Source: a virus
Taxonomy: Duplodnaviria > Caudoviricetes
Direction: 5' to 3' (one strand)
Virus record (IMG/VR): IMGVR_UViG_3300045747_000505
Length of the DNA stretch: 64,000 bases
Below are positions 1 through 64,000 of the stretch, piece by piece (the stretch's first letter is position 1; each line of letters starts with the position of its first letter). The notes below the pieces were generated by a model. The model was not told where the DNA came from. It ran no database searches and saw only the letters and a program-made list of their open reading frames with translations. A program made the position numbers and the translations under genes.

Positions 1-1
1 T

Positions 2-475
2 GGTGATTTTGCTGGTGTCAAGCTCTATCGTCGCAAGGGTCAAATCTTTGCGATTGATCCACACGACAACAATGATCTTGTGTATTGGGTCAAAACGGAT
101 GTTCGCAAGATCAACGTCATTGGCACCACGGCAATTTGCCAACGGGCTCTCTGGCGAAATACAAACAATGCCAGCACCAATGGATTGCCTGAACACATTT
201 TCTTCGATGTCTGGTTGAAAACCTATGATGCCATCGTCACAGATGGAATGCAAACAACTGGTGGGAAGAACTTCTGGTTTCGTCGAGTCAAAGACGCTTT
301 CGCTCTTGGGCACAGCGTGTATTACGCTCGCGAGCTGTCACCTCAAACCGTTGTTAAGCTAAAATCATTTGCTGAATTTCAGCGATTGGCGCTTGACGGC
401 ACAATCTGGGGAACAACCCCAGACTACAAACATCGCTTGGTGGTAATCACCACCAAGACTTTAGACGAACGATAG
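2..475 (+). CDS. GNAT-like phage protein, 5'-truncated by window edge
   Basis: Frame open from nt 2. Motif IVTDGMQTTGGKNFW is shared with the 4332 and 7237 paralogs. Confidence 0.6.
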   Translation, partial: GDFAGVKLYRRKGQIFAIDPHDNNDLVYWVKTDVRKINVIGTTAICQRALWRNTNNASTNGLPEHIFFDVWLKTYDAIVTDGMQTTGGKNFWFRRVKDAFALGHSVYYARELSPQTVVKLKSFAEFQRLALDGTIWGTTPDYKHRLVVITTKTLDER

Positions 476-484
476 GAATACGAT

Positions 485-558
485 AGCGGGATGGGTGTGG
501 TGGCTGCATAAAAGGCTCATAACCTTTAGGTACTGTTCGATTCAGGATCCCGCTTCCA
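485..558 (+). tRNA. trnM: tRNA-Met/Ile2 (CAT), atypical D-arm
   Basis: AGCGGGA/TCCCGCT acceptor, AAAGG-CTCATAA-CCTTT arm, TTCGA loop, CCA. Confidence 0.8.
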
Positions 559-566
559 GTTTTTAT

Positions 567-638
567 GGGCTTGCTCGATGGGCGAGGAAACGCACTTGCA
601 ATGCGATGCTTGGGGATCGTTACCCCACAGGTCCACCA
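567..638 (+). tRNA. trnA: tRNA-Ala (TGC), atypical T-loop
   Basis: G3:U70, A73, CCA, loop CTTGCAA, T-loop ATCGTTA. Confidence 0.7.
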
Positions 639-644
639 GTTAAT

Positions 645-732
645 GGAGCAATGGTAGAGTGGTCTATTGCGTCGCACTTGAAATGCGAAGGGTCGAAAGG
701 CCCCGTGGGTTCGAATCCTACTTGCTCCGCCA
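645..732 (+). tRNA. trnS: tRNA-Ser (TGA)
   Basis: Long variable arm, loop CTTGAAA, GTTCGAATCC, CCA. Confidence 0.95.
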
Positions 733-795
733 ATTCAAAGAACAACGGTCATCGTCTGCAGCGGTGATTGAAGTGCCGGGAGTAATTGCCCCGGC

Positions 796-920
796 GACCC
801 GCGTGGTGTAACGGTCAGCACGAAAAAGGCATAGGGTTCGAGTCCCTTACTGTCCGCAGGGACAGGCTAGGTTGCACTGAGTATCAGTTCAGAGTTCGAG
901 TCTCTGACGCAATGGGTCCA
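796..920 (+). ncRNA. tRNA-like RNA with a D-arm, two T-arms and no anticodon arm
   Basis: GACCC/GGGTC ends, D-arm GTGTAACGGTCAGCAC, two TTCGAGT hairpins. Confidence 0.45.
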
Positions 921-983
921 CATATTCGAACAACGGCGCCTATCGCGAAGGGCGTCTATAGAAATACCTAGCACAAATTCAAT

Positions 984-1058
984 GGGGGTGTGGTATAGCT
1001 GGGAACACGCTAGCCTTGCACGCTTGAGTCGGGAGTTCGACCCTCCCCACCTCCACCA
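984..1058 (+). tRNA. trnA: tRNA-Ala (TGC)
   Basis: G3:U70, loop CTTGCAC, CCA. Confidence 0.9.
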
Positions 1059-1074
1059 ATTTAGAAAGAGTAAT

Positions 1075-1159
1075 GCGGATATGGGGGAATTGGTAGACCC
1101 GCCAGGTTGAGGGCCTGGTTCTGAAAAGAGTGAGAGTTCGAGTCTCTCTATCCGCACCA
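1075..1159 (+). tRNA. trnL: tRNA-Leu (GAG)
   Basis: CCAGG-TTGAGGG-CCTGG arm, long variable arm, CCA. Confidence 0.92.
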
Positions 1160-1163
1160 TATT

Positions 1164-1221
1164 GGAAACCGTTGTTGAGGGTTATCAGGTTATGAAACAA
1201 TCCTCTTCGCCTTTTGTTTCC
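1164..1221 (+). ncRNA. Repeated structured RNA motif, copy A
   Basis: GGAAAC/GTTTCC closing stem, CG-TTGTT-GAGGG-TTATC...CCTC-TTCG-CCTTTT. Confidence 0.6.
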
Positions 1222-1237
1222 ACCATGTGTTCATGGT

Positions 1238-1315
1238 CAGAGCGTAGTGTAGCCTGGCCAACATCCTCGGTTTGGAACCGATAGATCGCGAGTTCGAATC
1301 TCGCCGCTCTGACCA
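1238..1315 (+). tRNA. trnP: tRNA-Pro (TGG)
   Basis: C1:G72, A73, loop TTTGGAA, CCA. Confidence 0.93.
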
Positions 1316-1328
1316 TGAACATACATTC

Positions 1329-1439
1329 GCAAACCGCTTGTTGAAGGTTATCTTACAGATGAATGGTTCGACTCCATGGGTGACTTCGGTTGCCCTAAGC
1401 TCCGGTCGGGGAGCGACTCCTTCAGCGTCTTTTGTTTGC
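1329..1439 (+). ncRNA. Repeated structured RNA motif, copy B (internal T-loop hairpin)
   Basis: GCAAAC/GTTTGC, CGC-TTGT-TGAAGG-TTATC...CCTTCA-GCG-TCTTTT. Confidence 0.6.
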
Positions 1440-1450
1440 ATAAATAAGCA

Positions 1451-2089
1451 ATGCTACTTCAAGAAATCAAAGGCTCCGGCGAGAAGAATTCCCAGTTCGG
1501 AACGAAGTGGGTTCATCGTGGTGTCGAAAACAAAAAGGTAGCAGATGCCGATCTTCAACAGCACTTGGATGCTGGATGGGAAATCGGAAGACGAATCAAA
1601 GCCGAATTGGCGCCACGAAAGAAGTATCGCACGGTTTGTTCTAAGTGTGATGCTGAGTTCGAGTCGAAACGGAATGACAGATCATTGTGTAATGCCTGCA
1701 CCAAGATTGCCGCAGGCAATAAAGGCGGCGAAACAATGCGGGAACGAGGGTCACACGCTGGATGGCATAACCGCAAAGGCGAACGGAGTTATCCCGAGCG
1801 ATACTTTGAGGATGTCTTTGACAAGGAAGGAATCAATGGTTGGCAACCTGATAAAAAGGTTGGTCGTTGGTTCATAGACTTCGCATTCAGTGATAAAATG
1901 ATCGCTGTAGAAATTGATGGACGTCAGCATAAGATTCAAGATCGTGCTGAGTCTGACAAATTGAAGGACGAATATCTCCGATCGCAAGGTTGGAAGGTGA
2001 TTCGAATAGATTGGTTCAACCCAAGGACACAATCTGGCAAAGATAGACTTCATCCGCAGGTGAAAGCCTTATTGGATGTGTTGAGATAA
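1451..2089 (+). CDS. Homing-type endonuclease, Vsr/DUF559 nuclease domain
   Basis: FIDFAF-x-IAVEIDGRQH...DEYLRSQGWKVIRI. N-terminal NSQFGTKW module shared with the GIY-YIG ORFs. Confidence 0.8.
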   Translation: MLLQEIKGSGEKNSQFGTKWVHRGVENKKVADADLQQHLDAGWEIGRRIKAELAPRKKYRTVCSKCDAEFESKRNDRSLCNACTKIAAGNKGGETMRERGSHAGWHNRKGERSYPERYFEDVFDKEGINGWQPDKKVGRWFIDFAFSDKMIAVEIDGRQHKIQDRAESDKLKDEYLRSQGWKVIRIDWFNPRTQSGKDRLHPQVKALLDVLR

Positions 2090-2090
2090 T

Positions 2091-2166
2091 CAGGGTTTAG
2101 TGTAGTCTGGTAACACGACTGCTTTGGGAGCAGTTATCGAGAGTTCAAATCCCTCATCCCTGACCA
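2091..2166 (+). tRNA. trnP: tRNA-Pro (TGG)
   Basis: ACTGC-TTTGGGA-GCAGT arm, C1:G72, CCA. Confidence 0.9.
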
Positions 2167-2187
2167 TTTTCTGAAAGGGAGGTCAGC

Positions 2188-2415
2188 ATGAAACGCATGC
2201 TCATTGTACTGGCAACGCTCATTCTTTCTGGGTGCGTCGTTGCTCCATACCCTAGAACTTACAGGTCAGAACCCGTGGTCGTTTACTCAGGCTTCTATTG
2301 GGAGCCGAGCGTTTCGCTTTGGTTCCGATTCGGACCTCGCGGTGAACGGTATTATCAGCCACACGGCTTCGACCCTCGTGGTCACCGCGAACATCGTCAT
2401 GGTGGACGCGATTGA
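2188..2415 (+). CDS. Small lipoprotein
   Basis: GGGAGG RBS, signal peptide with lipobox LSGC. Confidence 0.7.
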   Translation: MKRMLIVLATLILSGCVVAPYPRTYRSEPVVVYSGFYWEPSVSLWFRFGPRGERYYQPHGFDPRGHREHRHGGRD

Positions 2416-2628
2416 AAAACAGTCTTCGTCCTGACAATGACGAAGTGGTGGAGTCTGACGTGTAACCACGTCGGTCCTAGCGCAAGTGGCCAAGCACTCT
2501 AATAAGTGCCACCACGCGCAACACGCATGGCGAGTGTCTTTCGCCTAAAGGTACTGGAAATGGGTCTCCCAAGCTCAGCCGGTAAAAGTACCACGCGCTG
2601 TGACAGCCTAGTCAGCGCAGCATTCAAT

Positions 2629-2704
2629 GCGGCGTTAATTCAGTTGGTAGAATACGTGCTTGCCAAGCACGATGTCGCCGGTTCGAACCCGGCACGCCGC
2701 TCCA
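2629..2704 (+). tRNA. trnG: tRNA-Gly (GCC)
   Basis: Loop TTGCCAA, U73, CCA. Confidence 0.96.
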
Positions 2705-2793
2705 ATCTTCGGTCGCAAGACCAAAGCGCCTTCCGAGCGATACGGCTGTCCAATCGGCAACGGAGAGGACGTAAGCTAACAGTTGCACCTTAT

Positions 2794-2866
2794 GCGGGAT
2801 TTTTCCTGGGAGAAGACTCAGCCTTCCAAGCTGATGGACTCGGTTCGAATCCGGGATCCCGCTCCA
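2794..2866 (+). tRNA. trnG: tRNA-Gly (TCC), atypical D-arm
   Basis: TCAGC-CTTCCAA-GCTGA arm, U73, CCA. Confidence 0.88.
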
Positions 2867-2875
2867 GAATACAAT

Positions 2876-2965
2876 GGGTCTGTAGCTCAGCTGGCAGAGC
2901 AGTTGGCTAGGCGCGTAAGCGCTGAAACCGACGAGTCGGATGTTCGAATCATCCCAGACCCACCA
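2876..2965 (+). tRNA. tRNA body with a 21-nt anticodon loop (14-nt GNRA hairpin insertion)
   Basis: Perfect acceptor, D and T arms and CCA. Loop CTA-GGCGC-GTAA-GCGCT-GAAA. Confidence 0.7.
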
Positions 2966-2967
2966 AT

Positions 2968-3098
2968 GTGGAAGTAGCTCAGTTGGTAGAGCGGCCGCCT
3001 CGTCGAAAAACACCCGTGAACGCCCCTTGTTGCGTAAGCAACCGATTGTGAATGGTTATCCAAGCAGCTCGTCGTTGGTTCGAATCCAGCCTTCCACC
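2968..3098 (+). tRNA. tRNA-Gly-like gene with a 58-nt anticodon-loop insertion (permuted motif, copy C)
   Basis: GTGGAAG/CTTCCAC acceptor, canonical D and T arms, loop starts CT and ends TCCAA, no encoded CCA. Confidence 0.65.
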
Positions 3099-3145
3099 CC
3101 GCCTTTTTTACCGATAAATAGAAGTGATTCAACAGGAGCACTTCT

Positions 3146-3796
3146 ATGGTTCAAGCAAGCAGACGCAAGCACCACTACATTTACAAAATTACGCAGGTTG
3201 ATACCGGCAGATTCTACATTGGGATGCACTCAACAGATAATCTCAACGACGAGTATTTCGGTTCTGGGAAAATCATAACCGCTTCGATTAAGAAGCACGG
3301 CAAAGATAAGTTCATCAAAGAAATTCTTGAGCACCTACCATCCCGCGAAGCACTGAAACTTCGAGAGGAGACTATTGTGAATGCCGAGTTAATCAATGAT
3401 GCCCTTTGTATGAATCTTCAGATCGGAGGTGGCGGCGGTTTTAGTAATGACGCGCACCAACGTCGATGCTCAGAAGTTGGTAAGGCACGCTTCCTTGAAA
3501 AGCTAAAGGACCCAGAGTTTGCTGCAACCTATGCAAAGACCCATAAAATTTCTACACGAAAACGTATTGACGAGGCGTGTGAAGAGTTTGGTTTTTGGCA
3601 CAACGGCTTCGTAGGCAAAAGACATAGCGCCGAATCAAAAGCCAAAATAGGCAAAGGCAATTCATTAGCACAACTTGGTGAGAGAAACTCCCAATTTGGA
3701 ACGAAATGGATGCATTTCGATAAACAAAATGTAAAAGTTAAACCGCACGAAGTGAATGATTTCCTTCAGCGTGGTTTCAACTTTGGACGAACATAG
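3146..3796 (+). CDS. GIY-YIG homing endonuclease (SegB-like)
   Basis: HYIYKITQVDTGRFYIGMHST...YFGSG; lies in tRNA cluster; TAAATA upstream. Confidence 0.9.
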   Translation: MVQASRRKHHYIYKITQVDTGRFYIGMHSTDNLNDEYFGSGKIITASIKKHGKDKFIKEILEHLPSREALKLREETIVNAELINDALCMNLQIGGGGGFSNDAHQRRCSEVGKARFLEKLKDPEFAATYAKTHKISTRKRIDEACEEFGFWHNGFVGKRHSAESKAKIGKGNSLAQLGERNSQFGTKWMHFDKQNVKVKPHEVNDFLQRGFNFGRT

Positions 3797-4115
3797 AGCA
3801 TCGGCGGAAGCACGATGCGGGAATTTAGTTTCGCACTGTTCCCACCCAGTTTCCTCGTGCAGCCGATAGCTGTGTTTTTCGAGTGGTTTTTCCTAAAAAC
3901 CACCCCGCGGCTCGTGGTGAAGAGTGGGAACTTCAGTTGATTCCCGGGTTGGCCTGTCAGCCAACAGATACGAATACTCTTACTGACGTGGCGATAGATG
4001 TGTAACCCCATCAAGTCGCTTGAGTTGCTGATTGATGAACGCGAGAAGTAATCAGCTAGTCGACGAGTAGAAACTCGTAAGTCGTTGAGTGCCGGAATCA
4101 CTTGGCGCAGTAATT
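3797..4115 (+). ncRNA. Candidate ~320-nt multi-hairpin ncRNA
   Basis: At least six helices read by eye; no credible + strand ORF. Confidence 0.4.
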
Positions 4116-4119
4116 CAAT

Positions 4120-4205
4120 GCGGGTGTGCTGTAATTGGTAGCCAGCGTACGTTCAGACCGTACGGTCCTTAGGACATGCAGGTTCGATGCCTGTCACCCG
4201 CACCA
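4120..4205 (+). tRNA. trnL: tRNA-Leu (CAG)
   Basis: GTACG-TTCAGAC-CGTAC arm, long variable arm, CCA. Confidence 0.92.
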
Positions 4206-4213
4206 AACAAAAT

Positions 4214-4299
4214 GCGTCTGTGCTGCAATTGGTAGACAGCGTCGGTTGAGAACCGGCGGTCCCTAGGACATGTGGGTTCGATGCCCATCAGACGCACCA
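4214..4299 (+). tRNA. trnL: tRNA-Leu (GAG)
   Basis: Loop TTGAGAA, long variable arm, CCA. Confidence 0.92.
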
Positions 4300-4300
4300 C

Positions 4301-4307
4301 ATAAATA
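4301..4307 (+). promoter_or_regulatory. T4-type late promoter (one example of about 30 TAAATA sites)
   Basis: ATAAATA upstream of + genes (about 3114, 4301, 6809, 11809, 12891, 19299, 22541, 26446, 32810, 34430, 42782, 45691, 52654, 57178, 57798, 61374, 62208, 63620). Reverse-complement sites lie upstream of all four - strand genes (about 14727, 18411, 37077, 57790). Confidence 0.8.
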
Positions 4308-4331
4308 CTCCTGCCTTAGTAGGAGCTTGGA

Positions 4332-5015
4332 ATGATTCTTGCGGACTTGAAGCCATCGACATCTCGCACGACGTTTATTGAAACGTGGCTTTGTGAAATG
4401 CCAAGTGGTCTTGGCACATTCGAAACTTTCGAGACGCTGGAGTATTCAATCAAGGACTTTCTGAAGTACGGCATCAAGGTTGTCAACGTCAATGGCGTCA
4501 ACAAGATTGATGCTGGCGACAAGGTCTTCTACTGGTTCGAAGCCAACGGGAGCATTCAGCTCGCAACGGAGCTTCATAAAAAATCAGAAGGGCTGGTCGT
4601 CAGTCTTACTGGTAAGAATCCAAAGCTTCGAGGAAGAGCACCATACGCAAGCGAGCTGTACTCTGTCGTGCTAAAGGACTCTGGTAAAAACATTCGACTG
4701 ATGTCTGACACGCAGCTAAGCGACGAAGGTCTTGCTCTTTGGAAGAAGCTCGTTAAGCAGGGCCATAAGGTTTCTGTTTATGACGCAGCCAATCCAGGCA
4801 AATCATTCAAGTCATTTGAGACGCCAGCCGAGCTTGATGCGTTCTTCAAAGATGGCGATACGAATTTCAAGCGTTTTCAATATGTTCTCTCAGAAGAGCT
4901 GCTGAGCTACTGCTCGATGCGAGCAAGCTTTAGACTTCGTTTGCTGAGAGAAACGGTTGGTCATGATTTGACTGACGCACCAAATCCCGTAAGGGTGCCG
5001 TCGAGCTTGGCTTGA
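4332..5015 (+). CDS. GNAT-like phage protein
   Basis: YASELY...LMSDTQLSDEGLALWKKL; late promoter at about 4301. Confidence 0.6.
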   Translation: MILADLKPSTSRTTFIETWLCEMPSGLGTFETFETLEYSIKDFLKYGIKVVNVNGVNKIDAGDKVFYWFEANGSIQLATELHKKSEGLVVSLTGKNPKLRGRAPYASELYSVVLKDSGKNIRLMSDTQLSDEGLALWKKLVKQGHKVSVYDAANPGKSFKSFETPAELDAFFKDGDTNFKRFQYVLSEELLSYCSMRASFRLRLLRETVGHDLTDAPNPVRVPSSLA

Positions 5016-5333
5016 CGTCTAGCTAAACTGAGAAGCGACAAGAAGCTCATGCGCAGGCCGGCTGTGAGTGAAAGCCTTAGGGAAGGGGCTAGCGAGAAGG
5101 GTCAAAGCCCTTCAACACCCATTTGGTAAGAGTATGATGTGCTCTTACCAAATGGTCAAGATGGCTTAGCGGCTACACACGTGTCGCGACGGATGGCTCT
5201 GTCGGTCGTGGCTTTGCGAAGACAATGTGAAGCTCCCAAGAGTAAGATGAGCATGAGGGAGCACTTGACCATTCATAATTTGCCACCCTACCCAAGGGGT
5301 CCGAGAGAGTGGTTGGAAGCATCTCGGCGAGTA

Positions 5334-5405
5334 TTTCACGTAGCTCAATAGGCAGCAGCACCGCTTAGTATGGCGGGGATGCGGGTTCGAGCCCCGTCGT
5401 GTAAT
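5334..5405 (+). pseudogene. Degenerate tRNA (AGT-like loop)
   Basis: D-arm TAGCTCAATAGGCAGCAGC and GGTTCGAGCCC T-arm; irregular anticodon loop; no CCA. Confidence 0.5.
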
Positions 5406-5423
5406 CGTGGCATTCAATTCCAT

Positions 5424-5501
5424 CTGGGCGTAGTGTAGTCTGGCCAACATCCTCGGTCCGGAACCGATAGATCGCAGGTTCGAATCCTGCCGCCCAGACC
5501 A
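5424..5501 (+). tRNA. trnP: tRNA-Pro (CGG)
   Basis: Loop TCCGGAA, C1:G72, CCA; close paralog of 1238. Confidence 0.93.
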
Positions 5502-5673
5502 ATTCAAGAAAACGGGACCAAGGCTGCGAGGTAAGCTCTTGCTGCCAAGGTCCCGGGTTGTAAATATCCTGAGACGTGCCGATACACCATCGTAGGCCGT
5601 CCCAACGTACACGATTGCTCTATGGTCGCCGCAAGCGTCACGTGAGCGATAGGACAGGAAGGTGCAACCATCT

Positions 5674-5711
5674 ATTCAATTGCAACTTGAACATTCAATT
5701 GCAACTTCAAC
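5674..5711. repeat. 19-bp tandem repeat upstream of release factor
   Basis: ATTCAATTGCAACTTGAAC then ATTCAATTGCAACTTCAAC. Confidence 0.8.
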
Positions 5712-5722
5712 TGGAGGACAAC

Positions 5723-6391
5723 ATGAAGTGTATACTTGAAGTGCGCGCCGCGGAAGGCGGCGATGATGCGAAGCTCTTCGCAAAGGATCTTGCTGCGGCC
5801 TACGGTCGCATGTTCAGCCGCTTCGGCTGAAAGCATCGCCTGCTAGATTCTCGTCAAGGCGAGATCTCGTTAGAGGTCAGCGGCGAGGATTTGACAGGCT
5901 TGCGACAAGAGGCTGGTGGTCATCGCATCATGCGGGTTCCACCAACCGAGCGTAAGGGTCGCGTTCACACTTCAACGGTGACGGTCGCCGTGCTCGACGA
6001 GGCGAAGGCCTCCAGCATCGAGTTCAACGACCGTGACTTTCGCGTCGAGTGGTACTCTGGCACCGGTGCTGGCGGACAACACCGCAACAAGCATCAGAAC
6101 TCGTGTCGCATCACGCATCGCTCAGGAGCGGTGGCTACGGCTCAGTGTCGTAGTCGCGAGAACTCTCTGGCCGAGGCGACGATTGCGATACTGGCACGGT
6201 TGAATGGAGCGGAGCAAGCGTCATCAGCGCTGGCACGGTCGCTCGACCGAAAACAACAAACTGGCAGTGGTGAGCGTGGTGATAAAATACGCACCTACCG
6301 CTTTCAAGACAACTCGGTCAAGGACCATCGCACCAACAACAGCGCGGCTCTCGACATTGTCCTCAACGGCAAGTTCGATCTGCTTTGGTAA
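5723..6391 (+). CDS. RF1-like peptide chain release factor lacking domain 1, with in-frame TGA at codon 36
   Basis: GGAGGA RBS; LEVRAAEGGDDAKLF, GGHRIMRVPPTE (PxT), GAGGQHRNK (GGQ), GERGDKIRTY. TGA at 5828-5830, then the frame stays open to 6391. Confidence 0.85.
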
Positions 6392-6397
6392 ATAGCC

Positions 6398-6486
6398 GCG
6401 GGCTTGGCGAAATTGGTAGACGCAACGGGCTTAAACCCCGTGGCCTTTCACGAGGCGTGCGGGTTCGATGCCCGCAGTCCGCACCA
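6398..6486 (+). tRNA. trnL: tRNA-Leu (TAA)
   Basis: ACGGG-CTTAAAC-CCCGT arm, CCA. Confidence 0.94.
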
Positions 6487-6502
6487 ACATCTGGAGACAA
6501 CA

Positions 6503-6703
6503 ATGAACAAGATCATCGCAGCCATTCTGCTCGCGCTAGTAGCAATCATCATCGCCGGCCTCGTCTACGCGCCAAAGCGTCACACGCCGGTTGGCTCGCT
6601 TGAAGCCACCGTCGAATGCAAGGACGGCCACAAGTGGATTCGCAATCGCGACGGCAAGCTCATCGAGTGGATAACGGCCAACGGCACTAAGCCGCCGTGC
6701 TGA
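6503..6703 (+). CDS. Small membrane-anchored protein
   Basis: GGAG RBS, N-terminal TM helix. Confidence 0.65.
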   Translation: MNKIIAAILLALVAIIIAGLVYAPKRHTPVGSLEATVECKDGHKWIRNRDGKLIEWITANGTKPPC

Positions 6704-6708
6704 TATCT

Positions 6709-6783
6709 GGGCCGTTAGCTCACTGGGTAGAGCGTTCCCCTCATAAGGGACGGGGGAGGGTCCGATTCCCTCACGGCCTACCA
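6709..6783 (+). tRNA. tRNA-Ile2/Met (CAT)
   Basis: Loop CTCATAA, CCA. Confidence 0.88.
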
Positions 6784-6836
6784 ACCTGCATAAAGACAGC
6801 ACCGGTTGATAAATAGATGATACAATGAAATTCAAT

Positions 6837-6916
6837 GTAGAGATGGCGGAGCATGGTCAAACGCAACGCGCTGCAAACGCGTACAATCCCGGGTTCGAAT
6901 CCCGGTCTCTACTCCA
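6837..6916 (+). tRNA. trnC: tRNA-Cys (GCA)
   Basis: ACGCG-CTGCAAA-CGCGT arm, U73, CCA. Confidence 0.9.
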
Positions 6917-6922
6917 AACAAT

Positions 6923-7076
6923 GCCCTTGTAGCTCAGTGGTAGAGCAATCGCCTTTTCAGGAGGGTTTATGACCCTCCTACCCTGCAGATCCTTCAAACG
7001 GTCTGCAGTCTAGGAGAGTTACATCTCTGAAGAGTAAGCGATAGGTCGACAGTTCAATTCTAGTCCTAGGGCACCA
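6923..7076 (+). tRNA. tRNA (probably Thr-TGT) with a 78-nt structured anticodon-loop insertion
   Basis: GCCCTTG acceptor, ATCGC/GCGAT anticodon stem enclosing 85 nt, T-arm, CCA. Confidence 0.7.
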
Positions 7077-7087
7077 CTCTCTCCGAA

Positions 7088-7228
7088 CCTCAATGAAAGA
7101 GTCAACCGCTTGATTGTCGGTTATCTTCACTTCGTAAAACTGAACCGAGGACGTTCGATTCGTCCGCGCCCTTTTTGGTAAAGGCGGGCAAACGTCGACG
7201 TCGCCTTTCGTTGACTCTTTCGTTGAGG
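7088..7228 (+). ncRNA. Repeated structured RNA motif, copy G
   Basis: 19-bp closing stem, AAC-CGC-TTGA-TTGTCGG-TTATC, internal GGACG-TTCGATT-CGTCC. Confidence 0.65.
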
Positions 7229-7236
7229 CTCCAATC

Positions 7237-7872
7237 ATGAAATTACAAGATCTGTTCGAAATGCCGCTATTCATTGACAAGGAATTTCCTACGTTGAAGA
7301 ATTCGCGCATGCTTAGCGCCAACACTATCGAAGATGACTACGATGTCCTTTGGACTGGGAAGCGAAATGAAGCTTCGATCTCTGTGATCATGAAGAAAAA
7401 CAAATCAGTCGCCTTCATCGGTCATTTGGTCGAGCGAACTGACAAAGTCATTTGCCTTCAGCTTGATGGTGGCCTTGAGTTTAAAGATCGCAAGGACTTC
7501 TCCTGGATGCACGACATCAAGGTTGAAGCCAGAAACGCGCTTCAGATTGATGGTATTCAACTTGAAGAAAGCTTTCAAAAGCAAGGCCTGGCGTCGTTAC
7601 TATACCTTGAAATCGTTCGGTACGGCTACGTACTCATTTCAGATACAACACAGTATCGAGGCGGACGCAAACTTTGGGAGTCTCTTGCGAAGAGGCAAGA
7701 AGATCAAGGTGTAAAGATTTATGTTGTCGACAACGGCAAGGTCATCCTTGATGATGCTAATGAGCCGCTTGAGTACGACGGCTCAAACATTCCAGCAGAC
7801 CAAATATGGTCTACCTCAACTAACATTGAAGACAGCAAGAAGCACGTGCTACTTGTGTTGAAATCATTATGA
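7237..7872 (+). CDS. GNAT-family acetyltransferase-like protein
   Basis: FQKQGLASLLY (acetyl-CoA motif A), LISDTTQYRGGRKLW. Confidence 0.7.
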   Translation: MKLQDLFEMPLFIDKEFPTLKNSRMLSANTIEDDYDVLWTGKRNEASISVIMKKNKSVAFIGHLVERTDKVICLQLDGGLEFKDRKDFSWMHDIKVEARNALQIDGIQLEESFQKQGLASLLYLEIVRYGYVLISDTTQYRGGRKLWESLAKRQEDQGVKIYVVDNGKVILDDANEPLEYDGSNIPADQIWSTSTNIEDSKKHVLLVLKSL

Positions 7873-8162
7873 ACAACAAACTCCAAGCCGGCGATCTCGC
7901 CATCATCATCAAGTCGATGCTCGGCAAGAACATCGGCCGCATCGTGGAGTGCGTGCTCGTTGAGTCCGTGCTTCACCCTGACTTCGGCGCCATCTGGCTC
8001 GTTCGATCGTCTCGCAAGGACCTCGTCGATGAGAGCGGTGGCGTTGGCGATACCTTTCACGTGCCACAAGACTGGCTGCGCAAGATCCCGAACGATCCGC
8101 TGCCAGACGATGAGGACGCGTGGGAGCTCGATCCGACCAAGGAGTTGGAGCTCGTCAAGTAA
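7869..8162 (+). CDS. Hypothetical protein
   Basis: Coupled start, phage-like codon usage. Confidence 0.7.
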   Translation: MNNKLQAGDLAIIIKSMLGKNIGRIVECVLVESVLHPDFGAIWLVRSSRKDLVDESGGVGDTFHVPQDWLRKIPNDPLPDDEDAWELDPTKELELVK

Positions 8163-8166
8163 CAAA

Positions 8167-8253
8167 GCGGGTGTGGCGAAATTGGTAGACGCACCAGGTT
8201 TAGGTCCTGACGCCCTCACGGGCATGTCGGTTCGAGTCCGACCACCCGCACCA
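8167..8253 (+). tRNA. trnL: tRNA-Leu (TAG)
   Basis: Loop TTTAGGT, long variable arm, CCA. Confidence 0.94.
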
Positions 8254-8302
8254 ATTACTTCGAATCAGTCTAAATACTTAGGTTCAACACCAAGGAGTAT
8301 TC

Positions 8303-9118
8303 ATGGACTGGTTCATCTCATTCAAAAACTGGCTTCGTCGCTTGTTTCTCAACAAGCCGCTGGGCACTGGGCGCATCTACGCTTGGAAGCCTGACGTCCC
8401 AGACCATCGCGACCGGCTCTTCAGCCTGCCAATTCCGGCCAAGCTCCCAGACCACGTTGACCCACTCGGCGCCAATGACGTCGTAGAGGACCAAGGTCAA
8501 CTTGGGTCCTGCACTGGGCACGCCACCACGACCGCCGTTGAAATCATCACTGGCGCTCGTACGCAGTACTCTCGTCTGATGACGTACTACAACGGTCGTC
8601 TCATCGAGAACAATGTTGCCAACGACGATGGCGCGGTCATTCGCGACGTCATCAAGGGTGTTCAGAAGTATGGCATCTCTCGCGAGAGCCTTTGGCCGTA
8701 CGTCGAAGCTAAGTTCGCAAAGAAGCCAACAGCCAAGTCCTACACCGACGCGCTTGGTCTGCGCACCAAGATTGCCTCGTACGAGCGCATCACCACGCTT
8801 GAGCAGGTCAAGACGGCGCTTGCCGCTGGTCTGCCAGTGGTCTTTGGCTTCTCCGTTCCAGAGTACTTCGAGAGCGCTGAGGTTGCTCGCACTGGTTGGG
8901 TTCGCTTTCCAACGAGCAAGGACAAGATGGTTGGTGGACACGCGGTCTGCGCCATTGGCTACGATGACCGTAAGTCAGCGCCAATTCCATACGTCTGGGT
9001 TCGCAACTCATGGAGCTCCGCTTGGGGTCTGAAGGGCAACTTCCGTATGGACCAGCAGTGGTTCACCGACCCGACTCGCCTCGTCGATGACATGTGGGTC
9101 ATCCATCCAAAGGTCTGA
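8303..9118 (+). CDS. Papain-like cysteine peptidase (C1)
   Basis: DQGQLGSCTG, GGHAVCAIGY, VRNSW catalytic motifs. Confidence 0.92.
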   Translation: MDWFISFKNWLRRLFLNKPLGTGRIYAWKPDVPDHRDRLFSLPIPAKLPDHVDPLGANDVVEDQGQLGSCTGHATTTAVEIITGARTQYSRLMTYYNGRLIENNVANDDGAVIRDVIKGVQKYGISRESLWPYVEAKFAKKPTAKSYTDALGLRTKIASYERITTLEQVKTALAAGLPVVFGFSVPEYFESAEVARTGWVRFPTSKDKMVGGHAVCAIGYDDRKSAPIPYVWVRNSWSSAWGLKGNFRMDQQWFTDPTRLVDDMWVIHPKV

Positions 9119-9180
9119 ACCTAGGATTTCAAGTTCGCAGACGGTGGGAGTTGAGGTATAATGGCTCTCACCAATCCTGT

Positions 9181-9256
9181 TCCCCGATAGCTCAGTTGGT
9201 AGAGCGCCGGACTGTTAATCCGTAGGTCCCTGGTTCGAGCCCAGGTCGGGGAGCCA
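9181..9256 (+). tRNA. trnN: tRNA-Asn (GTT)
   Basis: Canonical; loop CTGTTAA, G73, CCA. Confidence 0.97.
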
Positions 9257-9262
9257 ACCATC

Positions 9263-9688
9263 ATGAAAATCCAAGGCTTTCAAGGCGACTACTGGTTTCT
9301 GTCTAACTTCGCTTTGGTGAAGGTCGACCTTGACGGTGTGACCTACCCTAGCGTTGAGCACGCCTACGTGGCGGCAAAGACGTTGGACCCAGAGCTGCGC
9401 GCGAAGGTGGCTCGGTTCACCAAGCCAGGTGACATCAAGCGCTTCGGCAGAACGCTCAAAATTCGTTCCGACTGGGAGCGGATCAAGGTCGATGTGATGA
9501 CCGATCTGCTCATTCAGAAGTTTGCTCAAGAACCGTTTCGCACGAACCTGTTAAATACAGGTGACGCGGACATCGAAGAAACAAACTGGTGGGGCGATCG
9601 ATTCTGGGGAGTGTGCGACGGCGAAGGCCTCAACACTCTCGGCGAGCTCCTAATGTGGGTGCGCGATCAATTGGAAGGACAGGTATGA
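9263..9688 (+). CDS. NADAR (YbiA-like) family protein
   Basis: FLSNF...TYPSVEHAYVAAK...KFAQ...WGDRFWG...GLNTLGELLM. Confidence 0.9.
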   Translation: MKIQGFQGDYWFLSNFALVKVDLDGVTYPSVEHAYVAAKTLDPELRAKVARFTKPGDIKRFGRTLKIRSDWERIKVDVMTDLLIQKFAQEPFRTNLLNTGDADIEETNWWGDRFWGVCDGEGLNTLGELLMWVRDQLEGQV

Positions 9689-9846
9689 GCAAGACAGTTC
9701 GCGGTGGTAAGGGTCCTGGCTACGAGTACTGGAGCAAGCGTCCGAACAAGTACGCTTCGCCCGGCAAGTCGTCGAAGATCATTACCCATCGAGTCGAGCG
9801 GCGTCAAAGCAAGGACGTCGTTCGCAGTGAGGTCAAGGACCTCTAA
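9685..9846 (+). CDS. Small basic hypothetical protein
   Basis: MSKTVRGGKGPGYEYWSKRP, coupled to NADAR. Confidence 0.6.
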   Translation: MSKTVRGGKGPGYEYWSKRPNKYASPGKSSKIITHRVERRQSKDVVRSEVKDL

Positions 9847-9974
9847 AGAATACGAAGGGACCGACTTAAAAGCGTCGGGCTGATTGAAGTGCCTAAGTGG
9901 TTAGCGGGGTCTCACCTTCTCCGCTTTCACGACGCTCGGTCAGTAAGGAAGGTGACTAGCCCTTCACAATCAAT

Positions 9975-10066
9975 GGAGCCGTGGTAGAGCGGTCTAATAC
10001 GTCGGTTTGCTAAACCGAAGGTCGGAGTAATCCGGCCCGTGGGTTCGAATCCCACCGGCTCCTCCA
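9975..10066 (+). tRNA. trnS: tRNA-Ser (GCT)
   Basis: Loop TTGCTAA, long variable arm, CCA. Confidence 0.95.
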
Positions 10067-10196
10067 AACGAAAGACAGAATGAATAGCGTGATTTGCATG
10101 GCTCGGTTTATGGATGACTTTGGCAACAGCATCGTGCCGGCCTACATGCCATACGAGACCTTTCTGGCTCGCTACTACTTTTGCAAAAGCATCTGA

Positions 10197-10273
10197 GCCC
10201 AACTACGCTAATTGGCAACGCGACCTCTCTCAAAAGGAGATGTTTCTCAGTTCGAATCTGAGGTTGGGCACCA
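10197..10273 (+). tRNA. trnL: tRNA-Leu (CAA) with short variable arm
   Basis: GCCCAAC/GTTGGGC acceptor, loop CTCAAAA, CCA. Confidence 0.75.
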
Positions 10274-10279
10274 AACAAT

Positions 10280-10371
10280 GGAGACGTGGTAGAGTGGCCT
10301 ATTGCGACTGCCTCGAAAGCAGTAGGTCGTGGTAACGCGGCCCGTGAGTTCGAATCTCACCGTCTCCTCCA
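10280..10371 (+). tRNA. trnS: tRNA-Ser (CGA)
   Basis: Loop CTCGAAA, long variable arm, CCA. Confidence 0.94.
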
Positions 10372-10462
10372 TCCTAAGTAAATAGAGCCCGGTGCCAGTG
10401 AAGTGCAGTATAATCCGCGACTGGTCACCGATCAGACTCCCTCAACTAACTGGACTACACCT

Positions 10463-10654
10463 ATGACACGCTCACTCCTCGCCGCTCTCGCTCTGACCTT
10501 TGCCGCTGCCTCCTTCGCCAACACGCTGCCCGCCGCAGCTTCGGCCCCGGCTCCTGCCGCTTCGAAGGCTCACAAGCACGTCAAGCACCACGCTGCTCAC
10601 AAGCACGCCAAGGCACACAAGGCTGCTCCGGCCGCCTCTGCTGCCTCGAAGTAA
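10463..10654 (+). CDS. Secreted Ala/Lys/His-rich small protein
   Basis: Signal peptide ending ASFA; HKHVKHHAAHKH repeats. Confidence 0.7.
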   Translation: MTRSLLAALALTFAAASFANTLPAAASAPAPAASKAHKHVKHHAAHKHAKAHKAAPAASAASK

Positions 10655-10658
10655 GATC

Positions 10659-11501
10659 GTGATTCGACGGCACAGCGATCTGGTCACGTACGCGACCACG
10701 GTCGTGCTGATGACCGTCGCCTTTCTGATCGCTCGATCAGGCCTCTACTCCTGCGATGATCCGATCGCCTACTGGATCGGCGTCGTGGGAGGCTCGTTGA
10801 TGTTGGTTCTGCTGCTCTATCCGCTGCGCAAGTACGTGCGGTGGCTTTGGGTGCAGCGACTTGGCAAGATGAAGGCATGGCTTCGCATTCACATGATCAT
10901 CGGCATTCTGGCTCCCACGTTGATTCTGCTTCACTGCACGTTTCGAACTGGGTCCGTCAACGCCGCCATCGCTCTGTGGAGCATGATCATCGTGATGTTC
11001 AGCGGCTTCATCGGTCGCTTTCTGTACAGCCACACGAAGAACGGCCTGCGATCAGAGCAGCGCCGACTTGAGACCTTCAAGAAGCTAGCTCGACTAGATG
11101 ACGAGGTCGATTCAACCCTGTGGTTCTCTCCCTATGGTCGTCGGCTGTTGGACATGTTCGAAGAGCGCGCGCTCGATGCTGAGCACGCTGCACTCCACTG
11201 GGCGAAGCTGCTGATGTTCCTACCGGCTGAGAGTTGGATGGTTCGCTTTCAAGCGCAGCACTCCATCAACGAAGAGCTCGAGATCATCGCCAAGCGCCTC
11301 CACTGGTCCTATCCAGAGCACAGTGAGCACATCGCTACAGCCAAGCACATTGTGGTAGAATACCTCACGTGCATCATGCGAGTGGCGCTGTACCGTGCTT
11401 GGGACAAGCTGTTCAGCTACTGGCACGTCGCTCACGTTCCATTCGTGTTCATGCTCGTCTTCGCCAGCATCACGCACATCATCGCCGTTCACTTCTACTG
11501 A
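10659..11501 (+). CDS. Multi-pass membrane protein, cytochrome b / ferric-reductase-like
   Basis: About 5 TM helices with His in LRIHM, LLHC, WHVAHVP, THIIAVH. Confidence 0.7.
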   Translation: MIRRHSDLVTYATTVVLMTVAFLIARSGLYSCDDPIAYWIGVVGGSLMLVLLLYPLRKYVRWLWVQRLGKMKAWLRIHMIIGILAPTLILLHCTFRTGSVNAAIALWSMIIVMFSGFIGRFLYSHTKNGLRSEQRRLETFKKLARLDDEVDSTLWFSPYGRRLLDMFEERALDAEHAALHWAKLLMFLPAESWMVRFQAQHSINEELEIIAKRLHWSYPEHSEHIATAKHIVVEYLTCIMRVALYRAWDKLFSYWHVAHVPFVFMLVFASITHIIAVHFY

Positions 11502-11503
11502 TC

Positions 11504-11803
11504 ATGATCATCACACCGCGTCCTGTCTACGACGGCATCGTCGAGGGTCTCGAACCCTTTGAGCATCACACCGACGAGAACATCGAGGAAATTCTGAGCA
11601 TTCTGTCCGATCGGGCGCACGCTCACGGACATGAGCGCGATGCTCAAGTCAAGGCGGAGGGTGGGTCTGGTGCGCCGTTCGCCTACCAAGCGACGACGAA
11701 CTGGAAGGCGGTCGAGATCATTGTGCAGCTCGAGAAGCAAGTTGAAGAGCTTCAGCGAGCGCTGAACTGCGCTAAGGCTGAGCTCGAGCAAGAGCTCAGC
11801 TAA
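11504..11803 (+). CDS. Hypothetical protein
   Basis: ORF with phage codon usage. Confidence 0.6.
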   Translation: MIITPRPVYDGIVEGLEPFEHHTDENIEEILSILSDRAHAHGHERDAQVKAEGGSGAPFAYQATTNWKAVEIIVQLEKQVEELQRALNCAKAELEQELS

Positions 11804-11823
11804 GAACGATAAATAGAATCACT

Positions 11824-11915
11824 GGAGCCGTGGCAGAGCGGCCTATCGCATCACCTTGGAAAGGTGAAGATCGTGGCAACACGGTCCGTGGGTTCGAATC
11901 CCACCGGCTCCTCCA
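11824..11915 (+). tRNA. trnS: tRNA-Ser (GGA)
   Basis: TCACC-TTGGAAA-GGTGA arm, CCA. Confidence 0.95.
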
Positions 11916-12170
11916 GTACAGTAGAGAATCACACGCCGGCCCACCATTGCGACTGCTACGAGTTCATGACTCCCGCTCTTGCTTAACAACGCGAACATAG
12001 TCTTCGGACAGGCTTCGTCACCAGCACCGTCAATCGGCCGAACGACTAAGTGCAATAAGGGCGCTGTGTCTTCTCTGCCTACGCTGAACCTAAACAATGC
12101 CTTACACAAGGTGTGAAGTTGTGGTACTATACGTAAATAGACATTACTCCACGTTAACTATAGGCATCAC

Positions 12171-12848
12171 ATGAACCTTCGCACCCTCATCGCTTCTGCT
12201 GCTCTTGCTCTATCGGTCGGTGCGCACGCTGAATCTGGTACGCTTACCTTCAGCGACTTCGTTCACAACGCTGACTTCAATGCGTCAACGCTCTACCACG
12301 GCTTCAGCTTCGGCTCGGCCTGGTTTCCAAACCCAAGCACCGAGATTCGCGACCCGTACCTCGCGCTGAGCACCAATGGCGGCGCGCGCAGCGTCTTCGT
12401 CGAGCGAGCTGACCACACGCCGTTCAACCTCGATAGCTTCAACTACGCTGGTCGCAGTGACACTGGCCTCGCCTACCTCGTCATGTACAACGGTGGCACC
12501 ACGGTGTTCAGCGGCACCACGGACAACAACGGCAAGCTTCAGTTCAAGACCCTCGCTCCGGCGCCGACTGGCGTTCCTGGCGGTCAGACGTTCAGCGTCG
12601 CTGCTACGTCGGGCTACACCGGACAAATCACTGGCTTCAGCTTCGCCTTCAAGGCAGCTGGCGGTGGCTTCGGCGATGGCAGCGATTCGCTGCAGTTTGC
12701 CTTTGACACGATGAAGTACAGCAACGCGACAGCCGCAGCGGCTCTGCCGCCAGTTACGCCGGCCGTGCCTGAACCGCAGACCTATGCGCTGATTCTCGCT
12801 GGTCTTGGCGTCCTCGTCTTCAAGGGACGTCGTCAGCGCCGAACCTAA
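12171..12848 (+). CDS. PEP-CTERM sorting-domain surface protein
   Basis: Signal peptide; C-terminal VPEPQTYALILAGLGVLVFKGRRQRR. Confidence 0.92.
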   Translation: MNLRTLIASAALALSVGAHAESGTLTFSDFVHNADFNASTLYHGFSFGSAWFPNPSTEIRDPYLALSTNGGARSVFVERADHTPFNLDSFNYAGRSDTGLAYLVMYNGGTTVFSGTTDNNGKLQFKTLAPAPTGVPGGQTFSVAATSGYTGQITGFSFAFKAAGGGFGDGSDSLQFAFDTMKYSNATAAAALPPVTPAVPEPQTYALILAGLGVLVFKGRRQRRT

Positions 12849-12954
12849 ATACGAGTGGACCTGGAAAGGTCCTTCAGGGTTAGAATCAGGATAAATACAA
12901 ACGTCGCAACGGAGCGACACAACTTTATCACTTTCACCTTTGAAGGATTTCCAA

Positions 12955-14016
12955 ATGAAGAACTACATTCTTTTCGTCCGCGACCACTCTGCCTCCATGG
13001 GCAGCCTCGCTCAAGCCGCCAAGCGCGACTTCAACGAGCAACTGGCGTCAATTCAGGCGTCAGCAACCTCCCTCGATCAAGAAACCCTTGTCTCCGTCCT
13101 GACCATCTGCGTCGGCCGTGATTCCAAGATCGGGCGCGAGGTCGTGAACACCGACGTTCGTCGCGTTCAATCGATCGCTCACTACGCGACCGAAGGCCAC
13201 TCCACTCCGATGATCAAGGCCGTCTTCGACGGCATCGAGCTGCTCGAAGCCCTGCCCGACTACAACGATCCTGAAGTCTCCTTCCTCGTCGTCACCACGA
13301 CCGACGGACAAGAGAACTGCGACCGTCATCGTGGTCGTGAGCTCGCCGCCAAGATCCGTACGCTCGTCGGCACCGATCGCTGGACCTTCGCCTTCCGCGT
13401 GCCGAAGCAAGGCGGCGTCAAGGACCTCGCAAGCCTCGGCATTCTGCAAGCGCCGGTCAGCATCTTCGAGTGGGACCTGAACTCACGTGGTGTCGAGGTC
13501 TCGACGCAAGCCAACGTGCAAGCGTTCGACGCCTACTTCGCCGAGCGTGCAACTGGCAAGCGCGCCACGTCACGCTTCTACGCGAATGCTGCCGACGTGT
13601 CGGTGGACGAAGCTCGCAAGAGCCTCATCGACGTGTCGAGCGAGGTCACCCTGTTCCCGGTCGCCGCATGCGATGCTGGCACGCTGATCCGTCCGTTCGT
13701 CGAAGCCAAGCTGGGCGAGGCGATGGTTCGCGGTGGTGCGTTCTACCAGCTCGTCAAGCTCGAGCCGAAGGTGCAAGCCAACAAGCGCATCGCCATTCGC
13801 GACAAGTCGACCGGCACCGTGTTCGCTGGTGACGCCGCTCGTCAGATGCTGGCGCTGCCAACCATCGGCACCGTTCGTCTGGCTCCCGATGACACCGGCG
13901 ATTGGGACATTTTTATCCAAAGCACTTCGGTCAATCGCAAGCTTGATCCCAACACCCAGTTGATGTATTGGAAGGGTGTTGGTAAGGCATTCAAGGAAGG
14001 TCCGTCGGCAACCTGA
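12955..14016 (+). CDS. vWA-domain protein
   Basis: DHSASM (MIDAS DxSxS), STP, TTDGQEN. Confidence 0.8.
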   Translation: MKNYILFVRDHSASMGSLAQAAKRDFNEQLASIQASATSLDQETLVSVLTICVGRDSKIGREVVNTDVRRVQSIAHYATEGHSTPMIKAVFDGIELLEALPDYNDPEVSFLVVTTTDGQENCDRHRGRELAAKIRTLVGTDRWTFAFRVPKQGGVKDLASLGILQAPVSIFEWDLNSRGVEVSTQANVQAFDAYFAERATGKRATSRFYANAADVSVDEARKSLIDVSSEVTLFPVAACDAGTLIRPFVEAKLGEAMVRGGAFYQLVKLEPKVQANKRIAIRDKSTGTVFAGDAARQMLALPTIGTVRLAPDDTGDWDIFIQSTSVNRKLDPNTQLMYWKGVGKAFKEGPSAT

Positions 14017-14710
14017 TCGAACGGCAGCGGTCAAAATGAAATCGAAGCATTGCTGGCTTCCCGCCACTCGTCTGGCAATGTGGGCAAGTGATCTTCGGTT
14101 TCGGAACCTTCTGAGAGTTGATGAAGTCCTCGGAGTGCTTGTATCCAAATGCCGGATGATCCTCGCCCTTAGCGCCAAGCCAATGGTTGTTTTTATCAAG
14201 ACGAGCTTGTTGCTTCTCGCTCATCTTGGTTCTTGCTTCATCGGTATGCTTTCGGTTCAACATACTTTTAGGACCTGGTTTTCCGAACATTGGATTACGA
14301 TCGCCGGACATATCTCGAGCGAGTGCTTGCGCCGAAAGGATCGCACGAGTTTCGTCGGTGTGTTTTCGCCCAAACATTGGATTGCGCTCTCCGTTCTTCT
14401 CCATCGTGTAGAACCCGTTGATCGTCGCATACGCCTCATTGATGAACCTCTGATCCTCGACCGCCTGAAGACGACGCTGAACCCTAAGTTCAGCTTCAGT
14501 CGCTTCAATCCGTGTGTCAAAGGTTTCAATGATCAAAGTGTCGAATGCCTCAGGTCTTGTCTTAAGTTCTTCTCGCCAGATAGCGCCGAACCTCTTAGAT
14601 TTTACTGTGCCGTGATACCCATCCTGAACCCGTTTCACTGAGGACGATCCAATGTAGCATGGCGGAAGGCGATCCCCATCATAAAAAGTTACATACACGC
14701 AGAACATCAT
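13991..14710 (-). CDS. GIY-YIG/NUMOD3 homing endonuclease
   Basis: VYVTFY...YIGSS, repeated NPMFGRKHTDE, C-terminal CPHC; own TAAATA on the - strand. Confidence 0.85.
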   Translation of the reverse strand: MMFCVYVTFYDGDRLPPCYIGSSSVKRVQDGYHGTVKSKRFGAIWREELKTRPEAFDTLIIETFDTRIEATEAELRVQRRLQAVEDQRFINEAYATINGFYTMEKNGERNPMFGRKHTDETRAILSAQALARDMSGDRNPMFGKPGPKSMLNRKHTDEARTKMSEKQQARLDKNNHWLGAKGEDHPAFGYKHSEDFINSQKVPKPKITCPHCQTSGGKPAMLRFHFDRCRSIRLPTDLP

Positions 14711-14779
14711 CTCTCCTTGTTGATGTTCTATTTATCTGAACTAGAGGACTGGAAGGTCTTCATTTTTAGGAAGAACGAA

Positions 14780-15256
14780 ATGATAGACAAGAATGCACAA
14801 CGCGCCCGTGTGGCACAGTTCGAGATGGAGCAGCTCGCTCAAGGCAAGACGATGCCGGTTCTGCCGGCGCTGAAGCCGATGACGCCACCGCCGGCCTTCA
14901 AGGTCACGACCGTCACTGTGTCCTCAACGCCGGCCTACAACGGCGCCCTCAACAAGAAGGCCTCCAACTACGTTCGCAAGGCCAAGGGTCGCCTCGCCGA
15001 GCCGTTCACCAACAGCATCGGCCAGGTCATCAACGTTGGTGACAGCGTCGTGGCCATCTCGCAGGGCTACAACAAGTCCATCAAGGTGCGCGTCGCGACC
15101 TACGTCGGCCTCCGCAAGGACAGTCAAGGCCGTGTGACGAGCGTAGCGGTGTCCGGCATGGTGACTCATGACAAGTACGTCAGCGGCAAGGGCTACGTGA
15201 AGGTGACCGAGGTCAAGACGTCGTCCCTCCCGTCCAAGCGCATCTTCAAGAGCTGA
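14780..15256 (+). CDS. Hypothetical basic protein
   Basis: ORF with strong codon bias. Confidence 0.7.
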   Translation: MIDKNAQRARVAQFEMEQLAQGKTMPVLPALKPMTPPPAFKVTTVTVSSTPAYNGALNKKASNYVRKAKGRLAEPFTNSIGQVINVGDSVVAISQGYNKSIKVRVATYVGLRKDSQGRVTSVAVSGMVTHDKYVSGKGYVKVTEVKTSSLPSKRIFKS

Positions 15257-15299
15257 CCCGTAGGGCGGTGTAAATACTCGACCAACTACTAGGACCCGT

Positions 15300-16085
15300 A
15301 TGCACCGCCTTCTTGCAGCTCTGCTGCTTGCTGTCTCCTTCTTCTCGCAAGCTGCTAGCACCGTCCCGCTCCCAATGGGGCAGTGTTCATCTCAGCTCCT
15401 CTACGGCACGCCGACCTCCGTCAAGAAGTCTGCGCTGCCGATTTGCCGTAGCTCGTACTGGACGCTGAACGATACCGCCACTGAGCTTCCACTCGCCGTC
15501 ACCTACGTCCTCACGCCAGAGCACGCCCTTGGCTGCGAGAAGCGTGACAACGGCTTCGTCGCCGATGATGCCGTTCCGCCACCACGCGCCACGCCAAAGG
15601 ATTACGCCAAGTCAGGCTACGACATCGGGCATATTGCCAATGCGGCTGACCTTGAGTATTCAACGACGGCCACCACCGAGGCGAAGATACTAACGAACGC
15701 TGCGCCGCAATTGGCTGGCTTCAATCGTGGTATTTGGAAGAAGCTCGAGGATACTACGCGCGGCTGGGCAGTCGCTCGCAATCACCCACTTCAAATTACG
15801 GCGGGTGCCATTTACACGCCGAAGACCGATACGACCATCGGCGCCAATCATATTGGCGTGCCGCACGCCTTCTACAAGATAATCACCGACACCGTCACGG
15901 CTGAATCACAGGTATATCTGTTTCAGCACAAGCCGGCAAAGGGTGATTTGAATCAATTCATTTCCTCGCTCGCTGAAGTTCAGAAACAATCAGGGCTAGT
16001 TATTCCAATGCCATCAAAGGTCAAGTACACGAAGACTTGGCCTATCACGCAGAAGAGATCAGGCAAAACGTGCGCACTCAAATGA
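15300..16085 (+). CDS. Secreted DNA/RNA non-specific endonuclease (NucA/Serratia type)
   Basis: Signal peptide; SGYDIGH, NAAPQLAGFNRGIWKKLE. Confidence 0.9.
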   Translation: MHRLLAALLLAVSFFSQAASTVPLPMGQCSSQLLYGTPTSVKKSALPICRSSYWTLNDTATELPLAVTYVLTPEHALGCEKRDNGFVADDAVPPPRATPKDYAKSGYDIGHIANAADLEYSTTATTEAKILTNAAPQLAGFNRGIWKKLEDTTRGWAVARNHPLQITAGAIYTPKTDTTIGANHIGVPHAFYKIITDTVTAESQVYLFQHKPAKGDLNQFISSLAEVQKQSGLVIPMPSKVKYTKTWPITQKRSGKTCALK

Positions 16086-16312
16086 CGACCTTTCAGAAAT
16101 TTCAATGCAGTCGATTTACTCGCTGGCTTTGGTTCTTCTGGCAGAATCAGCTCACAAAGGAAATCTCAATTCGACCACGCTGGGCTGACGAATTGGCCTG
16201 GCCGTGGAAGCGACTCTACGTGTAACGACTGAGGGTTCGTTACAAAGTTTCCCGCACGGGTTGGAAAAGATGGGTATAATGACTCCATCGCCATCCGATA
16301 CAGGATTCCAAA

Positions 16313-17845
16313 ATGAGCTCCCTCCGCCTCGCCAAGAAGTTCGTCCCCAGCCCGCAGCAAGCGACGGTCTTCGACTGGATCACGAACGGCACCGGTAGCT
16401 GCGTTCTGGAAGCGGTCGCTGGCTCTGGCAAGACCACGACGCTGGTCAAGGCCCTGAACCTGATGAGCGGCTCGATCTTCTTCGGTGCCTACAACAAGAA
16501 GATCGCCGTTGAAATCGAATCCCGCGCCCCGAGCAAGGACGGTCTGGTCATCAGCACCATGCACGCCGCCGGCTTCAGCGCTTGGCGCAACGCGACTCGC
16601 CACCCGCAAGTGAATGGCGACAAGGTCCGCGACATCTTCCGTGACGCTTGTGTCCGCAACATTCAGTACGCGACGTTCGAACGTCCTGTTCTGCAGCTCG
16701 TCTCGCTTGCCAAGCAAGCTGGCCTTGGTCTGACTGGTCTGCCAAGCTTCAAGAGCCGTGCCGCTTGGGAGCAGCTGGTCAAGCACTTCGATGTCGAGAC
16801 GTTCGACGAGAACACCGATACCGACAACACCGAGATCATCATCAAGCTGGCGATCAAGACGCTCGAAGCCTCGATCGCTCAGAACATGAAGATCGTGGAC
16901 TTCGACGACATGATCTACGCTCCGCTCTACCACGGTGCTCGTCTTCCGAAGTACGACTGGGTGCTGCTCGACGAAGCTCAAGACACCAACGCCACTCGTC
17001 GCGCTCTGGCTCTCGGCATGCTGGCTGAAGGTGGTCGTCTCATCGCCGTCGGTGACCGTCACCAAGCGATCTACGGCTTCACTGGTGCCGACTCTGACGC
17101 GCTGGACCTGATCGCTACGGAGACCAACGCCAAGCAGCTTCCGCTGACCATCACGTATCGCTGCCCGAAGGCGGTGGTTGCCTACGCTCAACAGTGGGTC
17201 AACCACATTCAAGCTGCTGAGACGGCTCCCGAAGGTGTGGTCAGCACGCTGAACTCCACCGAGCTGGCTCTGTCCGCCAAGATTGGCGACGCCATCCTCT
17301 GCCGCTTCAACGCTCCGCTCGTCGAGTACGTCTACAAGTTCATCGCTGCTGGTACGCCGGCCATGATCGAAGGCCGTGAAATCGGTAAGGGTCTGGTGAC
17401 TCTGGCTCGTCGTTGGAAGGTCAAGAGCCTTGCCGCTCTGACGACCAAGCTCGAAGCCTGGCAAGAGCGTGAGACGGCCAAGGCCACCGCCAAGGAGAAC
17501 GTCAGCAAGGCGACGGCCATCGAAGACCAGGCGAACTGCCTGAAGGTCATCATCGCTCGCGTCGAGCAGAAGGACCCGACCACGACCAACCCCGTGGCGC
17601 TGGTGGTTGCCGAGATCGAATCGATCTTCGCCGACAATCAGGACTCGACCAAGGTCGTGCTGCTCAGCTCCATTCACAAGAGCAAGGGAAGGGAATGGTC
17701 GAAGGTCTATTGGCTTCAAACTGGTCCCAACAAGCGTGCACGTCTGGACTGGCAACAGGCCCAAGAACGGAATTTGTGTTATGTGGCTGCGACCCGTGCG
17801 ATGGACGAGCTGATCCTCGTTAACATTGAGAAGAAGATTTCCTGA
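16313..17845 (+). CDS. SF1 UvrD/Rep-like helicase
   Basis: AGSGKT, DEAQD, GDRHQAIYGF, IHKSKGREW, YVAATRA. Confidence 0.95.
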   Translation: MSSLRLAKKFVPSPQQATVFDWITNGTGSCVLEAVAGSGKTTTLVKALNLMSGSIFFGAYNKKIAVEIESRAPSKDGLVISTMHAAGFSAWRNATRHPQVNGDKVRDIFRDACVRNIQYATFERPVLQLVSLAKQAGLGLTGLPSFKSRAAWEQLVKHFDVETFDENTDTDNTEIIIKLAIKTLEASIAQNMKIVDFDDMIYAPLYHGARLPKYDWVLLDEAQDTNATRRALALGMLAEGGRLIAVGDRHQAIYGFTGADSDALDLIATETNAKQLPLTITYRCPKAVVAYAQQWVNHIQAAETAPEGVVSTLNSTELALSAKIGDAILCRFNAPLVEYVYKFIAAGTPAMIEGREIGKGLVTLARRWKVKSLAALTTKLEAWQERETAKATAKENVSKATAIEDQANCLKVIIARVEQKDPTTTNPVALVVAEIESIFADNQDSTKVVLLSSIHKSKGREWSKVYWLQTGPNKRARLDWQQAQERNLCYVAATRAMDELILVNIEKKIS

Positions 17846-18398
17846 GCCTACCGCGACGAGCCATCTCGTCGCGATTTGCCAAGGCGAATGCCCTTTGTTT
17901 TTCAGAGGCATTCGCCTTGAACGCTTCAGAACGAACATGCCCTTGGGCATTCTTTTGCCCTCTCAACTTCAAGTTCGGCACGCCTATCTTGGCTTCGCTG
18001 ATCGCTTTGTTCTTCGCAGCCTTCGCCTCTGGTGTAAGGTTAGCGTGATACGATTTCATTCTAGCGCTGTGTGCTGCTATTTGTTCTGGCGTTTTTGTAT
18101 AACCACTTAGACCGTCACCGCCATCTGTAAGGTTATAGCCATTTGGTGCTTTAGTTTTGTATTGAGCAATCAACTGAACTTCTAAAGCACAGAGGTCCTT
18201 GCGAGAGAAAGAACTCGCAATCTGTTCAACGGTAAAGGCATCAACACCGTATTTGCGGATCGCATTATAGAGAGCGATGTTATCATCTGCCTTCTTTGCC
18301 GTGTTCAGATGGGCTTTGAACCGACGGTTCAAAGAACCCTTCGTGATCCCGATGTATTGTTTGCCGTTCATGGTGTTAGTGATCAAGTAAGCAATCAT
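17820..18398 (-). CDS. GIY-YIG homing endonuclease
   Basis: AYLITNTMNGKQYIGIT...NGYNLTDGG; own late promoter. Confidence 0.9.
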   Translation of the reverse strand: MIAYLITNTMNGKQYIGITKGSLNRRFKAHLNTAKKADDNIALYNAIRKYGVDAFTVEQIASSFSRKDLCALEVQLIAQYKTKAPNGYNLTDGGDGLSGYTKTPEQIAAHSARMKSYHANLTPEAKAAKNKAISEAKIGVPNLKLRGQKNAQGHVRSEAFKANASEKQRAFALANRDEMARRGRLRKSSSQC

Positions 18399-18522
18399 AG
18401 ATCCTCCTCGTCTATTTATCAGGAAAAGAAGGTATTGTAACTGTCATTTCTTGGTTACACTTCATCGCTCACAGAACCCAAGATCTGTGGTAGAATAGTG
18501 TCACTGAACAAAGGAGCCAACC

Positions 18523-19300
18523 ATGGCCGCCGTCACCAAGCTCGGTCTCGAAACTCACGTCGAGATCATCATCTACGATCCGTTGCCAACCGTCGTCAAG
18601 AAGCGCTTCGACAACTGCACCCGCCCCGCCATCATCGCCGCCATCGAGCGTGAGTATGGCGATGACCTGATCGGCATCGCCATCTACGATGTCAGCAAGG
18701 TGCAGGTCGATGGCATCGTCTATCGCTCGGACCCCATCAACAAGACTAGCTGGAAGCGGAGCTGAGCATGGCTCAACTCAACGCACATCAACTTGGCGAG
18801 CTCGACGCTCGCGACTTTCTTGGCGACGACACGTGGCGCCGGTGGAAGCAGCTCTACGACGAAGCCATGGCCTATCGCAAGACCCTCAAGGGCAAGCCGA
18901 CCGAGGAGCAGCGCGCTCAGCTCGAGGCGAACGCCGAGTGGGTTGCCTTCTGCGACCACGTGCTGTGGCACTCGGCTCGCCTTCGTGATCGGTGCTGCTG
19001 CCGGTCGTGCACTCAGAAACGTGACAGGATCACATCATGAACTTCGAATCAGTTAGCGACCTCACCATGAACCGCATGGTCAGCGTGCCAGACGCCAAGC
19101 AGAACATCGTTCGTCTGGACGACGGCGAGCTGCTGCTGGTCTCCATTCAGCTGCCGAATGGGCAAGAGCGCCTCATCAAGATCTCCAGCATGGGTTGGAT
19201 GACGCTGGTCGAGGCGCCGCGCGAGAAGACCGAGCTGCTGTTCCGCATGGGACCACCGTCCTTCGCCGTCAACGAAGTCTGCTTCGATCCTCGAGGATAA
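18523..19300 (+). CDS. Three small hypothetical ORFs (18523-18765, 18768-19040, 19037-19300)
   Basis: Coupled ORFs after an AAGGAG RBS. Confidence 0.65.
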
Positions 19301-19411
19301 ATAGATCTCCCACCAACCGCACCTTTAGGAGGATGCTATGACACCGCTAAACGCAATTCCAATGGAACACCTCGTCGCTCTGTAAACGGCATCTCGCCGA
19401 AGTTCCGGCGA

Positions 19412-19985
19412 ATGTCGGAGCTGTATCGTCACTTCGGAACGCCCATGGGGCGAACCTTAATCTTCGATGACGACGCTTTGCTTTCGTTGTATAATCACGA
19501 AAGCTATGGAACACCCCTCAGCGAGCGCAATGGGTTCGCCGTTGGCAAGCAGTACCTGAACCTGACGGTAACCGCTTGGCGTGAGATGATCCTCGAGGGG
19601 ACGCTCGCTAAGTTCGAGCTGTACGAGGACCCTGCCTACCCGCACTGGTGGTTGGACGGTGTGCTGAACAATCTCTACAAGGACATGACCTATGAAGATC
19701 TCCTCAAGACGTCCCGCGTCGGTGGAAGCCATCGTATCCGACATTCGTGACAAGTGGAGCGCCGAGGACCTGGCCTTCGTAAAGTCTGGCGCTTTCTCGA
19801 TGGGCGCCGTTGGGCGTCGCATTCGCAACGAGTACGGGCTGTGGAATCCGTCGTGTCCGCTGACCGCACGCTGGCACGCTGACCCTGCCAACCGCTTCAT
19901 TCGTGACGGCATCGACTTCTCCGTCGACCATCCGGACAGCGTGGCCGAGCGCATCGAGAGCCTGCTTCGGGAGCAGCTGCAATGA
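19412..19985 (+). CDS. Two hypothetical ORFs (19412-19750, 19692-19985)
   Basis: ORF track; the first may really start at 19338 through a frameshift. Confidence 0.55.
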
Positions 19986-20554
19986 AGATCCTCTTTCTCG
20001 ATATCGACGGCGTGCTGAACAGCTCACGCTCCGTGCTGGCCCGCAGCGGACAGCACCTGATGAACATTGGTGCTTACAATGCAGTGCGCATGCTCTGCGC
20101 TGGCGAGCTGCCGTACGGCATCAAGCAATCGCTGGAGACGGTCGACCCAGTCGCCGTTGACCTCGTCAATCGCTTGCTCTCGAAGGATGAGGACCTGCGC
20201 ATCGTGCTGTCCAGCTCACATCGCTCGTACTTCTCCTCTGTCGCCTATCTGACGCAGTTCGGCTCTGGCGAGCATCTCGCCGCGCTTCAGACCTACCTCA
20301 AGGCGCTTGGGCTGATGGCTGATCGCCTCATCGGCTGCACGCCGCAGCTCCACACCTACCGTGGCACCGAGTGTCGCAAGTGGTTGGAAGAGCATCGTGA
20401 GGTGCGATACGCGTGCGCGCTCGACGATGGCGCCGACTTTCACAAGGGCGACTGCTACCACGTGCTCGTCAATCCAGCCATTGGCTTCTCAGCGGACGAC
20501 TACTACCAAGTATGTCGCCACCTCTTCATCGACGAAAGTCCCATTCTGATCTAA
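19982..20554 (+). CDS. HAD-superfamily phosphatase (RNA-repair-associated type)
   Basis: ILFLDIDGVLNS, IVLSSS, ALDD. Confidence 0.8.
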   Translation: MKILFLDIDGVLNSSRSVLARSGQHLMNIGAYNAVRMLCAGELPYGIKQSLETVDPVAVDLVNRLLSKDEDLRIVLSSSHRSYFSSVAYLTQFGSGEHLAALQTYLKALGLMADRLIGCTPQLHTYRGTECRKWLEEHREVRYACALDDGADFHKGDCYHVLVNPAIGFSADDYYQVCRHLFIDESPILI

Positions 20555-20563
20555 GGAGGCATC

Positions 20564-20746
20564 ATGCCTGAATTCAAAGCTGGCGACGTCGTTCGCCTCA
20601 AGTCCGGTGGTCCGCGCATGACCTTGTACTTCATCTCTGGTGCGAACGTGACCTGCAAGTACTTCAACAAGGTCACTGGGCTGATCGTGCAGGAGACGTT
20701 CTTCATGCACATGCTCGAGGTCGCCTTGCCGGGCGAAGGCGAATGA
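20564..20746 (+). CDS. DUF2158/YodC-like protein
   Basis: FKAGDVVRLKSGGPRMT. Confidence 0.85.
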   Translation: MPEFKAGDVVRLKSGGPRMTLYFISGANVTCKYFNKVTGLIVQETFFMHMLEVALPGEGE

Positions 20747-21042
20747 GAAAGCCTACCTACGAAGAGCTCGAGGGTGGACTCCGCTCGTTCGCCTTTCGCG
20801 TGAACTTCCATCGCACGATGTCCATGGACAATCAAGCGGTGCTGAACGACCTCGCTGACCTGGACGCCTACGTTCAAGCGCACAGCAGCCACAACGGCGA
20901 GAACCCGCAGAAGCTCATCGACGCTCGCGTCAACGAAGCCTTCTGGCTGCGCATCGCCAAGATGACACCGCCGGCCAGGGTGCCGACCGAGCCGAAGGTT
21001 GCCAAGGAGCGCAAGCCGCGCAAGAAGAAGGACGCCGTATGA
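20743..21042 (+). CDS. Hypothetical protein
   Basis: Coupled ORF. Confidence 0.65.
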   Translation: MRKPTYEELEGGLRSFAFRVNFHRTMSMDNQAVLNDLADLDAYVQAHSSHNGENPQKLIDARVNEAFWLRIAKMTPPARVPTEPKVAKERKPRKKKDAV

Positions 21043-21312
21043 ACAGCATTGAACGAATGCTCGAGCACATCATCGAGATGCAGCGCTGGGCAGCTCAGGA
21101 CCCCGTGAAGAACGATGCGCTGCTCAATCACCTGCTGCGCGTTCGTGACGAGCTCGAGCGTCGGCTGGCGAAATCATGAGCGTGAAGAACGTTGAGCTGC
21201 CCGCTCAGTACTTCGACAAGGCGCGCCTCGAAGCCGATGCGCTGCGCGCCGAGTGGTGGGCGTACATCGAGAAGAATCAGAAGACTCTGACGTCCATTCC
21301 GACGTTTCAAGA

Positions 21313-22098
21313 ATGGTACGCGCAGCGCTCGCCGTCTTGATGCTGTGCTTCAGCTGTCTCGCTCACGCGGTGACAGCTGAAGCTTACATCGTCATCGACG
21401 CTGACCGCGGCGTGCTGCTCGAGAAGAATGCGGACGACGTTCGCTCCATCGCCTCCATCACCAAGCTGATCACGGCGCGAGCCGCCATCGATCAGGATCA
21501 AGAGACGCTCATTCGCATTCTGCCTGAGGATTTGAAGCTCGGGCACATGCGGCGCACTCCACTGCGCGCTGGCGGACTCTACTCTCGCCGCGAGCTGATC
21601 GAGCTGACGCTCGTCTCCTCGGACAACGTCGCCGCCATTGCGCTTGGGCGCTACGCCACCTCACCGGTCTTTCTACCAGAGAACACGCGCTACGTCGAGG
21701 CGTCTGGTCTTGATGCGGGCAACGTCTCAACGGCGCGTGAGATTGCTGAGTTCGCTCAGGGGCTGCTCGCCACGCCGTTGGCTGACATCTCAACGCGCTC
21801 GACAGCTTCAATTGGCAATACCGAACGAGGCTCGACGAACCCGCTCATTCTGAACCCAAGGTGGAATTTTCTACTTTCGAAGACCGGCTTCATCAACCGC
21901 TCAGGAGGGTGCGTAGTGACGATCATCGTGACGGGTGGTAGACTATTGACCTTCGTTGTTCTGGGGTCCAGGAGCATTCCTGATCGTTGGAGGGACCTTC
22001 AGGAGCTGCGGCGCATGGTCGATGAGAACGCTCCGCCGGATCAGATTGTAACGCGAGCAAAGCGTTACAAATCGGTTCGACACAACGCTTCGCGTTGA
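21313..22098 (+). CDS. D-Ala-D-Ala peptidase S11 (PBP7-like), secreted
   Basis: SITK (SxxK), SDN (SxN), KTG; signal peptide. Confidence 0.88.
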   Translation: MVRAALAVLMLCFSCLAHAVTAEAYIVIDADRGVLLEKNADDVRSIASITKLITARAAIDQDQETLIRILPEDLKLGHMRRTPLRAGGLYSRRELIELTLVSSDNVAAIALGRYATSPVFLPENTRYVEASGLDAGNVSTAREIAEFAQGLLATPLADISTRSTASIGNTERGSTNPLILNPRWNFLLSKTGFINRSGGCVVTIIVTGGRLLTFVVLGSRSIPDRWRDLQELRRMVDENAPPDQIVTRAKRYKSVRHNASR

Positions 22099-22133
22099 TG
22101 TTATAATCGAGCCACGATAACTCGGAGCCGCAC

Positions 22134-22544
22134 ATGGCAGACATTCGCACTATCACCCTCAAGGCCAACTCAATCGTTGCTGTCGAGCGTGACACCCATC
22201 AGCTCGGCATCCCCGGCATGTCGTTCGTCCTGTTCAAGCCGTACCTCGCCACGCGACAACTGGTCGAGACGATCGAAGAAGGTGAGCGCATTCGAGTCGA
22301 GCTCAAGGACATCGGCGGCGCGCACACCAGCGACCTGGTCTTCATCTGGGACGGCTTCTTCACGGACACTCGAATCAACACGATGGTGATCGAGGTCGGC
22401 ATCGACGACCTGGTCGATGACGTGGTCGCCGAACCGACGGCCGATGAGGTTCGAGTCATGCATGACGGCGAGCTTCGCACCCTCACTGAGGCCTACGCCG
22501 AAACCCTCAACGGCAAGCTCAACGCCATCTTCGGCACTCCATAA
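22134..22544 (+). CDS. Hypothetical protein
   Basis: GGAG RBS, TATAAT upstream. Confidence 0.7.
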   Translation: MADIRTITLKANSIVAVERDTHQLGIPGMSFVLFKPYLATRQLVETIEEGERIRVELKDIGGAHTSDLVFIWDGFFTDTRINTMVIEVGIDDLVDDVVAEPTADEVRVMHDGELRTLTEAYAETLNGKLNAIFGTP

Positions 22545-22551
22545 ATACTAC

Positions 22552-22626
22552 ACCGCCATAGTCCAACGGAGAGGACGGGGACCTCCTAAGTCTCAGACGC
22601 TGGTTCGATTCCAGCTGGCGGTACCA
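22552..22626 (+). tRNA. trnR: tRNA-Arg (CCT)
   Basis: Loop CTCCTAA, CCA. Confidence 0.92.
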
Positions 22627-22633
22627 ACACCAC

Positions 22634-23167
22634 ATGATCACACAACTTCACGATCCCGATCGACCGCTGATTCTGCGCCACCTTCTGGCTCTCAATCGCG
22701 AGGATCGCTACCTTCGCTTCTTCGCCTCGCTTGGCGACTACGCCATCACGCACTACGTCAACAACGTCCTCGACATGAACGCGGGCCGAGCCTACGGTGC
22801 GGTGGTCGACGGCAAGCTCGTTGGCTTCGCGCACATCAGCTCGATCATTCCGGCTGGTGAGCACATCATGGCTGAGTTCGCCGTGTCGGTGGATCGTGAT
22901 CAGCGCGGCGCCGGATTGGCAAGTCAGCTGCTCTTCATCGCCATTCAGTATGCCGAGGAGGAGGGCATCAACACGCTCTTCATGTCCTGCCTGCGCGAGA
23001 ACAAGGCCATGCAGCACATCGCTCGCAAGGCCGGGCTGAACGTCGTCGTGAACGCCGACGAGGCCTACGCCGACCTCACCACCACGCCGAAGTCGGTCAT
23101 CTCCGTCTACGACAAGGTCGAGATGCTCGACGAGGATCTTTCCAACATTGCACTGGGGCTGATATGA
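22634..23167 (+). CDS. GNAT acetyltransferase
   Basis: AEFAVSVDRDQRGAGLASQLL...NKAMQHIARKAG. Confidence 0.88.
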   Translation: MITQLHDPDRPLILRHLLALNREDRYLRFFASLGDYAITHYVNNVLDMNAGRAYGAVVDGKLVGFAHISSIIPAGEHIMAEFAVSVDRDQRGAGLASQLLFIAIQYAEEEGINTLFMSCLRENKAMQHIARKAGLNVVVNADEAYADLTTTPKSVISVYDKVEMLDEDLSNIALGLI

Positions 23168-23797
23168 GCAAGGGTGACGATCAAATCTGGCACGCGAATC
23201 GGACCTCGCAGGGTGAGAACGCTGGCATGCACATCAAGCTGCTGTCGTGGCAGCACGTGTTCAACGGCGACAAGACGCGCTGGATGGGCGGGCGTGAAGA
23301 GTGCTCGGTGGTCGCGGACCGTGCCTGCTACTCCTACTACGCGTGGAACGAGCGCATCTACCGTGTGGACGGCGACACCGACACCGGCCTGACGATCGCC
23401 GACGTGTCATGACCGAGCGCATCTACCTCAACGTCCTGCGCGACGGCGAGCCGACCATTCTGGCCATCTCCAAGTCGACGTATCGACGCATGCTCGACGT
23501 GCTGAAGTTCGCACAGCAAGAGCTGGAGCGCGAGCAGCTGCTCAACGGGCCGCGCGTCGCAGCGGCAAAGTTCAAACGGAGCAAGCTGTGGGTCAACACA
23601 TCACGCACGAATATCTACACACATCCATGGCTGGTTCCTACTGGGTACAGTGCGAGGTGGTCCGCGAAACTGAGACCCACTTCGTTATCAAGTACTTGGA
23701 CCCACTCGTCGACGAGACGATGACCTGCATGACTCGCAAGTGCTACACTCGTGAGGTTGCCGAACCTGTTTTGCCCGACGAGCAGGACTGGTTTTGA
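23164..23797 (+). CDS. Small hypothetical ORFs (23164-23412, 23409-23723, about 23627-23797)
   Basis: Coupled ORFs. Confidence 0.5.
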
Positions 23798-23843
23798 AGA
23801 TAGAATAGCCTTACCATCAACCTGATTCAAAGGGATTTTCAAA

Positions 23844-24680
23844 ATGCTGTTTCTCGGACTTGGGCTCATCGAGCTCCTCTTTTGCGCGGTGCTGCTCATC
23901 GCGCTCATCATCGCCACGGCCTTCGACCGGCGTGGTCACGAAGCCTACAAGTGGCTCGTGCTGATCGTCGGCGGTGCCTTTCTGTGGGTTCACTTCGGTG
24001 ACTCCTTCACGCTGTGGGGCAACGCACACGTCGCCGCCGTCATCGACCCGGTCTCGCAGAAGGTCACCAAGGAAGCCTACGACCGCGTCGTCCTCTGGGA
24101 TGCCGTGATGACCGCAGCCTTCTGGCGACCAGCTGGTCTCTACTTCGGTGCTGGTCTCCTCTACGTCCTGTTCGAATTCTTCTTCGGCATCTGGCGCGCC
24201 AAGAACCAGTACGCTGACCGTTGGGCGAAGTTCCTCAAGACGACCATCAACGGCAAGCTCTTCATCAGCGGCGAAGAACTGTTCGGCGTCAATGAGCAGC
24301 TGGCCTCCAAGGGTCAAGACGAGCTCAAGAGCGGCGACACCTACTCGACGATCTTCCGCTCGGCATCCGCCAACGGTGACATCGTTCCGCTGGTCGTCTT
24401 CGCTCGTGATCGCATCGACGGCAAGTTCGACAAGTCGAACACCAAGGCCGAGTGGATTCACGTCGAGCGCATCGACGGCACCCTCGAGATCGAGCCGAAG
24501 ATCGCCAAGTGGAACCTGACACAGTGGGTCACGGCTTGGACGCTGTTCTGGCCAGCCTACGGTCTGAGCCTGATCTTTGGCGACCTGCTCGCCGAAGCGT
24601 GGAAGGCCTTCACTGACTTCCTGGTCTACATCAGCCGCCACATCGTGAAGTTCAGCTTCGCCGGCATCTTCAAGTTCTAA
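23844..24680 (+). CDS. Membrane protein
   Basis: Multiple hydrophobic helices at the N- and C-termini. Confidence 0.75.
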   Translation: MLFLGLGLIELLFCAVLLIALIIATAFDRRGHEAYKWLVLIVGGAFLWVHFGDSFTLWGNAHVAAVIDPVSQKVTKEAYDRVVLWDAVMTAAFWRPAGLYFGAGLLYVLFEFFFGIWRAKNQYADRWAKFLKTTINGKLFISGEELFGVNEQLASKGQDELKSGDTYSTIFRSASANGDIVPLVVFARDRIDGKFDKSNTKAEWIHVERIDGTLEIEPKIAKWNLTQWVTAWTLFWPAYGLSLIFGDLLAEAWKAFTDFLVYISRHIVKFSFAGIFKF

Positions 24681-24726
24681 GGACTTGAGCCAATCGGGTG
24701 GGACGCAAGTCCCGCCCTTTCGGGGT

Positions 24727-25629
24727 ATGAAAGCACTGAAAACCTTCGAACCCAATCTGCTTGGTCGCGATTTCATGATCGGCGACCTACACGGGTCTCT
24801 GTCGATGCTTGGCATTCTGCTGGAGGGTATCGGCTTCGACTACGAGCGCGATCGCCTCTTCAGCGTTGGCGACCTCGTCGATCGTGGTGAGGATCATCTC
24901 GCTTGCCTCGCGCTGCTGCGCGAACCCTGGTTTCACGCCGTTCGTGCCAACCACGAGGAGATGCTGCTCTCTGGCACGCTGCATTACGACAACGACCTCG
25001 CCGGGTCGTGGATGCAGAACGGCGGCATGTGGGCGCTGCAAAGCATCTCGCGTATCATCAACAAGCAACCGTTGGAGCCCGAGGACGAAGAGCTGCTCGA
25101 GCTGGCGAAGCTCGCCGACGAGCTGCCGTACCTCATCACGGTCAAGCTGAAGAGCGGTGAGCAAGTGCACCTTGTGCACGCTGAGCTGCCGCCGATCCTT
25201 GGCATCACCGACGTTGACCTCGCGTCTGAGGAGTTCGTGCAGCAGATCGCTCGCCACACGGAGAACAACCCGTACGACCGTGCCTCGACGCGCTCGCACC
25301 TGCTCTGGGGTCGTGAGGTCTTTCTAAACTTCTATCGTGCCGACCTGTCCAACCACGCGCAGATCGTGCGCACCGCTCGCTACCATCACTTCGGACATCA
25401 ACCAGAGCTGAGCCGTGTCGTCTCTGGCCACACCATCGTTCAGCGCCCACTGACCATCTTCAACTTCACCTGCATCGACACCGCAGCGTACGATGTGAAG
25501 CGCAAGGCGTGGGCTGGTCTGACCTGTCTCGAGCTGGACACCTGGACGTTCCGTCGTGCTCGGCCTGAAGGGGTCACGATCGTTGAGCCGGTTGTTGTAA
25601 ATAGCTATCCTAACGACGGAGATGAATGA
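24727..25629 (+). CDS. Metallophosphoesterase (lambda/PphA-type Ser/Thr phosphatase)
   Basis: GDLHG, GDLVDRG, NHE, VHAE, GHT. Confidence 0.9.
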   Translation: MKALKTFEPNLLGRDFMIGDLHGSLSMLGILLEGIGFDYERDRLFSVGDLVDRGEDHLACLALLREPWFHAVRANHEEMLLSGTLHYDNDLAGSWMQNGGMWALQSISRIINKQPLEPEDEELLELAKLADELPYLITVKLKSGEQVHLVHAELPPILGITDVDLASEEFVQQIARHTENNPYDRASTRSHLLWGREVFLNFYRADLSNHAQIVRTARYHHFGHQPELSRVVSGHTIVQRPLTIFNFTCIDTAAYDVKRKAWAGLTCLELDTWTFRRARPEGVTIVEPVVVNSYPNDGDE

Positions 25630-26449
25630 TGGCTGACACACCGAACCTGCACAAGACCATGGCCGCTGACGACAAGCTGGCTTCGATCATGACCAAGCTT
25701 GAAGCGAACATCGCAGCTCTGAAAAAGGCGGCTGCCGCTGTCGAGAAGCCGACGATGTTTCAAGTTCGGATGGTTGAGCAAGCGTCGAAGGAGCTCGAGC
25801 ACCTCGCGACGGACCTTCACTCGCGACAGCGAGTTCGGTGATGATTCTCACCATCCCATGCTCGCCAGAGCAGACTGACGTCATCGCTGATCATCTCATC
25901 TACGAGAAGGTGCTTGGCGTTCAGCCTGACGAGCGAGCATGGATGCTGGCGCAAGCGCGCAAACAATACCCAACCTGCAAGATTCGAAAGGCGGATCTCG
26001 ACCTCGAGAACGCCGAGTGGATTTTGACTCTAGACTCATAGGAATACGCCATGGCTTCAGTTCAGCAAATGATTGAGACGGACGTCAGCGTTCTGCTTCT
26101 GCGCGCGCTCAACAACAAGACGCTCGTTGCCTTTGGCGACGACGGCCTTGGCAAGTATGGTACTTGCGACATGCCGCAGTACTATGCCGTCCATGACCTC
26201 GACATCTCGGTCGACATCAACGAGGCGGATGACACCGCCGCCGGTGTCGTGTACATCGAGTTGGCCGGCTATGACGCTGCGCGCTTCGGAGCCATCACCA
26301 CAGATCGGAACTTTCTGCTTAGCGTTCAGGAGCAGCTCGAAAGCGTTGGAATCGATCGTTCTGTGTTGACTTACGCCCCAGACGGCAATCATCTGGAGTA
26401 CGGCGTGCTGATGTCGATCGATATCAAGAAGTTGTTGGATTGGCCATAA
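25626..26449 (+). CDS. Three hypothetical ORFs (25626-25841, 25838-26041, 26051-26449)
   Basis: Coupled ORFs. Confidence 0.6.
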
Positions 26450-26472
26450 ATAAAACTTAACAAGGAGACAAC

Positions 26473-26826
26473 ATGCGCATCGACGAACTTCTCAGCTGCT
26501 GTCCAGAAACCCTACTCGAGGACAGCCCAGTTGAACCAATCACAGAGGCCCTGTATCAGGGCAAAACCGTCGAGCTGAACTCTCCAAAGCGCGGTGGCAC
26601 GCGCAAGTTCTACGTCTACGTGAAGAATGGTCAGGGCAACATCGTCAAGGTCAGCTTCGGCGACCCGAACGCCACGATCAAGAACGACGACCCGAAGGCT
26701 GCCGCTTCGTTCCGTGCTCGCCACAAGTGCGCGCAGCAGAAGGACAAGACGTCGGCCGCGTACTGGAGTTGCAACGTGGCTCGCTACGCCAAGTCACTCG
26801 GGCTCAGCTCGTCTCGCCCATGGTGA
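26473..26826 (+). CDS. Conserved T4-like phage late protein
   Basis: KFYVYVKN...VKVSFGDP...SFRARHKC...AAYWSC; late promoter. Confidence 0.75.
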   Translation: MRIDELLSCCPETLLEDSPVEPITEALYQGKTVELNSPKRGGTRKFYVYVKNGQGNIVKVSFGDPNATIKNDDPKAAASFRARHKCAQQKDKTSAAYWSCNVARYAKSLGLSSSRPW

Positions 26827-27083
26827 AACCGCTGCCGTTCATGGAGAACGGCTTGACTCGTATCTTTTCTGCCTCGGTCGATGAGACCGAGCTGCAGTGG
26901 CATTGGGATGAGGAAGATCGCTTGGTCTATCCGAATCACGAAACTAGTTGGCGCATTCAGCTTGACAATCAGCTGCCAAGAGAGTTGATTGTAGATGACA
27001 TCATTTTTATTCCCGCTGGTGTTTGGCACCGGCTTCTAAAGGGCAGCGAAGACCTCTCGCTGCAAGTCATCAAATGCAAGTAA
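26820..27083 (+). CDS. Cupin-like protein
   Basis: WHWDEEDR...FIPAGVWHRLLKG. Confidence 0.7.
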   Translation: MVKPLPFMENGLTRIFSASVDETELQWHWDEEDRLVYPNHETSWRIQLDNQLPRELIVDDIIFIPAGVWHRLLKGSEDLSLQVIKCK

Positions 27084-27687
27084 GTCAAGCCATCGTCGAC
27101 GAGGCCTTTGAGTGGCACATCGACTCACGGACGCCAATCAGTCAGAACATTTTTCGTTTTGGGTCAGACGCTTGGGCCGCGCTCGTGCGCCTCGCTCGTG
27201 AGCACTATCAGCTAGGTCGCATTGACGACCTTGATGAGGACGACTTCTATCTGCTCGAATCAGATGCCGGCGAGCTGGCAATGTTCGAGGGGCGTGAGGT
27301 GATGCTTGACACACCGTCGCCAATCTTCACGACCGAGGCTGGCTTTGAAGTCTTCGTTCGCTCAGGGCTCGGCGTCAAGCGCGTTGAAGTCTTTGGGCCG
27401 ATGCCGGACTACGGCAAAATTCTGGAGACAGCATGATTGCTGCTGGCTACTCGCTCGACCTGTACTGCGACAACTACTCAGCATCGCGCAAGTTCGACCA
27501 TCTGATCGACGAGCTCGGTCACCGTTGGGGTATGTTCCCAGTTCAGTACACCGGTGAGCTTGGTACCGAGTGCCGTAAGCGAGCTCGCAAGGCTGGTTGG
27601 TTGCTGAATTTTCAAACTGGGCGGGCGCTCTGCCCGCACTGTAACAAAGCTGGCGTTACACTTAAAAACCTACACAAGGTTGCCTGA
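27074..27687 (+). CDS. Two hypothetical ORFs (27074-27436; 27433-27687 with CPHC)
   Basis: ORF track. Confidence 0.6.
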
Positions 27688-27719
27688 CGTGGTATAATCT
27701 CCTCAAGGAGAATCCACAC

Positions 27720-28838
27720 ATGAAGGTCTATCTGGTTGGCGGCGCCGTCCGCGACATGCTGTTGAACCGTACGCCCAAGGATCGCGACTACGTGGTCGTT
27801 GGCGCTACCGAGCAGGAGCTGCTCGACGACGGGTTCGAGCGCGTTGGCAAGGACTTCCCAGTCTTTCTGCACCCCGTCACGAAGGACGAGTGGGCGCTGG
27901 CACGAACCGAGCGCAAGGTCGGGCGTGGCTACGGTGGCTTCGAGGTCGAGACGGATGACGTCACGATCGAGCAGGACTTGGAGCGCCGTGATCTGACGAT
28001 CAACTCCATCGCCTACGACGCTGAAGAAGATCTGTACGTCGACCCACATGGCGGTGTCTACGATCTGCAACGCCACATGCTGCGCCACACGTCCGATGCC
28101 TTTCGCGAGGACCCGCTGCGCGTCGTTCGACTGGCTCGCTTCTACGCGCGCTACGCTCAACACGGCTTCACGGTCGCCGCTGGAACGATGACGCTGGCCG
28201 CCGAAGTGGTTGACAGCGGCGAGCTGGACGAGCTGCCGGATGAACGCTTCTGGGCCGAGCTGGAGAAGGTCTTCACCGACGATGGTCAGCCAGCCAAGTT
28301 CTTCGAGCTGCTGTACGAGGTTGGCGCGCTGAACGACGTTCGCTTCTTCCGTGAGCTGTTCGGTCCGAACGTCACGTCGCACTCGCTGGATCGCATCATG
28401 AGAATGGCGCGGTCAGTCTTCAACGTGATTGAACCAGCTGCTCGCGTCGACTTCTTCGCAGCTGGGACGATGCCGTTGGGTGTGCTGCCGATGACGTTCT
28501 CGACCACGCGGTGCATGAAGCTGTACGCTGCGCAGCGCGACATTCGCCTGATCCACACGCAGAACCCGGCGACGCTGGTCGAGTTTCTGACGCGCATCAG
28601 CGCTTGGAACTCGCGCACCACCGCCGACGATCTGGTCGCACTGTTGGACGTCGTCGAGGACGCCGGCTACAACTCGCTGTACCCGTTCGAGTCGACGGAG
28701 CTGGCCGAGATCATTCAAGCTGGCCGGAGCGTCGTGTCTGGGCCGTTCCAACACCTGGTTGGCAGGGCAATCGGTCAGGCCATGATGTCCGAACGGATCG
28801 TTCGCGTCAACGACGCGCTGAACCGTATCAGCTCTTGA
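27720..28838 (+). CDS. cca: tRNA nucleotidyltransferase (CCA-adding enzyme, class II)
   Basis: YLVGGAVRD..DRDY, ALARTERK, RRDLTIN, EDPLRVVRLARF. Confidence 0.95.
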   Translation: MKVYLVGGAVRDMLLNRTPKDRDYVVVGATEQELLDDGFERVGKDFPVFLHPVTKDEWALARTERKVGRGYGGFEVETDDVTIEQDLERRDLTINSIAYDAEEDLYVDPHGGVYDLQRHMLRHTSDAFREDPLRVVRLARFYARYAQHGFTVAAGTMTLAAEVVDSGELDELPDERFWAELEKVFTDDGQPAKFFELLYEVGALNDVRFFRELFGPNVTSHSLDRIMRMARSVFNVIEPAARVDFFAAGTMPLGVLPMTFSTTRCMKLYAAQRDIRLIHTQNPATLVEFLTRISAWNSRTTADDLVALLDVVEDAGYNSLYPFESTELAEIIQAGRSVVSGPFQHLVGRAIGQAMMSERIVRVNDALNRISS

Positions 28839-28907
28839 ACCTGCTTCAAGGTTAGCCACGCACCTCAAAGCGTGGTACAATGATTCTATCACCTCAACAA
28901 AAGGACT

Positions 28908-29099
28908 TTGATGTCACGCAACAGCAAGAACGCTCGCAACCTCGCCAAGGCTCGCGAGATTTCGTCCCTCCACAAGAACGGTGGCAAGGGCCCGGCCCGC
29001 ACCGGCACCTCCACCAAGGTCAAGGCCTGGTGGAAGCTGGGCAGCTACTCGACCTTCGCCAGCGGTGGCAAGAAGAAGCCGGCTCAGTCGGACCTCTGA
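28908..29099 (+). CDS. Small basic protein
   Basis: AAGGA RBS, Lys/Arg rich. Confidence 0.6.
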   Translation: MMSRNSKNARNLAKAREISSLHKNGGKGPARTGTSTKVKAWWKLGSYSTFASGGKKKPAQSDL

Positions 29100-29434
29100 C
29101 GTGATCTGGGGCATCGTTGCTATCCTCTGGATCGTCACGATGATCCTCGCTGGTCTGTATCCACTTGCCCGCGATGACAAGTCAGGTGGCGACGTGATTC
29201 AACTCTGCGCCCTGTCCTGCGCGCTGGCCATCATCGTCAGCGCCGTTGCCGTCTTCACTTGGAAGGTCGTATGATCTGGATCACCGCCATTCTCTGGGTC
29301 CTCACGATCCTCTTCTTCTTTCTGATCGGGACGAGCGGACCGCAGACCAAGGACAACGCGTTCTGGTGGTTCGTCATCTTCGGCGTGTTGGCGCTGCTCT
29401 TCACGATCGTCACCGTCTCCGTCTGGAATCGCCT

Positions 29435-29950
29435 GTGACCACACCTACTCCCGCGCTCATCAACGTCTACATCGACAGCGATGGGCCAGTCGCCGACTTC
29501 GACAAGGCTCTCAAGGCCAGTGGTCTGCACGCCGACAACTTCAAACATCTGCCCGGCATCTACCTCTGGCTGGACGTCACGCCCGGCGCAGCCGCTGGCA
29601 TTGCACGCCTCAAGGCCTTCGACGACGCTGGCCTGATTCGCGTGTGGATCGCCACGAAGACGCCGAGTGGCTCACCGTACGCCTACACCGAGAAGGTGCT
29701 GTGGTATCGCCGTCTCTTTCCGTGGCTCGAAGACCGAGTCATTCTCACGCACGACAAGTCGCTGCTCGGCACCGAGCACGATTGGCTGCTCGACGATCGG
29801 CCACACAAGGCCAACGCCAGCAAGTTCCGTGGTGCCTTCTTTCTCTTCCGACCTGAGCGAGCTGAGCTCGACTGGGCGGACTTCACCCGGTCGGTTCTTG
29901 GACCGCTCACGACAATCACAACGATACCACCATTGATAGGAGAACCATGA
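29435..29950 (+). CDS. 5'(3')-deoxyribonucleotidase-like HAD (NT5C)
   Basis: YIDSDGPVADF, IATKTP, THDKSLL, LLDDR. Confidence 0.8.
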   Translation: MTTPTPALINVYIDSDGPVADFDKALKASGLHADNFKHLPGIYLWLDVTPGAAAGIARLKAFDDAGLIRVWIATKTPSGSPYAYTEKVLWYRRLFPWLEDRVILTHDKSLLGTEHDWLLDDRPHKANASKFRGAFFLFRPERAELDWADFTRSVLGPLTTITTIPPLIGEP

Positions 29951-30702
29951 AGCTTGCTGCACTCACTCTCGCCCTTTTCGCAGGCCTCGCCTGCGCTGCA
30001 CCGCCGGCTCCAACGCTGTCGCTGACCACTGTCAACAAGGTGCAGTCGGCCGCTGCCGTTTCTGCGTACTCACTTGGTGCTGGCTCATCGTTGTCAACCG
30101 CCACCGGCTTTCACACCGCGACGTCGTTCGTGGCTGGTGAGGGCTCGCTGAGCGCCACTCGCAACGTCGGCTACGACATCTCGCTCGCCGATTGCGCTCC
30201 GACCACTTGGGTCAACGGCACGATGATCAACGGCAACCTCGGCGTCAATGGCCTCACCTCGGTGACCGGCTACTCCGATGCCAGCAACGTGTCGACTGGT
30301 GCTGGCACCGGCGGTGCCGAATCAACTGGCCTCGCAACTGCCGCTGTGACTGGCAGCGCAGCGCTGGCCTACAAGTCGTTCGACATGAAGGTCGATGGCA
30401 ACGCCTTCTCTGGCGCGCTGACTCGCGCTACTGCTGCCCTCAACGGCTCTGACGCTTCGTCTGGCCACACGTCCTCGTCGTTTGCCAGCAAGACAGACGG
30501 CCAGCTCTTCAAGTTCGCCACGGCCACCGGCTTCGGCGACGTCAAGATCGTCAACGTCGATCTCAAGGCTCGCGCTGGCGATCTGACGTGCACCTCTGGC
30601 TGCGGCAGCACCTCCACCGACACAGCATCGTTCGTCAACGCCACCATCGAGGCCGGCGCCGGCGGTACCGCAACAACCACCATCATCGTCACCAAGCCAT
30701 GA
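29947..30702 (+). CDS. Secreted Ala/Gly/Ser/Thr-rich protein
   Basis: Signal peptide, low complexity, beta-strand-prone. Confidence 0.75.
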   Translation: MKLAALTLALFAGLACAAPPAPTLSLTTVNKVQSAAAVSAYSLGAGSSLSTATGFHTATSFVAGEGSLSATRNVGYDISLADCAPTTWVNGTMINGNLGVNGLTSVTGYSDASNVSTGAGTGGAESTGLATAAVTGSAALAYKSFDMKVDGNAFSGALTRATAALNGSDASSGHTSSSFASKTDGQLFKFATATGFGDVKIVNVDLKARAGDLTCTSGCGSTSTDTASFVNATIEAGAGGTATTTIIVTKP

Positions 30703-31190
30703 AGCACCTTCTCGTTCTCGCGAGCTTGACGCTCGCCGTCTCAGCCTTCGCGCAGAACACCGTCGAGGGCACCGTCAACGGTCAAGCGCAGGCTGACAAC
30801 GCTGGCAACACTCAAGCCATCACCTTCTCCAGCCCAGCTGACGCGAAGTCAACGATCAAGAGCGCACCACCGGTAAGTGGGCCACCGCTTGTGTCTTCCA
30901 ACGACACCTGCATGGGCTCGCTCTCGGGTGGTGTCAGCGTGGTTGGCGTTGGCCTCAGCGGTGGCACGACCTACGAGAGCGAGAGCTGCGTGGCCCTGAA
31001 GGAAGGGCGCGAGCTGTGGAACTGGGGTCTGCGCGATGCCGCCATTGCTCGCCTCTGCATGCAGGACAAGATTCGACAGTCGATGGAGCTGGCTGGTCGC
31101 GATGACTGCCCACAGACTCGACTGGCTCGCAAGACGGCCGCAGCGCCGTCAATGGGTCCGGTCGCAACGTCGCCGCGAGGCAACAGATGA
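30699..31190 (+). CDS. Secreted Cys-containing protein
   Basis: Signal peptide; SNDTCMGS...SCVAL...LC...DCP. Confidence 0.75.
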   Translation: MKHLLVLASLTLAVSAFAQNTVEGTVNGQAQADNAGNTQAITFSSPADAKSTIKSAPPVSGPPLVSSNDTCMGSLSGGVSVVGVGLSGGTTYESESCVALKEGRELWNWGLRDAAIARLCMQDKIRQSMELAGRDDCPQTRLARKTAAAPSMGPVATSPRGNR

Positions 31191-31753
31191 GAGCGCTAGC
31201 GCTGCTGTTGATCTCAACGGTGGTCTCGGCGCAGCCGATCACCGAGGTGCTTGTTCAACGCAATCTGTTCGGTAGCGGCGTGCAAGACGGGCCCGTTGAG
31301 GGCTACGTCAACGCGCTGCCAACGGCGGATGCTGGCGTCTTTCAGGTGCCGTCGTATCTCGCCGGCAATCCAACTGCCGGGACGATCTACCCGCGAGTGG
31401 TGACGGTGCAGTGTGAGCAAGAAGGTTCACGAGCAATCTGCGACGGCTACGCTTGGCGGCCAGAGCTTGGGCGTGGCGAGTACCTGTTCATTCGACCGGT
31501 GCCAAAGCCGAAGCCACCACCTCCACCCCCTCCTCCGCCTGCACCAGAGCCGACGATCGTCTACGTGCCAGTCGAGGTCTCAGTGCCGGTGCAACCTGAA
31601 TTGCCGCCGCTTGACATTGAGCCAGGCAGCGGAAAGCAAGTTATAGTGGTACCAGCCCCGCTACCAAAGCCGCGCTGGATCAAGGCTCCAACCTGCACAC
31701 CAGACGGCACAATTCGCTGGATCAAAGTCCCAGCAAAGAAAGCAAAGAAATGA
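31187..31753 (+). CDS. Secreted proline-rich protein
   Basis: Signal peptide; poly-Pro tract. Confidence 0.7.
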   Translation: MRALALLLISTVVSAQPITEVLVQRNLFGSGVQDGPVEGYVNALPTADAGVFQVPSYLAGNPTAGTIYPRVVTVQCEQEGSRAICDGYAWRPELGRGEYLFIRPVPKPKPPPPPPPPPAPEPTIVYVPVEVSVPVQPELPPLDIEPGSGKQVIVVPAPLPKPRWIKAPTCTPDGTIRWIKVPAKKAKK

Positions 31754-31917
31754 TCGGTCTCATCAGCCTCATCGGCCTCATCATCTACTTTCTGCCGAGC
31801 ATCATCGCCGCACTCAACCATCATCGGTCGATGCGTGGCATCTTCCTCGTGAACCTGCTGCTCGGCTGGTCTGGCCTCGGCTGGCTCATCGTGCTGATCA
31901 TTGCGATGCTCGGCTGA
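31750..31917 (+). CDS. imm: Superinfection immunity protein (T4 Imm family)
   Basis: IYFLPSIIA...IFLVNLLLGWSGLGW. Confidence 0.85.
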   Translation: MIGLISLIGLIIYFLPSIIAALNHHRSMRGIFLVNLLLGWSGLGWLIVLIIAMLG

Positions 31918-31918
31918 T

Positions 31919-32795
31919 ATGGGCATCGTCTACTCGCCGACAAAGTCGGGCAAGACCAAGCGCAAGCCTGGCTGGCAGAAGGTCGAGCAAGAGCACGCGG
32001 CCTGGTTGGCAAGCGTCTCATCGCAAACCTTCTCTGGTCGCTCACTTCGGCCAGGCACGAAGCGGGTCAATCCCGTAGTGCACGCTCCAGTGCTGCGCGA
32101 GGTCTCGCTGCCGGCAAGTCGCAGCACGCCTGGCGGCAATGGCACGACGAGCGTTCATCGCCCTGAGATTCTCTATCGTGACAACGAGGAGCTGCTCGCT
32201 CGTGAGCTCGCCGCACGGCAGCGCAAGTTCAACGTGGCGCCAGCCTACAACAAGGGTGCCGATCAGCTCGTGACCGAGGAAGAGCTGGTCAATCTGCTCT
32301 CGTCGAACAAGCGTCGGTCATGAAGATCAAACGAACCAGCCTGCTGTCAGGCATCACGCGCGAGCGTGAGATCAACATCACCGAGCAGCAGCTCGATCAG
32401 CTCAAGCGCATTCGAAACGTCAAGTGGCTGTGTCCGCAGCTGTCCGACGTCGATCGCGACTTTCTACTCACCGGCAATCTCCCAGAGGACTGGGAAGCCG
32501 AGCAACGGAGAACACAATGACCATTCAAACCGCCAGCGTCTCGCCAGAGTTCATCGCGAAGTCAATCACCAACGCCATCAAGGCCGAGCTTGAAGAGCTC
32601 ATTCGCAAGCGCCTTCACGCCGAGGTCGATTCGATCGTCTCCGAGCTGGCGCGCGAGATCGCCGCCACCACGATGGTCAACGCGACTGGTTACCTCGAGC
32701 AGGTCAGCAAGAGCAACTTCGGTGGGCCGGCCGTGATCATTCAGCTGTCGTTCAACAACGAGTCCGTCACCTACACGCCCGAACCTAAATCTTGA
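31919..32795 (+). CDS. Three phage hypothetical ORFs (31919-32323 with APAYNKG; 32320-32520; 32517-32795)
   Basis: Coupled ORFs; APAYNKG motif is typical of T4-like phages. Confidence 0.65.
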
Positions 32796-32906
32796 TTTGC
32801 GCAGGGCGATAAATAGAGGTGACGCAAGCCTTCGGGGTGCGTCAGTTCGCGAGGTGCCGAAAGGGCCTCACATCAACCAACTTGCTTCTTTGAAGGAGTA
32901 CCTCTC

Positions 32907-33410
32907 ATGAATCCATCATTCCGCCCAATCGTCCACTCGTTCCTCGGCTTCGACAATCTGTTCGATCAGCTCGAGAGCGCCATGATCGCCGCTGCCGATC
33001 GCACCGCGCAGTCGAGCAACTTCCCGCCGTACAACGTCTACAAGGTTGGTGATGGCTACATCATCGAAGTTGCTGTCGCTGGCTACAAGCGCGAGGACAT
33101 CGAGATCAAGCACGACAAGAAGAAGTCGCTGCTCATCATCACAGGCGACAACGGCATCAAGCAGACCGCACCGCCTGTGCAGGACGACAACGCCGTGCTC
33201 AACGCGCCTGGCGCCGAGGTCACCACGCCGACCGCACCAACTCGCGAGGTCATTCGCACTGGCATCGCTCGCCGCAGCTTCACGCGCTCCTTCAATCTCG
33301 CCGATGACCTCGAAGTCTCGAGCGCTGGTCTGCAAGACGGCATGCTGACCGTCACGCTGATGAAGGTCGAGAACGAAGCCGACAAGCCGTTGCTGATCAC
33401 GATCGGCTAA
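32907..33410 (+). CDS. Small heat-shock protein Hsp20 (IbpA-like)
   Basis: NFPPYN, EVAVAGY, GIARRSFTRSF, DGML. Confidence 0.93.
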   Translation: MNPSFRPIVHSFLGFDNLFDQLESAMIAAADRTAQSSNFPPYNVYKVGDGYIIEVAVAGYKREDIEIKHDKKKSLLIITGDNGIKQTAPPVQDDNAVLNAPGAEVTTPTAPTREVIRTGIARRSFTRSFNLADDLEVSSAGLQDGMLTVTLMKVENEADKPLLITIG

Positions 33411-33412
33411 GC

Positions 33413-33622
33413 GTGTCGCTCACCCTCAAGGACATCGCCGTCAAGCTGATGCGCGGCGAGCTTCCGCCAATGGCACCTGAAGAGCTTGGTGGTGAGCGAC
33501 TTAAAGTGTGCGAGAGCTGCGAGTACATGACTCGCTACTCTCGCCAGTGCAAGTTGTGCAGCTGCTTTCTTGACCTCAAGGTCAAGCTTCTCGAATCAAC
33601 CTGTCCAATCAACCACTGGTAA
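33413..33622 (+). CDS. Small Cys-rich protein
   Basis: CESC...CKLCSC...CPINHW. Confidence 0.7.
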   Translation: MSLTLKDIAVKLMRGELPPMAPEELGGERLKVCESCEYMTRYSRQCKLCSCFLDLKVKLLESTCPINHW

Positions 33623-33625
33623 CAC

Positions 33626-34342
33626 ATGGCAATCAACTCTACGTCTATCGAAACTGTCTCAGGCAGTTACGTCGATTTCGCTGACCCACAGCCCGACACC
33701 ATCTTCATCGACGACATCGCTTGGGGTCTGAGCCGAGAGGCTCGCTTTGGCGGTCACACCAACACGCCCAATCCGTACAGCGTCGCGCAGCACTCGTCCG
33801 TCGTCTTCAACCTCATCGTCAAGGCCTTCGAGGAAGGTCCGATTCAAGATTCGCTGCTGGACTATCTGAAGGACAGCGGCATCGGCTCGACGTGCTTTCA
33901 CATCGCGTCTCTTGACCCAGATGGACGGCGCCTTGCTGCGCTGCACGGTCTGCTGCACGACGCGTCCGAAGCCTATCTGCGCGACATTCCGAATCCGGCC
34001 AAGCAGCTGCCCGAGCTGAAGACCGGCTACATGATTCTCGAAGGCCGGCTGATGAACGTCATTCTGCGAAAGTTCATGGGCGATGAGTTCATTGCCGACA
34101 AGAACCTTAGCACCGGCCTCGTTCACGTGACCTCGCCAATCGTCGGCTGGGCTGATCGCTACGCGCTCACCGTCGAGGCCTATCACATGCTGCCAAGTCG
34201 TGGTCAGCACTGGACTGGCACTCTCAAGCTGCCACGTGATGCACTGCAAAATTTTGTCTGGCCTATGCACTCCACGTTCGCCAACGATGAGTTCATGGAG
34301 AACTTCAAGTGGGCCATGTGCCTCGCTGATTGGAAGAAGTAA
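33626..34342 (+). CDS. HD-domain nucleotidase (YfbR-like)
   Basis: RFGGH, YSVAQHS, LLHDASEAY. Confidence 0.88.
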   Translation: MAINSTSIETVSGSYVDFADPQPDTIFIDDIAWGLSREARFGGHTNTPNPYSVAQHSSVVFNLIVKAFEEGPIQDSLLDYLKDSGIGSTCFHIASLDPDGRRLAALHGLLHDASEAYLRDIPNPAKQLPELKTGYMILEGRLMNVILRKFMGDEFIADKNLSTGLVHVTSPIVGWADRYALTVEAYHMLPSRGQHWTGTLKLPRDALQNFVWPMHSTFANDEFMENFKWAMCLADWKK

Positions 34343-34464
34343 CACCACTCAGCGCATTCTAATAGCATTAGTTGCCAAATAAGGAATCGAAGAGGACCGC
34401 AAGGTCCTCTTCGGGTTTCTGCCTGACGATAAATACTCCATCACTTCCGTACTGGAGCATTCAC

Positions 34465-35801
34465 ATGAATTTCAATCGTCTTCAATCCCTGGCGGGCAAG
34501 GGTCTCACTGAAGCCAAGAGCGCAACCTCTGACTTCGACGGCATTCGCGGCATCGTTGACGACGCGCTCGGCGACCTGAGCGACAAGCTCGGCAAGGGCG
34601 GTTCGCTCTCGACCCTGATGAAGAGCTCTGGCGCTGCCAAGCTCGACACTGTCAAGGACGCCGACGGCAAGAACATCGAGAAGCAGATCGTCGCGCTGAC
34701 CACCGAGTATAAGAAGGCCATCACCAAGCTGCTGATGGAAGCCGAGCTGCTCGTTTCTCAGGTTCACGAGGCTCAAGGTTCGGGCTCAGGTTCGGTTCTG
34801 CTGGAAGCCAAGGGCGACTACAGCGACAGCGGCGAGTTCACCGACGAGTTCTTCGGTCTGTTCGACCACCTCAACAAGATGAAGGCCGTCATCAAGGCTC
34901 CGCGCTGGTTGGAGTACATGAAGATGACCGACACCAACTTCGGTACTTCGACGGTAGAATCAGCATTGTCAACCATCTCAGCTCTCAACTCGCTTGACGC
35001 TGCGCTGCACGACATCGACGCCGAGTTCGACAAGGCCAACGGACACTAATCATGCGTCTAAGCGAGATCAAGGTCCTTCGTGAAGACAGCACTCCAGCTA
35101 CTGACGCCGCAAACAGCTTCAAGGGTCATTGGGACGCTGGCTGGAGCGATGTAAAGAAAGCCGATGACAAGGCCGGCGCGAAGGATGCGACGGTCGATGA
35201 ATCAATGGAGCCGATCATCGCGCAGATTGTTGGCGGCTATCCAGCGACATCGACTCTTGATCATGCGAAGCTCACGAAGATGATGCCTGACGATGAAGCA
35301 CGAGCCACCGTCAAAAAGAACATGGATGCTATCCCGGCCATCATCATTGGGATGGCAGACAAGTACATGGCCAACCTCCGTGGTCTCGCCGATCACGGAC
35401 TTCGAGCTCGCGTTCAAGCTGCCAGAGGTGGTAAGCCCGTTGAAGATTGGCTTAAGGAGCTAAGACTTGACTTGCTCGCTCAGCTTGATAGGCGATCAGC
35501 GGTCTTCACAACAGACCACGAGAAGCTGAAGCGTCTCTCCGTCGTCTTTGCCGATCAACAGTATCGCAAGATGATGTCAGCAGCTTTGATGTCCTCCAAG
35601 GGCGCAACTGACATCGCTGACAAGGCCTCCATCAAGATCGAACCAGCCATTCGCAAGCCACTTGGGTCTAAGAACGCAGTAGATGAAGCTGACCGCACCA
35701 TCAACACTCTTGAGGCCTTCATTGGATATTGCCGAGCGCTGCTTGAAAATCAAAACGCCACGGCTCGACAGATTGGCCCGTTCTTGGATCAGAAGTCATA
35801 A
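34465..35801 (+). CDS. Two late-promoter hypothetical proteins (34465-35049, 35052-35801)
   Basis: TAAATA at about 34430; N-termini ending in a Glu-containing motif. Confidence 0.7.
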
Positions 35802-35993
35802 TGCTGGCTTCATACTACATTTTTGGCGTTGCGTATCTTTCGGTCGCTTGGCTCTTCAGCCTCGCCTACCCAGCCCCAACGCTGCCAGATGAAGCGCCTA
35901 AAGTGGAACAAGCTGCATCAGCACCTAAAGTGTAACGCCGCTCCAGATTCCCAGGTTCGTGGTATAATGGTCCTACCGAATCAAGGACACACC

Positions 35994-36296
35994 ATGGAAA
36001 ATCTCTCTCGCGCCATCGCTGAAATCGCCTATGACAACGGCGCCATCAATCGTCTCAAGGACGAAGCGAGTGTGATGAAGCGCGTGTTCGTCGCGCTGTA
36101 CAACGAGTTCACGATGGACACGCTCAGGGTCGTCGAGAATCGCCTGTCCGAGCTGTCTGACACGCAGCTCATCGTGCTGTGCACCGGTGAGGAGACCGAA
36201 GCCAAGGCGATCTACCTCAACAACGACTTCCCGTTCTCGATCCCTGACATCGCTGCGATCGAAGCCGTGCTCAACTTCATCTTCGAGACTATTTAA
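35994..36296 (+). CDS. Hypothetical protein
   Basis: TATAAT plus AAGGA RBS. Confidence 0.65.
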   Translation: MENLSRAIAEIAYDNGAINRLKDEASVMKRVFVALYNEFTMDTLRVVENRLSELSDTQLIVLCTGEETEAKAIYLNNDFPFSIPDIAAIEAVLNFIFETI

Positions 36297-37051
36297 GGAA
36301 TCGCAGCCGGTGGTGCCTCGTAGATAAGCTTCAGCTCGCGACGCTCTGGGACCGTCAGCGAGCTGACGGCTTTCTGCATGATGTTGCCAAGTCGCGCATT
36401 CGTCGGTTGATAACCAAACGAGAGCGCGTACGGGAATTCAATTGGGGCGGTCTTGAAGTGCCGATGGTACATCGCCTCAAAGTAATATGCCGAGCCGAGA
36501 TTGGTGACGACACCATCGACCGTACCGGCCATCATAGCTCGAAATGCAGCATGGTCATTCTCAAGCGCTAGAATGGTCACTTGCTTTCGCAGATTGTTCA
36601 ATCGGTCCTGTCCAAAGTAGTTTGGGGCATACCCAACGCGCAGCGGGAAATTGATTGGCAGGCTATTCAGCAGCATCACTGTTGAGAGCAGCGCGTATGG
36701 TTCAGTGAGACCCATGATGGCGAGCTGCTCCGGCGAAGGATTGACAGCCGCCAATATGTCTAGTCTGCCAGAGTAGAAATCAAGCATCATTTCGGCGCGG
36801 TCATTGTAGTGCAGCACATTGAACCGAAGTCCAGTTCGGCTTGAAACCTTCTTCAGCACATCAATCGACAGACCAACGGTTTCGCCGGTTGAGGACACCG
36901 ACGTGTAAGGTTGAAAGTTTGCGTCAGCACCAACGGTGATAATCTTCCCCGCCGCGTAGACTAGCTCTTCCTCGGTCAGCTTTGACTCGTTGATGATCGG
37001 TTTGCAGCTCGCGAGGAGCAGAAGGAGGATGATTATTAGCTTTCTCAGCAT
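36293..37051 (-). CDS. Periplasmic solute-binding protein family 3, lipoprotein
   Basis: Lipobox LASC; ITVGADANFQPY...GLSIDVL...GRLDIL. Confidence 0.8.
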   Translation of the reverse strand: MLRKLIIILLLLLASCKPIINESKLTEEELVYAAGKIITVGADANFQPYTSVSSTGETVGLSIDVLKKVSSRTGLRFNVLHYNDRAEMMLDFYSGRLDILAAVNPSPEQLAIMGLTEPYALLSTVMLLNSLPINFPLRVGYAPNYFGQDRLNNLRKQVTILALENDHAAFRAMMAGTVDGVVTNLGSAYYFEAMYHRHFKTAPIEFPYALSFGYQPTNARLGNIMQKAVSSLTVPERRELKLIYEAPPAAIP

Positions 37052-37176
37052 GATGACAATGTTTAGGTTCAGCGTAGTATTTAGTTGCAGAAGTCCTTTC
37101 GCAGGGTATAATTACAGCACTGGCTCAGCAGACTTTAATCATCAACCCCTTAGTCTGTGGGGTTCCGAGAAGCCCA

Positions 37177-38073
37177 GTGGAGAAATCAATGATGTATGCA
37201 AACAAGTTCGCGGCCGCCCTCAAAGTCAATGGGCGCGTCCTTCGTGAAGTCGAGGATTCGGTCTTCATTCCCTTTGGCGCCGAGTACGCCATCACCCTCA
37301 AGAACCTGAACGTCCGCAAGGCGCTCGTCAACATCGAGATCGATGGCAAGGACGTCACTGGCGGAGGTCTCGTCATCGAAGCTGGTCGCACCATCGACCT
37401 CGAACGGTTCATCGAGAACGGCAACCTCTCCGCTGGTCAGCGCTTCAAGTTCATCGAGCGCACCGCCAAGATCGAGAATGGTCCACGTGGCATCAAGGTC
37501 GAGGACGGCACCATTCGCGTGCGCTTCGCCTTCGACAACTCGCCGATCTACTATCAGCGTCAGGCGCGCCTTGGCACGCTGTACAGCAAGGGCGGGAGCG
37601 ATCCGTTCCGTGGTGGTCAGACCTATGACAGCTACAACATTGGCGGTGAGCTGAACAGCACGCGCAGCTTCTCGTCCAACTCTGGCCTGCTCGGCGACGC
37701 CGCAAAGGGCAGCGCCGAGTACTTCAACTCGGCTTCAGCCGGTGGCGGCACGCTCTCGGCTGCTCCGACCAAGGCCTCACACCGTCTCACCTCTTCGTCG
37801 GCAGCCATGGCTCAAGCCGCTTCGATCCCGAAGAACGACGTCGGCATCACCGTCGGCGGCTCGCTGAGCAGCCAGTCGTTCGTCGAGGTCGCCGAGTTCA
37901 GCACTGGGCCGGAAGAAGTCCTGGTGTTCCGTGTCTTCGGCGACGTGAATGGCGAGCCGGTGGCAGCACCGATGACGGTCAAGACCCTCATGCAGTGCCC
38001 GACCTGCGGTACGTCGAATGCCTTCGGCACGAAGTTCTGCGGCGAGTGCGGCACTGGTCTGCTGACCGTCTAA
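37177..38073 (+). CDS. Hypothetical protein with C-terminal zinc ribbon
   Basis: CPTCG...FCGECG. Confidence 0.75.
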   Translation: MEKSMMYANKFAAALKVNGRVLREVEDSVFIPFGAEYAITLKNLNVRKALVNIEIDGKDVTGGGLVIEAGRTIDLERFIENGNLSAGQRFKFIERTAKIENGPRGIKVEDGTIRVRFAFDNSPIYYQRQARLGTLYSKGGSDPFRGGQTYDSYNIGGELNSTRSFSSNSGLLGDAAKGSAEYFNSASAGGGTLSAAPTKASHRLTSSSAAMAQAASIPKNDVGITVGGSLSSQSFVEVAEFSTGPEEVLVFRVFGDVNGEPVAAPMTVKTLMQCPTCGTSNAFGTKFCGECGTGLLTV

Positions 38074-38137
38074 CCTGCATTGAGGTCGCCGGTGGTGTGG
38101 TACAGGATACAATGTACCATCACCACTAGGAGACCAC

Positions 38138-39310
38138 ATGCAGATGACATCGTACAAGCTTGGCTGCAACTTTAACCCAGAGCTGATTGGGAAGGTCGCA
38201 GCCCTCAACGCGAAGTATCGCGATCAAGGCGTGCAGGTCGACGAGTTCTACGGCTCGGATCGGACTCACGCCTTTCTTGCTGCCCGCCCAGACTTTCGCC
38301 TGCCGGACATCGACCGGGACTTCCTCGAGCAGTACGTGAAGGACTCGCTCGCCGCCGGCATTCGCTTCAACTACACGATGAACTCCATCAACCCTGGCTC
38401 GAAGACCGAGCTGACGGCGTTGAAGGACGAGATTCAAGACTTCGTGCTGTGGCTTGAGCAGATTGGCGTGTATCGGATCACCATCGCGAATCTGCTCATC
38501 GCTGAGCTGATTCGTGAGGTCTCAACGACCATCAAGCTCGAGCTGAGCACCATCGCGCACGTCGACACCATCTCGCAGCTCAAGTACCTGCAAGAGACCT
38601 TCGGCATCGACAAGGTCTGCGGCAACCTCGCCAAGAACCGGAACAAGCGCTTTCTCAAGCAAGCTGCTCAGTACTGCGCTGACAACGGCATGAGCTACGA
38701 GATCATGCTCAACGAGTTCTGCGGCGTCGGCACACCAGACGGCAGCACCACGCACTGCACGTTCCGTGACAGCTGCTACATCGCTCACGCCTCGGACAAG
38801 ACGCAGGCCGACGCCATGCAGTTCGACACCTACCCGATGAAGTACTGCATCACCGCTCGCAAGATGGACGTCTCGTCCTGGCTCAAGCTGCGCTGGGTTC
38901 GTCCCGAGGACATCTACCGCTACGAAGCGCTGGGCATTCGCAACTTCAAGATCACTGGCCGCACCGGCACCACCGAGTACATCGTCGCGATGGCCGAAGC
39001 GTACCTCTCACGCTCGTGGGAAGGGAACCTGCTTCAACTGTGGAAGCCGCTCGAGACAATCTACAATCACAAGAGCGAGCTCGACCAAGAGCACAACGTC
39101 AACATTCCGAACAAGAGCCTCGACAAGTTCGTCGGCAAGTGGTTCAGCGGCGAGGGCTTCCGCTGCGAAGAAGAGCTGTGCGGCACGACGTGCCGGTACT
39201 GTCACGACTACTTCGAGAAGAAGTTCAGTGACCACGAGCTCGAGGGCGAGGACGCTCACAAGCTCGGCCTGCGCGAAGGCGTCAAGATGATTCCGATTGT
39301 CGCAGCATGA
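38138..39310 (+). CDS. U32-family (Fe-S hydroxylase / peptidase U32) protein
   Basis: FNYTMN, LSTIA, NEFC...C..R..CY, FKITGR. Confidence 0.8.
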   Translation: MQMTSYKLGCNFNPELIGKVAALNAKYRDQGVQVDEFYGSDRTHAFLAARPDFRLPDIDRDFLEQYVKDSLAAGIRFNYTMNSINPGSKTELTALKDEIQDFVLWLEQIGVYRITIANLLIAELIREVSTTIKLELSTIAHVDTISQLKYLQETFGIDKVCGNLAKNRNKRFLKQAAQYCADNGMSYEIMLNEFCGVGTPDGSTTHCTFRDSCYIAHASDKTQADAMQFDTYPMKYCITARKMDVSSWLKLRWVRPEDIYRYEALGIRNFKITGRTGTTEYIVAMAEAYLSRSWEGNLLQLWKPLETIYNHKSELDQEHNVNIPNKSLDKFVGKWFSGEGFRCEEELCGTTCRYCHDYFEKKFSDHELEGEDAHKLGLREGVKMIPIVAA

Positions 39311-40059
39311 AGCGCCTCCTCACTCTCGCGCTGCTCAGCGCCTCGCTGGCTCACGCCAATCCCTACTACGTGAGCGCCACCGGCTCGACCGAGCGGCTGC
39401 GCTACGACGTCGATGGTTGGTTGACGCGCAAGCTCGCCGTCGACAATCGCGCTGACTACCTTCGCCTCTTCGAGCTGGCTGGTGGCACGATGGAGACGCA
39501 GACCAAGCTGACGAACTTCTCGTACAAGGCCACGCTCGGCTATCAAGCCAGCGAGCACCTCGCCTACGAGCTGTCCGCACGCCGCTATCAACGGCACACC
39601 ATCAGTGCCACGCTCAGGGCAAGCGGTGAGCTGCTCGACATCTCAACGACGCTTGGTGGTCACTCGGCCAGCTTGACGGCCAACGCCAGCGGGACCGCAA
39701 AGGCCGCTGCTGAGCTGACAGCAACATCGCTCAGCGCTGCAGCCGTCTATCGCGTGCACGGTCCGGTGTTCGTTCGTGGTGGGCTCGAGTACGCCTACGC
39801 GGCCGTGACGCAGACCACGTCTGATTCGCTGTCGTACTCCTACACGGCGACGGTTGACGGCGTCACGCGAACGAGCAGCAAGACGATTCCGACGACCGTC
39901 GTGGAGAAGCAATCGTACCGTGTGGCGCTGCCGCTGCTCGGCATTGGCATTGACTATCCGTTGAGCAAGCAACTCTCGCTGCGCACCGAGTTCGAGCACG
40001 TAGGTCTGCTTCGTCAGGGCTTCGACTTCGCCTCGACGACGCTGCTCTATCGCTTCTGA
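39307..40059 (+). CDS. Outer-membrane beta-barrel protein (OmpA-like TM domain)
   Basis: Signal peptide; alternating strands; C-terminal YRF. Confidence 0.75.
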   Translation: MKRLLTLALLSASLAHANPYYVSATGSTERLRYDVDGWLTRKLAVDNRADYLRLFELAGGTMETQTKLTNFSYKATLGYQASEHLAYELSARRYQRHTISATLRASGELLDISTTLGGHSASLTANASGTAKAAAELTATSLSAAAVYRVHGPVFVRGGLEYAYAAVTQTTSDSLSYSYTATVDGVTRTSSKTIPTTVVEKQSYRVALPLLGIGIDYPLSKQLSLRTEFEHVGLLRQGFDFASTTLLYRF

Positions 40060-40163
40060 TGTAATCTGCCACTTAGAGCGTTACGTTTAGGTCGAGCGCG
40101 ATTTGTCTCCTTTTCGTCACAACAGGTGTATAATCACCTTGTGTTCAACCAAGGAGTCTCATC

Positions 40164-42731
40164 ATGAAGCGCTCGCGAATCTCTCTCGCAGTCGGCCTTC
40201 TGACCCTCCTGACAGCCTGCGGTGGTGGTAGCGTCGAGTCCGACGTCCCCTCAGCACAGACCGCCAGTGGCCAGCTTCCCACAGCCGAAGTCCACCCAAC
40301 CTTTCACATGTCGGCAGTCCTTCCGGACGAGCCGAGCGATGTCGATGCCAGCGGTGGCAGCGTCTCGGCCTTCATGCCACCGGCCTCCAAGCCCGTGCCG
40401 GTCGAGCTGCAAGGCCTCTCCACCAAGCAGCTCACTCTGCAAGCTTTGACCGACGCCAGGGGCAAGACTCACGCGCTTGCCGCTGGCTCGGTCAAGCCGA
40501 TGGTGTCGGTGTCCTACACCCCAGCTCAGATTCGCGCAGCCTACGGTCTGCCGGCGGTCGCAGCCTCCACACCCGTTCAGCTCGGCGCTGGCCAGACGAT
40601 CTACATTCTGGATGCGTACGACAACCCGACCGCGCTGGCTGACCTCAACGCCTTCTCGACGAAGTTCGGCCTCCCGCTCTGCACCAACGTCGCAGTCACG
40701 GCGGCCAACGCCTTCCCCCTCGCTGCCCCGTCCAGTGGCTGCGACTTCTCGGTCATCTACACCGACTCCACCGGCAACATCGTCCCGACGGCGCCGACCT
40801 ACGACTCTGGTTGGGCTGGTGAGATCGCTCTCGACGTTCAATGGGCTCACGCCATCGCTCCGCTCGCCCGCATCGTGCTGGTCGAAGCGCAGAACTCCTA
40901 CATCGACCGCCTCTACTACGCCACGAAGACCATCAACAAGATGGGCCCGGGCCCGGTGTCCATGTCGTTCGGTGCTCCGGAATATCCTGGCTACACCGAC
41001 ACCACTCGCGACGCCTTCCTCGCGCCTGGCTACACCTACCTCGCAGCGACTGGCGACAATGGCTACCAAGCCATGTGGCCCGCCGTGATGGGTGAAGTGG
41101 TTGCCGTCGGCGGCACCTCGCTGAACTGGTCTGGCACTGGTACTCGCACCGAGACCGCTTGGTCTGGCGCTGGTGGTGCTGTCAGTCAGTACGTGCCGCT
41201 CCCGTCGTATCAAGTCAATCTCAAGCTCGCCGATGGCTCAACGCCGACGATGCGCGCAGTGGCTGACGTCTCGATGAACGCTGACCCGTCCACTGGCCAG
41301 TACGTCGCGATGACGTACAACGGTACGGTCAACTGGTTCACGTTCGGTGGGACCAGCATGTCGACACCGATGTGGGCAGGCTTCGTCGCTCTTGGCAACG
41401 CTCAACGTGCTGCCGCTAGCCAACCTGTCATCGGTCGCATTCACAGCGCGATCTACGCCGCTGGTCAAGCTGCAACGACCTACGCGCAAGTCTTCCTCGA
41501 CGTGACGACTGGCGCCAACGGAACCTGCAAGTACTGCGCCGCCACGACGAAGTACGACATCCCGACCGGCTTCGGCACTCCCAACGGTTTCGAGATGGTG
41601 GCGAACCTCGCCAGGTACGCCACGTCGACGCCCACTCCGACCCCGACGCCCACACCGCCGGCTCCGACCCCGCCGACTTCGATCTCGGTTCCTGGTGGCA
41701 ACATCCCTGGCCGCGCTGGTGCTCCGCTCAGCTACACCCTTGGCATTCAAGCCCTGCCCAGTGGCTCGTACACCTACGCAGTGTCTGGTGTGTCTGGTGT
41801 CACGGTCAGCACGATGGGTGTCCTCACCTGGGCGAAGCCTGTCCTTGGCACGTGGAACGCTACGGTGACGGTCAAGTCGACGACTGGCCAATCAGCCAGC
41901 GGTGTCTACAAGTTCGTCATCGGTGCTGCCAACAAGGCTCCGCTGGTGCAGAACATCGCGCTCTCACTGACGACCGCTCAGACTGTCTCGACCACGCCGA
42001 TGTCCTCAGACCCCGATGGTGATGCGCTGACCTTCAAGCTCGGCTCAGTCGCTCCGGCCGGCCTGGCGCTGACAACCGCTGGTGGCCTCACCTTCGCGCC
42101 TACCACCAAGGGTGTCTACACGATCCGTGTCATCGCCACCGATACGTATGGTGCCAGCTCGACCAGCACCGCAACGTTCACGGTCACGACCGCACCGTCC
42201 ACCCCGGTCATCGAGATCGCCACGGACTTCATCGAAGTGCCAGCCGGTCTGCCCGTCAGCCTGCAAGCGGTGATCACGAACGCTGATGGTCTGAGGCCTG
42301 TGACTCGGCTGATCAACGCTCCGGCCGGAATGACGCTCAGCTCCACTGGTCTCATCACTTGGCCGAAGGCTGTGGTTGGAACCTACACGGTGACGCTCGA
42401 AGCCAAGGACCCGAGTGGCCTGACCAGTACGCACTCCTTCACCGTGCAGGCCAACGCTCCCACACCGCCGACCCTCATCGAGCTGACCCTCGCCGTCAAG
42501 CCGAACCAAGTCTTCGCGATGCAGATCCCGGCCTCGACGACGAACGGTACCTCACTGAGCTATGTCCTCTACTCTGTCAACCCGACGCCCACTCCGGTAG
42601 GTCTGACGGTTAGCTCGACTGGCATGCTTCGCTGGACCAAGACCGTGAAGGGAACCTACTTCGTCACGATCATGGTGACAGATGCCCTCGGTCTGAAGTC
42701 CTCAGGCGTCATCTCTTTGCAAGTGATGTAA
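40164..42731 (+). CDS. S53 (sedolisin) peptidase lipoprotein with C-terminal Ig/cadherin-like repeats
   Basis: Lipobox LTAC; EIALD, ATGDNG, GGTS; repeated GLT/GVLTW Ig modules. Confidence 0.88.
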   Translation: MKRSRISLAVGLLTLLTACGGGSVESDVPSAQTASGQLPTAEVHPTFHMSAVLPDEPSDVDASGGSVSAFMPPASKPVPVELQGLSTKQLTLQALTDARGKTHALAAGSVKPMVSVSYTPAQIRAAYGLPAVAASTPVQLGAGQTIYILDAYDNPTALADLNAFSTKFGLPLCTNVAVTAANAFPLAAPSSGCDFSVIYTDSTGNIVPTAPTYDSGWAGEIALDVQWAHAIAPLARIVLVEAQNSYIDRLYYATKTINKMGPGPVSMSFGAPEYPGYTDTTRDAFLAPGYTYLAATGDNGYQAMWPAVMGEVVAVGGTSLNWSGTGTRTETAWSGAGGAVSQYVPLPSYQVNLKLADGSTPTMRAVADVSMNADPSTGQYVAMTYNGTVNWFTFGGTSMSTPMWAGFVALGNAQRAAASQPVIGRIHSAIYAAGQAATTYAQVFLDVTTGANGTCKYCAATTKYDIPTGFGTPNGFEMVANLARYATSTPTPTPTPTPPAPTPPTSISVPGGNIPGRAGAPLSYTLGIQALPSGSYTYAVSGVSGVTVSTMGVLTWAKPVLGTWNATVTVKSTTGQSASGVYKFVIGAANKAPLVQNIALSLTTAQTVSTTPMSSDPDGDALTFKLGSVAPAGLALTTAGGLTFAPTTKGVYTIRVIATDTYGASSTSTATFTVTTAPSTPVIEIATDFIEVPAGLPVSLQAVITNADGLRPVTRLINAPAGMTLSSTGLITWPKAVVGTYTVTLEAKDPSGLTSTHSFTVQANAPTPPTLIELTLAVKPNQVFAMQIPASTTNGTSLSYVLYSVNPTPTPVGLTVSSTGMLRWTKTVKGTYFVTIMVTDALGLKSSGVISLQVM

Positions 42732-43050
42732 TCACTCAGCCTCCGAAACGGAAGGGCCCTAGGGCCCTTCCTGCGTTTCTGATAAATACTCCTGCACTCA
42801 AGGAGATATTGCCATGATGGAAATTCTGAAGAAGCACGGCGCCCCAGCCGGTATTGCCACGCTCCTCGTGCTGGCAATTACGTTCGTCCCAATCTATTAC
42901 CAGTACAAGACGACGGTCAATCAAAACGCTCGCATCGCTCAGCTCGAGGCGAAAGTGGAAAAGCTCTCCGCCAAGTAAGCGTTACGCTTTAGCTAGGTTG
43001 TTACACTTCAACTAGTGTTCAATCGGTCAGGTTGGTGTATAATGGCATCT

Positions 43051-43269
43051 ATGAAAACCCGTGACCAACTCCTCAAAGCCTTCTGTGTTGCCGTTGACCG
43101 TGATGCCATGGCCAAGCTGGTGAATGAAGCCCTCGACTCGCTTCAGTTCGCAGAGCTTCAACAGGCTCTGGCCGAAGCGCGTCTCAAGAAGGCTGGTGAG
43201 CAGATTGCTCGTCAAGCCAAGATGATTGACGAGCTCAATCAAGCTCTGGCTGGTCCCAAACGAAAGTAA
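43051..43269 (+). CDS. Hypothetical coiled-coil protein
   Basis: TATAAT upstream. Confidence 0.6.
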   Translation: MKTRDQLLKAFCVAVDRDAMAKLVNEALDSLQFAELQQALAEARLKKAGEQIARQAKMIDELNQALAGPKRK

Positions 43270-43272
43270 GTC

Positions 43273-44328
43273 ATGTCCAAGCTCCTCACTCGTGAAGCCT
43301 TTCGTGAAGGCGTCTTCGCCCGCGACGGCCACAAGTGCGTGGTCTGCGGCAAGACCGCTGAGCAAACCCCTGAGGGCAAGCTCGACGCGCATCACATCAT
43401 CGAACGTCGGCTCTGGTCCGACGGCGGCTACTACCTCGACAACGGAGCAACGGTCTGTGAAGAACATCACCTGGAGTGCGAGCGAACTATCCGCAGCGTC
43501 GAAGAAGTTCGAGCTCAATGTGGTATTACCACGATTGTCGTCCCCGACCAATTTTACCCCGAGCAGCCAATCACCAAGTGGGGCGACTATGTCCTCGATA
43601 ACGGCTACCGCACAAAGGGTGAGCTGTTCTTTGACGTCAGCGTACAGAAGGTCCTGCGGGACGCCGGAGTCCTAGACCTCTACGTTCCGTACGTCAAGTA
43701 CGGTCGGACGTTCCATCTGCCGTTCTCGCCTGGGATGCACGACGATGACAAGGCGCTGAAGGACTGCGAGCAGTTCGAAGGCAAGGACGTCGTCATCTCC
43801 ATCAAGTTCGACGGTGAGAACACCTCGGGCTACAGCGATGGCCACGTTCACGCTCGCTCCATCGACAGCCGTGGTGGCGAGGAGCGCGCCTGGGTCAAGC
43901 GATTCCTGGCCGAGAACGTGTGCTACAACCTACCCGAAGGGTGGCGCGTCTGTGGCGAGAACGTTTGGGCCGAGCACAGCATCAAGTACACCGACCTGCC
44001 CTCCTACTTCCTCGGCTTCAGCATCTGGAACGAGAAGAACGAATGTCTGTCGTGGGACGACACGCTCGAGTGGTTCGAGCTGCTGGACATCACGCCGGTC
44101 AAGGTTCTCTACCGTGGTCCGTTCAACGGCGACGTGCTGAAGTACGCGACCGAGTTCGTTGCTCCACTGTGGGAGACCACTGAGGGCTACGTCGTTCGCG
44201 TTGCCGATAGCTTCAAGTACGGCGACTTCAAGAAGAGCGTTGCGAAGTACGTTCGCAAGGGCCACGTTCAAACCCAGAAGCACTGGCGTGCCGGTGCTCA
44301 CTTCAAACCAAACGGACTCGCAAAGTGA
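43273..44328 (+). CDS. HNH domain fused to ATP-dependent RNA ligase
   Basis: CVVC...DAHHI...VCEEHH; KFDGEN (motif I), GEN, EGYV, KYV. Confidence 0.88.
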   Translation: MSKLLTREAFREGVFARDGHKCVVCGKTAEQTPEGKLDAHHIIERRLWSDGGYYLDNGATVCEEHHLECERTIRSVEEVRAQCGITTIVVPDQFYPEQPITKWGDYVLDNGYRTKGELFFDVSVQKVLRDAGVLDLYVPYVKYGRTFHLPFSPGMHDDDKALKDCEQFEGKDVVISIKFDGENTSGYSDGHVHARSIDSRGGEERAWVKRFLAENVCYNLPEGWRVCGENVWAEHSIKYTDLPSYFLGFSIWNEKNECLSWDDTLEWFELLDITPVKVLYRGPFNGDVLKYATEFVAPLWETTEGYVVRVADSFKYGDFKKSVAKYVRKGHVQTQKHWRAGAHFKPNGLAK

Positions 44329-44966
44329 TCATCAAATCCATTCAGAGCATCGACTGTCAAGATCTCGACGAGCTCATCGTCGAAACGTACGGTCGGCCAT
44401 TCAACTTTCAACAGCAAGACGGCTGCAAGTCGCGTGGCGTCGATCACATCACCGTGCCAGTGTCGGACCCGTACGACTACGAGAACGACACGATTCCTGA
44501 AGAGGTCAATGGCGACGAGATGGGCGTGTCGTTTGCCGCGTGGCTGGCTCGAGACCCGAAGCAAAAGCTGTCAAGCAACGACTACGAGTGGTCACTTGAC
44601 CTGTTCTGGTCTCGCAACTTCTACCCGAACCTCGACATGGTCGTCAACGACCTTCACGCCCGTGGTCTGCTGCCCGCCGGCGAGTACCAGATCGTGATCG
44701 ACTGGTAAGACTTCAACAAGGACACCATCGTGAAAACCTACACCCCTGCTCAGTACGCTCGTCGTCAGAAGGTCCGTGACTGGATCGTCGCCTCGATGCC
44801 CGTCATCCTCCTGATTGCGTTCTTCAGCGCCGCCATCGCCTATCCCCTCGCTGGTCCCACGGCAGCGATTCTGGCGCCCGTCGTCATCATCGCGACGTTC
44901 AACCTCATCGAGTGGTCGCTCATTCCGCGGGATCGGCTGTACCACGCTCAACGGTCACATTACTAA
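44325..44966 (+). CDS. Hypothetical ORFs (44325-44708; 44730-44966 membrane)
   Basis: ORF track. Confidence 0.6.
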
Positions 44967-45332
44967 GGACATCATCATGGCACGAAGCAGCAACAACGGT
45001 CCCATTGCCTCCGGTCCGGAGCGCGCCCTTGGCTACGTCCCACCGGTGCGTGGAACGCTCGAGCTCGTCTGCATTGGCGCCATCATCGGCTCCATCTGCA
45101 ATCATCCATCCATCGGCATCGCCGTCGGCCTGCTCGTCGCCTTCATTGGCTACCGGGTCATTGGGCGCCTGAAGTAGCATGGCCCACTCGATCTCGTACC
45201 TCTCGCTGCTCGTCTTCGGCGGCATCGCTGGAGCGCTGGTCGGTGCTGAGGTCGATGGCGACTCACTTGCCTACGCCGCTGCCGCAATCTCCATTCTCAT
45301 CGGGCTTGGCCCATTCATCATCGAGTAATCAC

Positions 45333-45677
45333 ATGCCCTATCTCACTGCTCTTGCCGACGAATGCGTTCGCGGCGCTGGCCTCGGTCGCGAGGACTTCAA
45401 GGACCCAGGCGCCATGGGTCTCAAGCTGATGGAGGAGGTCGGCGAGTTTGCCGAGGCCATCAACTTCGCCCTTGGCAATCTGCCACACAAGAAGGTCAAG
45501 GAATCGCCCTTCGGCGAGGCCGCTGACGTCGTTCAGTGCGTCATCGCGCTGCTCGTCAAGACCTATCCGCAGATGGACAACGAGCGCATCATCGAGGAGC
45601 TGTACAAGCAGATGGTGGTGAAGAACGACAAGTACGAGAAGAAAGTGATTGAGCCGCTGCGAAAAGCGGCGAAGTAA
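45333..45677 (+). CDS. MazG-like nucleotide pyrophosphohydrolase
   Basis: KLMEEVGEFAE...EAADV. Confidence 0.85.
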   Translation: MPYLTALADECVRGAGLGREDFKDPGAMGLKLMEEVGEFAEAINFALGNLPHKKVKESPFGEAADVVQCVIALLVKTYPQMDNERIIEELYKQMVVKNDKYEKKVIEPLRKAAK

Positions 45678-45752
45678 ATCACCCGTCGCTGATAAATAGG
45701 TCCATGCGAGAGCGTGGGCCTATTTGCGCTTCTACAATCAAAAGGGTTAGAA

Positions 45753-46787
45753 ATGAAAGTCACTGAACTGTTCGAAGGCACTTCAAAGTCTGCAATCAAG
45801 AAGCTCGAAGACGCCATCTTCAACAACTGGCTCGAGCTCTCAACGAAGCAGATCGCCAAGCGAGTCAAGGGCTGGCCAGAGTTCAAGGACATGCCTGCCG
45901 CTGAGCTCGAGACCATCGTCGGCGATGCGCACTATCTGGTGCACAATCAAGTCGATGAAGGTCTGACCGAAGGCGAGGTCATTCAGGCGAAGTTCGGTGA
46001 GCCAGTCAAGACCGGCGTCGTGAAGATGCGAGTTCGCAAGCACCCGCTCGGCGCGTACTCTCCAACCGGCACCTTCAAGGTCCATGAGTTCACTGAGAAT
46101 CAAGGTGGTCGCAAGGACTCGATGTTCGTCTCGTACAAGAATTCCGATGGTGGCGTTGACGGCTGGCCGTTCGACCGCAAGAGCCCGCCAGAGTTCATCA
46201 CGTTCATGGTCGGCAATGAAAAGGTCACGCTCTCACAGGCGCTCGCCGCCTGGCGCCAGCAACAGAAGTCCGTCAAGGAAGGTCTAATGACCGAAGGCGC
46301 CTTCGTCATCAAGAACACCGCCGGTGTTGAGAAGCGCTTCAAGGACGCCAACAGCGAAGCCGCCAAGCTTTGGAAGGCATCTGGCTCCAAGGCTTCGAAG
46401 CCGTCCGCCGTGCCGACGGAGAAGTACTCACAAGCGTGGTGGCAGTATCAAGAGGACAAGGACAAGAACTACGAGAAGACCATGCCGTGGACGAAGATCG
46501 ACAAGCACGACCTTGACTCGGCTGCGCTGAAGGCTGCGTTCTCCTCCGCTGGCTGGAATGAGAACAACGTTGACGACTGGTCAGTCGTTGGTGGCAGCGG
46601 AAACGTCAAGGTCAAGGGTGTGAACTGCGCGGCTCTCACACTGCGCGTCGTGTACATGTTCACGAAGGACGATGACATTGGCGTCGAGGGCGATGATCCA
46701 GTCTCAGACTCCGAGTACATCACGATCGCTCGCTCGCCAACGGACCCGAAGAAGTATGTCTTCGTTCGTCATGGTCAGCTGCGTTAA
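45753..46787 (+). CDS. Late multi-module hypothetical protein
   Basis: Late promoter; MKVTELFE start; internal L.E linkers. Confidence 0.7.
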   Translation: MKVTELFEGTSKSAIKKLEDAIFNNWLELSTKQIAKRVKGWPEFKDMPAAELETIVGDAHYLVHNQVDEGLTEGEVIQAKFGEPVKTGVVKMRVRKHPLGAYSPTGTFKVHEFTENQGGRKDSMFVSYKNSDGGVDGWPFDRKSPPEFITFMVGNEKVTLSQALAAWRQQQKSVKEGLMTEGAFVIKNTAGVEKRFKDANSEAAKLWKASGSKASKPSAVPTEKYSQAWWQYQEDKDKNYEKTMPWTKIDKHDLDSAALKAAFSSAGWNENNVDDWSVVGGSGNVKVKGVNCAALTLRVVYMFTKDDDIGVEGDDPVSDSEYITIARSPTDPKKYVFVRHGQLR

Positions 46788-46806
46788 TCGCGCCTAAGGA
46801 TCGACA

Positions 46807-47565
46807 ATGGCCATCACTCTCAAAGAATTCCTAGTCCTGCTCGAGGACCGTACCGATCAGGCCATCAAGGACTTTGGTGCGAAGGTTGGCACCGCGCTCT
46901 CAGATGACTCGAGCCCGAACAAGCCGAAGGACGCCGAGGGCGCCATTCGCGAGCTGGCCAAGATCAGCCCAACGAACATCATGTGGCTGAGCCGCATGTA
47001 CGCTGCCAAGCAGTTCAAGCTCGAAGATGCAAGCCGCGTCAAGAAGACAATCGAGACGTTCGACAAGGTCAAGAAGAAGTTGGAGGTCAGAGACCTCAAC
47101 AACTACAAGACGCTTGGCGCTCTGTACGACGCCATCGAGCCGCACGATGGCGCTGCCGACGAGCTGTCGAAGAAGCAAGCTGCGAGACAGATCAAGACCA
47201 ATGAGACCGAAGTCTTTCTGAAGGAGCCTGACCTGCTTGTGCTCATTCCAAAGTCTGAAGCCGCTGCGTGCAAGTACGGCGCTGGCACCAAGTGGTGTAC
47301 CGCTGCTGACTCTGACAACATGTTCAGCCACTACGATGCTCAGGGCAAGCTCTACATCGTCATCGCGCCGACGCTGCCGAAGAAGGGCGACTATGAGCGC
47401 AAGTTCCAGCTGCACTATCAGACCGACTCGTTCATGGACGAGCGTGACGAGCCAGTTGGCAAGGCTGACATCAGCGCGCTGAGCAAGCTGCCGGGCTACA
47501 CGAAGTTCCTCAACAAGCTCATCAAACTTCACTACGGTCCGCACATCGACGCCCTGGAGGCGTAA
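46807..47565 (+). CDS. Hypothetical protein with YGAGTKWCT motif
   Basis: AACKYGAGTKWCTAA...GKLY. Confidence 0.7.
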   Translation: MAITLKEFLVLLEDRTDQAIKDFGAKVGTALSDDSSPNKPKDAEGAIRELAKISPTNIMWLSRMYAAKQFKLEDASRVKKTIETFDKVKKKLEVRDLNNYKTLGALYDAIEPHDGAADELSKKQAARQIKTNETEVFLKEPDLLVLIPKSEAAACKYGAGTKWCTAADSDNMFSHYDAQGKLYIVIAPTLPKKGDYERKFQLHYQTDSFMDERDEPVGKADISALSKLPGYTKFLNKLIKLHYGPHIDALEA

Positions 47566-49044
47566 TGGACCTCTACAAGTTTCACGACAAGCCGGAGACG
47601 CTTGACCATCACGACAAGGCTCAAGAGGTTGTGACCGAGCTTGTCTGGGACAAGTACAAGAATCAACCTCAAGAGCTTAAGAAGCGCGAGCACATTATTG
47701 CGAAAGATGCAGACACCGCCCTTCACTATGCCCTTCACATTCTCAAGGGCCCCTTCAAGGAAGCCGAGCCAGTCATCGCAAAGGTGCCGAAGATCGCCCT
47801 TCAGTACGCCATTCACATTCTCAAGGGTCCCTTCAAGGAAGCCGAACCAGCCATCGCAAAGAATTCACACGCCGCTTTCGGATACGCCGTACACGTTCTA
47901 CATGGCCCATTCAAAGCCGGTGAAACCGCCATTGCTTCGAGCTCATACTGCTCGTTCAGGTACGCCGCGGACGTGCTAAAGAGCCGATTCAAACCTGGCG
48001 AAGAAGCCATCAAGAAGACGCATGAATGGGGCGTCTACAAACATCTCTTCTCAATGAAGGACGACGAGTGAACCTCTACAAGCTTCACGACAGTCCGAAA
48101 GCGTTGTCGCATCATGACATCGCACACCTCCACGTGCCGATCGTGCTGAAGGACAAGATTCTTCATGACCTCAAGATGGGTCATCGCTCGCGCTACACCG
48201 CCTACACCGACGCTGAGCTGAAGCTTCTGGTCAAGGACCCAGCGACGGCCTACTGGCTGGCGAATCTGGACTCGATGAATACCGTGTCGCTCATTCCAAA
48301 GAGCATGGTGCCGGCGCTTGAGCGCACCATTGCCGCGCACTCAGACTACGCGTACTACTACGCTGAGAATCTGCACGGCGTTCCATGGCCGAAGATCACC
48401 GATGACAAGGCGACCGTCGAGCTGGCCGAGAAGAACATAGCCTCCAACGCCAACACGGCGTTCTACTACTCCACCGCAGTGCTCAAGGCGCCGTGGCCGC
48501 CAGGCGAGAAGGCCATCATGGCCTCTGGGCATGCTGAGGACTACGAGCTGTTCCTGGCTGGCGAGACCGATCACCTCTGGACGGCAGACTCATGAACCTC
48601 TACAAACTTCACAAAGACCCAAAGTCGCTTGACCATCACGACAAGGCGCACGAGGCTGTGCCGTCAATCGTGCGCTCGCGGCTGACCACTACGTGGGCTG
48701 ACTATCCGTCGGTCGATGCCTGGGCTGATGAGGTGCGCAAGTACCGTAAGGTCTTCGCTCACACCGCAGAGGATGCCACGTGGTTTGCTAGCGTGATGCA
48801 AGAACCATTTCCAGAAGCAGAGACGGTCATAGCCACCAGCGCCGGCAATTCGTATGAGTACGCTCGACAAGTGCTTAAGGGACCCTTCAAGGCCGGTGAG
48901 CCAGCCATCGCAAAGGTGCCGGTGGTCGCCTTTGAGTACGCCACCAATGTTCTCAAGGGTCCCTTCAAGGCTGGTGAGAAGGGGATGCAGGATGATTGGA
49001 AGCTTTGGACCAAGTACTTAAAGTTTCTGGACACCCTTAAATAG
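47565..49044 (+). CDS. Three tandem paralogous helical-repeat proteins (47565-48071, 48068-48595, 48592-49044)
   Basis: Shared MxLYKxHxxPxxLxHHD start and YA..(V/I)LKGPFK.(A/G)E repeats. Confidence 0.8.
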
Positions 49045-49071
49045 ACCTCGAACCTGGAGTATAATAGCACC

Positions 49072-49284
49072 ATGAACAAACTAGCTCAACTTGGCAAAGC
49101 CCTGCTTGCCGAAAGTGGAAAACCCTACAACGCCTTCAACGGGTTTCTGGGTCCGTTCCGCGTCGACCACGCCTACGTCAATGACGCCCGTGGCAACACC
49201 GTCGTCAACTGTGAGGGCAATCAGGCGACCGCCAAGGTCATCTGCGCTCTGCTCAACAAGACCTACCCGCCGAAGGCAAAGTGA
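49072..49284 (+). CDS. Hypothetical protein
   Basis: TATAAT upstream. Confidence 0.6.
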   Translation: MNKLAQLGKALLAESGKPYNAFNGFLGPFRVDHAYVNDARGNTVVNCEGNQATAKVICALLNKTYPPKAK

Positions 49285-49745
49285 AGGTCGCTGAGCTGTT
49301 CGAAGCCGTTGGCAAGGCTGGCAAAGCCGGCTTCATGCCGTACGTGCTCGAGGGCGACGTGCCGATCTATCTGTTCATGGTCTCCTCAGCGTCGCAGTAC
49401 GGTGGCGCTGACCCACAGATCTCGAAGGGCCACATCGACGCCGGTGAGGACGCCAAGACCGCCGGAGTTCGTGAGGCAGAGGAGGAGCTCGGACTGCGCA
49501 AGTCTAACCTCATCTCCACCATCGAGGGTTGGAGCGGCACGCAGACCGGGCTCGACGCAACCTACAAGATGACCATCTTCGCCGGTCAAGTGAAGTCCAA
49601 GTCTGCCTTCGACAAGCCGCACTACGAGACGAAGGAGACCGTTTGGCTCTCCGCCGCGGACTTCGCCACGAAGGGTCGCAAGGCGCAGAACTCCATCGTC
49701 GCAGCCGTTGACAAGTCAGTTCGAGCTTCGTTACAATCAACCTAG
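49281..49745 (+). CDS. Nudix hydrolase
   Basis: GHIDAGEDAKTAGVREAEEELG Nudix box. Confidence 0.92.
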   Translation: MKVAELFEAVGKAGKAGFMPYVLEGDVPIYLFMVSSASQYGGADPQISKGHIDAGEDAKTAGVREAEEELGLRKSNLISTIEGWSGTQTGLDATYKMTIFAGQVKSKSAFDKPHYETKETVWLSAADFATKGRKAQNSIVAAVDKSVRASLQST

Positions 49746-50019
49746 GACTGTTACACTTAAAAGTGTGCAGACCGCCAAAACCGTGTTATAGTACATCTAT
49801 CGACACGAACACAGCAATGTGTTCAGGTTGAGACGAGAACGGTCTCCGCCGAACCTGAAAATTGTCTTGTACGAAGCTCAGGAACGTGTTATAGTTCAAC
49901 TCTGGTGATGCGACAAGTGCGCTGATCGCTGATCCTTGAAACAACCTTCCGCGAAATCTTCGGAAATCGCTAAATAGAAACATCGCCGCAAGGCACTGGA
50001 ACCAACTTAGGAAACCATC

Positions 50020-50154
50020 GTGAACTTCACTCGCAACACTTTCAAAACAACGGAGATGCATTGGCAGCAACGCCAACACGTCACCGTGCGCTTTGAGATT
50101 AAGCGAGACGAGAATGATACGACCCTCCCAGGTCAGGAGAAGCTAGCAGCGTAA
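50020..50154 (+). CDS. Candidate 44-aa leader peptide of tRNA cluster 2
   Basis: AGGA RBS, GTG start, ends EKLAA-stop; overlapping alternative hairpins. Confidence 0.35.
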   Translation: MNFTRNTFKTTEMHWQQRQHVTVRFEIKRDENDTTLPGQEKLAA

Positions 50155-50354
50155 GCAGCAAGCCTTCACCAAACTCCAAGACCTGGGACCTTAGCGCAAG
50201 CAAGGTCCCAGGTTCGTCTTAGAAAGAACCTCGCGTCAGGATTCGCGAGCAACAAATAACGCCAGACCGCTGTGATACTAGCCGGAGAACCTACGTGAGG
50301 CTAGAGGAGTGCGAGATAGGATGAATATGGCTTGATCCGGACTTCGGTCCGGAT

Positions 50355-50448
50355 CTATTTCAAACACGCTGACCGAATCGCAATCGAAGGTTATCCTTTC
50401 ACGATCTCCCCTTCAACCGCACTTAACTTGTCGGCATGTTTGAAATAG
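50355..50448 (+). ncRNA. Repeated structured RNA motif, copy E
   Basis: Long closing stem; GAAGG-TTATC...GA...CCTTC. Confidence 0.5.
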
Positions 50449-50455
50449 ATTCAAT

Positions 50456-50532
50456 TGGTCGTTAGCTCAATCAGGCAGAGCACTCGCCTCCAAAGCGATA
50501 GGTTGTGGGTTCGATTCCTACACGGCCAGCCA
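50456..50532 (+). tRNA. trnW: tRNA-Trp (CCA)
   Basis: Loop CTCCAAA, G73, C27:U43 mismatch. Confidence 0.92.
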
Positions 50533-50541
50533 AATTTGAAT

Positions 50542-50616
50542 GCCTTCATAGCTCAGTGGTAGAGCACCGTCTTGATAAGGCGTAGGTCCTTGGTTCGATC
50601 CCAAGTGAAGGCACCA
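50542..50616 (+). tRNA. trnI: tRNA-Ile (GAT)
   Basis: Loop TTGATAA, CCA. Confidence 0.92.
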
Positions 50617-50627
50617 AGTTATTCAAT

Positions 50628-50702
50628 GCCGAGTTGGACTTTTGGTGAGGTCCTCTGCCCTTCAAGCAGAAGAGACGGGTTCGATTCCCGTACTCGGTAC
50701 CA
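50628..50702 (+). tRNA. trnE: tRNA-Glu (TTC)
   Basis: TCTGC-CCTTCAA-GCAGA arm, CCA. Confidence 0.9.
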
Positions 50703-50712
50703 ACAATTCTGT

Positions 50713-50786
50713 TGGGGTCTGGTGTTCTGGTGAACACAGTCGGCTTTGACCCGACCGAGGTGGGTTCGATCCCCACGTCCCCTGCA
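50713..50786 (+). tRNA. trnQ: tRNA-Gln (TTG), imperfect acceptor, no CCA
   Basis: GTCGG-CTTTGAC-CCGAC arm. Confidence 0.75.
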
Positions 50787-50835
50787 TCCCGCATCGCAGT
50801 TCAGCACACATCTTTTTGTGTTACAATGAACTGCG

Positions 50836-51471
50836 ATGCAAAAGCCACCTAAGACTTACCACTACCTTTATCGAACAACCTGTCTTGTGACAGGCAAGTT
50901 CTATGTTGGTATGCACTCAACAGACGACCTCAACGACGGTTATCTTGGGAGCGGAAAGATTTTAGGTCGCTCTCGCAAAAAGCATGGTGACGAAAAACAT
51001 GTGAAAGAAATTCTTGAACACTGTGCCTCTCGTGAAGCGCTGAAACTTCGTGAGAAGGAAATAGTCTCAGCAGAGATGCTCGCCAACCCGTTGAACATCA
51101 ATTTGAAGATTGGCGGCGAAGGCGGTTGGGATCATATACCGCAGGAGGTAGTTCTATCGAACCTCTCAAAAAGAAATGTTGGTTGGGCGACCTACAACAG
51201 ATCAGAAAAGGGAAGGCTCAAAGCCTCTGAAAACATTCGCAAGATAAATGTTGTTGGTCGAAAGTCTTCTTATGGTTTTCGTGGCAAACAACATACCGAT
51301 GAAACTAAACAAATTCAAAGCCAGCACCATCAAGGTGCTGGCAACTCTCAATACGGAACTTGTTGGGTAACCAAAGACAACAAGTCATCCAAAATCAAAA
51401 AGACTGACCTTGACGAATACCTCGCTAATGGTTTCTCGAAAGGCAGAGTAATTTCTAAAATGGTGATGTAG
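50836..51471 (+). CDS. GIY-YIG homing endonuclease (SegB-like)
   Basis: YLYRTTCLVTGKFYVGMHST...YLGSG; paralog of 3146. Confidence 0.9.
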   Translation: MQKPPKTYHYLYRTTCLVTGKFYVGMHSTDDLNDGYLGSGKILGRSRKKHGDEKHVKEILEHCASREALKLREKEIVSAEMLANPLNINLKIGGEGGWDHIPQEVVLSNLSKRNVGWATYNRSEKGRLKASENIRKINVVGRKSSYGFRGKQHTDETKQIQSQHHQGAGNSQYGTCWVTKDNKSSKIKKTDLDEYLANGFSKGRVISKMVM

Positions 51472-51587
51472 TGTAGTGGCAGCACAGAAAACATCGTTCG
51501 CGCTTTTTGTTGCGCAAGTAACCGCTTGTGAATGGTTATCTTTATCATCCAAAGCTAGGGTTGGTTCGAATCCAGCCATCACCACCA
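51462..51587 (+). ncRNA. tRNA-like RNA whose anticodon arm is replaced by the permuted motif (copy D)
   Basis: GGTGATG/CATCACC acceptor, A73, CCA, D and T arms; 31/34 nt identical to the 2968 insertion. Confidence 0.65.
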
Positions 51588-51595
51588 AAATCAAT

Positions 51596-51671
51596 TCCGT
51601 CTTAGTATTCTCGGCGAGTACCTCCGGCTGTTAACCGGATGAGTCTGGTTCGAATCCAGAAGACGGAGCCA
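51596..51671 (+). tRNA. trnN: tRNA-Asn (GTT)
   Basis: Loop CTGTTAA, G73, CCA. Confidence 0.9.
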
Positions 51672-51679
51672 AGATCTGA

Positions 51680-51752
51680 TGGGGAGCGTCAAGGTTTGAC
51701 CGACTCGGCTCTGACCCGAGTTGCTTAGGTTCGAGTCCTAACTCCCTTGCCA
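51680..51752 (+). tRNA. trnQ: tRNA-Gln (CTG)
   Basis: CTCGG-CTCTGAC-CCGAG arm, CCA. Confidence 0.85.
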
Positions 51753-51760
51753 AATTCTAT

Positions 51761-51836
51761 GCGTCGTTATCCGATGTGGTCATGGAAGCTCCCTGAAGAG
51801 GAGATAAACCGGGTTCGATTCCTGGACGACGCACCA
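51761..51836 (+). tRNA. trnF: tRNA-Phe (GAA)
   Basis: Loop CTGAAGA, CCA. Confidence 0.88.
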
Positions 51837-51844
51837 ATTATAAT

Positions 51845-51919
51845 ACTCGCTTGGTTCAGTGGTGGAACGCTTCCTTGACATGGAAGAGGTCGCAGGTCCG
51901 ATTCCTGCAGCGAGTACCA
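51845..51919 (+). tRNA. trnV: tRNA-Val (GAC)
   Basis: Loop TTGACAT, CCA. Confidence 0.92.
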
Positions 51920-51927
51920 AATTACAT

Positions 51928-52002
51928 GGGGTGCAAACTTTGACGGTGAAGCTCTGGCTCTTAACCAGATGGAAGACAGTTCGAATCTGTCGCGCCCCAC
52001 CA
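51928..52002 (+). tRNA. trnK: tRNA-Lys (CTT), atypical D-arm
   Basis: TCTGG-CTCTTAA-CCAGA arm, CCA. Confidence 0.82.
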
Positions 52003-52010
52003 AACACAAT

Positions 52011-52080
52011 ACCCGGTCCAATGGATTGGCTGCGGTCCTACGAAGGCTGCGTGATCGGTTCGACTCCGATACTGGGTTCA
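52011..52080 (+). tRNA. trnR: tRNA-Arg (ACG), compact D-arm
   Basis: Loop CTACGAA; CCAA-TGGA-TTGG mini D-arm. Confidence 0.7.
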
Positions 52081-52087
52081 TGATAAT

Positions 52088-52162
52088 GGGTTCGTAGCTC
52101 AGAGGCAGAGCAGGCGGCTCTTAACCGTCAGGCCGAGATTTCGAAATTCTCCGGACCCACCA
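52088..52162 (+). tRNA. trnK: tRNA-Lys (CTT)
   Basis: Loop CTCTTAA, CCA. Confidence 0.92.
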
Positions 52163-52168
52163 AGATAC

Positions 52169-52232
52169 AGACAACCGTACGACTCAGCGTTATCCTGTTA
52201 AGATTCCCCGCTTTGTCACTCCTTTGTTGTCT
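52169..52232 (+). ncRNA. Repeated structured RNA motif, copy F
   Basis: AGACAAC/GTTGTCT, AGCG-TTATC...GA...CGCT, CCTTT bulge. Confidence 0.55.
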
Positions 52233-52236
52233 CAAT

Positions 52237-52312
52237 ATCCCGTTCGTCTAGCGGCCAAGGACACTGCCCCCTCAAGGCGGGAACTCCGGTTCAAATCCGG
52301 AACGGGATTCCA
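52237..52312 (+). tRNA. trnE: tRNA-Glu (CTC)
   Basis: Loop CCCTCAA, CCA. Confidence 0.88.
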
Positions 52313-52320
52313 AATACAAT

Positions 52321-52395
52321 ACCGAGTTGGACTTTTGGTGAGGTCCTCTGCCCTTCAAGCAGAAGAGACGGGTTCGATTCCCGTACTCGGTACCA
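52321..52395 (+). tRNA. trnE: tRNA-Glu (TTC), duplicate of 50628
   Basis: 74/75 nt identical to 50628-50702. Confidence 0.9.
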
Positions 52396-52402
52396 GCATA
52401 AT

Positions 52403-52477
52403 GGATCGGTAGCCTAACGGTCAGGCACCTCTCTGTCTAAGAGGTTCAAGCGGGTTCGACTCCCGTCCGGTCCGCCA
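52403..52477 (+). tRNA. trnD: tRNA-Asp (GTC)
   Basis: CCTCT-CTGTCTA-AGAGG arm, G73, CCA. Confidence 0.93.
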
Positions 52478-52483
52478 GCATGT

Positions 52484-52559
52484 AGGCTTTAGAGTGATTG
52501 GAAATCCTATCCCTTTCATGAGGGGATGTTGCGAGGTTTGAATCCTCGATAGCCCGCCA
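52484..52559 (+). tRNA. Atypical tRNA (CAT), 1:72 mismatch
   Basis: TCCCT-TTCATGA-GGGGA arm, CCA. Confidence 0.65.
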
Positions 52560-52569
52560 GATATTCAAT

Positions 52570-52643
52570 GGTGGTTCTAGTGTAGTGGCAGCAAGACGGT
52601 CTGTGAAACCGTAAGGCAGGGTTCGATTCCCGGTCCCACCCCA
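52570..52643 (+). tRNA. trnH: tRNA-His (GTG)
   Basis: G-1:C73, loop CTGTGAA, CCA. Confidence 0.9.
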
Positions 52644-52664
52644 CCTGATTCAGATAAATAGAAG

Positions 52665-53309
52665 ATGAACAAACATCATCTAGTTTATCGCACGACGAAC
52701 CTTCTGAACGGAAGGTATTACATCGGCATCCATTCAACGTCGAACATCGACGATGGGTATCTTGGTAGCGGTCGTAGGATCAAGGCGGAAATCAAGAAGT
52801 ACGGTCAAGAGAATTTCAAGCGTGAGATCCTTGAGTCATACCCAACAAGGCAAGAAGTCTTGAAACGCGAAGCCGAATTGGTCACTGAAGAACTTCGTCA
52901 AGATTCGCTCTGTCTGAATCTTAAGAATGGCGGCGAAGGCGGTTGGGAACATCTGAATGACAACTCTGAGGTCCAACGCGCAAAAGGACGTAAAGGAAAT
53001 GCCAGCATCAAGATCTTGGCAAATGATCCTATTTGGGCCGCATCAAGAAGCGCAGCAATCAGCAATGGTCTTCGCGGAAAGTCTGCTGGGTGGAGTGAAC
53101 AAGCAACAATGGCTTCGCACACCGATGAAGTAAATCAAAAGCGAAGTCGCACAATGAAAGACTTGGCAAGGCAATCAGGCCAAGCAAATTCCCAGTTCGG
53201 AACCTGTTGGGTGACCAACGGGTTTCCAATAAAGATCAAGAAACAAGATCTCGATTCGTATCTGACAAATGGATATGTTCGAGGAAGAACAAAACAATGG
53301 TGCACGTAG
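52665..53309 (+). CDS. GIY-YIG homing endonuclease (SegB-like)
   Basis: LVYRTTNLLNGRYYIGIHST...YLGSG; late promoter. Confidence 0.9.
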   Translation: MNKHHLVYRTTNLLNGRYYIGIHSTSNIDDGYLGSGRRIKAEIKKYGQENFKREILESYPTRQEVLKREAELVTEELRQDSLCLNLKNGGEGGWEHLNDNSEVQRAKGRKGNASIKILANDPIWAASRSAAISNGLRGKSAGWSEQATMASHTDEVNQKRSRTMKDLARQSGQANSQFGTCWVTNGFPIKIKKQDLDSYLTNGYVRGRTKQWCT

Positions 53310-53375
53310 ATCAATTGGTAGATCCCGGGATTGTGATTCCCGTCGTTGTGGGTTCGAGTCCCATCGTGCACCCCA
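53299..53375 (+). tRNA. trnH: tRNA-His (GTG)
   Basis: G-1:C73, loop TTGTGAT, CCA. Confidence 0.93.
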
Positions 53376-53385
53376 GTATTTCAAT

Positions 53386-53459
53386 GCCCTCGTAGCACAT
53401 TGGTCGTGCGCACCTTTGGTATGGGTGAGAACAGAGTTCGATTCTCTGCTTGGGCACCA
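53386..53459 (+). tRNA. trnT: tRNA-Thr (GGT)
   Basis: Loop TTGGTAT, CCA. Confidence 0.9.
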
Positions 53460-53467
53460 ACTATAAC

Positions 53468-53543
53468 GCCCGCGAAGTATTACCTGGTGGTACGCGTCTT
53501 TCGTACGGATGAGGACTCAGTTCGAGGCTGAGCGTGGGCTCCA
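53468..53543 (+). tRNA. trnT: tRNA-Thr (CGT)
   Basis: Loop TTCGTAC, CCA. Confidence 0.8.
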
Positions 53544-53550
53544 GTACAAT

Positions 53551-53628
53551 TGTGGTCGAGCAAGCAAGGTGTATGCACCGCACTGTTAATGCGGACAGAG
53601 CCGGGTTCGATTCCTGGGACCACAGCCA
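53551..53628 (+). tRNA. trnN: tRNA-Asn (GTT)
   Basis: CCGCA-CTGTTAA-TGCGG arm, G73, CCA. Confidence 0.88.
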
Positions 53629-53637
53629 GATCAAAGT

Positions 53638-53712
53638 GTCTCCGTAGTTCAACGGAGAGAATAGGACGCTACGAACGTTCAGACGGGGGTTCGATTCCCT
53701 CCGGAGGCACCA
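53638..53712 (+). tRNA. trnR: tRNA-Arg (ACG)
   Basis: Loop CTACGAA, CCA. Confidence 0.92.
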
Positions 53713-53749
53713 CTATAAATAAGTCATCGCAACTCAACCGGATAAGCGT

Positions 53750-53995
53750 ATGACACTCCTTCAAGAACTCCTTGACCTGCCAAACAAAGCGCCAAAGGCC
53801 TTCAAGGCCGGCGACAAGTTTGACATCACCAACAATGGCCTTCACTTCACCATCGAGGTGGTCGCCGCCGACAAGGGTCCGTCTGAACTTCAGATCGAGA
53901 CCGTGCGCGATGGCAAGGCTCGCAAGAGCTACACCGATGCGCTTGAGCTCAGCGCTCGCCTTCGCGACTGCGAGAAGTTCAAGAAGGTCAAGTAA
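53750..53995 (+). CDS. Hypothetical late protein
   Basis: TATAAATA upstream; MTLLQELL start. Confidence 0.65.
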   Translation: MTLLQELLDLPNKAPKAFKAGDKFDITNNGLHFTIEVVAADKGPSELQIETVRDGKARKSYTDALELSARLRDCEKFKKVK

Positions 53996-54003
53996 CAATC
54001 AAT

Positions 54004-54078
54004 GGTGCTGAAGCTGAATGGTTAAGCAGCGGTCTCATAAGCCGTGCGTCGTGGGTTCGATTCCCACCAGCACCACCA
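54004..54078 (+). tRNA. trnM: tRNA-Met (CAT)
   Basis: Loop CTCATAA, CCA. Confidence 0.9.
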
Positions 54079-54199
54079 ATTACAAGAGGTCGATGCCGGC
54101 ACCTACGAGGCCGTTGTCGTACGAGTCTAACAACTTGAAAGGACGCATCATGCGTACAGTGTCATCGACGCTTGATGCGTCTCGAAAACGAACCCCTTT

Positions 54200-54273
54200 G
54201 GGGGCGTAGTTAAGTGGTATAACATGCGGCTTTTACCCGTTCGTCCTGAGTTCGATTCTCAGTGCCCCTACCA
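54200..54273 (+). tRNA. trnK: tRNA-Lys (TTT)
   Basis: Loop CTTTTAC, CCA. Confidence 0.88.
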
Positions 54274-54558
54274 TTATTGAACCAGCCAGTTCATCCTTAT
54301 GTTACCTAGAGGTAACTCTCGCTATGTTACCTAGGTAACATAACCACACTGTGAAATCGACATTCCCCGTATATAGATTATGAACCGCCTTATGTGCAGT
54401 ACTGCACTTAGTGTTCTGTACTGTACAGACTTTCCGCTGTGCTTTGTTCGGGGGCGTATAAATACATTCAACGAGCAGCAAGACTCGTCGAGGTAGCGCA
54501 GACCAAATCAGGCCATTGGCCTTTTAGGCGACGAACCACAAGGTTCGTCGCCCTCTTT

Positions 54559-54630
54559 ACCCCTGCCGAAGGAGCGGTGGCCGGCCTTCTAAGCTGGCAT
54601 ATGTGAGTTCGAGTCTCACCAGGGGTTCCA
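54559..54630 (+). tRNA. trnR: tRNA-Arg (TCT), atypical D-arm
   Basis: ACCCCTG/CAGGGGT acceptor, loop CTTCTAA, CCA. Confidence 0.8.
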
Positions 54631-55044
54631 GATTGATGTAGATCAATTAAACCGCAATGACCGAAACCTTTTCTAGGTTCGGGTCAGTTTATGTGTTTAT
54701 TGACTGGTGTTTCTAAAGTGATTCGTGTAAATACATCTGTCCAGTACAGAACATAACAGTCCCAAAGAGGACTGCAAGAATTGTGGGAACCAACCCATGA
54801 CGGTAACGGCGACGCACACCGCTAGTCTTTGCTCACGCAATGTGAGCCGAGCATTAAGGAGCGGTCAATGCCAACAGCAACCACAAATGAGACGGTACCT
54901 CCGAAGATGATCGACGCAGTCGTCGGTCTTGACGGTCTGCCTCTCAATATTGCGGTGGCCATCGAAGCAACCCGCAACGTTGACAACAACAGCGCCACAG
55001 CCACAATTCAACAGGCTAGTGTCGCAACCAAAGGGGAAACTACT

Positions 55045-55806
55045 ATGGCAGACATCGTTACCGGCACCACCACGGGCCAACTCGACACCACCGCGCTCAT
55101 GCAGGACCACGCCGACATCCGTCGTGAAAATGCACAAAGCGAAGCACAGGTTCGTCGTGACATTCAATCAACCAGCGGCGATTCTCGTCGCGAAGCAGCC
55201 GAGATCGGCGCCGCAAGCGCCTATCAGAACGCTACTCAACACGCCGGCATCGTCGACCAGGTGAAGTCTGCTGGTTGGGCCAACTCGGACCGCACCGGCA
55301 CCGAAGCTGACCGCGTCGTCGGTCAGGGCACCGCCTACTTCATCGCTGAGCAGCAGTACGCTTTCAACAACGCTACCGCCGTAGCTGCGCTGAAGGCCGG
55401 CACTGACATGCAGTTCGCGAACACTCTCAGCGCCATCAATTCCGCAGCCCAAATGGGTCAGGCAGCGACGGCTCTTGAAGGTGCGAAGTCGGCTGCAGCT
55501 GCAGCTCTCGGCCAAGCCCTCATCGGCCAGCAAATCGTTGCTGACGGCAACAACACCCGCGCGCTCATCAACGAGCTCAAGATGGAGCAGCTCAACCGCG
55601 AACTCATCGAGCGCAACGCTGCTCTCGTCGAGGCACGTGGTGACTGCCGCTACTGGCAGGGTGGCTACAACCAGTCGCAGTTCGCCGCTGTGACCTCCCA
55701 GCTTCAGGCCTTTCAGAGCCAGCTCTCTGAGACCCGCCAAGGCATGGTGAACTTCGGTACTCAATCCGGAGTTGGTCAGACCGCGACCACGAACTCCGTT
55801 CGTTAA
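55045..55806 (+). CDS. Ala/Gln-rich helical hypothetical protein
   Basis: AAGGGG RBS, strong codon bias. Confidence 0.75.
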   Translation: MADIVTGTTTGQLDTTALMQDHADIRRENAQSEAQVRRDIQSTSGDSRREAAEIGAASAYQNATQHAGIVDQVKSAGWANSDRTGTEADRVVGQGTAYFIAEQQYAFNNATAVAALKAGTDMQFANTLSAINSAAQMGQAATALEGAKSAAAAALGQALIGQQIVADGNNTRALINELKMEQLNRELIERNAALVEARGDCRYWQGGYNQSQFAAVTSQLQAFQSQLSETRQGMVNFGTQSGVGQTATTNSVR

Positions 55807-55851
55807 TTGGATGAGGGTGGAGCTAGCTCCACCCACCTTCAAGGACGCATC

Positions 55852-56667
55852 ATGGCAGTACTTGGACCACTAGAGCGCGAGTTGATTGAACTCAACTCTG
55901 CGATTTCAAACCTCCGCAGCCGCGCTGAAGGGGTGGTCTTTCACTCACAAACTGGAACGGACGCTCAAGTGCAAACAATCATCCCATCAGTCTCTGGCGG
56001 TGCCGGCAACGACATCATCAACGTTGAGGTGAATGAATCATGCGTTTGTCCACCTGGTCCTCCGGGTCCAGAGGGGCCACCAGGCCCGGTTGGTCCGCAG
56101 GGTCCGACAGGTCCTCAAGGCCCATTTGGTCCTCAAGGCTCGCAGGGTTCACAAGGCTCTGTTGGTCCAGCCGGACCTCAAGGCGATCCAGGGCCAGTGG
56201 GTTCACCAGGACCCGTTGGCCCACAAGGCGATCCAGGCCAGACAGGCCCGATTGGTCCTCCAGGTCCTATTGGCCCAGTGGGTTCGACAGGTCCTTCGGG
56301 GCCTCAAGGTCCGATTGGTCCCGCCGGTCCGCAAGGTCCAATAGGCCCCGTTGGTCCGCAAGGGCCACCAGGCAAGTGTGAGTGTGACCGAGCCACGCAG
56401 CTCATCTCGGCAGACTACGAAGCACAGATCACAGACTTTTATATCGGGGTCTCAGCGAAGGGTCCTGTAAAGATCCTCCTACCACAAAAAGCGCCAGATG
56501 GCACGTGGCTCATAGTGAAGCTTGAGATGGGAGCGCCGATCGGAACACGAAAGGTCACGCTGGATGGGAATGGGGCAACAATCGATGATGCCGCCACTAT
56601 CACCATGACCAAAGCCTACGAGATCGTTTGGTTGATCAGCCGTGGCGGGTCCTGGTTCGTGGTGTAA
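55852..56667 (+). CDS. Collagen-like protein
   Basis: About 36 uninterrupted G-X-Y triplets flanked by CVC and CEC. Confidence 0.92.
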
Positions 56668-56701
56668 TTTCATTGACAAACGTGCGAAAGGGAACAACAG
56701 C

Positions 56702-57184
56702 ATGTACTACAACAACTATCCATACTACAACAACTATTTTCGGAGACCATATGGGTATGGTCACGGTGGGGGCTACTGCCCAACCTGTGGTCACGCTCAC
56801 TCTTGGTCTCATCCGGCTTTGATTGGAAGCCAGTTGTCGTCGATCAACCAATCGCTGCTGAACTACGGCGTGCAAACGAACGTGCTTCAACAGGCAATCG
56901 CAAATCAGGCCTTGGGTTACTACTAAGGCTATGAGGTGTTATCCGTTCAAGACCTGCTTCGTAAAGCCAACTGGCTACTAAGCGCTCGCGAAGAGTGGGA
57001 GCCGCCAGTCGGCTTCTTCATGCGCCCGTGCGACACCATCGCACGTGAGCTGCTTGACCTGAGCGATGACAAGACGCAGGCGATAGGCCGACTGGATGAC
57101 TACATCAATATCACTAGAGCAGCCTTAGACGATGACGACCTGAATCGCCTAGAGCGAGCCAGGAAAATCATCAACGATAAATAG
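56702..57184 (+). CDS. Tyr-rich small ORF (56702-56926) and hypothetical ORF (56936-57184)
   Basis: ORF track. Confidence 0.55.
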
Positions 57185-57187
57185 AGC

Positions 57188-57258
57188 ATCGCCACCAATG
57201 GATTGGCATCAGGCCTCCGAAGCCAGATTGGCGGGTTCGAATCCCGCTGGCGGTTCCA
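57188..57258 (+). tRNA. trnR: tRNA-Arg (CCG), compact D-arm
   Basis: Loop CTCCGAA; CCAA-TGGA-TTGG; CCA. Confidence 0.75.
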
Positions 57259-57768
57259 TCACTTGACCGTGTACCCCACGAGGTACTTCGCCGGAACCTT
57301 TGCGTTCACGCGCAGCTCTGCGAGCTGATAGAACTGCTGGTCATTGCTATCGAACTTGTCGTATTCATCCTTGTTGAGCAGCCGCTTCAGATGAAGTGGG
57401 TCGTTGCCACGCAGGTCAGGGTCACGGTGCGCCGTCACCCAAGCGCGCGGTAGGTCGAACACGAGCGTGATGCGCTCGTTCTCATGAATGGTTTGCGCCT
57501 TCGCACCAGCCTTGCGAAACTCTGCCTCACCACCCATTGATGCAAACGCTCTTGCCGTGTATGGTTCAAGCGCGAAGGAGATCATGCCGGTGCCAGCGTC
57601 GAGGCGATCAAGGCCAGTCTTGGCGATCGACTCAAGATGCTTGAGCTGGGTGCCGTGATAGACGCGCAGCGGATTCTTGTCCTCCCACCAGCCGATGGTT
57701 GGATTCTTTTCCCACGGCAGCTTCGGCACCTCTCGTGCTTCGGCGATGAATTGTTTGAAGGTCAGCAT
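57259..57768 (-). CDS. Candidate capsid-packaged ADP-ribosyltransferase-like protein
   Basis: MLTFKQFIAE start; RVYHGT, ISFA, AELRV; own late promoter. Confidence 0.55.
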   Translation of the reverse strand: MLTFKQFIAEAREVPKLPWEKNPTIGWWEDKNPLRVYHGTQLKHLESIAKTGLDRLDAGTGMISFALEPYTARAFASMGGEAEFRKAGAKAQTIHENERITLVFDLPRAWVTAHRDPDLRGNDPLHLKRLLNKDEYDKFDSNDQQFYQLAELRVNAKVPAKYLVGYTVK

Positions 57769-57810
57769 TGGAAATCCTGTGTTGGTCTTCTATTTAGATA
57801 AATACAGCAC

Positions 57811-57886
57811 GGGTCAGTAGCTCAATTGGCAGAGTTCTGGTCTCCAAAACCAGCGGTTCGGGGTTCGAGTCCCTGCTGGCCCGCCA
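57811..57886 (+). tRNA. trnW: tRNA-Trp (CCA)
   Basis: CTGGT-CTCCAAA-ACCAG arm, G73, CCA. Confidence 0.94.
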
Positions 57887-57958
57887 CGCAACCTGAGAAT
57901 CGTTCAACACAATTTCGGTGCGCGTGATACAATAGAGCATCAACAACAGGCATCCATC

Positions 57959-58585
57959 ATGCAAAGACGCCGTGTCTACATCATCGCTGCCTTACTGATT
58001 GCATTCTCTGCTCTTGGGCTAGGCGTTCTACTTTACAAGTCATCAGGTTCATCCTCGCCGTCGGCTCCAGCAGGCGGCAGCGGTTCATCAGGCGCCGTCG
58101 GGCAACCCGTGCTGATGGTTGCCACAGTGGCAGCCGCCGCACCTCGGGTTGAGGCTCGTTCTGAGCGCCCAACCACACGAGCACGCCCGCTCTCAACTCG
58201 AACCAGCGAACCAGCACCAACCGTTCAGGCGGCTGCGCAAGAGCCAGCGCTGCCTGACGAACCCACGGGCGCCGGCCCAATGTCAATCGACGAGCAGCCT
58301 ACGTTTGCTGGTTCAGGTGGTGGTTGGGGTTCAGGCACGCCGACCAGCGCACCGGTTGAGGGTGGTGGCGGTGCGCCGATGGCTAGCGCTCTCTCCTTTC
58401 AGACGTTCGGTGGTGGTGGCAGCGTCATCAGCTCGCCATCACCTGCGCCGACCATTGACACGCGCAACGGCATTCCACGCACATCGGTTCAGGTTCCGAC
58501 CTCGCCGGTTGATGAGCCGAATCTGGTGTGGTTGATGCTCGCAGGTCTTGGAGCGCTGTCCTTCAAAGCTCGTCGGAACAAGTGA
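57959..58585 (+). CDS. Ser/Gly/Pro-rich protein with PEP-CTERM-like tail
   Basis: N-terminal TM helix; VDEPNLVWLMLAGLGALSFKARR. Confidence 0.75.
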   Translation: MQRRRVYIIAALLIAFSALGLGVLLYKSSGSSSPSAPAGGSGSSGAVGQPVLMVATVAAAAPRVEARSERPTTRARPLSTRTSEPAPTVQAAAQEPALPDEPTGAGPMSIDEQPTFAGSGGGWGSGTPTSAPVEGGGGAPMASALSFQTFGGGGSVISSPSPAPTIDTRNGIPRTSVQVPTSPVDEPNLVWLMLAGLGALSFKARRNK

Positions 58586-60649
58586 GTGAAGCAGCTCACA
58601 CCAGTAGCGCTTGCCGTGGCGCTACTTCACAGCACAGCACAGGCTGAACCAGTCGCCCTACGCGCTGTCAACAGCACGGTTGACCAGACAACATCAATCG
58701 TTCGGCTCGAGCTCTCAAAGCAAATCGCGCTGCCAACAGCCTTTACCAGCGATTCGTCAACCGTCGTTGTAGACCTTGACAATGTCAAGAACATTGGCTC
58801 ACGCAAGCTGCTTGTCAACAAGGGCAACCTCAATGAGGTCAACGTTCGCACCAGCGGCGACCGCACGCGCGTCACCATCTCGCTGACCGGACGCTCGAAC
58901 TACGACCTCACCGTTGACGGTGCCTCCATCGTCATCGTGTTCAAGCCGCCATCAGACACTGCCCGCACCAAGGCGTCTGCCGCGATGGTGATTCAACCGA
59001 CCATTGAGTTTCCATCCTCATCGCCGAAGGGCGAGACGCCAGACAAGCTGCTCGCCAACGCGAAGATTGCCTATGAGGCCGGCAACTTTCAAACGGCGCT
59101 TGAGAAGCTGAACGGACTGCTGATTCTGCCACCATCGGCTTCAACGCAAGAGGGTCAAGAGCTGATTGGGCAGGTGCGTGAGCGGCTGAAGCAGCCTGAG
59201 AAGGCGATGGCTGAGTACAAGGCGTTCATCGCGATGTACCCAGACAGCCCAGCCGTGGCGCGCACTCGTCAGCGCCTGCTCGCCCTTGAGATTGCCACAC
59301 CAGACAAGGTCCCAGAGCAGCGCGCTCGCAAGGCGAAGACAGGCAAGGGCAATGACGTCACGGGCAGCGTGGCAACCTACCTCTACGTTGGTGCGGCACC
59401 TGCCAAGGCGCTGACCTGGACAGCAGACCAGCAGGTGCTAATCAACAATGCATCGGCGACTGCGACGTTTCGCGATGACCAATACACAGTCAAGGTCGCC
59501 GGGCGTGGGTCGGTGCTCACCAATCTTCTTGACAGATCCCGTCATCGCAACTCGCTGTCGGTCTTCAACGTCTCGCTCGACGACAGTCTTCACGACTACG
59601 GCGTTCGACTCGGGCGCCAGAACGCCACCGCTGGCATTCTCGGGCGCTTCGATGGCGCCTCTGGTTACTACAATCTGACCGCCGATACGAAGATGCTGTT
59701 CGGCTTCGGCGCTCCGTATCTTAGCTCGCCATCAACTCGTCGAACTGCCAGCATTGGCATCGATTCATCGCTCACCTCCACGCTTGGTGTTCAGGCGTAT
59801 CTCAACAAGCAGAAGGTTGATGGCGTCACAGAGCGCAGCGCTCTTGGACTTGAGGGTCGCTACTTCAATAACGGTCTGTCGCTCACCGGCACCGTTGAGT
59901 ACGATACGCTCTACAAGGTGCTGAACACCTCAATGGTTCAGGGCACTTGGGTCTTCGGCGACAACACGCTCTACTTTCTAGCCGATCGTCGATTGGCGCC
60001 AGCGCTCTTCGCTGAGCGCCTGCTTCAGCTCGACTCAGCGGCTGGACCGCGCTACGGAACTGTTGGCGAAGCCTTTGGAACCTCTGGCTTCTCGCGTGAC
60101 GAGCTCTACGCCTATCTGGCAGCGTCATCGCCAGTCTCGAAGGCGTTCGTGGTAAGCTGGAGCAATCAGATTACGCCAAAGTGGCTTGGTTCAATCAGCG
60201 GTCAAACGACGAACTACTACACGCCATTCAATCAGTCAGTCATTCCAACTGAGGAGCCAATCGCTCCGGTGCAGACGATCAGCTCAATGAAGGGTCTGAA
60301 CGTTCAGCTGCTTGGGTCTGACACGCCGATGAAGGGTGGTTCCATTCATCTGCTCGGCAACTACAGCAAGTCGAAGGAGACGGCGCTTTGGTATACGGCG
60401 CTACTTAGCTCGTTCGCTTGGCGCTCGTCAAAGGTCGACGTGATGCTGAGAACCGACCGAACGATGCGCCAGTTCACGACGATTGGCAGCGTTGGTGGGT
60501 CAGTCCGCCTCAACTACAAGTTCGACTCTGGCATCTCGATTGAAACGCAGTACAGTCTGACGCGCACCACCACCGTCGATGAGCTTATGCTTCTCTCAAC
60601 CATTCTAAATAGTCAGACGTTCTTCATCGGGTTCCGCTATGAAATCTAG
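58586..60649 (+). CDS. Outer-membrane protein: AMIN-like domain, TPR, C-terminal beta-barrel (porin-like)
   Basis: Signal peptide; RTRVTISL AMIN-like; AMAEYKAFIAMYPDS TPR; amphipathic strands ending GFRYEI. Confidence 0.78.
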   Translation: MKQLTPVALAVALLHSTAQAEPVALRAVNSTVDQTTSIVRLELSKQIALPTAFTSDSSTVVVDLDNVKNIGSRKLLVNKGNLNEVNVRTSGDRTRVTISLTGRSNYDLTVDGASIVIVFKPPSDTARTKASAAMVIQPTIEFPSSSPKGETPDKLLANAKIAYEAGNFQTALEKLNGLLILPPSASTQEGQELIGQVRERLKQPEKAMAEYKAFIAMYPDSPAVARTRQRLLALEIATPDKVPEQRARKAKTGKGNDVTGSVATYLYVGAAPAKALTWTADQQVLINNASATATFRDDQYTVKVAGRGSVLTNLLDRSRHRNSLSVFNVSLDDSLHDYGVRLGRQNATAGILGRFDGASGYYNLTADTKMLFGFGAPYLSSPSTRRTASIGIDSSLTSTLGVQAYLNKQKVDGVTERSALGLEGRYFNNGLSLTGTVEYDTLYKVLNTSMVQGTWVFGDNTLYFLADRRLAPALFAERLLQLDSAAGPRYGTVGEAFGTSGFSRDELYAYLAASSPVSKAFVVSWSNQITPKWLGSISGQTTNYYTPFNQSVIPTEEPIAPVQTISSMKGLNVQLLGSDTPMKGGSIHLLGNYSKSKETALWYTALLSSFAWRSSKVDVMLRTDRTMRQFTTIGSVGGSVRLNYKFDSGISIETQYSLTRTTTVDELMLLSTILNSQTFFIGFRYEI

Positions 60650-61322
60650 CCTGCTGCTTGCACTGCTTCTCTTCGCCTCATCCTGCTTCGGCGCCGAGTG
60701 CACGCTCTACGAGAAGACGCACCCAACGTTTCTGCTCGATGGAGCGCACCTCTCCACCGGCAAGTGCAACACCTGCGCCTCGTGCCACAAGGGCGGCGTG
60801 TTCATGGGAACACCACGAACCTGCATCGGGTGCCACAACGGCGACCCAGCTCGAATGACCGTAGGACGCAGCCCCACGCATATTCCAACTGGATTGATTG
60901 ACTGCAACACGTGTCACAAGACGCTTGCCTTCACCATCGGCACTGTGATGAACCACACGGCGGTCACGACCATCCAGTGTCGAGCCTGCCACGACGGCTT
61001 TCACCTTACATCGAACGCGCTTGGCAAACCGTCCAACCACATTCCAGAAATCAACCTGATTGGCGGGTCGACGATGGACTGCAACCTCTGTCACAAGTCA
61101 ACCATCACTTGGACTGGCGCTGTCACGAACCACAACAACACGCCTGGCAATGGCGCTGGCTGGTGCGTTGGCTGTCACCTGCGTGGACAGACTTGGCTGG
61201 GCGCAGGCACTCGAATGTTGCTCAATCATCGCAATAAGACGCCGCCTCCGACGGATTGCTCAATGTCTGGCTGCCATCGCCCACTTGGCAACACGGGAAC
61301 CACCTACAGAAGTTGGGACTGA
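60639..61322 (+). CDS. Multiheme c-type cytochrome (6 CxxCH plus 1 Cx4CH)
   Basis: Signal peptide; CASCH, CIGCH, CNTCH, CRACH, CNLCH, CVGCH, CSMSGCH. Confidence 0.93.
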   Translation: MKSSLLLALLLFASSCFGAECTLYEKTHPTFLLDGAHLSTGKCNTCASCHKGGVFMGTPRTCIGCHNGDPARMTVGRSPTHIPTGLIDCNTCHKTLAFTIGTVMNHTAVTTIQCRACHDGFHLTSNALGKPSNHIPEINLIGGSTMDCNLCHKSTITWTGAVTNHNNTPGNGAGWCVGCHLRGQTWLGAGTRMLLNHRNKTPPPTDCSMSGCHRPLGNTGTTYRSWD

Positions 61323-61411
61323 ACCTCACTTAATTTAGCTTAATCATGAACCTAAGATAAAATGAGCAGGCTGATAAATACTTAACATCTGTTTACTTCC
61401 TGGAGAACGCC

Positions 61412-62137
61412 ATGTTCCGCAAACTTCTAGCAATCCTCTCACTCGCCGTCTCGAGCCTACTGATGCCTGGCACGGTAGCGCTCGTCTCGCTCGCACCATC
61501 TACCGCGCTGGCGGCGGAGTGCACCCTATACGAGCAATCACATCCAGCGTTTACCCTGGATGGCAGCCACATGTCAACTGGTAAATGCTCGACGTGCGCC
61601 TCGTGCCACCTCTCCGGCATCTTCATCGGCACGCCGAAGACGTGTATCGCCTGTCACAACGGCGACCCGCTTCGCGTGACGGTCGGTCGCTCACCGCAGC
61701 ACATTCCGACAACGGTCATTGACTGCAACAACTGCCACACAACCGGCTCATTCCTGACGAATTTCAACATGAACCACACCGCCGTTGCTGGTCAGCGCTG
61801 CGATACCTGCCACACTGGCACCTTCAAGGCCGTCTACAACGCCGATGGCAAGCCGAACACTCACGTGCCAACCACGTCTGACTGCGGCACCTGCCACCAG
61901 TCGCGTACCGCCTGGGGTGTTCAGCACGAGGTCCTCCACGCTGGCGTCACCACTGGCTGCGTCACCTGCCACGATGGCTCCTACGCCGTTGGCAAGTCGA
62001 ACTACGCTCCTGGCCACCCTCTGACCTCTGACCAGTGCGAGACGTGCCACAGCATCAACGCCAACTTCAAGTGCGCCAGCCTCGGCGACCTCATGAAGAA
62101 CTTCGCGTTCATTCGCAAGGCTTTCAACATCGCCTAA
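61412..62137 (+). CDS. Heptaheme c-type cytochrome
   Basis: Signal peptide; CASCH, CIACH, CNNCH, CDTCH, CGTCH, CVTCH, CETCH. Confidence 0.95.
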   Translation: MFRKLLAILSLAVSSLLMPGTVALVSLAPSTALAAECTLYEQSHPAFTLDGSHMSTGKCSTCASCHLSGIFIGTPKTCIACHNGDPLRVTVGRSPQHIPTTVIDCNNCHTTGSFLTNFNMNHTAVAGQRCDTCHTGTFKAVYNADGKPNTHVPTTSDCGTCHQSRTAWGVQHEVLHAGVTTGCVTCHDGSYAVGKSNYAPGHPLTSDQCETCHSINANFKCASLGDLMKNFAFIRKAFNIA

Positions 62138-62160
62138 GACGACCACTTCGTCACATCGCA

Positions 62161-62184
62161 AGGGCTCCTTCGGGAGCCCTTTTT
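62161..62184 (+). terminator. Rho-independent terminator ending the cytochrome operon
   Basis: AGGGCTCC-TTCG-GGAGCCCT-TTTT. Confidence 0.9.
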
Positions 62185-62242
62185 GCTGCCCGATGAGGCG
62201 GTGGCTTATAAATACATCATCTACAACTGGCCGGCCAACATA

Positions 62243-63622
62243 ATGAATAAGGAAAAGATCGCGGAGTTTCTCATCGAAATGATGGAAGTGCTGACGATCC
62301 GTCGCATCTCACTCCTGGCTATCCTCGCGACCCTTCTCATTTCCCTTTTCACGGTTTATGAATACCGCAACGCGGTCTTTGCAACGATTTATCGCAGCGC
62401 AGATACAGCCACCATCATCACTTGGGACCTGAGCCAAGAGAGCAAGACACAGCTCGACGGCCTCACGAACATCCCACTAGTCGGCGCAGTCTTTCTACAC
62501 GACGTCAATTTGAAGAAGAACCGTCAAGCCATCAAGTACCAATTTGTCAAGGACAGGGCGATCGCCGAATACCTTGCGCCGCTTGAAGCAGCGCTGCTCC
62601 CACAGGCTCTGTTTGACTACGACTCCAAGAACACCGAGCAGATGGTTTCAATGCTCAACAACGAATTTAGCTGCTCGCCGACGCGCGAAACAATCTTTGG
62701 ACGACAGTTTCCAGATCTTTACAAGCGGTACCCAATGGTCTGCCGCATTGCTGTCCCTCCATTCTTTGGAGAATTTGTCGGGTACGTGTCAGCAGCGCTG
62801 ACACGACAACCCGCAAGGTCAGAGCTTGATGCCCTCAAAATCGAAATGAATCGTCTCGCCATTGAGACGTATTTGAGGGACATTTCGAAAAAGCTCCCAT
62901 CGTAAACACCCAACCACACGCCCATATAGCTATCAGATAGGAATGTACTTGTGATTGCCCTGGTCTCTAAGCTGGTCAAGACGATCACCCTCAAGAGCGT
63001 GTTGCTGATTGGCCTATTCGGAATTCTAGCGATGCTCGCTCTGCTAAGCTTCGAGCATCGCGCCGAAATCTTTGGGTCAATCTCTACCAACCGTTCGCAT
63101 CTTACCAATGAAGTCGGTCATGAATTTCTTGTGAGTGAGGAGACGAGAGATCGCATTCGCAACATCGTCGCATCAGACACAACCTATTCTGGGATGGCTG
63201 TGCTCAGCACTGACATTCGATTGAACTCTCGCCGTGTGCTGTTCGTGTTTGACCCAACAGCGCCGAAGGCGAAGATGACGCACCTCATTCAAACGTCTCG
63301 TCTTCCACTCTTCACTCACAATGAAGAAAACAATCGTCAGGTCGTGAAGCTCATCAACGGCGAGTTCTTCTGCGCTCCATACGGCACTTCACAGATTGCT
63401 CAGATGGCGCCAGAGCATATTGGCAGCAACGTCACCATCTGCCGTGCCAGCATTCCACCGTACTACGGCTTCTTCTCAGGCTTCGTAGCGCTGGTGTTGA
63501 AGGTCGATCCAAGCATCGAGCAGCAAGCGCGCATCAAGGAGACTCTTGAGAACCTGGCAACCGAGGTCTACTTTCGCGACGTCATCCCAACTCACAAAAA
63601 GACGTCGTTCGGAGCGCCATAA
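62243..63622 (+). CDS. Two paralogous single-TM proteins with periplasmic domain (62243-62905, 62951-63622)
   Basis: Shared N-terminal TM helix and NN.QxV.(M/L).N.EF.C.P...C...(V/I)PP(F/Y)(F/Y)G.F.G(Y/F)V. Confidence 0.75.
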
Positions 63623-63648
63623 ATAGGCGATACACAGAGGAGACTTGA

Positions 63649-64000
63649 ATGTCGAAGATTGCTATCGTTGGAGCCGGACGACTTGGAACGGCGCTTGCCA
63701 AACTACTGTTGCTTGTATCAGACCATGAGATTGCCCTCATCGACAACGATGAAGCTGCGCTGACCCGCGCTTTCACTCGCTGCTCGAAGATCATTCGCCC
63801 AGAGCATCGCGTCGCCTTCGCACCTGAAATTCCAGTTGAGACGTTCACGGCTTACACGACCGACCAGCTTGAAGCCACGCTGCGCTCAACGCACCCAGAC
63901 ATCGTCGTCTGCGCTGCCGTTGCCGACATCACGTACGCCACGGCAGAGATTGCCAATCGCCTCAGCTGTCACTACCTCGACTTCAACACAGACCCGAATG
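63649..64000 (+). CDS. Rossmann-fold NAD(P)-binding protein (saccharopine dehydrogenase-like), 3'-truncated
   Basis: IAIVGAGRLG...DIVVCAA...CHYLD. Confidence 0.75.
   Translation, partial: MSKIAIVGAGRLGTALAKLLLLVSDHEIALIDNDEAALTRAFTRCSKIIRPEHRVAFAPEIPVETFTAYTTDQLEATLRSTHPDIVVCAAVADITYATAEIANRLSCHYLDFNTDPN

Follow-up and report, generated by a model that had tools for sequence, protein, structure and literature searches.

What kind of RNA is encoded by a gene that has both ends and both flanking arms of a tRNA but, where its anticodon arm would be, a hairpin of ~45 nt? The gene, here termed RNA B (Table 1), lies in a stretch of 64,000 nt of DNA from an uncultured giant freshwater phage (Caudoviricetes; IMG/VR record IMGVR_UViG_3300045747_000505), which is the window of this analysis. 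The original prediction had linked it to a second such RNA in the same window, copy A, and had offered two explanations, either an element that had moved between tRNA genes or a CCA-ended chimera that is functional in itself as a tRNA mimic. The surroundings are rich in tRNA genes, 46 of which are called by ARAGORN in the window, grouped in two arrays. RNA B receives no ARAGORN call and lies inside a tRNA array, 8 nt before tRNA-Asn, and no + strand terminator was found between the upstream endonuclease gene, RNA B and the next tRNAs. INPHARED contains no relative of the window at the DNA level beyond one tRNA and no match to an 855-aa protein of the window, and the 20 kb of L001, which is closest in protein sequence (70% identity), are free of tRNA-like genes.

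The strands of RNA B follow one another as acceptor 5′ strand, D arm, distal strand of a long stem, capped helix, proximal strand, UUAU, V hairpin, T arm, acceptor 3′ strand and CCA. The perfect acceptor with ACCA and the D and T arms recognised at the outset are all present in the sequence, and the insert in place of the anticodon arm was found exactly as it had been written (ATCGTTC-GCG-CTTTTT-GTTGC-GCAA-GTAAC-CGC-TTGT-GAATGGT-TATC). Between the D and T arms lie 74 nt, as against a 17-nt anticodon arm plus variable loop. Folded alone, the module forms a stem of 10 bp (S1), then an internal loop with CUUUUU opposite CCGCU, and then the helix GUUGC/GUAAC with its GCAA loop. The tRNA-like core expected of YrlA, the bacterial Y RNA with a tRNA-like domain, is present: U8, A14, GG, A21, UUCGA and C61 are invariant in alignment A1. 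Two parts resemble those of ordinary tRNAs of the window, the D arm being identical over 16 nt to that of tRNA-His 52570 and the acceptor stem matching that of tRNA-Met 54004 at six of seven pairs plus A73. A decoding tRNA, which would carry between positions 26 and 44 a loop of 7 nt on an anticodon stem of 5 bp, was considered and rejected, with 69 nt between the D arm and a variable-loop-like CUAGG, and with the only 7-nt loop on a 4-bp hairpin after the long stem.

That loop, the V loop AUCAUCC, has a C at what would be position 37. The V hairpins of relatives mostly consist of a stem of 3-5 bp and a loop of 7 nt whose second position is U and whose positions 6-7 are often AA, and so resemble an anticodon loop; in many the loop reads CU-NNN-AA. 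Examples are CUGCUAA, CUGUUAA, CUCUUAA and AUUUUAA (L026:4092-4224, L262:8982-9109, L276:8430-8559, L257:10999-11128 and others). The V hairpin may be a variable arm of the class II type or else the vestige of an anticodon arm.

Table 1. Coordinates in the window of RNA B, its parts and neighbouring or related features (R1, covariance model; A1, alignment; L258, L284 and L252, loci with orthologs; see text)
Feature	Position	Strand	Basis
RNA B, whole gene, tRNA-shaped Y-like RNA, 126 nt	51462..51587	+	R1 109.2 bits; Rfam tRNA 38.3 bits, insertion of 58 nt
Acceptor stem 5′ strand GGUGAUG, 7/7 pairs with CAUCACC 51577-51583	51462..51468	+	7/7 pairs covary in the family; unchanged in ortholog L258
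D arm GUGU-AGUGGCA-GCAC with A14, G18, G19, A21	51471..51485	+	invariant tRNA core positions
S1 5′ strand AUCGUUCGCG, anticodon-stem equivalent, pairs with 51527-51536	51493..51502	+	minimum free energy (MFE) fold of the module alone; 5/7 modelled pairs covary; U-A to A-U in L258
Pyrimidine-rich internal-loop strand CUUUUU; last U 51508 opposite G 51524	51503..51508	+	U.G pair, beside the bulged C, in 15/17 members
Helix 1 GUUGC/GUAAC capped by GNRA loop GCAA	51509..51522	+	5/6 pairs covary
Bulged C 51523, G 51524 (wobble with U 51508), C: CCG core, Ro-type site	51523..51525	+	A1: C62 nearly invariant, G63 invariant
S1 3′ strand UGUGAAUGGU	51527..51536	+	MFE fold of the module; covariation
UUAU, fits the YUAY conserved in YrlA where the V region starts	51536..51539	+	GGUUAUC invariant in A1
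V hairpin CUUU-AUCAUCC-AAAG, 4 bp, 7-nt loop	51540..51554	+	15/15 identical in L258
T arm GUUGG-UUCGAAU-CCAGC	51560..51576	+	sequence; Rfam tRNA model; both sides of two pairs changed in L258
Acceptor 3′ strand CAUCACC, discriminator A73 51584, encoded CCA to 51587	51577..51587	+	sequence; unchanged in L258
Copy A, paralog, tRNA-shaped RNA with the module of RNA B; D arm followed by 12 extra nt; V hairpin and encoded CCA absent	2968..3099	+	R1 100.5 bits; orthologs L284, L252
Copy D, Ro-type module in classical YrlA order; RNA ends form a stem; acceptor-like helix closed by UUCG	1325..1438	+	fold
GIY-YIG homing endonuclease gene	50836..51471	+	40-44% identity to annotated T4-type homing endonucleases; stop TAG 51469-51471 = U8-A9-G10 of RNA B

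The module links RNA B to copy A. The reported identity of 31/34 nt (51507-51540 against 3027-3060) was confirmed; no other site in the window comes within six mismatches of 51507-51540, and an exact 15-mer match occurs only at both copies. As had been noted, differences between the two keep the GNRA loop (GUAA to GCAA) and the helix (G-C to G.U); the third changes CGA to CGC. The further claim that the tRNA scaffolds differ is correct for the acceptor and D stems, which differ by compensated changes, but not for the T arm, which is 18/19 identical. Each of the two has its own orthologs (L258 for RNA B; L284 and L252 for copy A), so that they are two old paralogous lineages rather than the traces of a module that jumped recently, and the idea of transposition is not supported.

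Copy A has peculiarities of its own (window 2993-3004 and 3067-3073). Its 12 extra nt, GCCGCCUCGUCG, could pair at four of five positions with GCAGC before the T arm, and a 7-nt direct repeat, CTCGTCG, flanks the module on both sides. L284 and L252 keep GCCGCC and GCAGC but not the direct repeat. A reading of copy A as an insertion, suggested by the repeat and the 4/5 anticodon-like stem, was dropped, the repeat being absent from its homologs. In a homolog from a wetland metagenome the S1 strand pairs fully, and the two halves of copy A are not close to the tRNA-Thr genes of the window.

IMG/VR was scanned with a pattern consisting of GGTTATC, a gap and a T arm. The scan returned many Y-like RNAs in the classical order (..GRGCCGA..GGTTATC..) and a subset with an upstream D arm and a downstream acceptor 3′ strand, and from ten of these tRNA-ordered sequences the covariance model R1 was built. 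The ordinary tRNAs of the window score ≤52 bits with R1, about half of what RNA B and copy A reach (Table 1). R1 gives 17 members in 10 sources, and a second pattern scan adds 29 matches in 18 further viral loci, bringing the total to 46 matches in 28 loci from ~25 IMG/VR records of large phages, every one of which scores far higher than ordinary tRNAs. In the alignment of the 17 members, which was fitted to R1 so that the counts lean its way, 93.1% of pair cells are paired, compared with 34-52% when the partners are slid, and 24/29 pairs change on both sides; none of 500 shuffles reaches the observed values. Folds of the module from single sequences, which are independent of R1, agree: S1 and the capped helix form in nine of ten members, with a weaker version in copy A. 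RNA B thus belongs to a conserved family of tRNA-shaped RNAs of large phages. Its exact motif has no match in IMG/VR. In GTDB the pattern AACATC..TGGTTATC..GGTTCGA, which like the model is narrow, matched at least 120 loci, and among the matches listed none scored above the tRNA background by R1.

The ortholog at L258 is 89% identical to RNA B and comes from a record that also has a Ro60 (TROVE) gene. The acceptor stem, the V hairpin with its loop AUCAUCC and the ACCA are unchanged. One S1 pair has changed from U-A to A-U and two T-stem pairs are altered on both sides, all compensated, and an A replaces the U that faces the conserved G; in total the Ro-type module has ~14 changes. The L258 gene is flanked by tRNA-Thr on one side and tRNA-Lys on the other, and no endonuclease gene is nearby. 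A 208-nt metatranscriptome contig covers 51459-51542 at ~88% identity, as a relative of the 5′ two-thirds of RNA B, and hints that a relative of RNA B is expressed, contigs carrying neither RNA ends nor an expression level.

A comparison with Y RNAs suggests what the module is. Chen et al. (2014, PMC4201824) connect the Ro60-binding helix of animal Y RNAs, GGUC-C-GA/UU-GACC, with GNCGAAN0-1G, a motif of bacteria, and YrlA has in addition a conserved YUAY, with a UA kink in the crystal structure (PMC4201824; Wang et al. 2018, 10.1101/312249). A helix with bulged C and wobble pair is found in RNA B as GUAAC-C-G opposite U-GUUGC, and helix 1 is the counterpart of the terminal helix in ordinary Y RNAs, closed in RNA B. 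Copy A reads GCAAC-C-GA opposite UU-GUUGC, the full C-GA/UU form. The motif GNCGAAN0-1G is only partly present in RNA B (ACCGCUUG), which keeps the C-G within ACCGCU; copy A has CCGA, and some relatives, e.g. L078, have GUCGAACG. The GGUUAUC/UUAU of RNA B fits the YUAY of YrlA.

Genome content points the same way. Genes for Ro60 (TROVE, PF05731) are found in 18 of the 24 viral records with such RNAs, and in 7/7 of those that are ≥90% complete (CheckV); the six records without TROVE are fragments, 6-70% complete. Among five large records matched through ordinary tRNAs only, which served as controls, TROVE is present in 1/5, and in 0/3 of the complete ones. In four records, those of L078, L025, L062 and L069, the Ro60 gene follows the RNA on the same strand, at most a few hundred bases downstream of it. 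The distance is 2.5 kb in the record of L107, and in three relatives it is 11-100 kb.

The best explanation, to which we give a probability of roughly three in four, is that RNA B is probably a Y RNA in normal tRNA strand order, its link to Ro60 genes being drawn here from the records of its relatives. In architecture it is a YrlA whose acceptor loop is open and whose Ro stem is closed. Against this reading speak the lack of a match to the Rfam YrlA model, the incomplete GNCGAAN0-1G motif, the A that faces the conserved G in L258 and the 11-100 kb that separate RNA and Ro60 gene in three relatives. The suggestion that the CCA-ended chimera is functional as a tRNA mimic is thereby supported, by a conserved, covarying and Ro60-linked RNA family, and narrowed to a tRNA-shaped Y RNA. 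The notion that the element moved between tRNA genes is unneeded, the composite of tRNA body and module being conserved in ~25 other phage records.

A mechanism can be proposed for such an RNA. RNase P and the 3′ tRNA-maturation enzymes would cut RNA B from a polycistronic transcript, like its neighbours, to give a stable, CCA-ended RNA of 126 nt. The bulged helix would dock on the ring of a putative phage Ro60 in the manner of Y RNA stems, and the tRNA-like elbow and free acceptor end would recruit a tRNA-binding enzyme, candidates being an exoribonuclease, a CCA-adding enzyme or an RNA-repair enzyme. In infected cells this would tether or gate Ro60 for the surveillance or repair of RNA. The window encodes a nucleotidyltransferase of the CCA-adding type and an RNA ligase, which fit an RNA-repair setting.

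The module also occurs in the window outside the tRNA order. Looser copies are found at 1161-1226, 1325-1438 (copy D), 7096-7220, 50353-50450 and 52164-52234, some of them plain stem-loops, and YCUUUU is present again in other module copies. In these a strand ..AAC-CG..(bulge)..stem-UUAUC pairs with a distant stem'..YCUUUU-GUU.., and the stems covary from copy to copy (GAAGG/CCUUC, GAGG/CCUC, GUCG/CGAC, AGCG/CGCU). Copy D is predicted to fold as a four-way junction of T arm, closed 7-bp helix and D arm, with the RNA ends forming the motif-bearing stem, and this modelled fold corresponds to the published architecture of YrlA. Both wirings, tRNA order and YrlA order, therefore coexist in one phage with the same Ro module. 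The Rfam YrlA model RF02553 gives no match at E up to 10 on 51400-51650 (RNA B) or 1150-1460 (copy D), and at its gathering score it matches nothing in the window as a whole or in 13 related loci of phages. A small intron, a mobile mini-element and a promoter motif, which had been candidates for the module, were dropped after the covarying long-range partners at 1161-1438 and the family analysis.

Of the alternatives, a tRNA mimic or decoy that works independently of Ro60 survives best, although we consider it improbable. Such an RNA might be a sponge for a host nuclease that targets tRNA or for a tRNA-binding enzyme, acting by way of the elbow, the acceptor end and the V hairpin with its likeness to an anticodon loop, and with the extra arm binding some other protein. 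The pattern of conservation lends it some credit: acceptor stem, V hairpin and ACCA are 100% conserved between RNA B and L258 while the Ro-type module has accumulated its changes. The V loops of relatives are often anticodon-loop-like, and a long distance separates the RNA and the Ro60 gene in some genomes. Against this, every near-complete carrier has a Ro60 gene, with the RNA immediately upstream in four, and the module is common to the classical-order Y-like RNAs of the same phage, so that the Y RNA remains the preferred reading.

The neighbourhood of the gene invites another explanation, namely that RNA B is a non-functional chimera or pseudogene left by endonuclease-driven recombination between tRNA genes, or that the module travels with a GIY-YIG gene. 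GIY-YIG genes do touch both copies, as the original prediction stated (ORF 50836-51471 beside RNA B and ORF 3146-3796, which matches SegE_GIY-YIG, beside copy A), and the shared D arm of tRNA-His 52570, the acceptor stem like that of tRNA-Met 54004 and the nearly identical T arms of A and B are what recombination might leave. However, all stems are intact, and the differences between A and B and between RNA B and L258 are compensated. A homing-endonuclease cassette would have a fixed arrangement with its gene, but copy A lies upstream and RNA B downstream of its own endonuclease gene, and the third of the three GIY-YIG genes in the arrays of the window, which are paralogs of 38-40% identity, lies beside neither. 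A GIY-YIG homolog is absent from 17 of the 28 related loci and abuts the RNA in none of the 28, and the L258 ortholog does without an endonuclease. The chimera is accordingly very unlikely, and the endonuclease link that had been drawn is incidental, the GIY-YIG neighbourhood being context only and not part of the function of RNA B. In phage T4, homing endonuclease genes of the segB type lie within the tRNA clusters, and those of the window populate its tRNA arrays in much the same way. The likeness, GIY-YIG genes between the tRNA genes of a large phage, explains the neighbourhood and not RNA B.

The overlap of the endonuclease gene with RNA B is curious in its own right. The last endonuclease codons, GTG ATG TAG, fall in nucleotides 1-10 of RNA B (window 51462-51471), and an RNase P cut at 51461/51462 would deprive the endonuclease mRNA of its stop codon, which could limit endonuclease expression via non-stop mRNA rescue. 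Elsewhere in the arrays, ORF 1451-2089 joins an N-terminal stretch like the C-terminal part of GIY-YIG proteins to a DUF559/Vsr-like nuclease domain; within the same tRNA array, it has the appearance of a homing endonuclease that has exchanged a domain. tRNA-Pro 1238-1315 (window 1226-1325) has its acceptor stem lengthened by ~10 further bp (UGUUCAUGGU.. with ..ACCAUGAACA); this long helix is the source of a weak Rfam match to a microRNA precursor, and the gene lies between two Y-like elements. Two further tRNA-like genes are odd and without the Ro-type module: one at 2876-2965 has a 21-nt ‘anticodon loop’ with a GCGC-GUAA-GCGC hairpin, and in one at 6923-7076 an insert of ~78 nt is enclosed by an anticodon stem, AUCGC/GCGAT, that is intact.

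Even less probable, if only slightly, is a tRNA gene split by a small intron or mobile insert whose removal would give a decoding tRNA. The Rfam tRNA model sees a tRNA with an insertion, the phage encodes an RNA ligase, and copy A has its possible 5-bp anticodon-like stem and the direct repeats around the module. An intron-containing tRNA (group I or bulge-helix-bulge) should have an anticodon stem on either side of the insert, but none flanks the module of RNA B, and its removal leaves no arm at 27-43; a search at E up to 10 gave no match to any family of introns or ribozymes. Moreover, the insert is conserved and covaries with the whole RNA in unrelated phages, and the repeat of copy A is absent from its homologs. 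Least credible of all is that AACCG..GGUUAUC is a DNA-level signal (a promoter, protein-binding site or endonuclease target) rather than RNA structure, for although the motif recurs intergenically in the arrays, with some copies upstream of ORFs, all copies are on the + strand in foldable RNAs with covarying long-range partners, the sequence varies while the pairing stays, and a consensus scan for promoter-like sites gave a single hit on the + strand, at 52060-52087, 0.5 kb downstream, and none over the gene or shortly before it.

If RNA B is a Y RNA, its relatives may also bear on the origin of the permuted form. Head-to-tail tandems of tRNA-shaped Y-like RNAs, with spacings of 0-6 nt in one count and 0-41 nt in another, are seen at L025:1064-1318, L062:1024-1285, L036:8968-9232 and L282:2333-2772. 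If reading starts halfway through one copy and stops halfway through its neighbour, a tandem has exactly the order of YrlA: Ro strand, V, T arm, acceptor helix closed by the spacer, D arm and Ro strand. This suggests how the permuted form could arise, and the tandem copies offer a concrete route from tRNA to YrlA. A ‘dimeric tRNA’ origin for YrlA has reportedly been proposed by Sim and Wolin. It is tempting, if speculative, to suppose that tRNA-shaped Y RNAs are the un-permuted source of classical YrlA, and that the conserved acceptor, CCA and V hairpin may let some of them be recognised or charged by tRNA enzymes. If so, the origin envisaged by Sim and Wolin would be seen in living genomes, and recognition or charging would give Ro60 a direct connection to translation or to the repair of tRNAs.

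The conservation of Ro60/Y RNA particles extends from bacteria to humans, and both the effector and the origin of the tRNA-like domain of bacterial Y RNAs are still sought. A tRNA-ordered family with a free CCA, and presumably with tRNA-like processing, is a simpler object for the effector search. The putative partner RNAs of Ro60 also join the items hidden in phage ‘tRNA arrays’, where tRNA finders skip them or call them as odd tRNAs.

Phage Ro60 proteins and Y-like RNAs are already known in the literature. No published description of a one-piece, tRNA-ordered Y RNA with an encoded CCA was found in the literature on YrlA and phage Ro60, and no Rfam model matches the tRNA-ordered Y-like design. 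With the vertebrate Y RNAs (GGUCCGA/UUGACC) RNA B shares a helix with a single bulged C, followed by G.U (plus A-U in copy A) and then an internal loop. It differs from them in that its helix has only 5 bp, is capped and is not built from the termini, and in that the effector module is a full tRNA body. A phage system is that of Thermus phage phiLo, in which a phage Ro60 is found with the phage Y-like RNAs Yrl1 and Yrl2; both binding and the recruitment of host PNPase were shown for them (PMC12135203). Common to both phages would be the combination of phage-encoded Ro60 with phage-encoded Y-like RNAs, whereas Yrl1 and Yrl2 were chosen by a CGAA motif beside the gene and are not described, in the available part of that account, as tRNA-shaped with a CCA end.

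YrlA (RF02553) has the tRNA-like, L-shaped domain with D and T arms and core nucleotides, a stem with the Ro60 site at the position of the anticodon stem and YUAY before the V region, and it shares with the present family a genomic tie to Ro60 genes and an occurrence in phages. Its strand order is circularly permuted, however: YrlA ends in the Ro stem and is described as having a closed acceptor loop and no free CCA end, ‘resembling circularly permuted tRNAs’ (10.1101/312249). RNA B has instead an open acceptor end with encoded ACCA and a Ro stem capped by the GNRA loop GCAA, its GNCGAA is reduced to CCG and the Rfam model is unmatched. Among the YrlA RNAs in these accounts, that of M. smegmatis alone is cleaved by RNase P and gains CCA in vivo, and an open, CCA-ended Y RNA therefore has a precedent. 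The end product there, bound by Ro60 and shaped like a tRNA, has a CCA tail and an open acceptor stem of 7 bp, much like what is proposed for RNA B, but it consists of two paired pieces from a cut closed loop, whereas RNA B would be a single encoded chain flanked by tRNAs.

Follow-up and report, generated by a model that had tools for sequence, protein, structure and literature searches.

A miniaturized relative of the bacterial PCC3 porin-cytochrome system in huge phages: a candidate trans-envelope electron conduit

We analyze a block of viral genes encoding an outer-membrane barrel protein and two seven-heme cytochromes, located in a 64-kb stretch of DNA (hereafter the window) from a 273,537-bp IMG/VR contig, and establish its homology to the bacterial PCC3 system. 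The block is, in our judgment, probably a phage-borne, miniaturized derivative of that system that acts as a trans-envelope electron conduit. The module is not a singleton: it recurs as a family trait across many huge phages, a diverse group in which it has long been retained, and its presence in more than twenty related huge phages suggests that these viruses rewire the electron exchange of infected cells. No report of a virus carrying a porin-cytochrome conduit was found in the literature searched, in agreement with an earlier note on the window that knew of no such description.

Introduction

Through porin-cytochrome conduits, bacteria use insoluble iron, manganese, humic substances and electrodes for respiration or as a food source. 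The earlier note had likened a porin and two cytochromes in the window to the MtrAB, MtoAB and PCC-type systems, and had proposed an extracellular electron transfer module that alters the redox balance of the infected cell. Examples of one such system, PCC3, come from Betaproteobacteria and include Slit_1446-1449 of Sideroxydans lithotrophicus ES-1 (PMC5566968; Hoover et al. 2023, PMC9900912). Its inner-membrane protein (IMP) is defined as a protein of about 300 aa with five transmembrane helices (TM), carrying SGXXG on TM4 and WX3HX13H on TM3 and TM5 (He et al. 2017, PMC5566968). The PCC3 system itself was predicted bioinformatically, and the evidence from Sideroxydans stops at proteomic detection, short of biochemical or genetic proof of electron conduction; this status counts against a conduit function for its phage relative.

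Gene organization and transcription signals

The coordinates, heme motifs, gene overlaps, ATAAATA motif and terminator described earlier were all found again on reanalysis. The predicted transcription unit, together with an IMP gene that had previously been missed, comprises the following features:

57798..57804, + strand: promoter-like motif (G)ATAAATA, 13 nt before the tRNA-Trp gene and the module
57811..57886, + strand: tRNA-Trp(CCA), identified with ARAGORN, first gene of the predicted transcription unit
57959..58585, + strand: open reading frame for a PEP-CTERM-like, predicted exported protein of 208 aa, start of the coupled run
58586..60649, + strand: predicted PCC3-family barrel protein of 687 aa (Pfam AMIN and TPR matches, AlphaFold2 model)
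60639..61322, + strand: cytochrome 1, predicted exported protein of 227 aa with seven heme sites (Pfam Cytochrome_C7 and c3)
61374..61380, + strand: promoter-like motif (G)ATAAATA, 31 nt before the start codon of cytochrome 2
61412..62137, + strand: cytochrome 2, predicted exported protein of 241 aa with seven CxxCH (Pfam cytochrome c7/c3 families)
62160..62184, + strand: intrinsic terminator, a GC-rich hairpin with a UUCG loop and five U, end of the unit
10659..11501, + strand: putative PCC3-type IMP of 280 aa (identity to cellular IMPs, motifs)

The TGA stop of the PEP-CTERM-like gene is immediately followed by the GTG with which the barrel gene starts, consistent with translational coupling, and the barrel and cytochrome 1 genes overlap by 11 nt. 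The ATAAATA before cytochrome 2, previously read as a late promoter, is indeed promoter-like: there are 23 copies of the motif in the window where 0.65 would be expected by chance. Of these, 21 are on the + strand, mostly 10-45 nt ahead of a start codon or tRNA gene; copies flank the module at 57798, upstream, and at 62208, downstream. The terminator consists of a GGGCUCC-UUCG-GGAGCCC hairpin followed by five U, and a 56-nt stretch of the region folds at -21.4 kcal/mol (z -3.3). A consensus terminator scan passed over this hairpin, probably because an A-T stem extension consumes part of the T run, and its presence was confirmed by reading and folding. The phage-type promoter motifs and the terminator point to wiring of the block into the phage program, and thereby favor a conduit in the service of the phage.

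The PEP-CTERM-like protein is of low complexity (Ser/Gly/Pro/Ala-rich), with an N-terminal hydrophobic anchor and predicted export, and its tail consists of VDEP, the hydrophobic helix NLVWLMLAGLGALSF and KARRNK. Its matches to NCBIfam PEP-CTERM models fall below cut-off; the tail aligns (E 9e-6) with that of another window protein (12171-12848), which clears the cut-off of Pfam PF07589 (PEP-CTERM). A full orthologue with a conserved tail is encoded on the related contig L001, and among the phage modules examined the gene is confined to the window and that contig.

Distribution among huge phages and contiguity with phage DNA

We located the barrel and cytochrome module on 21 IMG/VR contigs and on three further phage-like contigs (L007-L009), with the cytochrome alignment serving as a query for related loci. 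One or more cytochrome genes directly follow the barrel gene in 21/21 of the IMG/VR loci and in the three additional ones. All five large module-bearing contigs tested encode a terminase (TerL), and one module-bearing contig is complete, at 369 kb with terminal repeats. In phylogenetic analysis the phage barrels group together (SH-aLRT 100), separately from the 30 cellular porins included. Recent acquisition of the module from a host was rejected, given GC amelioration and this deep, phage-specific branching.

The window itself contains 46 tRNA genes and has PHROG matches to genes of phage helicase, RNA ligase, nuclease and tail-fibre-like type; neither a terminase nor a capsid gene was found within its 64 kb. 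The helicase shares only 43% identity with its counterpart in the nearest cultured phage, which is a siphovirus, and the T4-like affiliation assumed previously was not borne out. Searches of 50,697 phage records with the barrel and cytochrome 2 (tblastn) and with 12 kb of the window (megablast) returned no match. The block is contiguous with its phage flanks, the junctions being bridged or tiled by contigs at even depth in two independent metagenomes, from pond and wetland, and part of it is present in two further sequencing runs. A search for RNA sequencing runs containing the genes listed none, which counts against a conduit in use. Its synteny is kept on L001, and the dN/dS of its genes between the window and that contig is 0.14-0.19; the module genes are under purifying selection. 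Across 15 phage-like contigs and one bacterial metagenome-assembled genome (MAG), spanning a GC range of 34-58%, module GC equals flank GC in 16/16 comparisons. The mis-assembly feared in the earlier note is refuted by this contiguity, by the GC match and by the wide distribution of the module on phage contigs.

It has also to be asked whether the window might be chimerically assembled, or come from a host island or a fragment of a megaplasmid, in which case the module would be ordinary cellular PCC3-like DNA. The lack of a capsid or terminase gene in the 64 kb would suit such an origin, as would a chromosomal copy of the module in a Methylophilaceae MAG, but that copy nests within the phage group and has transposases on its flanks. 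The tRNA genes and PHROG matches, the terminase-bearing relatives (one of them complete with terminal repeats), the bridged junctions in two samples and the GC equality all argue for a phage, and we regard a non-phage origin as exceedingly improbable.

The barrel protein and its cellular relatives

The 687-aa protein bears an N-terminal signal peptide and Pfam matches to AMIN (E 9e-8), a peptidoglycan-binding domain, and to TPR. In its AlphaFold2 model (mean pLDDT 85.4), AMIN spans residues 23-120 and TPR 152-237; residues 254-686 form 22 beta-strands, with a helical insert at 476-514 and the C-terminal outer-membrane beta-signal ..FIGFRYEI. The modeled barrel has no plug domain and matches in size the barrels of TonB-dependent transporters, which hold a plug of ~150 residues; its best structural matches are such 22-strand barrels (Z 17-18). 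Of the porins put forward earlier for comparison, MtrB aligns with the model at Z 15.5; no relation at the level of sequence was found. There was likewise no match to PF11854 (MtrB_PioB) or any other Mtr family that would place the phage proteins with MtrAB, MtoAB or PioAB. A sequence-profile search of the PDB matched the TPR and AMIN parts only and found no relative of the barrel.

Against cellular PCC3 porins the barrel protein shows 25-34% identity (E 1e-27 to 1e-46), and this family-level match, together with the 22-strand model, identifies it on sequence grounds as an outer-membrane protein of the PCC3-porin family. The cellular relatives are neighbored by multiheme cytochromes with 10 to about 49 heme motifs, and adjoin ccm operons in three of four contexts and an inner-membrane protein with two WX3HX13H motifs in two of the four. 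Cellular PCC3-type clusters hold an IMP, 24-heme and 28-30-heme cytochromes and a porin, often with an adjacent ccm operon. A strong barrel match was present in ~18 of 301 genomes sampled from one bacterial order, and cytochrome similarity was detected in the 1.5-kb flanks of 10/11 such loci examined (L033-L043). The neighbors fit the published PCC3 definition and cytochrome 1 is 47% identical to a PCC3 cytochrome, so the PCC-type comparison made earlier holds as homology and goes beyond analogy.

The same architecture allows for another function. The barrel could be an exporter or a surface-remodeling channel, as BcsC, PgaA and PelB are, and the cytochromes purely periplasmic redox proteins that would carry no electrons across the outer membrane; the substrate might be the neighboring PEP-CTERM protein or a polymer, and the cytochromes might act as an electron sink, in detoxification or in feeding a host reductase. 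A TPR region with a C-terminal barrel is common to polysaccharide exporters, and a Foldseek search with the barrel model returned generic outer-membrane barrels only, BcsC among them at low TM-score. The coupling of the PEP-CTERM-like gene to the barrel gene in the window phage suits this function too, as does the fact that no complex model supports cytochrome insertion. A joint fold of the barrel domain and the two mature cytochromes, run with neither alignments nor hemes, scored 0.00, with cytochrome pLDDT ~50, and weighs on neither side of the binding question. However, the PEP-CTERM gene is missing from all the other phage modules, in which cytochromes are always present, and in both cells and phages the barrel family adjoins multiheme cytochromes and a di-heme IMP. 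The barrels of BcsC, PgaA and PelB type have 16-18 strands, and that of the phage, with 22, is wider. We therefore consider an exporter unlikely and favor a PCC3-derived conduit.

The cytochromes

Both cytochromes possess seven heme sites, as previously described: six CxxCH and one CX4CH (CSMSGCH) in cytochrome 1, and seven CxxCH in cytochrome 2. Their paralogy was likewise upheld (58% identity over 143 aa), the N-terminal half of cytochrome 1 resembling cytochrome 2. In an alignment of cytochrome 2 with 28 members, the seven CxxCH, seven further His and the Cys residues C37 and C221 are invariant, and the C-terminus presents a conserved Cys and an amphipathic tail. Relatives of cytochrome 2 number 119 at 47-65% identity; seven hemes are kept in 15/15 distinct phage copies examined, and alone among the cytochromes it occurs in all complete phage copies of the module. 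For cytochrome 1, a lipoprotein anchor was rejected, given that the signal-peptide Cys is not conserved in homologues, unlike the A/G|AEC site.

Over the last 200 residues of an 834-aa PCC3 cytochrome (L004), cytochrome 1 shows 47% identity (E 1e-50) and has the terminal motif ..CSxSGCHRPLG..G..Y..W in common with it, and cytochrome 2 is 33% identical to the N-terminus of the PCC3 cytochrome beside the porin. Going by these alignments, the two proteins resemble the two ends of the porin-adjacent PCC3 cytochrome. The phage proteins pack a heme about every 30 residues. Where PCC3 has an "extracellular" cytochrome of 10-35 hemes beside the porin, only the two 7-heme proteins were found. A search for its 21-27-heme periplasmic cytochrome with the 24-heme protein of L004 (tblastn) gave only weak matches to the same two small cytochromes, and no other open reading frame of the window has more than one CxxCH. 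The absence of such a periplasmic cytochrome from the window speaks against a conduit, as does the poor AlphaFold2 model of cytochrome 2 (pLDDT 57, from the 28-sequence alignment). MtrA (6r2q_A) matches the phage cytochromes only at E 0.9. The earlier observation that Ccm maturation genes are not encoded locally was confirmed, with no Ccm homologue within the 64-kb window.

The inner-membrane protein

The gene at 10659-11501 encodes a protein with 39% identity (E 2e-57) to the cellular PCC3 IMPs of L004/L005 and 37% to that of L002. All motifs and helices of the PCC3 IMP are present, with five hydrophobic helices, of which the fourth carries SGFIG and the third and fifth each carry WX3HX13H, and the product is a putative di-heme b-type membrane redox protein. 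An alternative TTG start at 10500 would add an implausible N-terminal extension, and the GTG at 10659 was adopted. With the IMP also encoded in the window, the phage system is more self-contained than originally proposed.

The genes do not form the single cluster of PCC3: the porin and cytochrome genes occupy 58.6-62.1 kb, 47 kb from the IMP at 10.7-11.5 kb. In three other phage lineages, short IMPs of 145-158 aa with both heme-ligand motifs are immediate neighbors of the module, and a fourth lineage has a short IMP ~65 kb from it. For two large phage contigs, of which one is complete, the query used recovered no IMP. This failure and the 47-kb separation count against a conduit.

Discussion

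On the mechanism we propose, infection would furnish the cell with a 22-strand outer-membrane barrel, tethered to the cell wall by AMIN and equipped with a periplasmic TPR docking domain, and with two c-type cytochromes, slim and of 7 hemes each. Export, heme loading and insertion of the phage proteins would fall to the host's Sec, Ccm and BAM machineries. One or both cytochromes, complexed in or at the barrel, would extend a heme chain across the outer membrane, which the IMP would link to the quinone pool. The infected cell could then pass electrons to extracellular iron, humic substances or minerals, or take electrons from them, with a consequent shift in host redox balance. The benefit to the phage would be a sustained energy supply during the long replication cycle of a large virus, a role akin to that of psbA in cyanophages and amoC in phages of ammonia oxidizers. 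More tentatively, and as a possibility to which we give somewhat less than even odds, a whole lineage of huge freshwater and wetland phages may carry a minimal inner-to-outer-membrane conduit, made of a di-heme IMP, 7-heme cytochromes and a 22-strand porin, that couples the host quinone pool to the extracellular redox chemistry of iron, humic substances or minerals.

Phage porins that alter the cell surface are known, such as the Lc porin of lambdoid phage PA-2, and with this precedent the phage porin might instead replace or mask a host PCC3-type porin that serves as phage receptor, blocking superinfection, with the cytochromes kept only so that the replacement still functions for the host. 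The strong divergence of phage barrels from cellular ones would agree with such a role. The co-conservation of the IMP, the seven invariant heme sites and purifying selection, on the other hand, indicate selection on electron transfer itself, and preserving host fitness is of little use to huge lytic phages; we judge receptor replacement quite improbable.

If the module works as a conduit, infection would directly change how iron and carbon are redox-cycled in ponds, wetlands and humic lakes, viruses would directly drive extracellular electron transfer in nature, and this process would join photosystem, ammonia-oxidation and sulfur-oxidation functions among the energy functions hijacked by phages. 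In that case, too, no smaller natural porin-cytochrome wire would be known, and the phage version would serve as a minimal part for the study of PCC3, with a barrel domain of ~430 aa, cytochromes of ~205 aa and an IMP of ~150 aa in the short phage versions. It should be far easier to express, assay and solve than cellular PCC3, with its 10 to about 49 heme motifs, and this natural minimization makes the long-open question of the role of PCC3 directly testable.

Comparison with known systems

The closest likeness is to PCC3. The porins are homologous, pairing TPR with a barrel, and PCC3 porins often have a peptidoglycan-binding N-terminal domain; the IMPs are homologous, with five helices, SGxxG and two WX3HX13H; and the heme density, at ~30 residues per heme, is similarly wire-like. 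The phage system differs in having 7 hemes per cytochrome rather than 10-35 and 21-27, no long periplasmic cytochrome in the window, genes split in the window phage between two loci 47 kb apart, an IMP cut to ~150 aa in other phages, and barrels that form a deep branch of their own, carried by viruses.

The MtrB barrel has 26 strands, whereas that of the phage has 22 and an N-terminal AMIN and TPR extension, and the phage cytochromes carry 7 hemes rather than 10. What the phage module has in common with MtrCAB, MtoAB and PioAB (Shewanella, Sideroxydans, Rhodopseudomonas; PDB 6R2Q) is the principle of pairing a barrel in the outer membrane with a slim multiheme cytochrome, and reliance on Ccm.

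As in phages carrying psbA or amoC, a virus here encodes a key membrane component of an energy-harvesting chain of its host, but as a multi-protein set reaching from inner to outer membrane and not a single subunit, and in strongly diverged, miniaturized rather than host-like form. The amoC phages are also huge freshwater phages of Betaproteobacteria, and their study describes a host-like OprP porin and a NapC/NirT cytochrome, with no porin-cytochrome pair (bioRxiv 10.64898/2026.06.18.733297).

Borgs and other extrachromosomal elements of Methanoperedens are archaeal and non-viral, have no outer-membrane porin and carry unrelated cytochrome families. Like the huge phages described here, they are giant mobile elements with multiheme cytochromes, which are thought to augment the extracellular electron transfer of the host (PMC11208441, PMC13444090).

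Gene block, promoter-like motifs and terminator

The four open reading frames (ORFs) that the earlier note described lie where it had placed them, and the last three form what we call the module:

57959-58585 (+), PEP-CTERM-like protein, 208 aa
58586-60649 (+), barrel protein, 687 aa, GTG start
60639-61322 (+), cytochrome 1, 227 aa
61412-62137 (+), cytochrome 2, 241 aa

The proposed translational coupling is borne out by the stop codon of the first gene, which abuts the GTG of the barrel gene, and by an 11-nt overlap between the barrel and cytochrome 1 genes; the strong terminator at the end of the block consists of a GC-rich stem closed by a UUCG loop and followed by five U. The ATAAATA reported at 61374-61380 is present as one copy of a motif with consensus GATAAATA. 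The window has 23 copies of this (G)ATAAATA motif where 0.65 would be expected (a roughly 35-fold excess); 21 of them are in coding (+) orientation, usually 10-45 nt 5′ of a ribosome-binding site or tRNA gene and often directly 3′ of a hairpin. Example sites from the motif scan of the window are 1440, 3114, 42782, 57798 (upstream of tRNA-Trp and the module), 61374, 62208 (part of a full TATAAATA at 62207, 3′ of the terminator) and 63619. The motif is similar to the T4 late TATAAATA and is probably the phage promoter element. Behind their own TATAAATA, 3′ of the terminator, lie tandem paralogues conserved in the related 9.1-kb contig L001:

62243-62905 (+) and 62951-63622 (+), proteins with a membrane anchor at the N-terminus, phrog_31287 (function unknown)

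Phage context and contiguity

The window, which comes from a 273.5-kb contig, carries 46 tRNA genes, genes with phage matches (helicase, RNA ligase, CCA-adding enzyme and nuclease) and a gene for a collagen-like, tail-fibre-type protein. No close cultured phage and no DNA-level match were found for the window, and its helicase reaches no more than 43.7% identity with siphovirus helicases; the description of the phage as T4-like is therefore not established. Three further features were recorded among these genes:

5334-5406 (+), tRNA with a four-base anticodon (agta), no amino acid assigned by ARAGORN
8303-9118 (+), papain-family cysteine protease (Peptidase_C1), and 9263-9688 (+), NADAR-domain protein, among tRNA arrays
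55807-56667 (+), the collagen-like gene, with an 18-nt in-frame insertion at 56109 in one wetland metagenome, adding six Gly-X-Y residues, a repeat-length variation between populations

The stretch is present in four pond or wetland metagenome runs from four different studies. The check on read coverage that had been suggested shows the module to be contiguous with phage DNA in two of them: error-free assembled pieces of run 1 (56674-59986, 59957-61197 and 61168-64000) and pieces of run 2, from another study (56155-58102, 58096-58688, 59155-61761 and 61732-64000), run into the flanks, at a depth that stays uniform from module to flanks (about 25 and 10, respectively). Synteny with L001 extends from the antisense gene upstream of the module to the saccharopine-dehydrogenase-like gene on its downstream side, with protein identities from 78% (barrel) to 94% (cytochrome 2). 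Even depth, assembly into the flanks in two runs and this synteny exclude a mis-assembled host fragment. Between the window and L001, the three module genes have dN/dS values of 0.14-0.19, in the range of the flanking phage genes, which shows purifying selection on the module.

The barrel protein and its cellular relatives

The Pfam domains of the barrel protein are AMIN and TPR. Its AlphaFold2 model (mean pLDDT 85.4) comprises:

residues 23-120, AMIN domain, followed by a disordered linker
residues 152-237, TPR domain
residues 254-686, 22 beta-strands
residues 476-514, three-helix insert within the barrel

The C-terminal end forms an outer membrane protein (OMP)-type beta-signal. No Pfam or NCBIfam family covers the barrel part, and a sequence search of solved structures gave no match to it. 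In an exhaustive structural comparison the nearest structures were 22-strand TonB-dependent transporter barrels (Z 17-18), whose strand number the phage barrel shares but whose plug domain it lacks, so that the model shows a wide, plugless barrel; MtrB is matched at Z 15.5. The AMIN part resembles AmiC and PilQ, and the TPR part BamD.

Sequence searches retrieved Betaproteobacterial homologues at 25-34% identity, in many of which AMIN is replaced by SPOR, another peptidoglycan-binding domain. In all four cellular contexts examined the homologue lies directly 3′ of very large multiheme cytochromes, and in three of them a ccm operon follows directly 3′ of it. By motif counts, cellular cluster L004 encodes a 348-aa protein with two WX3HX13H motifs, 24-heme and 28-heme cytochromes and the barrel, and cellular cluster L002 a 320-aa protein with two WX3HX13H motifs, cytochromes with 30, 30 and 14 hemes and the barrel, in the gene order of Slit_1446-1449. 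On this evidence from homology and gene order, the cellular relatives of the phage barrel are porins of PCC3, the porin-cytochrome gene cluster type of Betaproteobacteria (He et al. 2017, PMC5566968; Hoover et al. 2023, PMC9900912). From 1.84 billion proteins, a profile of the barrel family retrieved 1,282 cluster representatives at E <= 1e-30. Of 301 genomes sampled from the order, about 18 have a strong barrel match, most others giving an AMIN-only match through PilQ.

The cytochromes

Both proteins are 7-heme cytochromes, as first read: cytochrome 1 has six CxxCH and one CX4CH motif, cytochrome 2 seven CxxCH, and both match Pfam cytochrome c7/c3 families. Cytochrome 2 belongs to a tight family (119 proteins, 47-65% identity) and ends in an amphipathic tail. 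In a 28-member alignment all seven CxxCH, seven further His, Cys37 and Cys221 are invariant; with the additional histidines, each of the seven hemes could have bis-His ligation, leaving these predicted exported, heme-dense proteins with every ligand conserved.

The sequence of cytochrome 1 is mosaic: over the first 143 residues it shares 58% identity with cytochrome 2, and residues 34-226 match the extreme C-terminus of the 834-aa cytochrome encoded adjacent to the porin in L004 (47% identity, E 1e-50), including the terminal motifs GNGAGWCxGCH and CSxSGCHRPLGxxGTxYxxW. Because cytochrome 2 matches the N-terminus of the same protein (33% identity, E 7e-24), the phage cytochromes look like the two ends of a porin-adjacent PCC3 cytochrome with the long middle gone. 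The suggested comparison with PCC-type systems thus holds for barrel and cytochromes alike. At about 30 residues per heme, both equal the heme density of MtrA, regarded as a mark of a molecular wire (He et al. 2017, PMC5566968).

An inner-membrane protein

A search of the window with L004 PCC3 proteins gave a match at 10674-11498, within a gene that the earlier list of components, correct for porin and cytochromes, had missed:

10659-11501 (+), PCC3-type inner-membrane protein (IMP), 280 aa, GTG at 10659 the most likely start

It is 39% identical to PCC3 inner-membrane proteins (E 2e-57) and has five hydrophobic helices, with SGFIG on the fourth and WX3HX13H on the third and fifth, whose histidines have been taken to bind two b-type hemes in a protein that reacts with quinones (He et al. 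2017, PMC5566968). With the IMP added to porin and cytochromes, homology shows three of the four PCC3 component types to be carried by the phage; the long periplasmic PCC3 cytochrome was not found within the window. Two neighbouring genes are of interest in their own right:

10403-10654 (+), small exported protein ending 5 nt before the IMP gene, with an Ala/Lys/His-rich mature part (..KAHKHVKHHAAHKHAKAHK..), which could be a metal- or heme-binding partner
12171-12848 (+), exported protein whose tail is a genuine PEP-CTERM one (passing Pfam PF07589, 29.8 bits), roughly 0.7 kb 3′ of the IMP gene and of tRNA-Ser

In three other module-bearing lineages a natural mini-IMP of 145-158 aa adjoins the module:

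L012:6716-7153
L018:2687-3163
L024:6742-7212 (lineage L024/L030)

These retain both WX3HX13H motifs and SGxxG and lack only the cytoplasmic insert between helices 4 and 5 (about 125 residues in the window's IMP, or more); they define the minimal core of the family. A 328-kb contig has a short IMP about 65 kb from its module.

Distribution across huge phages and one bacterium

The suggested IMG/VR search, run with the cytochrome alignment, yielded 21 viral contigs (11-369 kb), and protein look-ups added three phage-like contexts, one in an NCBI assembly. Wherever upstream DNA was present the barrel gene lay directly 5′ of the cytochrome genes, followed either by a cytochrome-1-like (4-7 hemes) and a cytochrome-2-like protein (always 7 hemes) or by cytochrome 2 alone. 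Large terminase scored above the Pfam cut-off in all five large contigs tested, and one of these, the 369-kb contig, is rated complete and carries direct terminal repeats. Module GC equals flank GC in 15 of 15 phage-like contigs compared, over a range of 34% to 58%.

In a maximum-likelihood tree, 16 phage barrels and one bacterial one were separated from 30 cellular PCC3 porins by a branch with SH-aLRT 100, with long distances within the phage group. This pattern means that these are old phage genes, kept vertically and conserved across phages, rather than recent pick-ups. A pattern scan of 185,579 species-representative genomes found one cellular copy, so that the module appears nearly phage-specific, a statement qualified by the use of two peptide patterns only. 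That copy, in a Methylophilaceae MAG (L031:5983-8941, JABFRO010000001.1; order cytochrome 2, barrel, cytochrome 1), sits between IS200-like and DDE transposase genes, and its barrel is nested inside the phage group (support 87), which fits a phage-to-cell transfer or a marker of the host lineage.

PEP-CTERM-like protein

Among module loci, the 57959-58585 protein occurs only in the window and L001. It has an N-terminal hydrophobic anchor and a low-complexity, fast-evolving body; its conserved tail, in which a helix separates VDEP or VSEP from KARRxK, scores below the PEP-CTERM model cut-offs and aligns with the tail of the 12171-12848 protein. It is probably an exosortase substrate altering the cell surface, and we treat it as an accessory rather than a core conduit part. 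Two exosortase-type substrates in one phage would imply a host with exosortase.

Proposed mechanism and comparison with known systems

The observation is confirmed, and the interpretation as a trans-envelope electron conduit is supported and extended, the main uncertainty being functional rather than anatomical. In the mechanism that we propose, the cytochromes would sit inside the barrel or against it, with the conserved C-terminal part of cytochrome 1 most likely nearest the porin; a possible partner of the TPR domain is the cytochrome 2 tail, and the IMP would connect the heme chain to quinones. Host Ccm, Sec and BAM machineries would mature the parts; consistent with the earlier reading, no Ccm homologue was found within the window. 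PCC3 has been proposed for electron uptake in iron oxidisers and is present in many other bacteria (He et al. 2017, PMC5566968). The phage conduit might pass electrons in either direction. By analogy with psbA or amoC phages, the likely benefit to the phage would be an energy supply sustained or boosted during infection.

The full-text literature searched, including the huge-phage paper, held no report of a phage-encoded porin-cytochrome set. The closest precedents are multiheme cytochromes encoded by archaeal Borg-type elements (PMC11208441, PMC13444090) and amoC phages with a host-like NapC/NirT cytochrome and an OprP porin (bioRxiv 10.64898/2026.06.18.733297). Support for PCC3 has so far consisted of proteomic detection. 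By homology, the module is a new, virus-borne and miniaturised variant of this known but unproven type of system.
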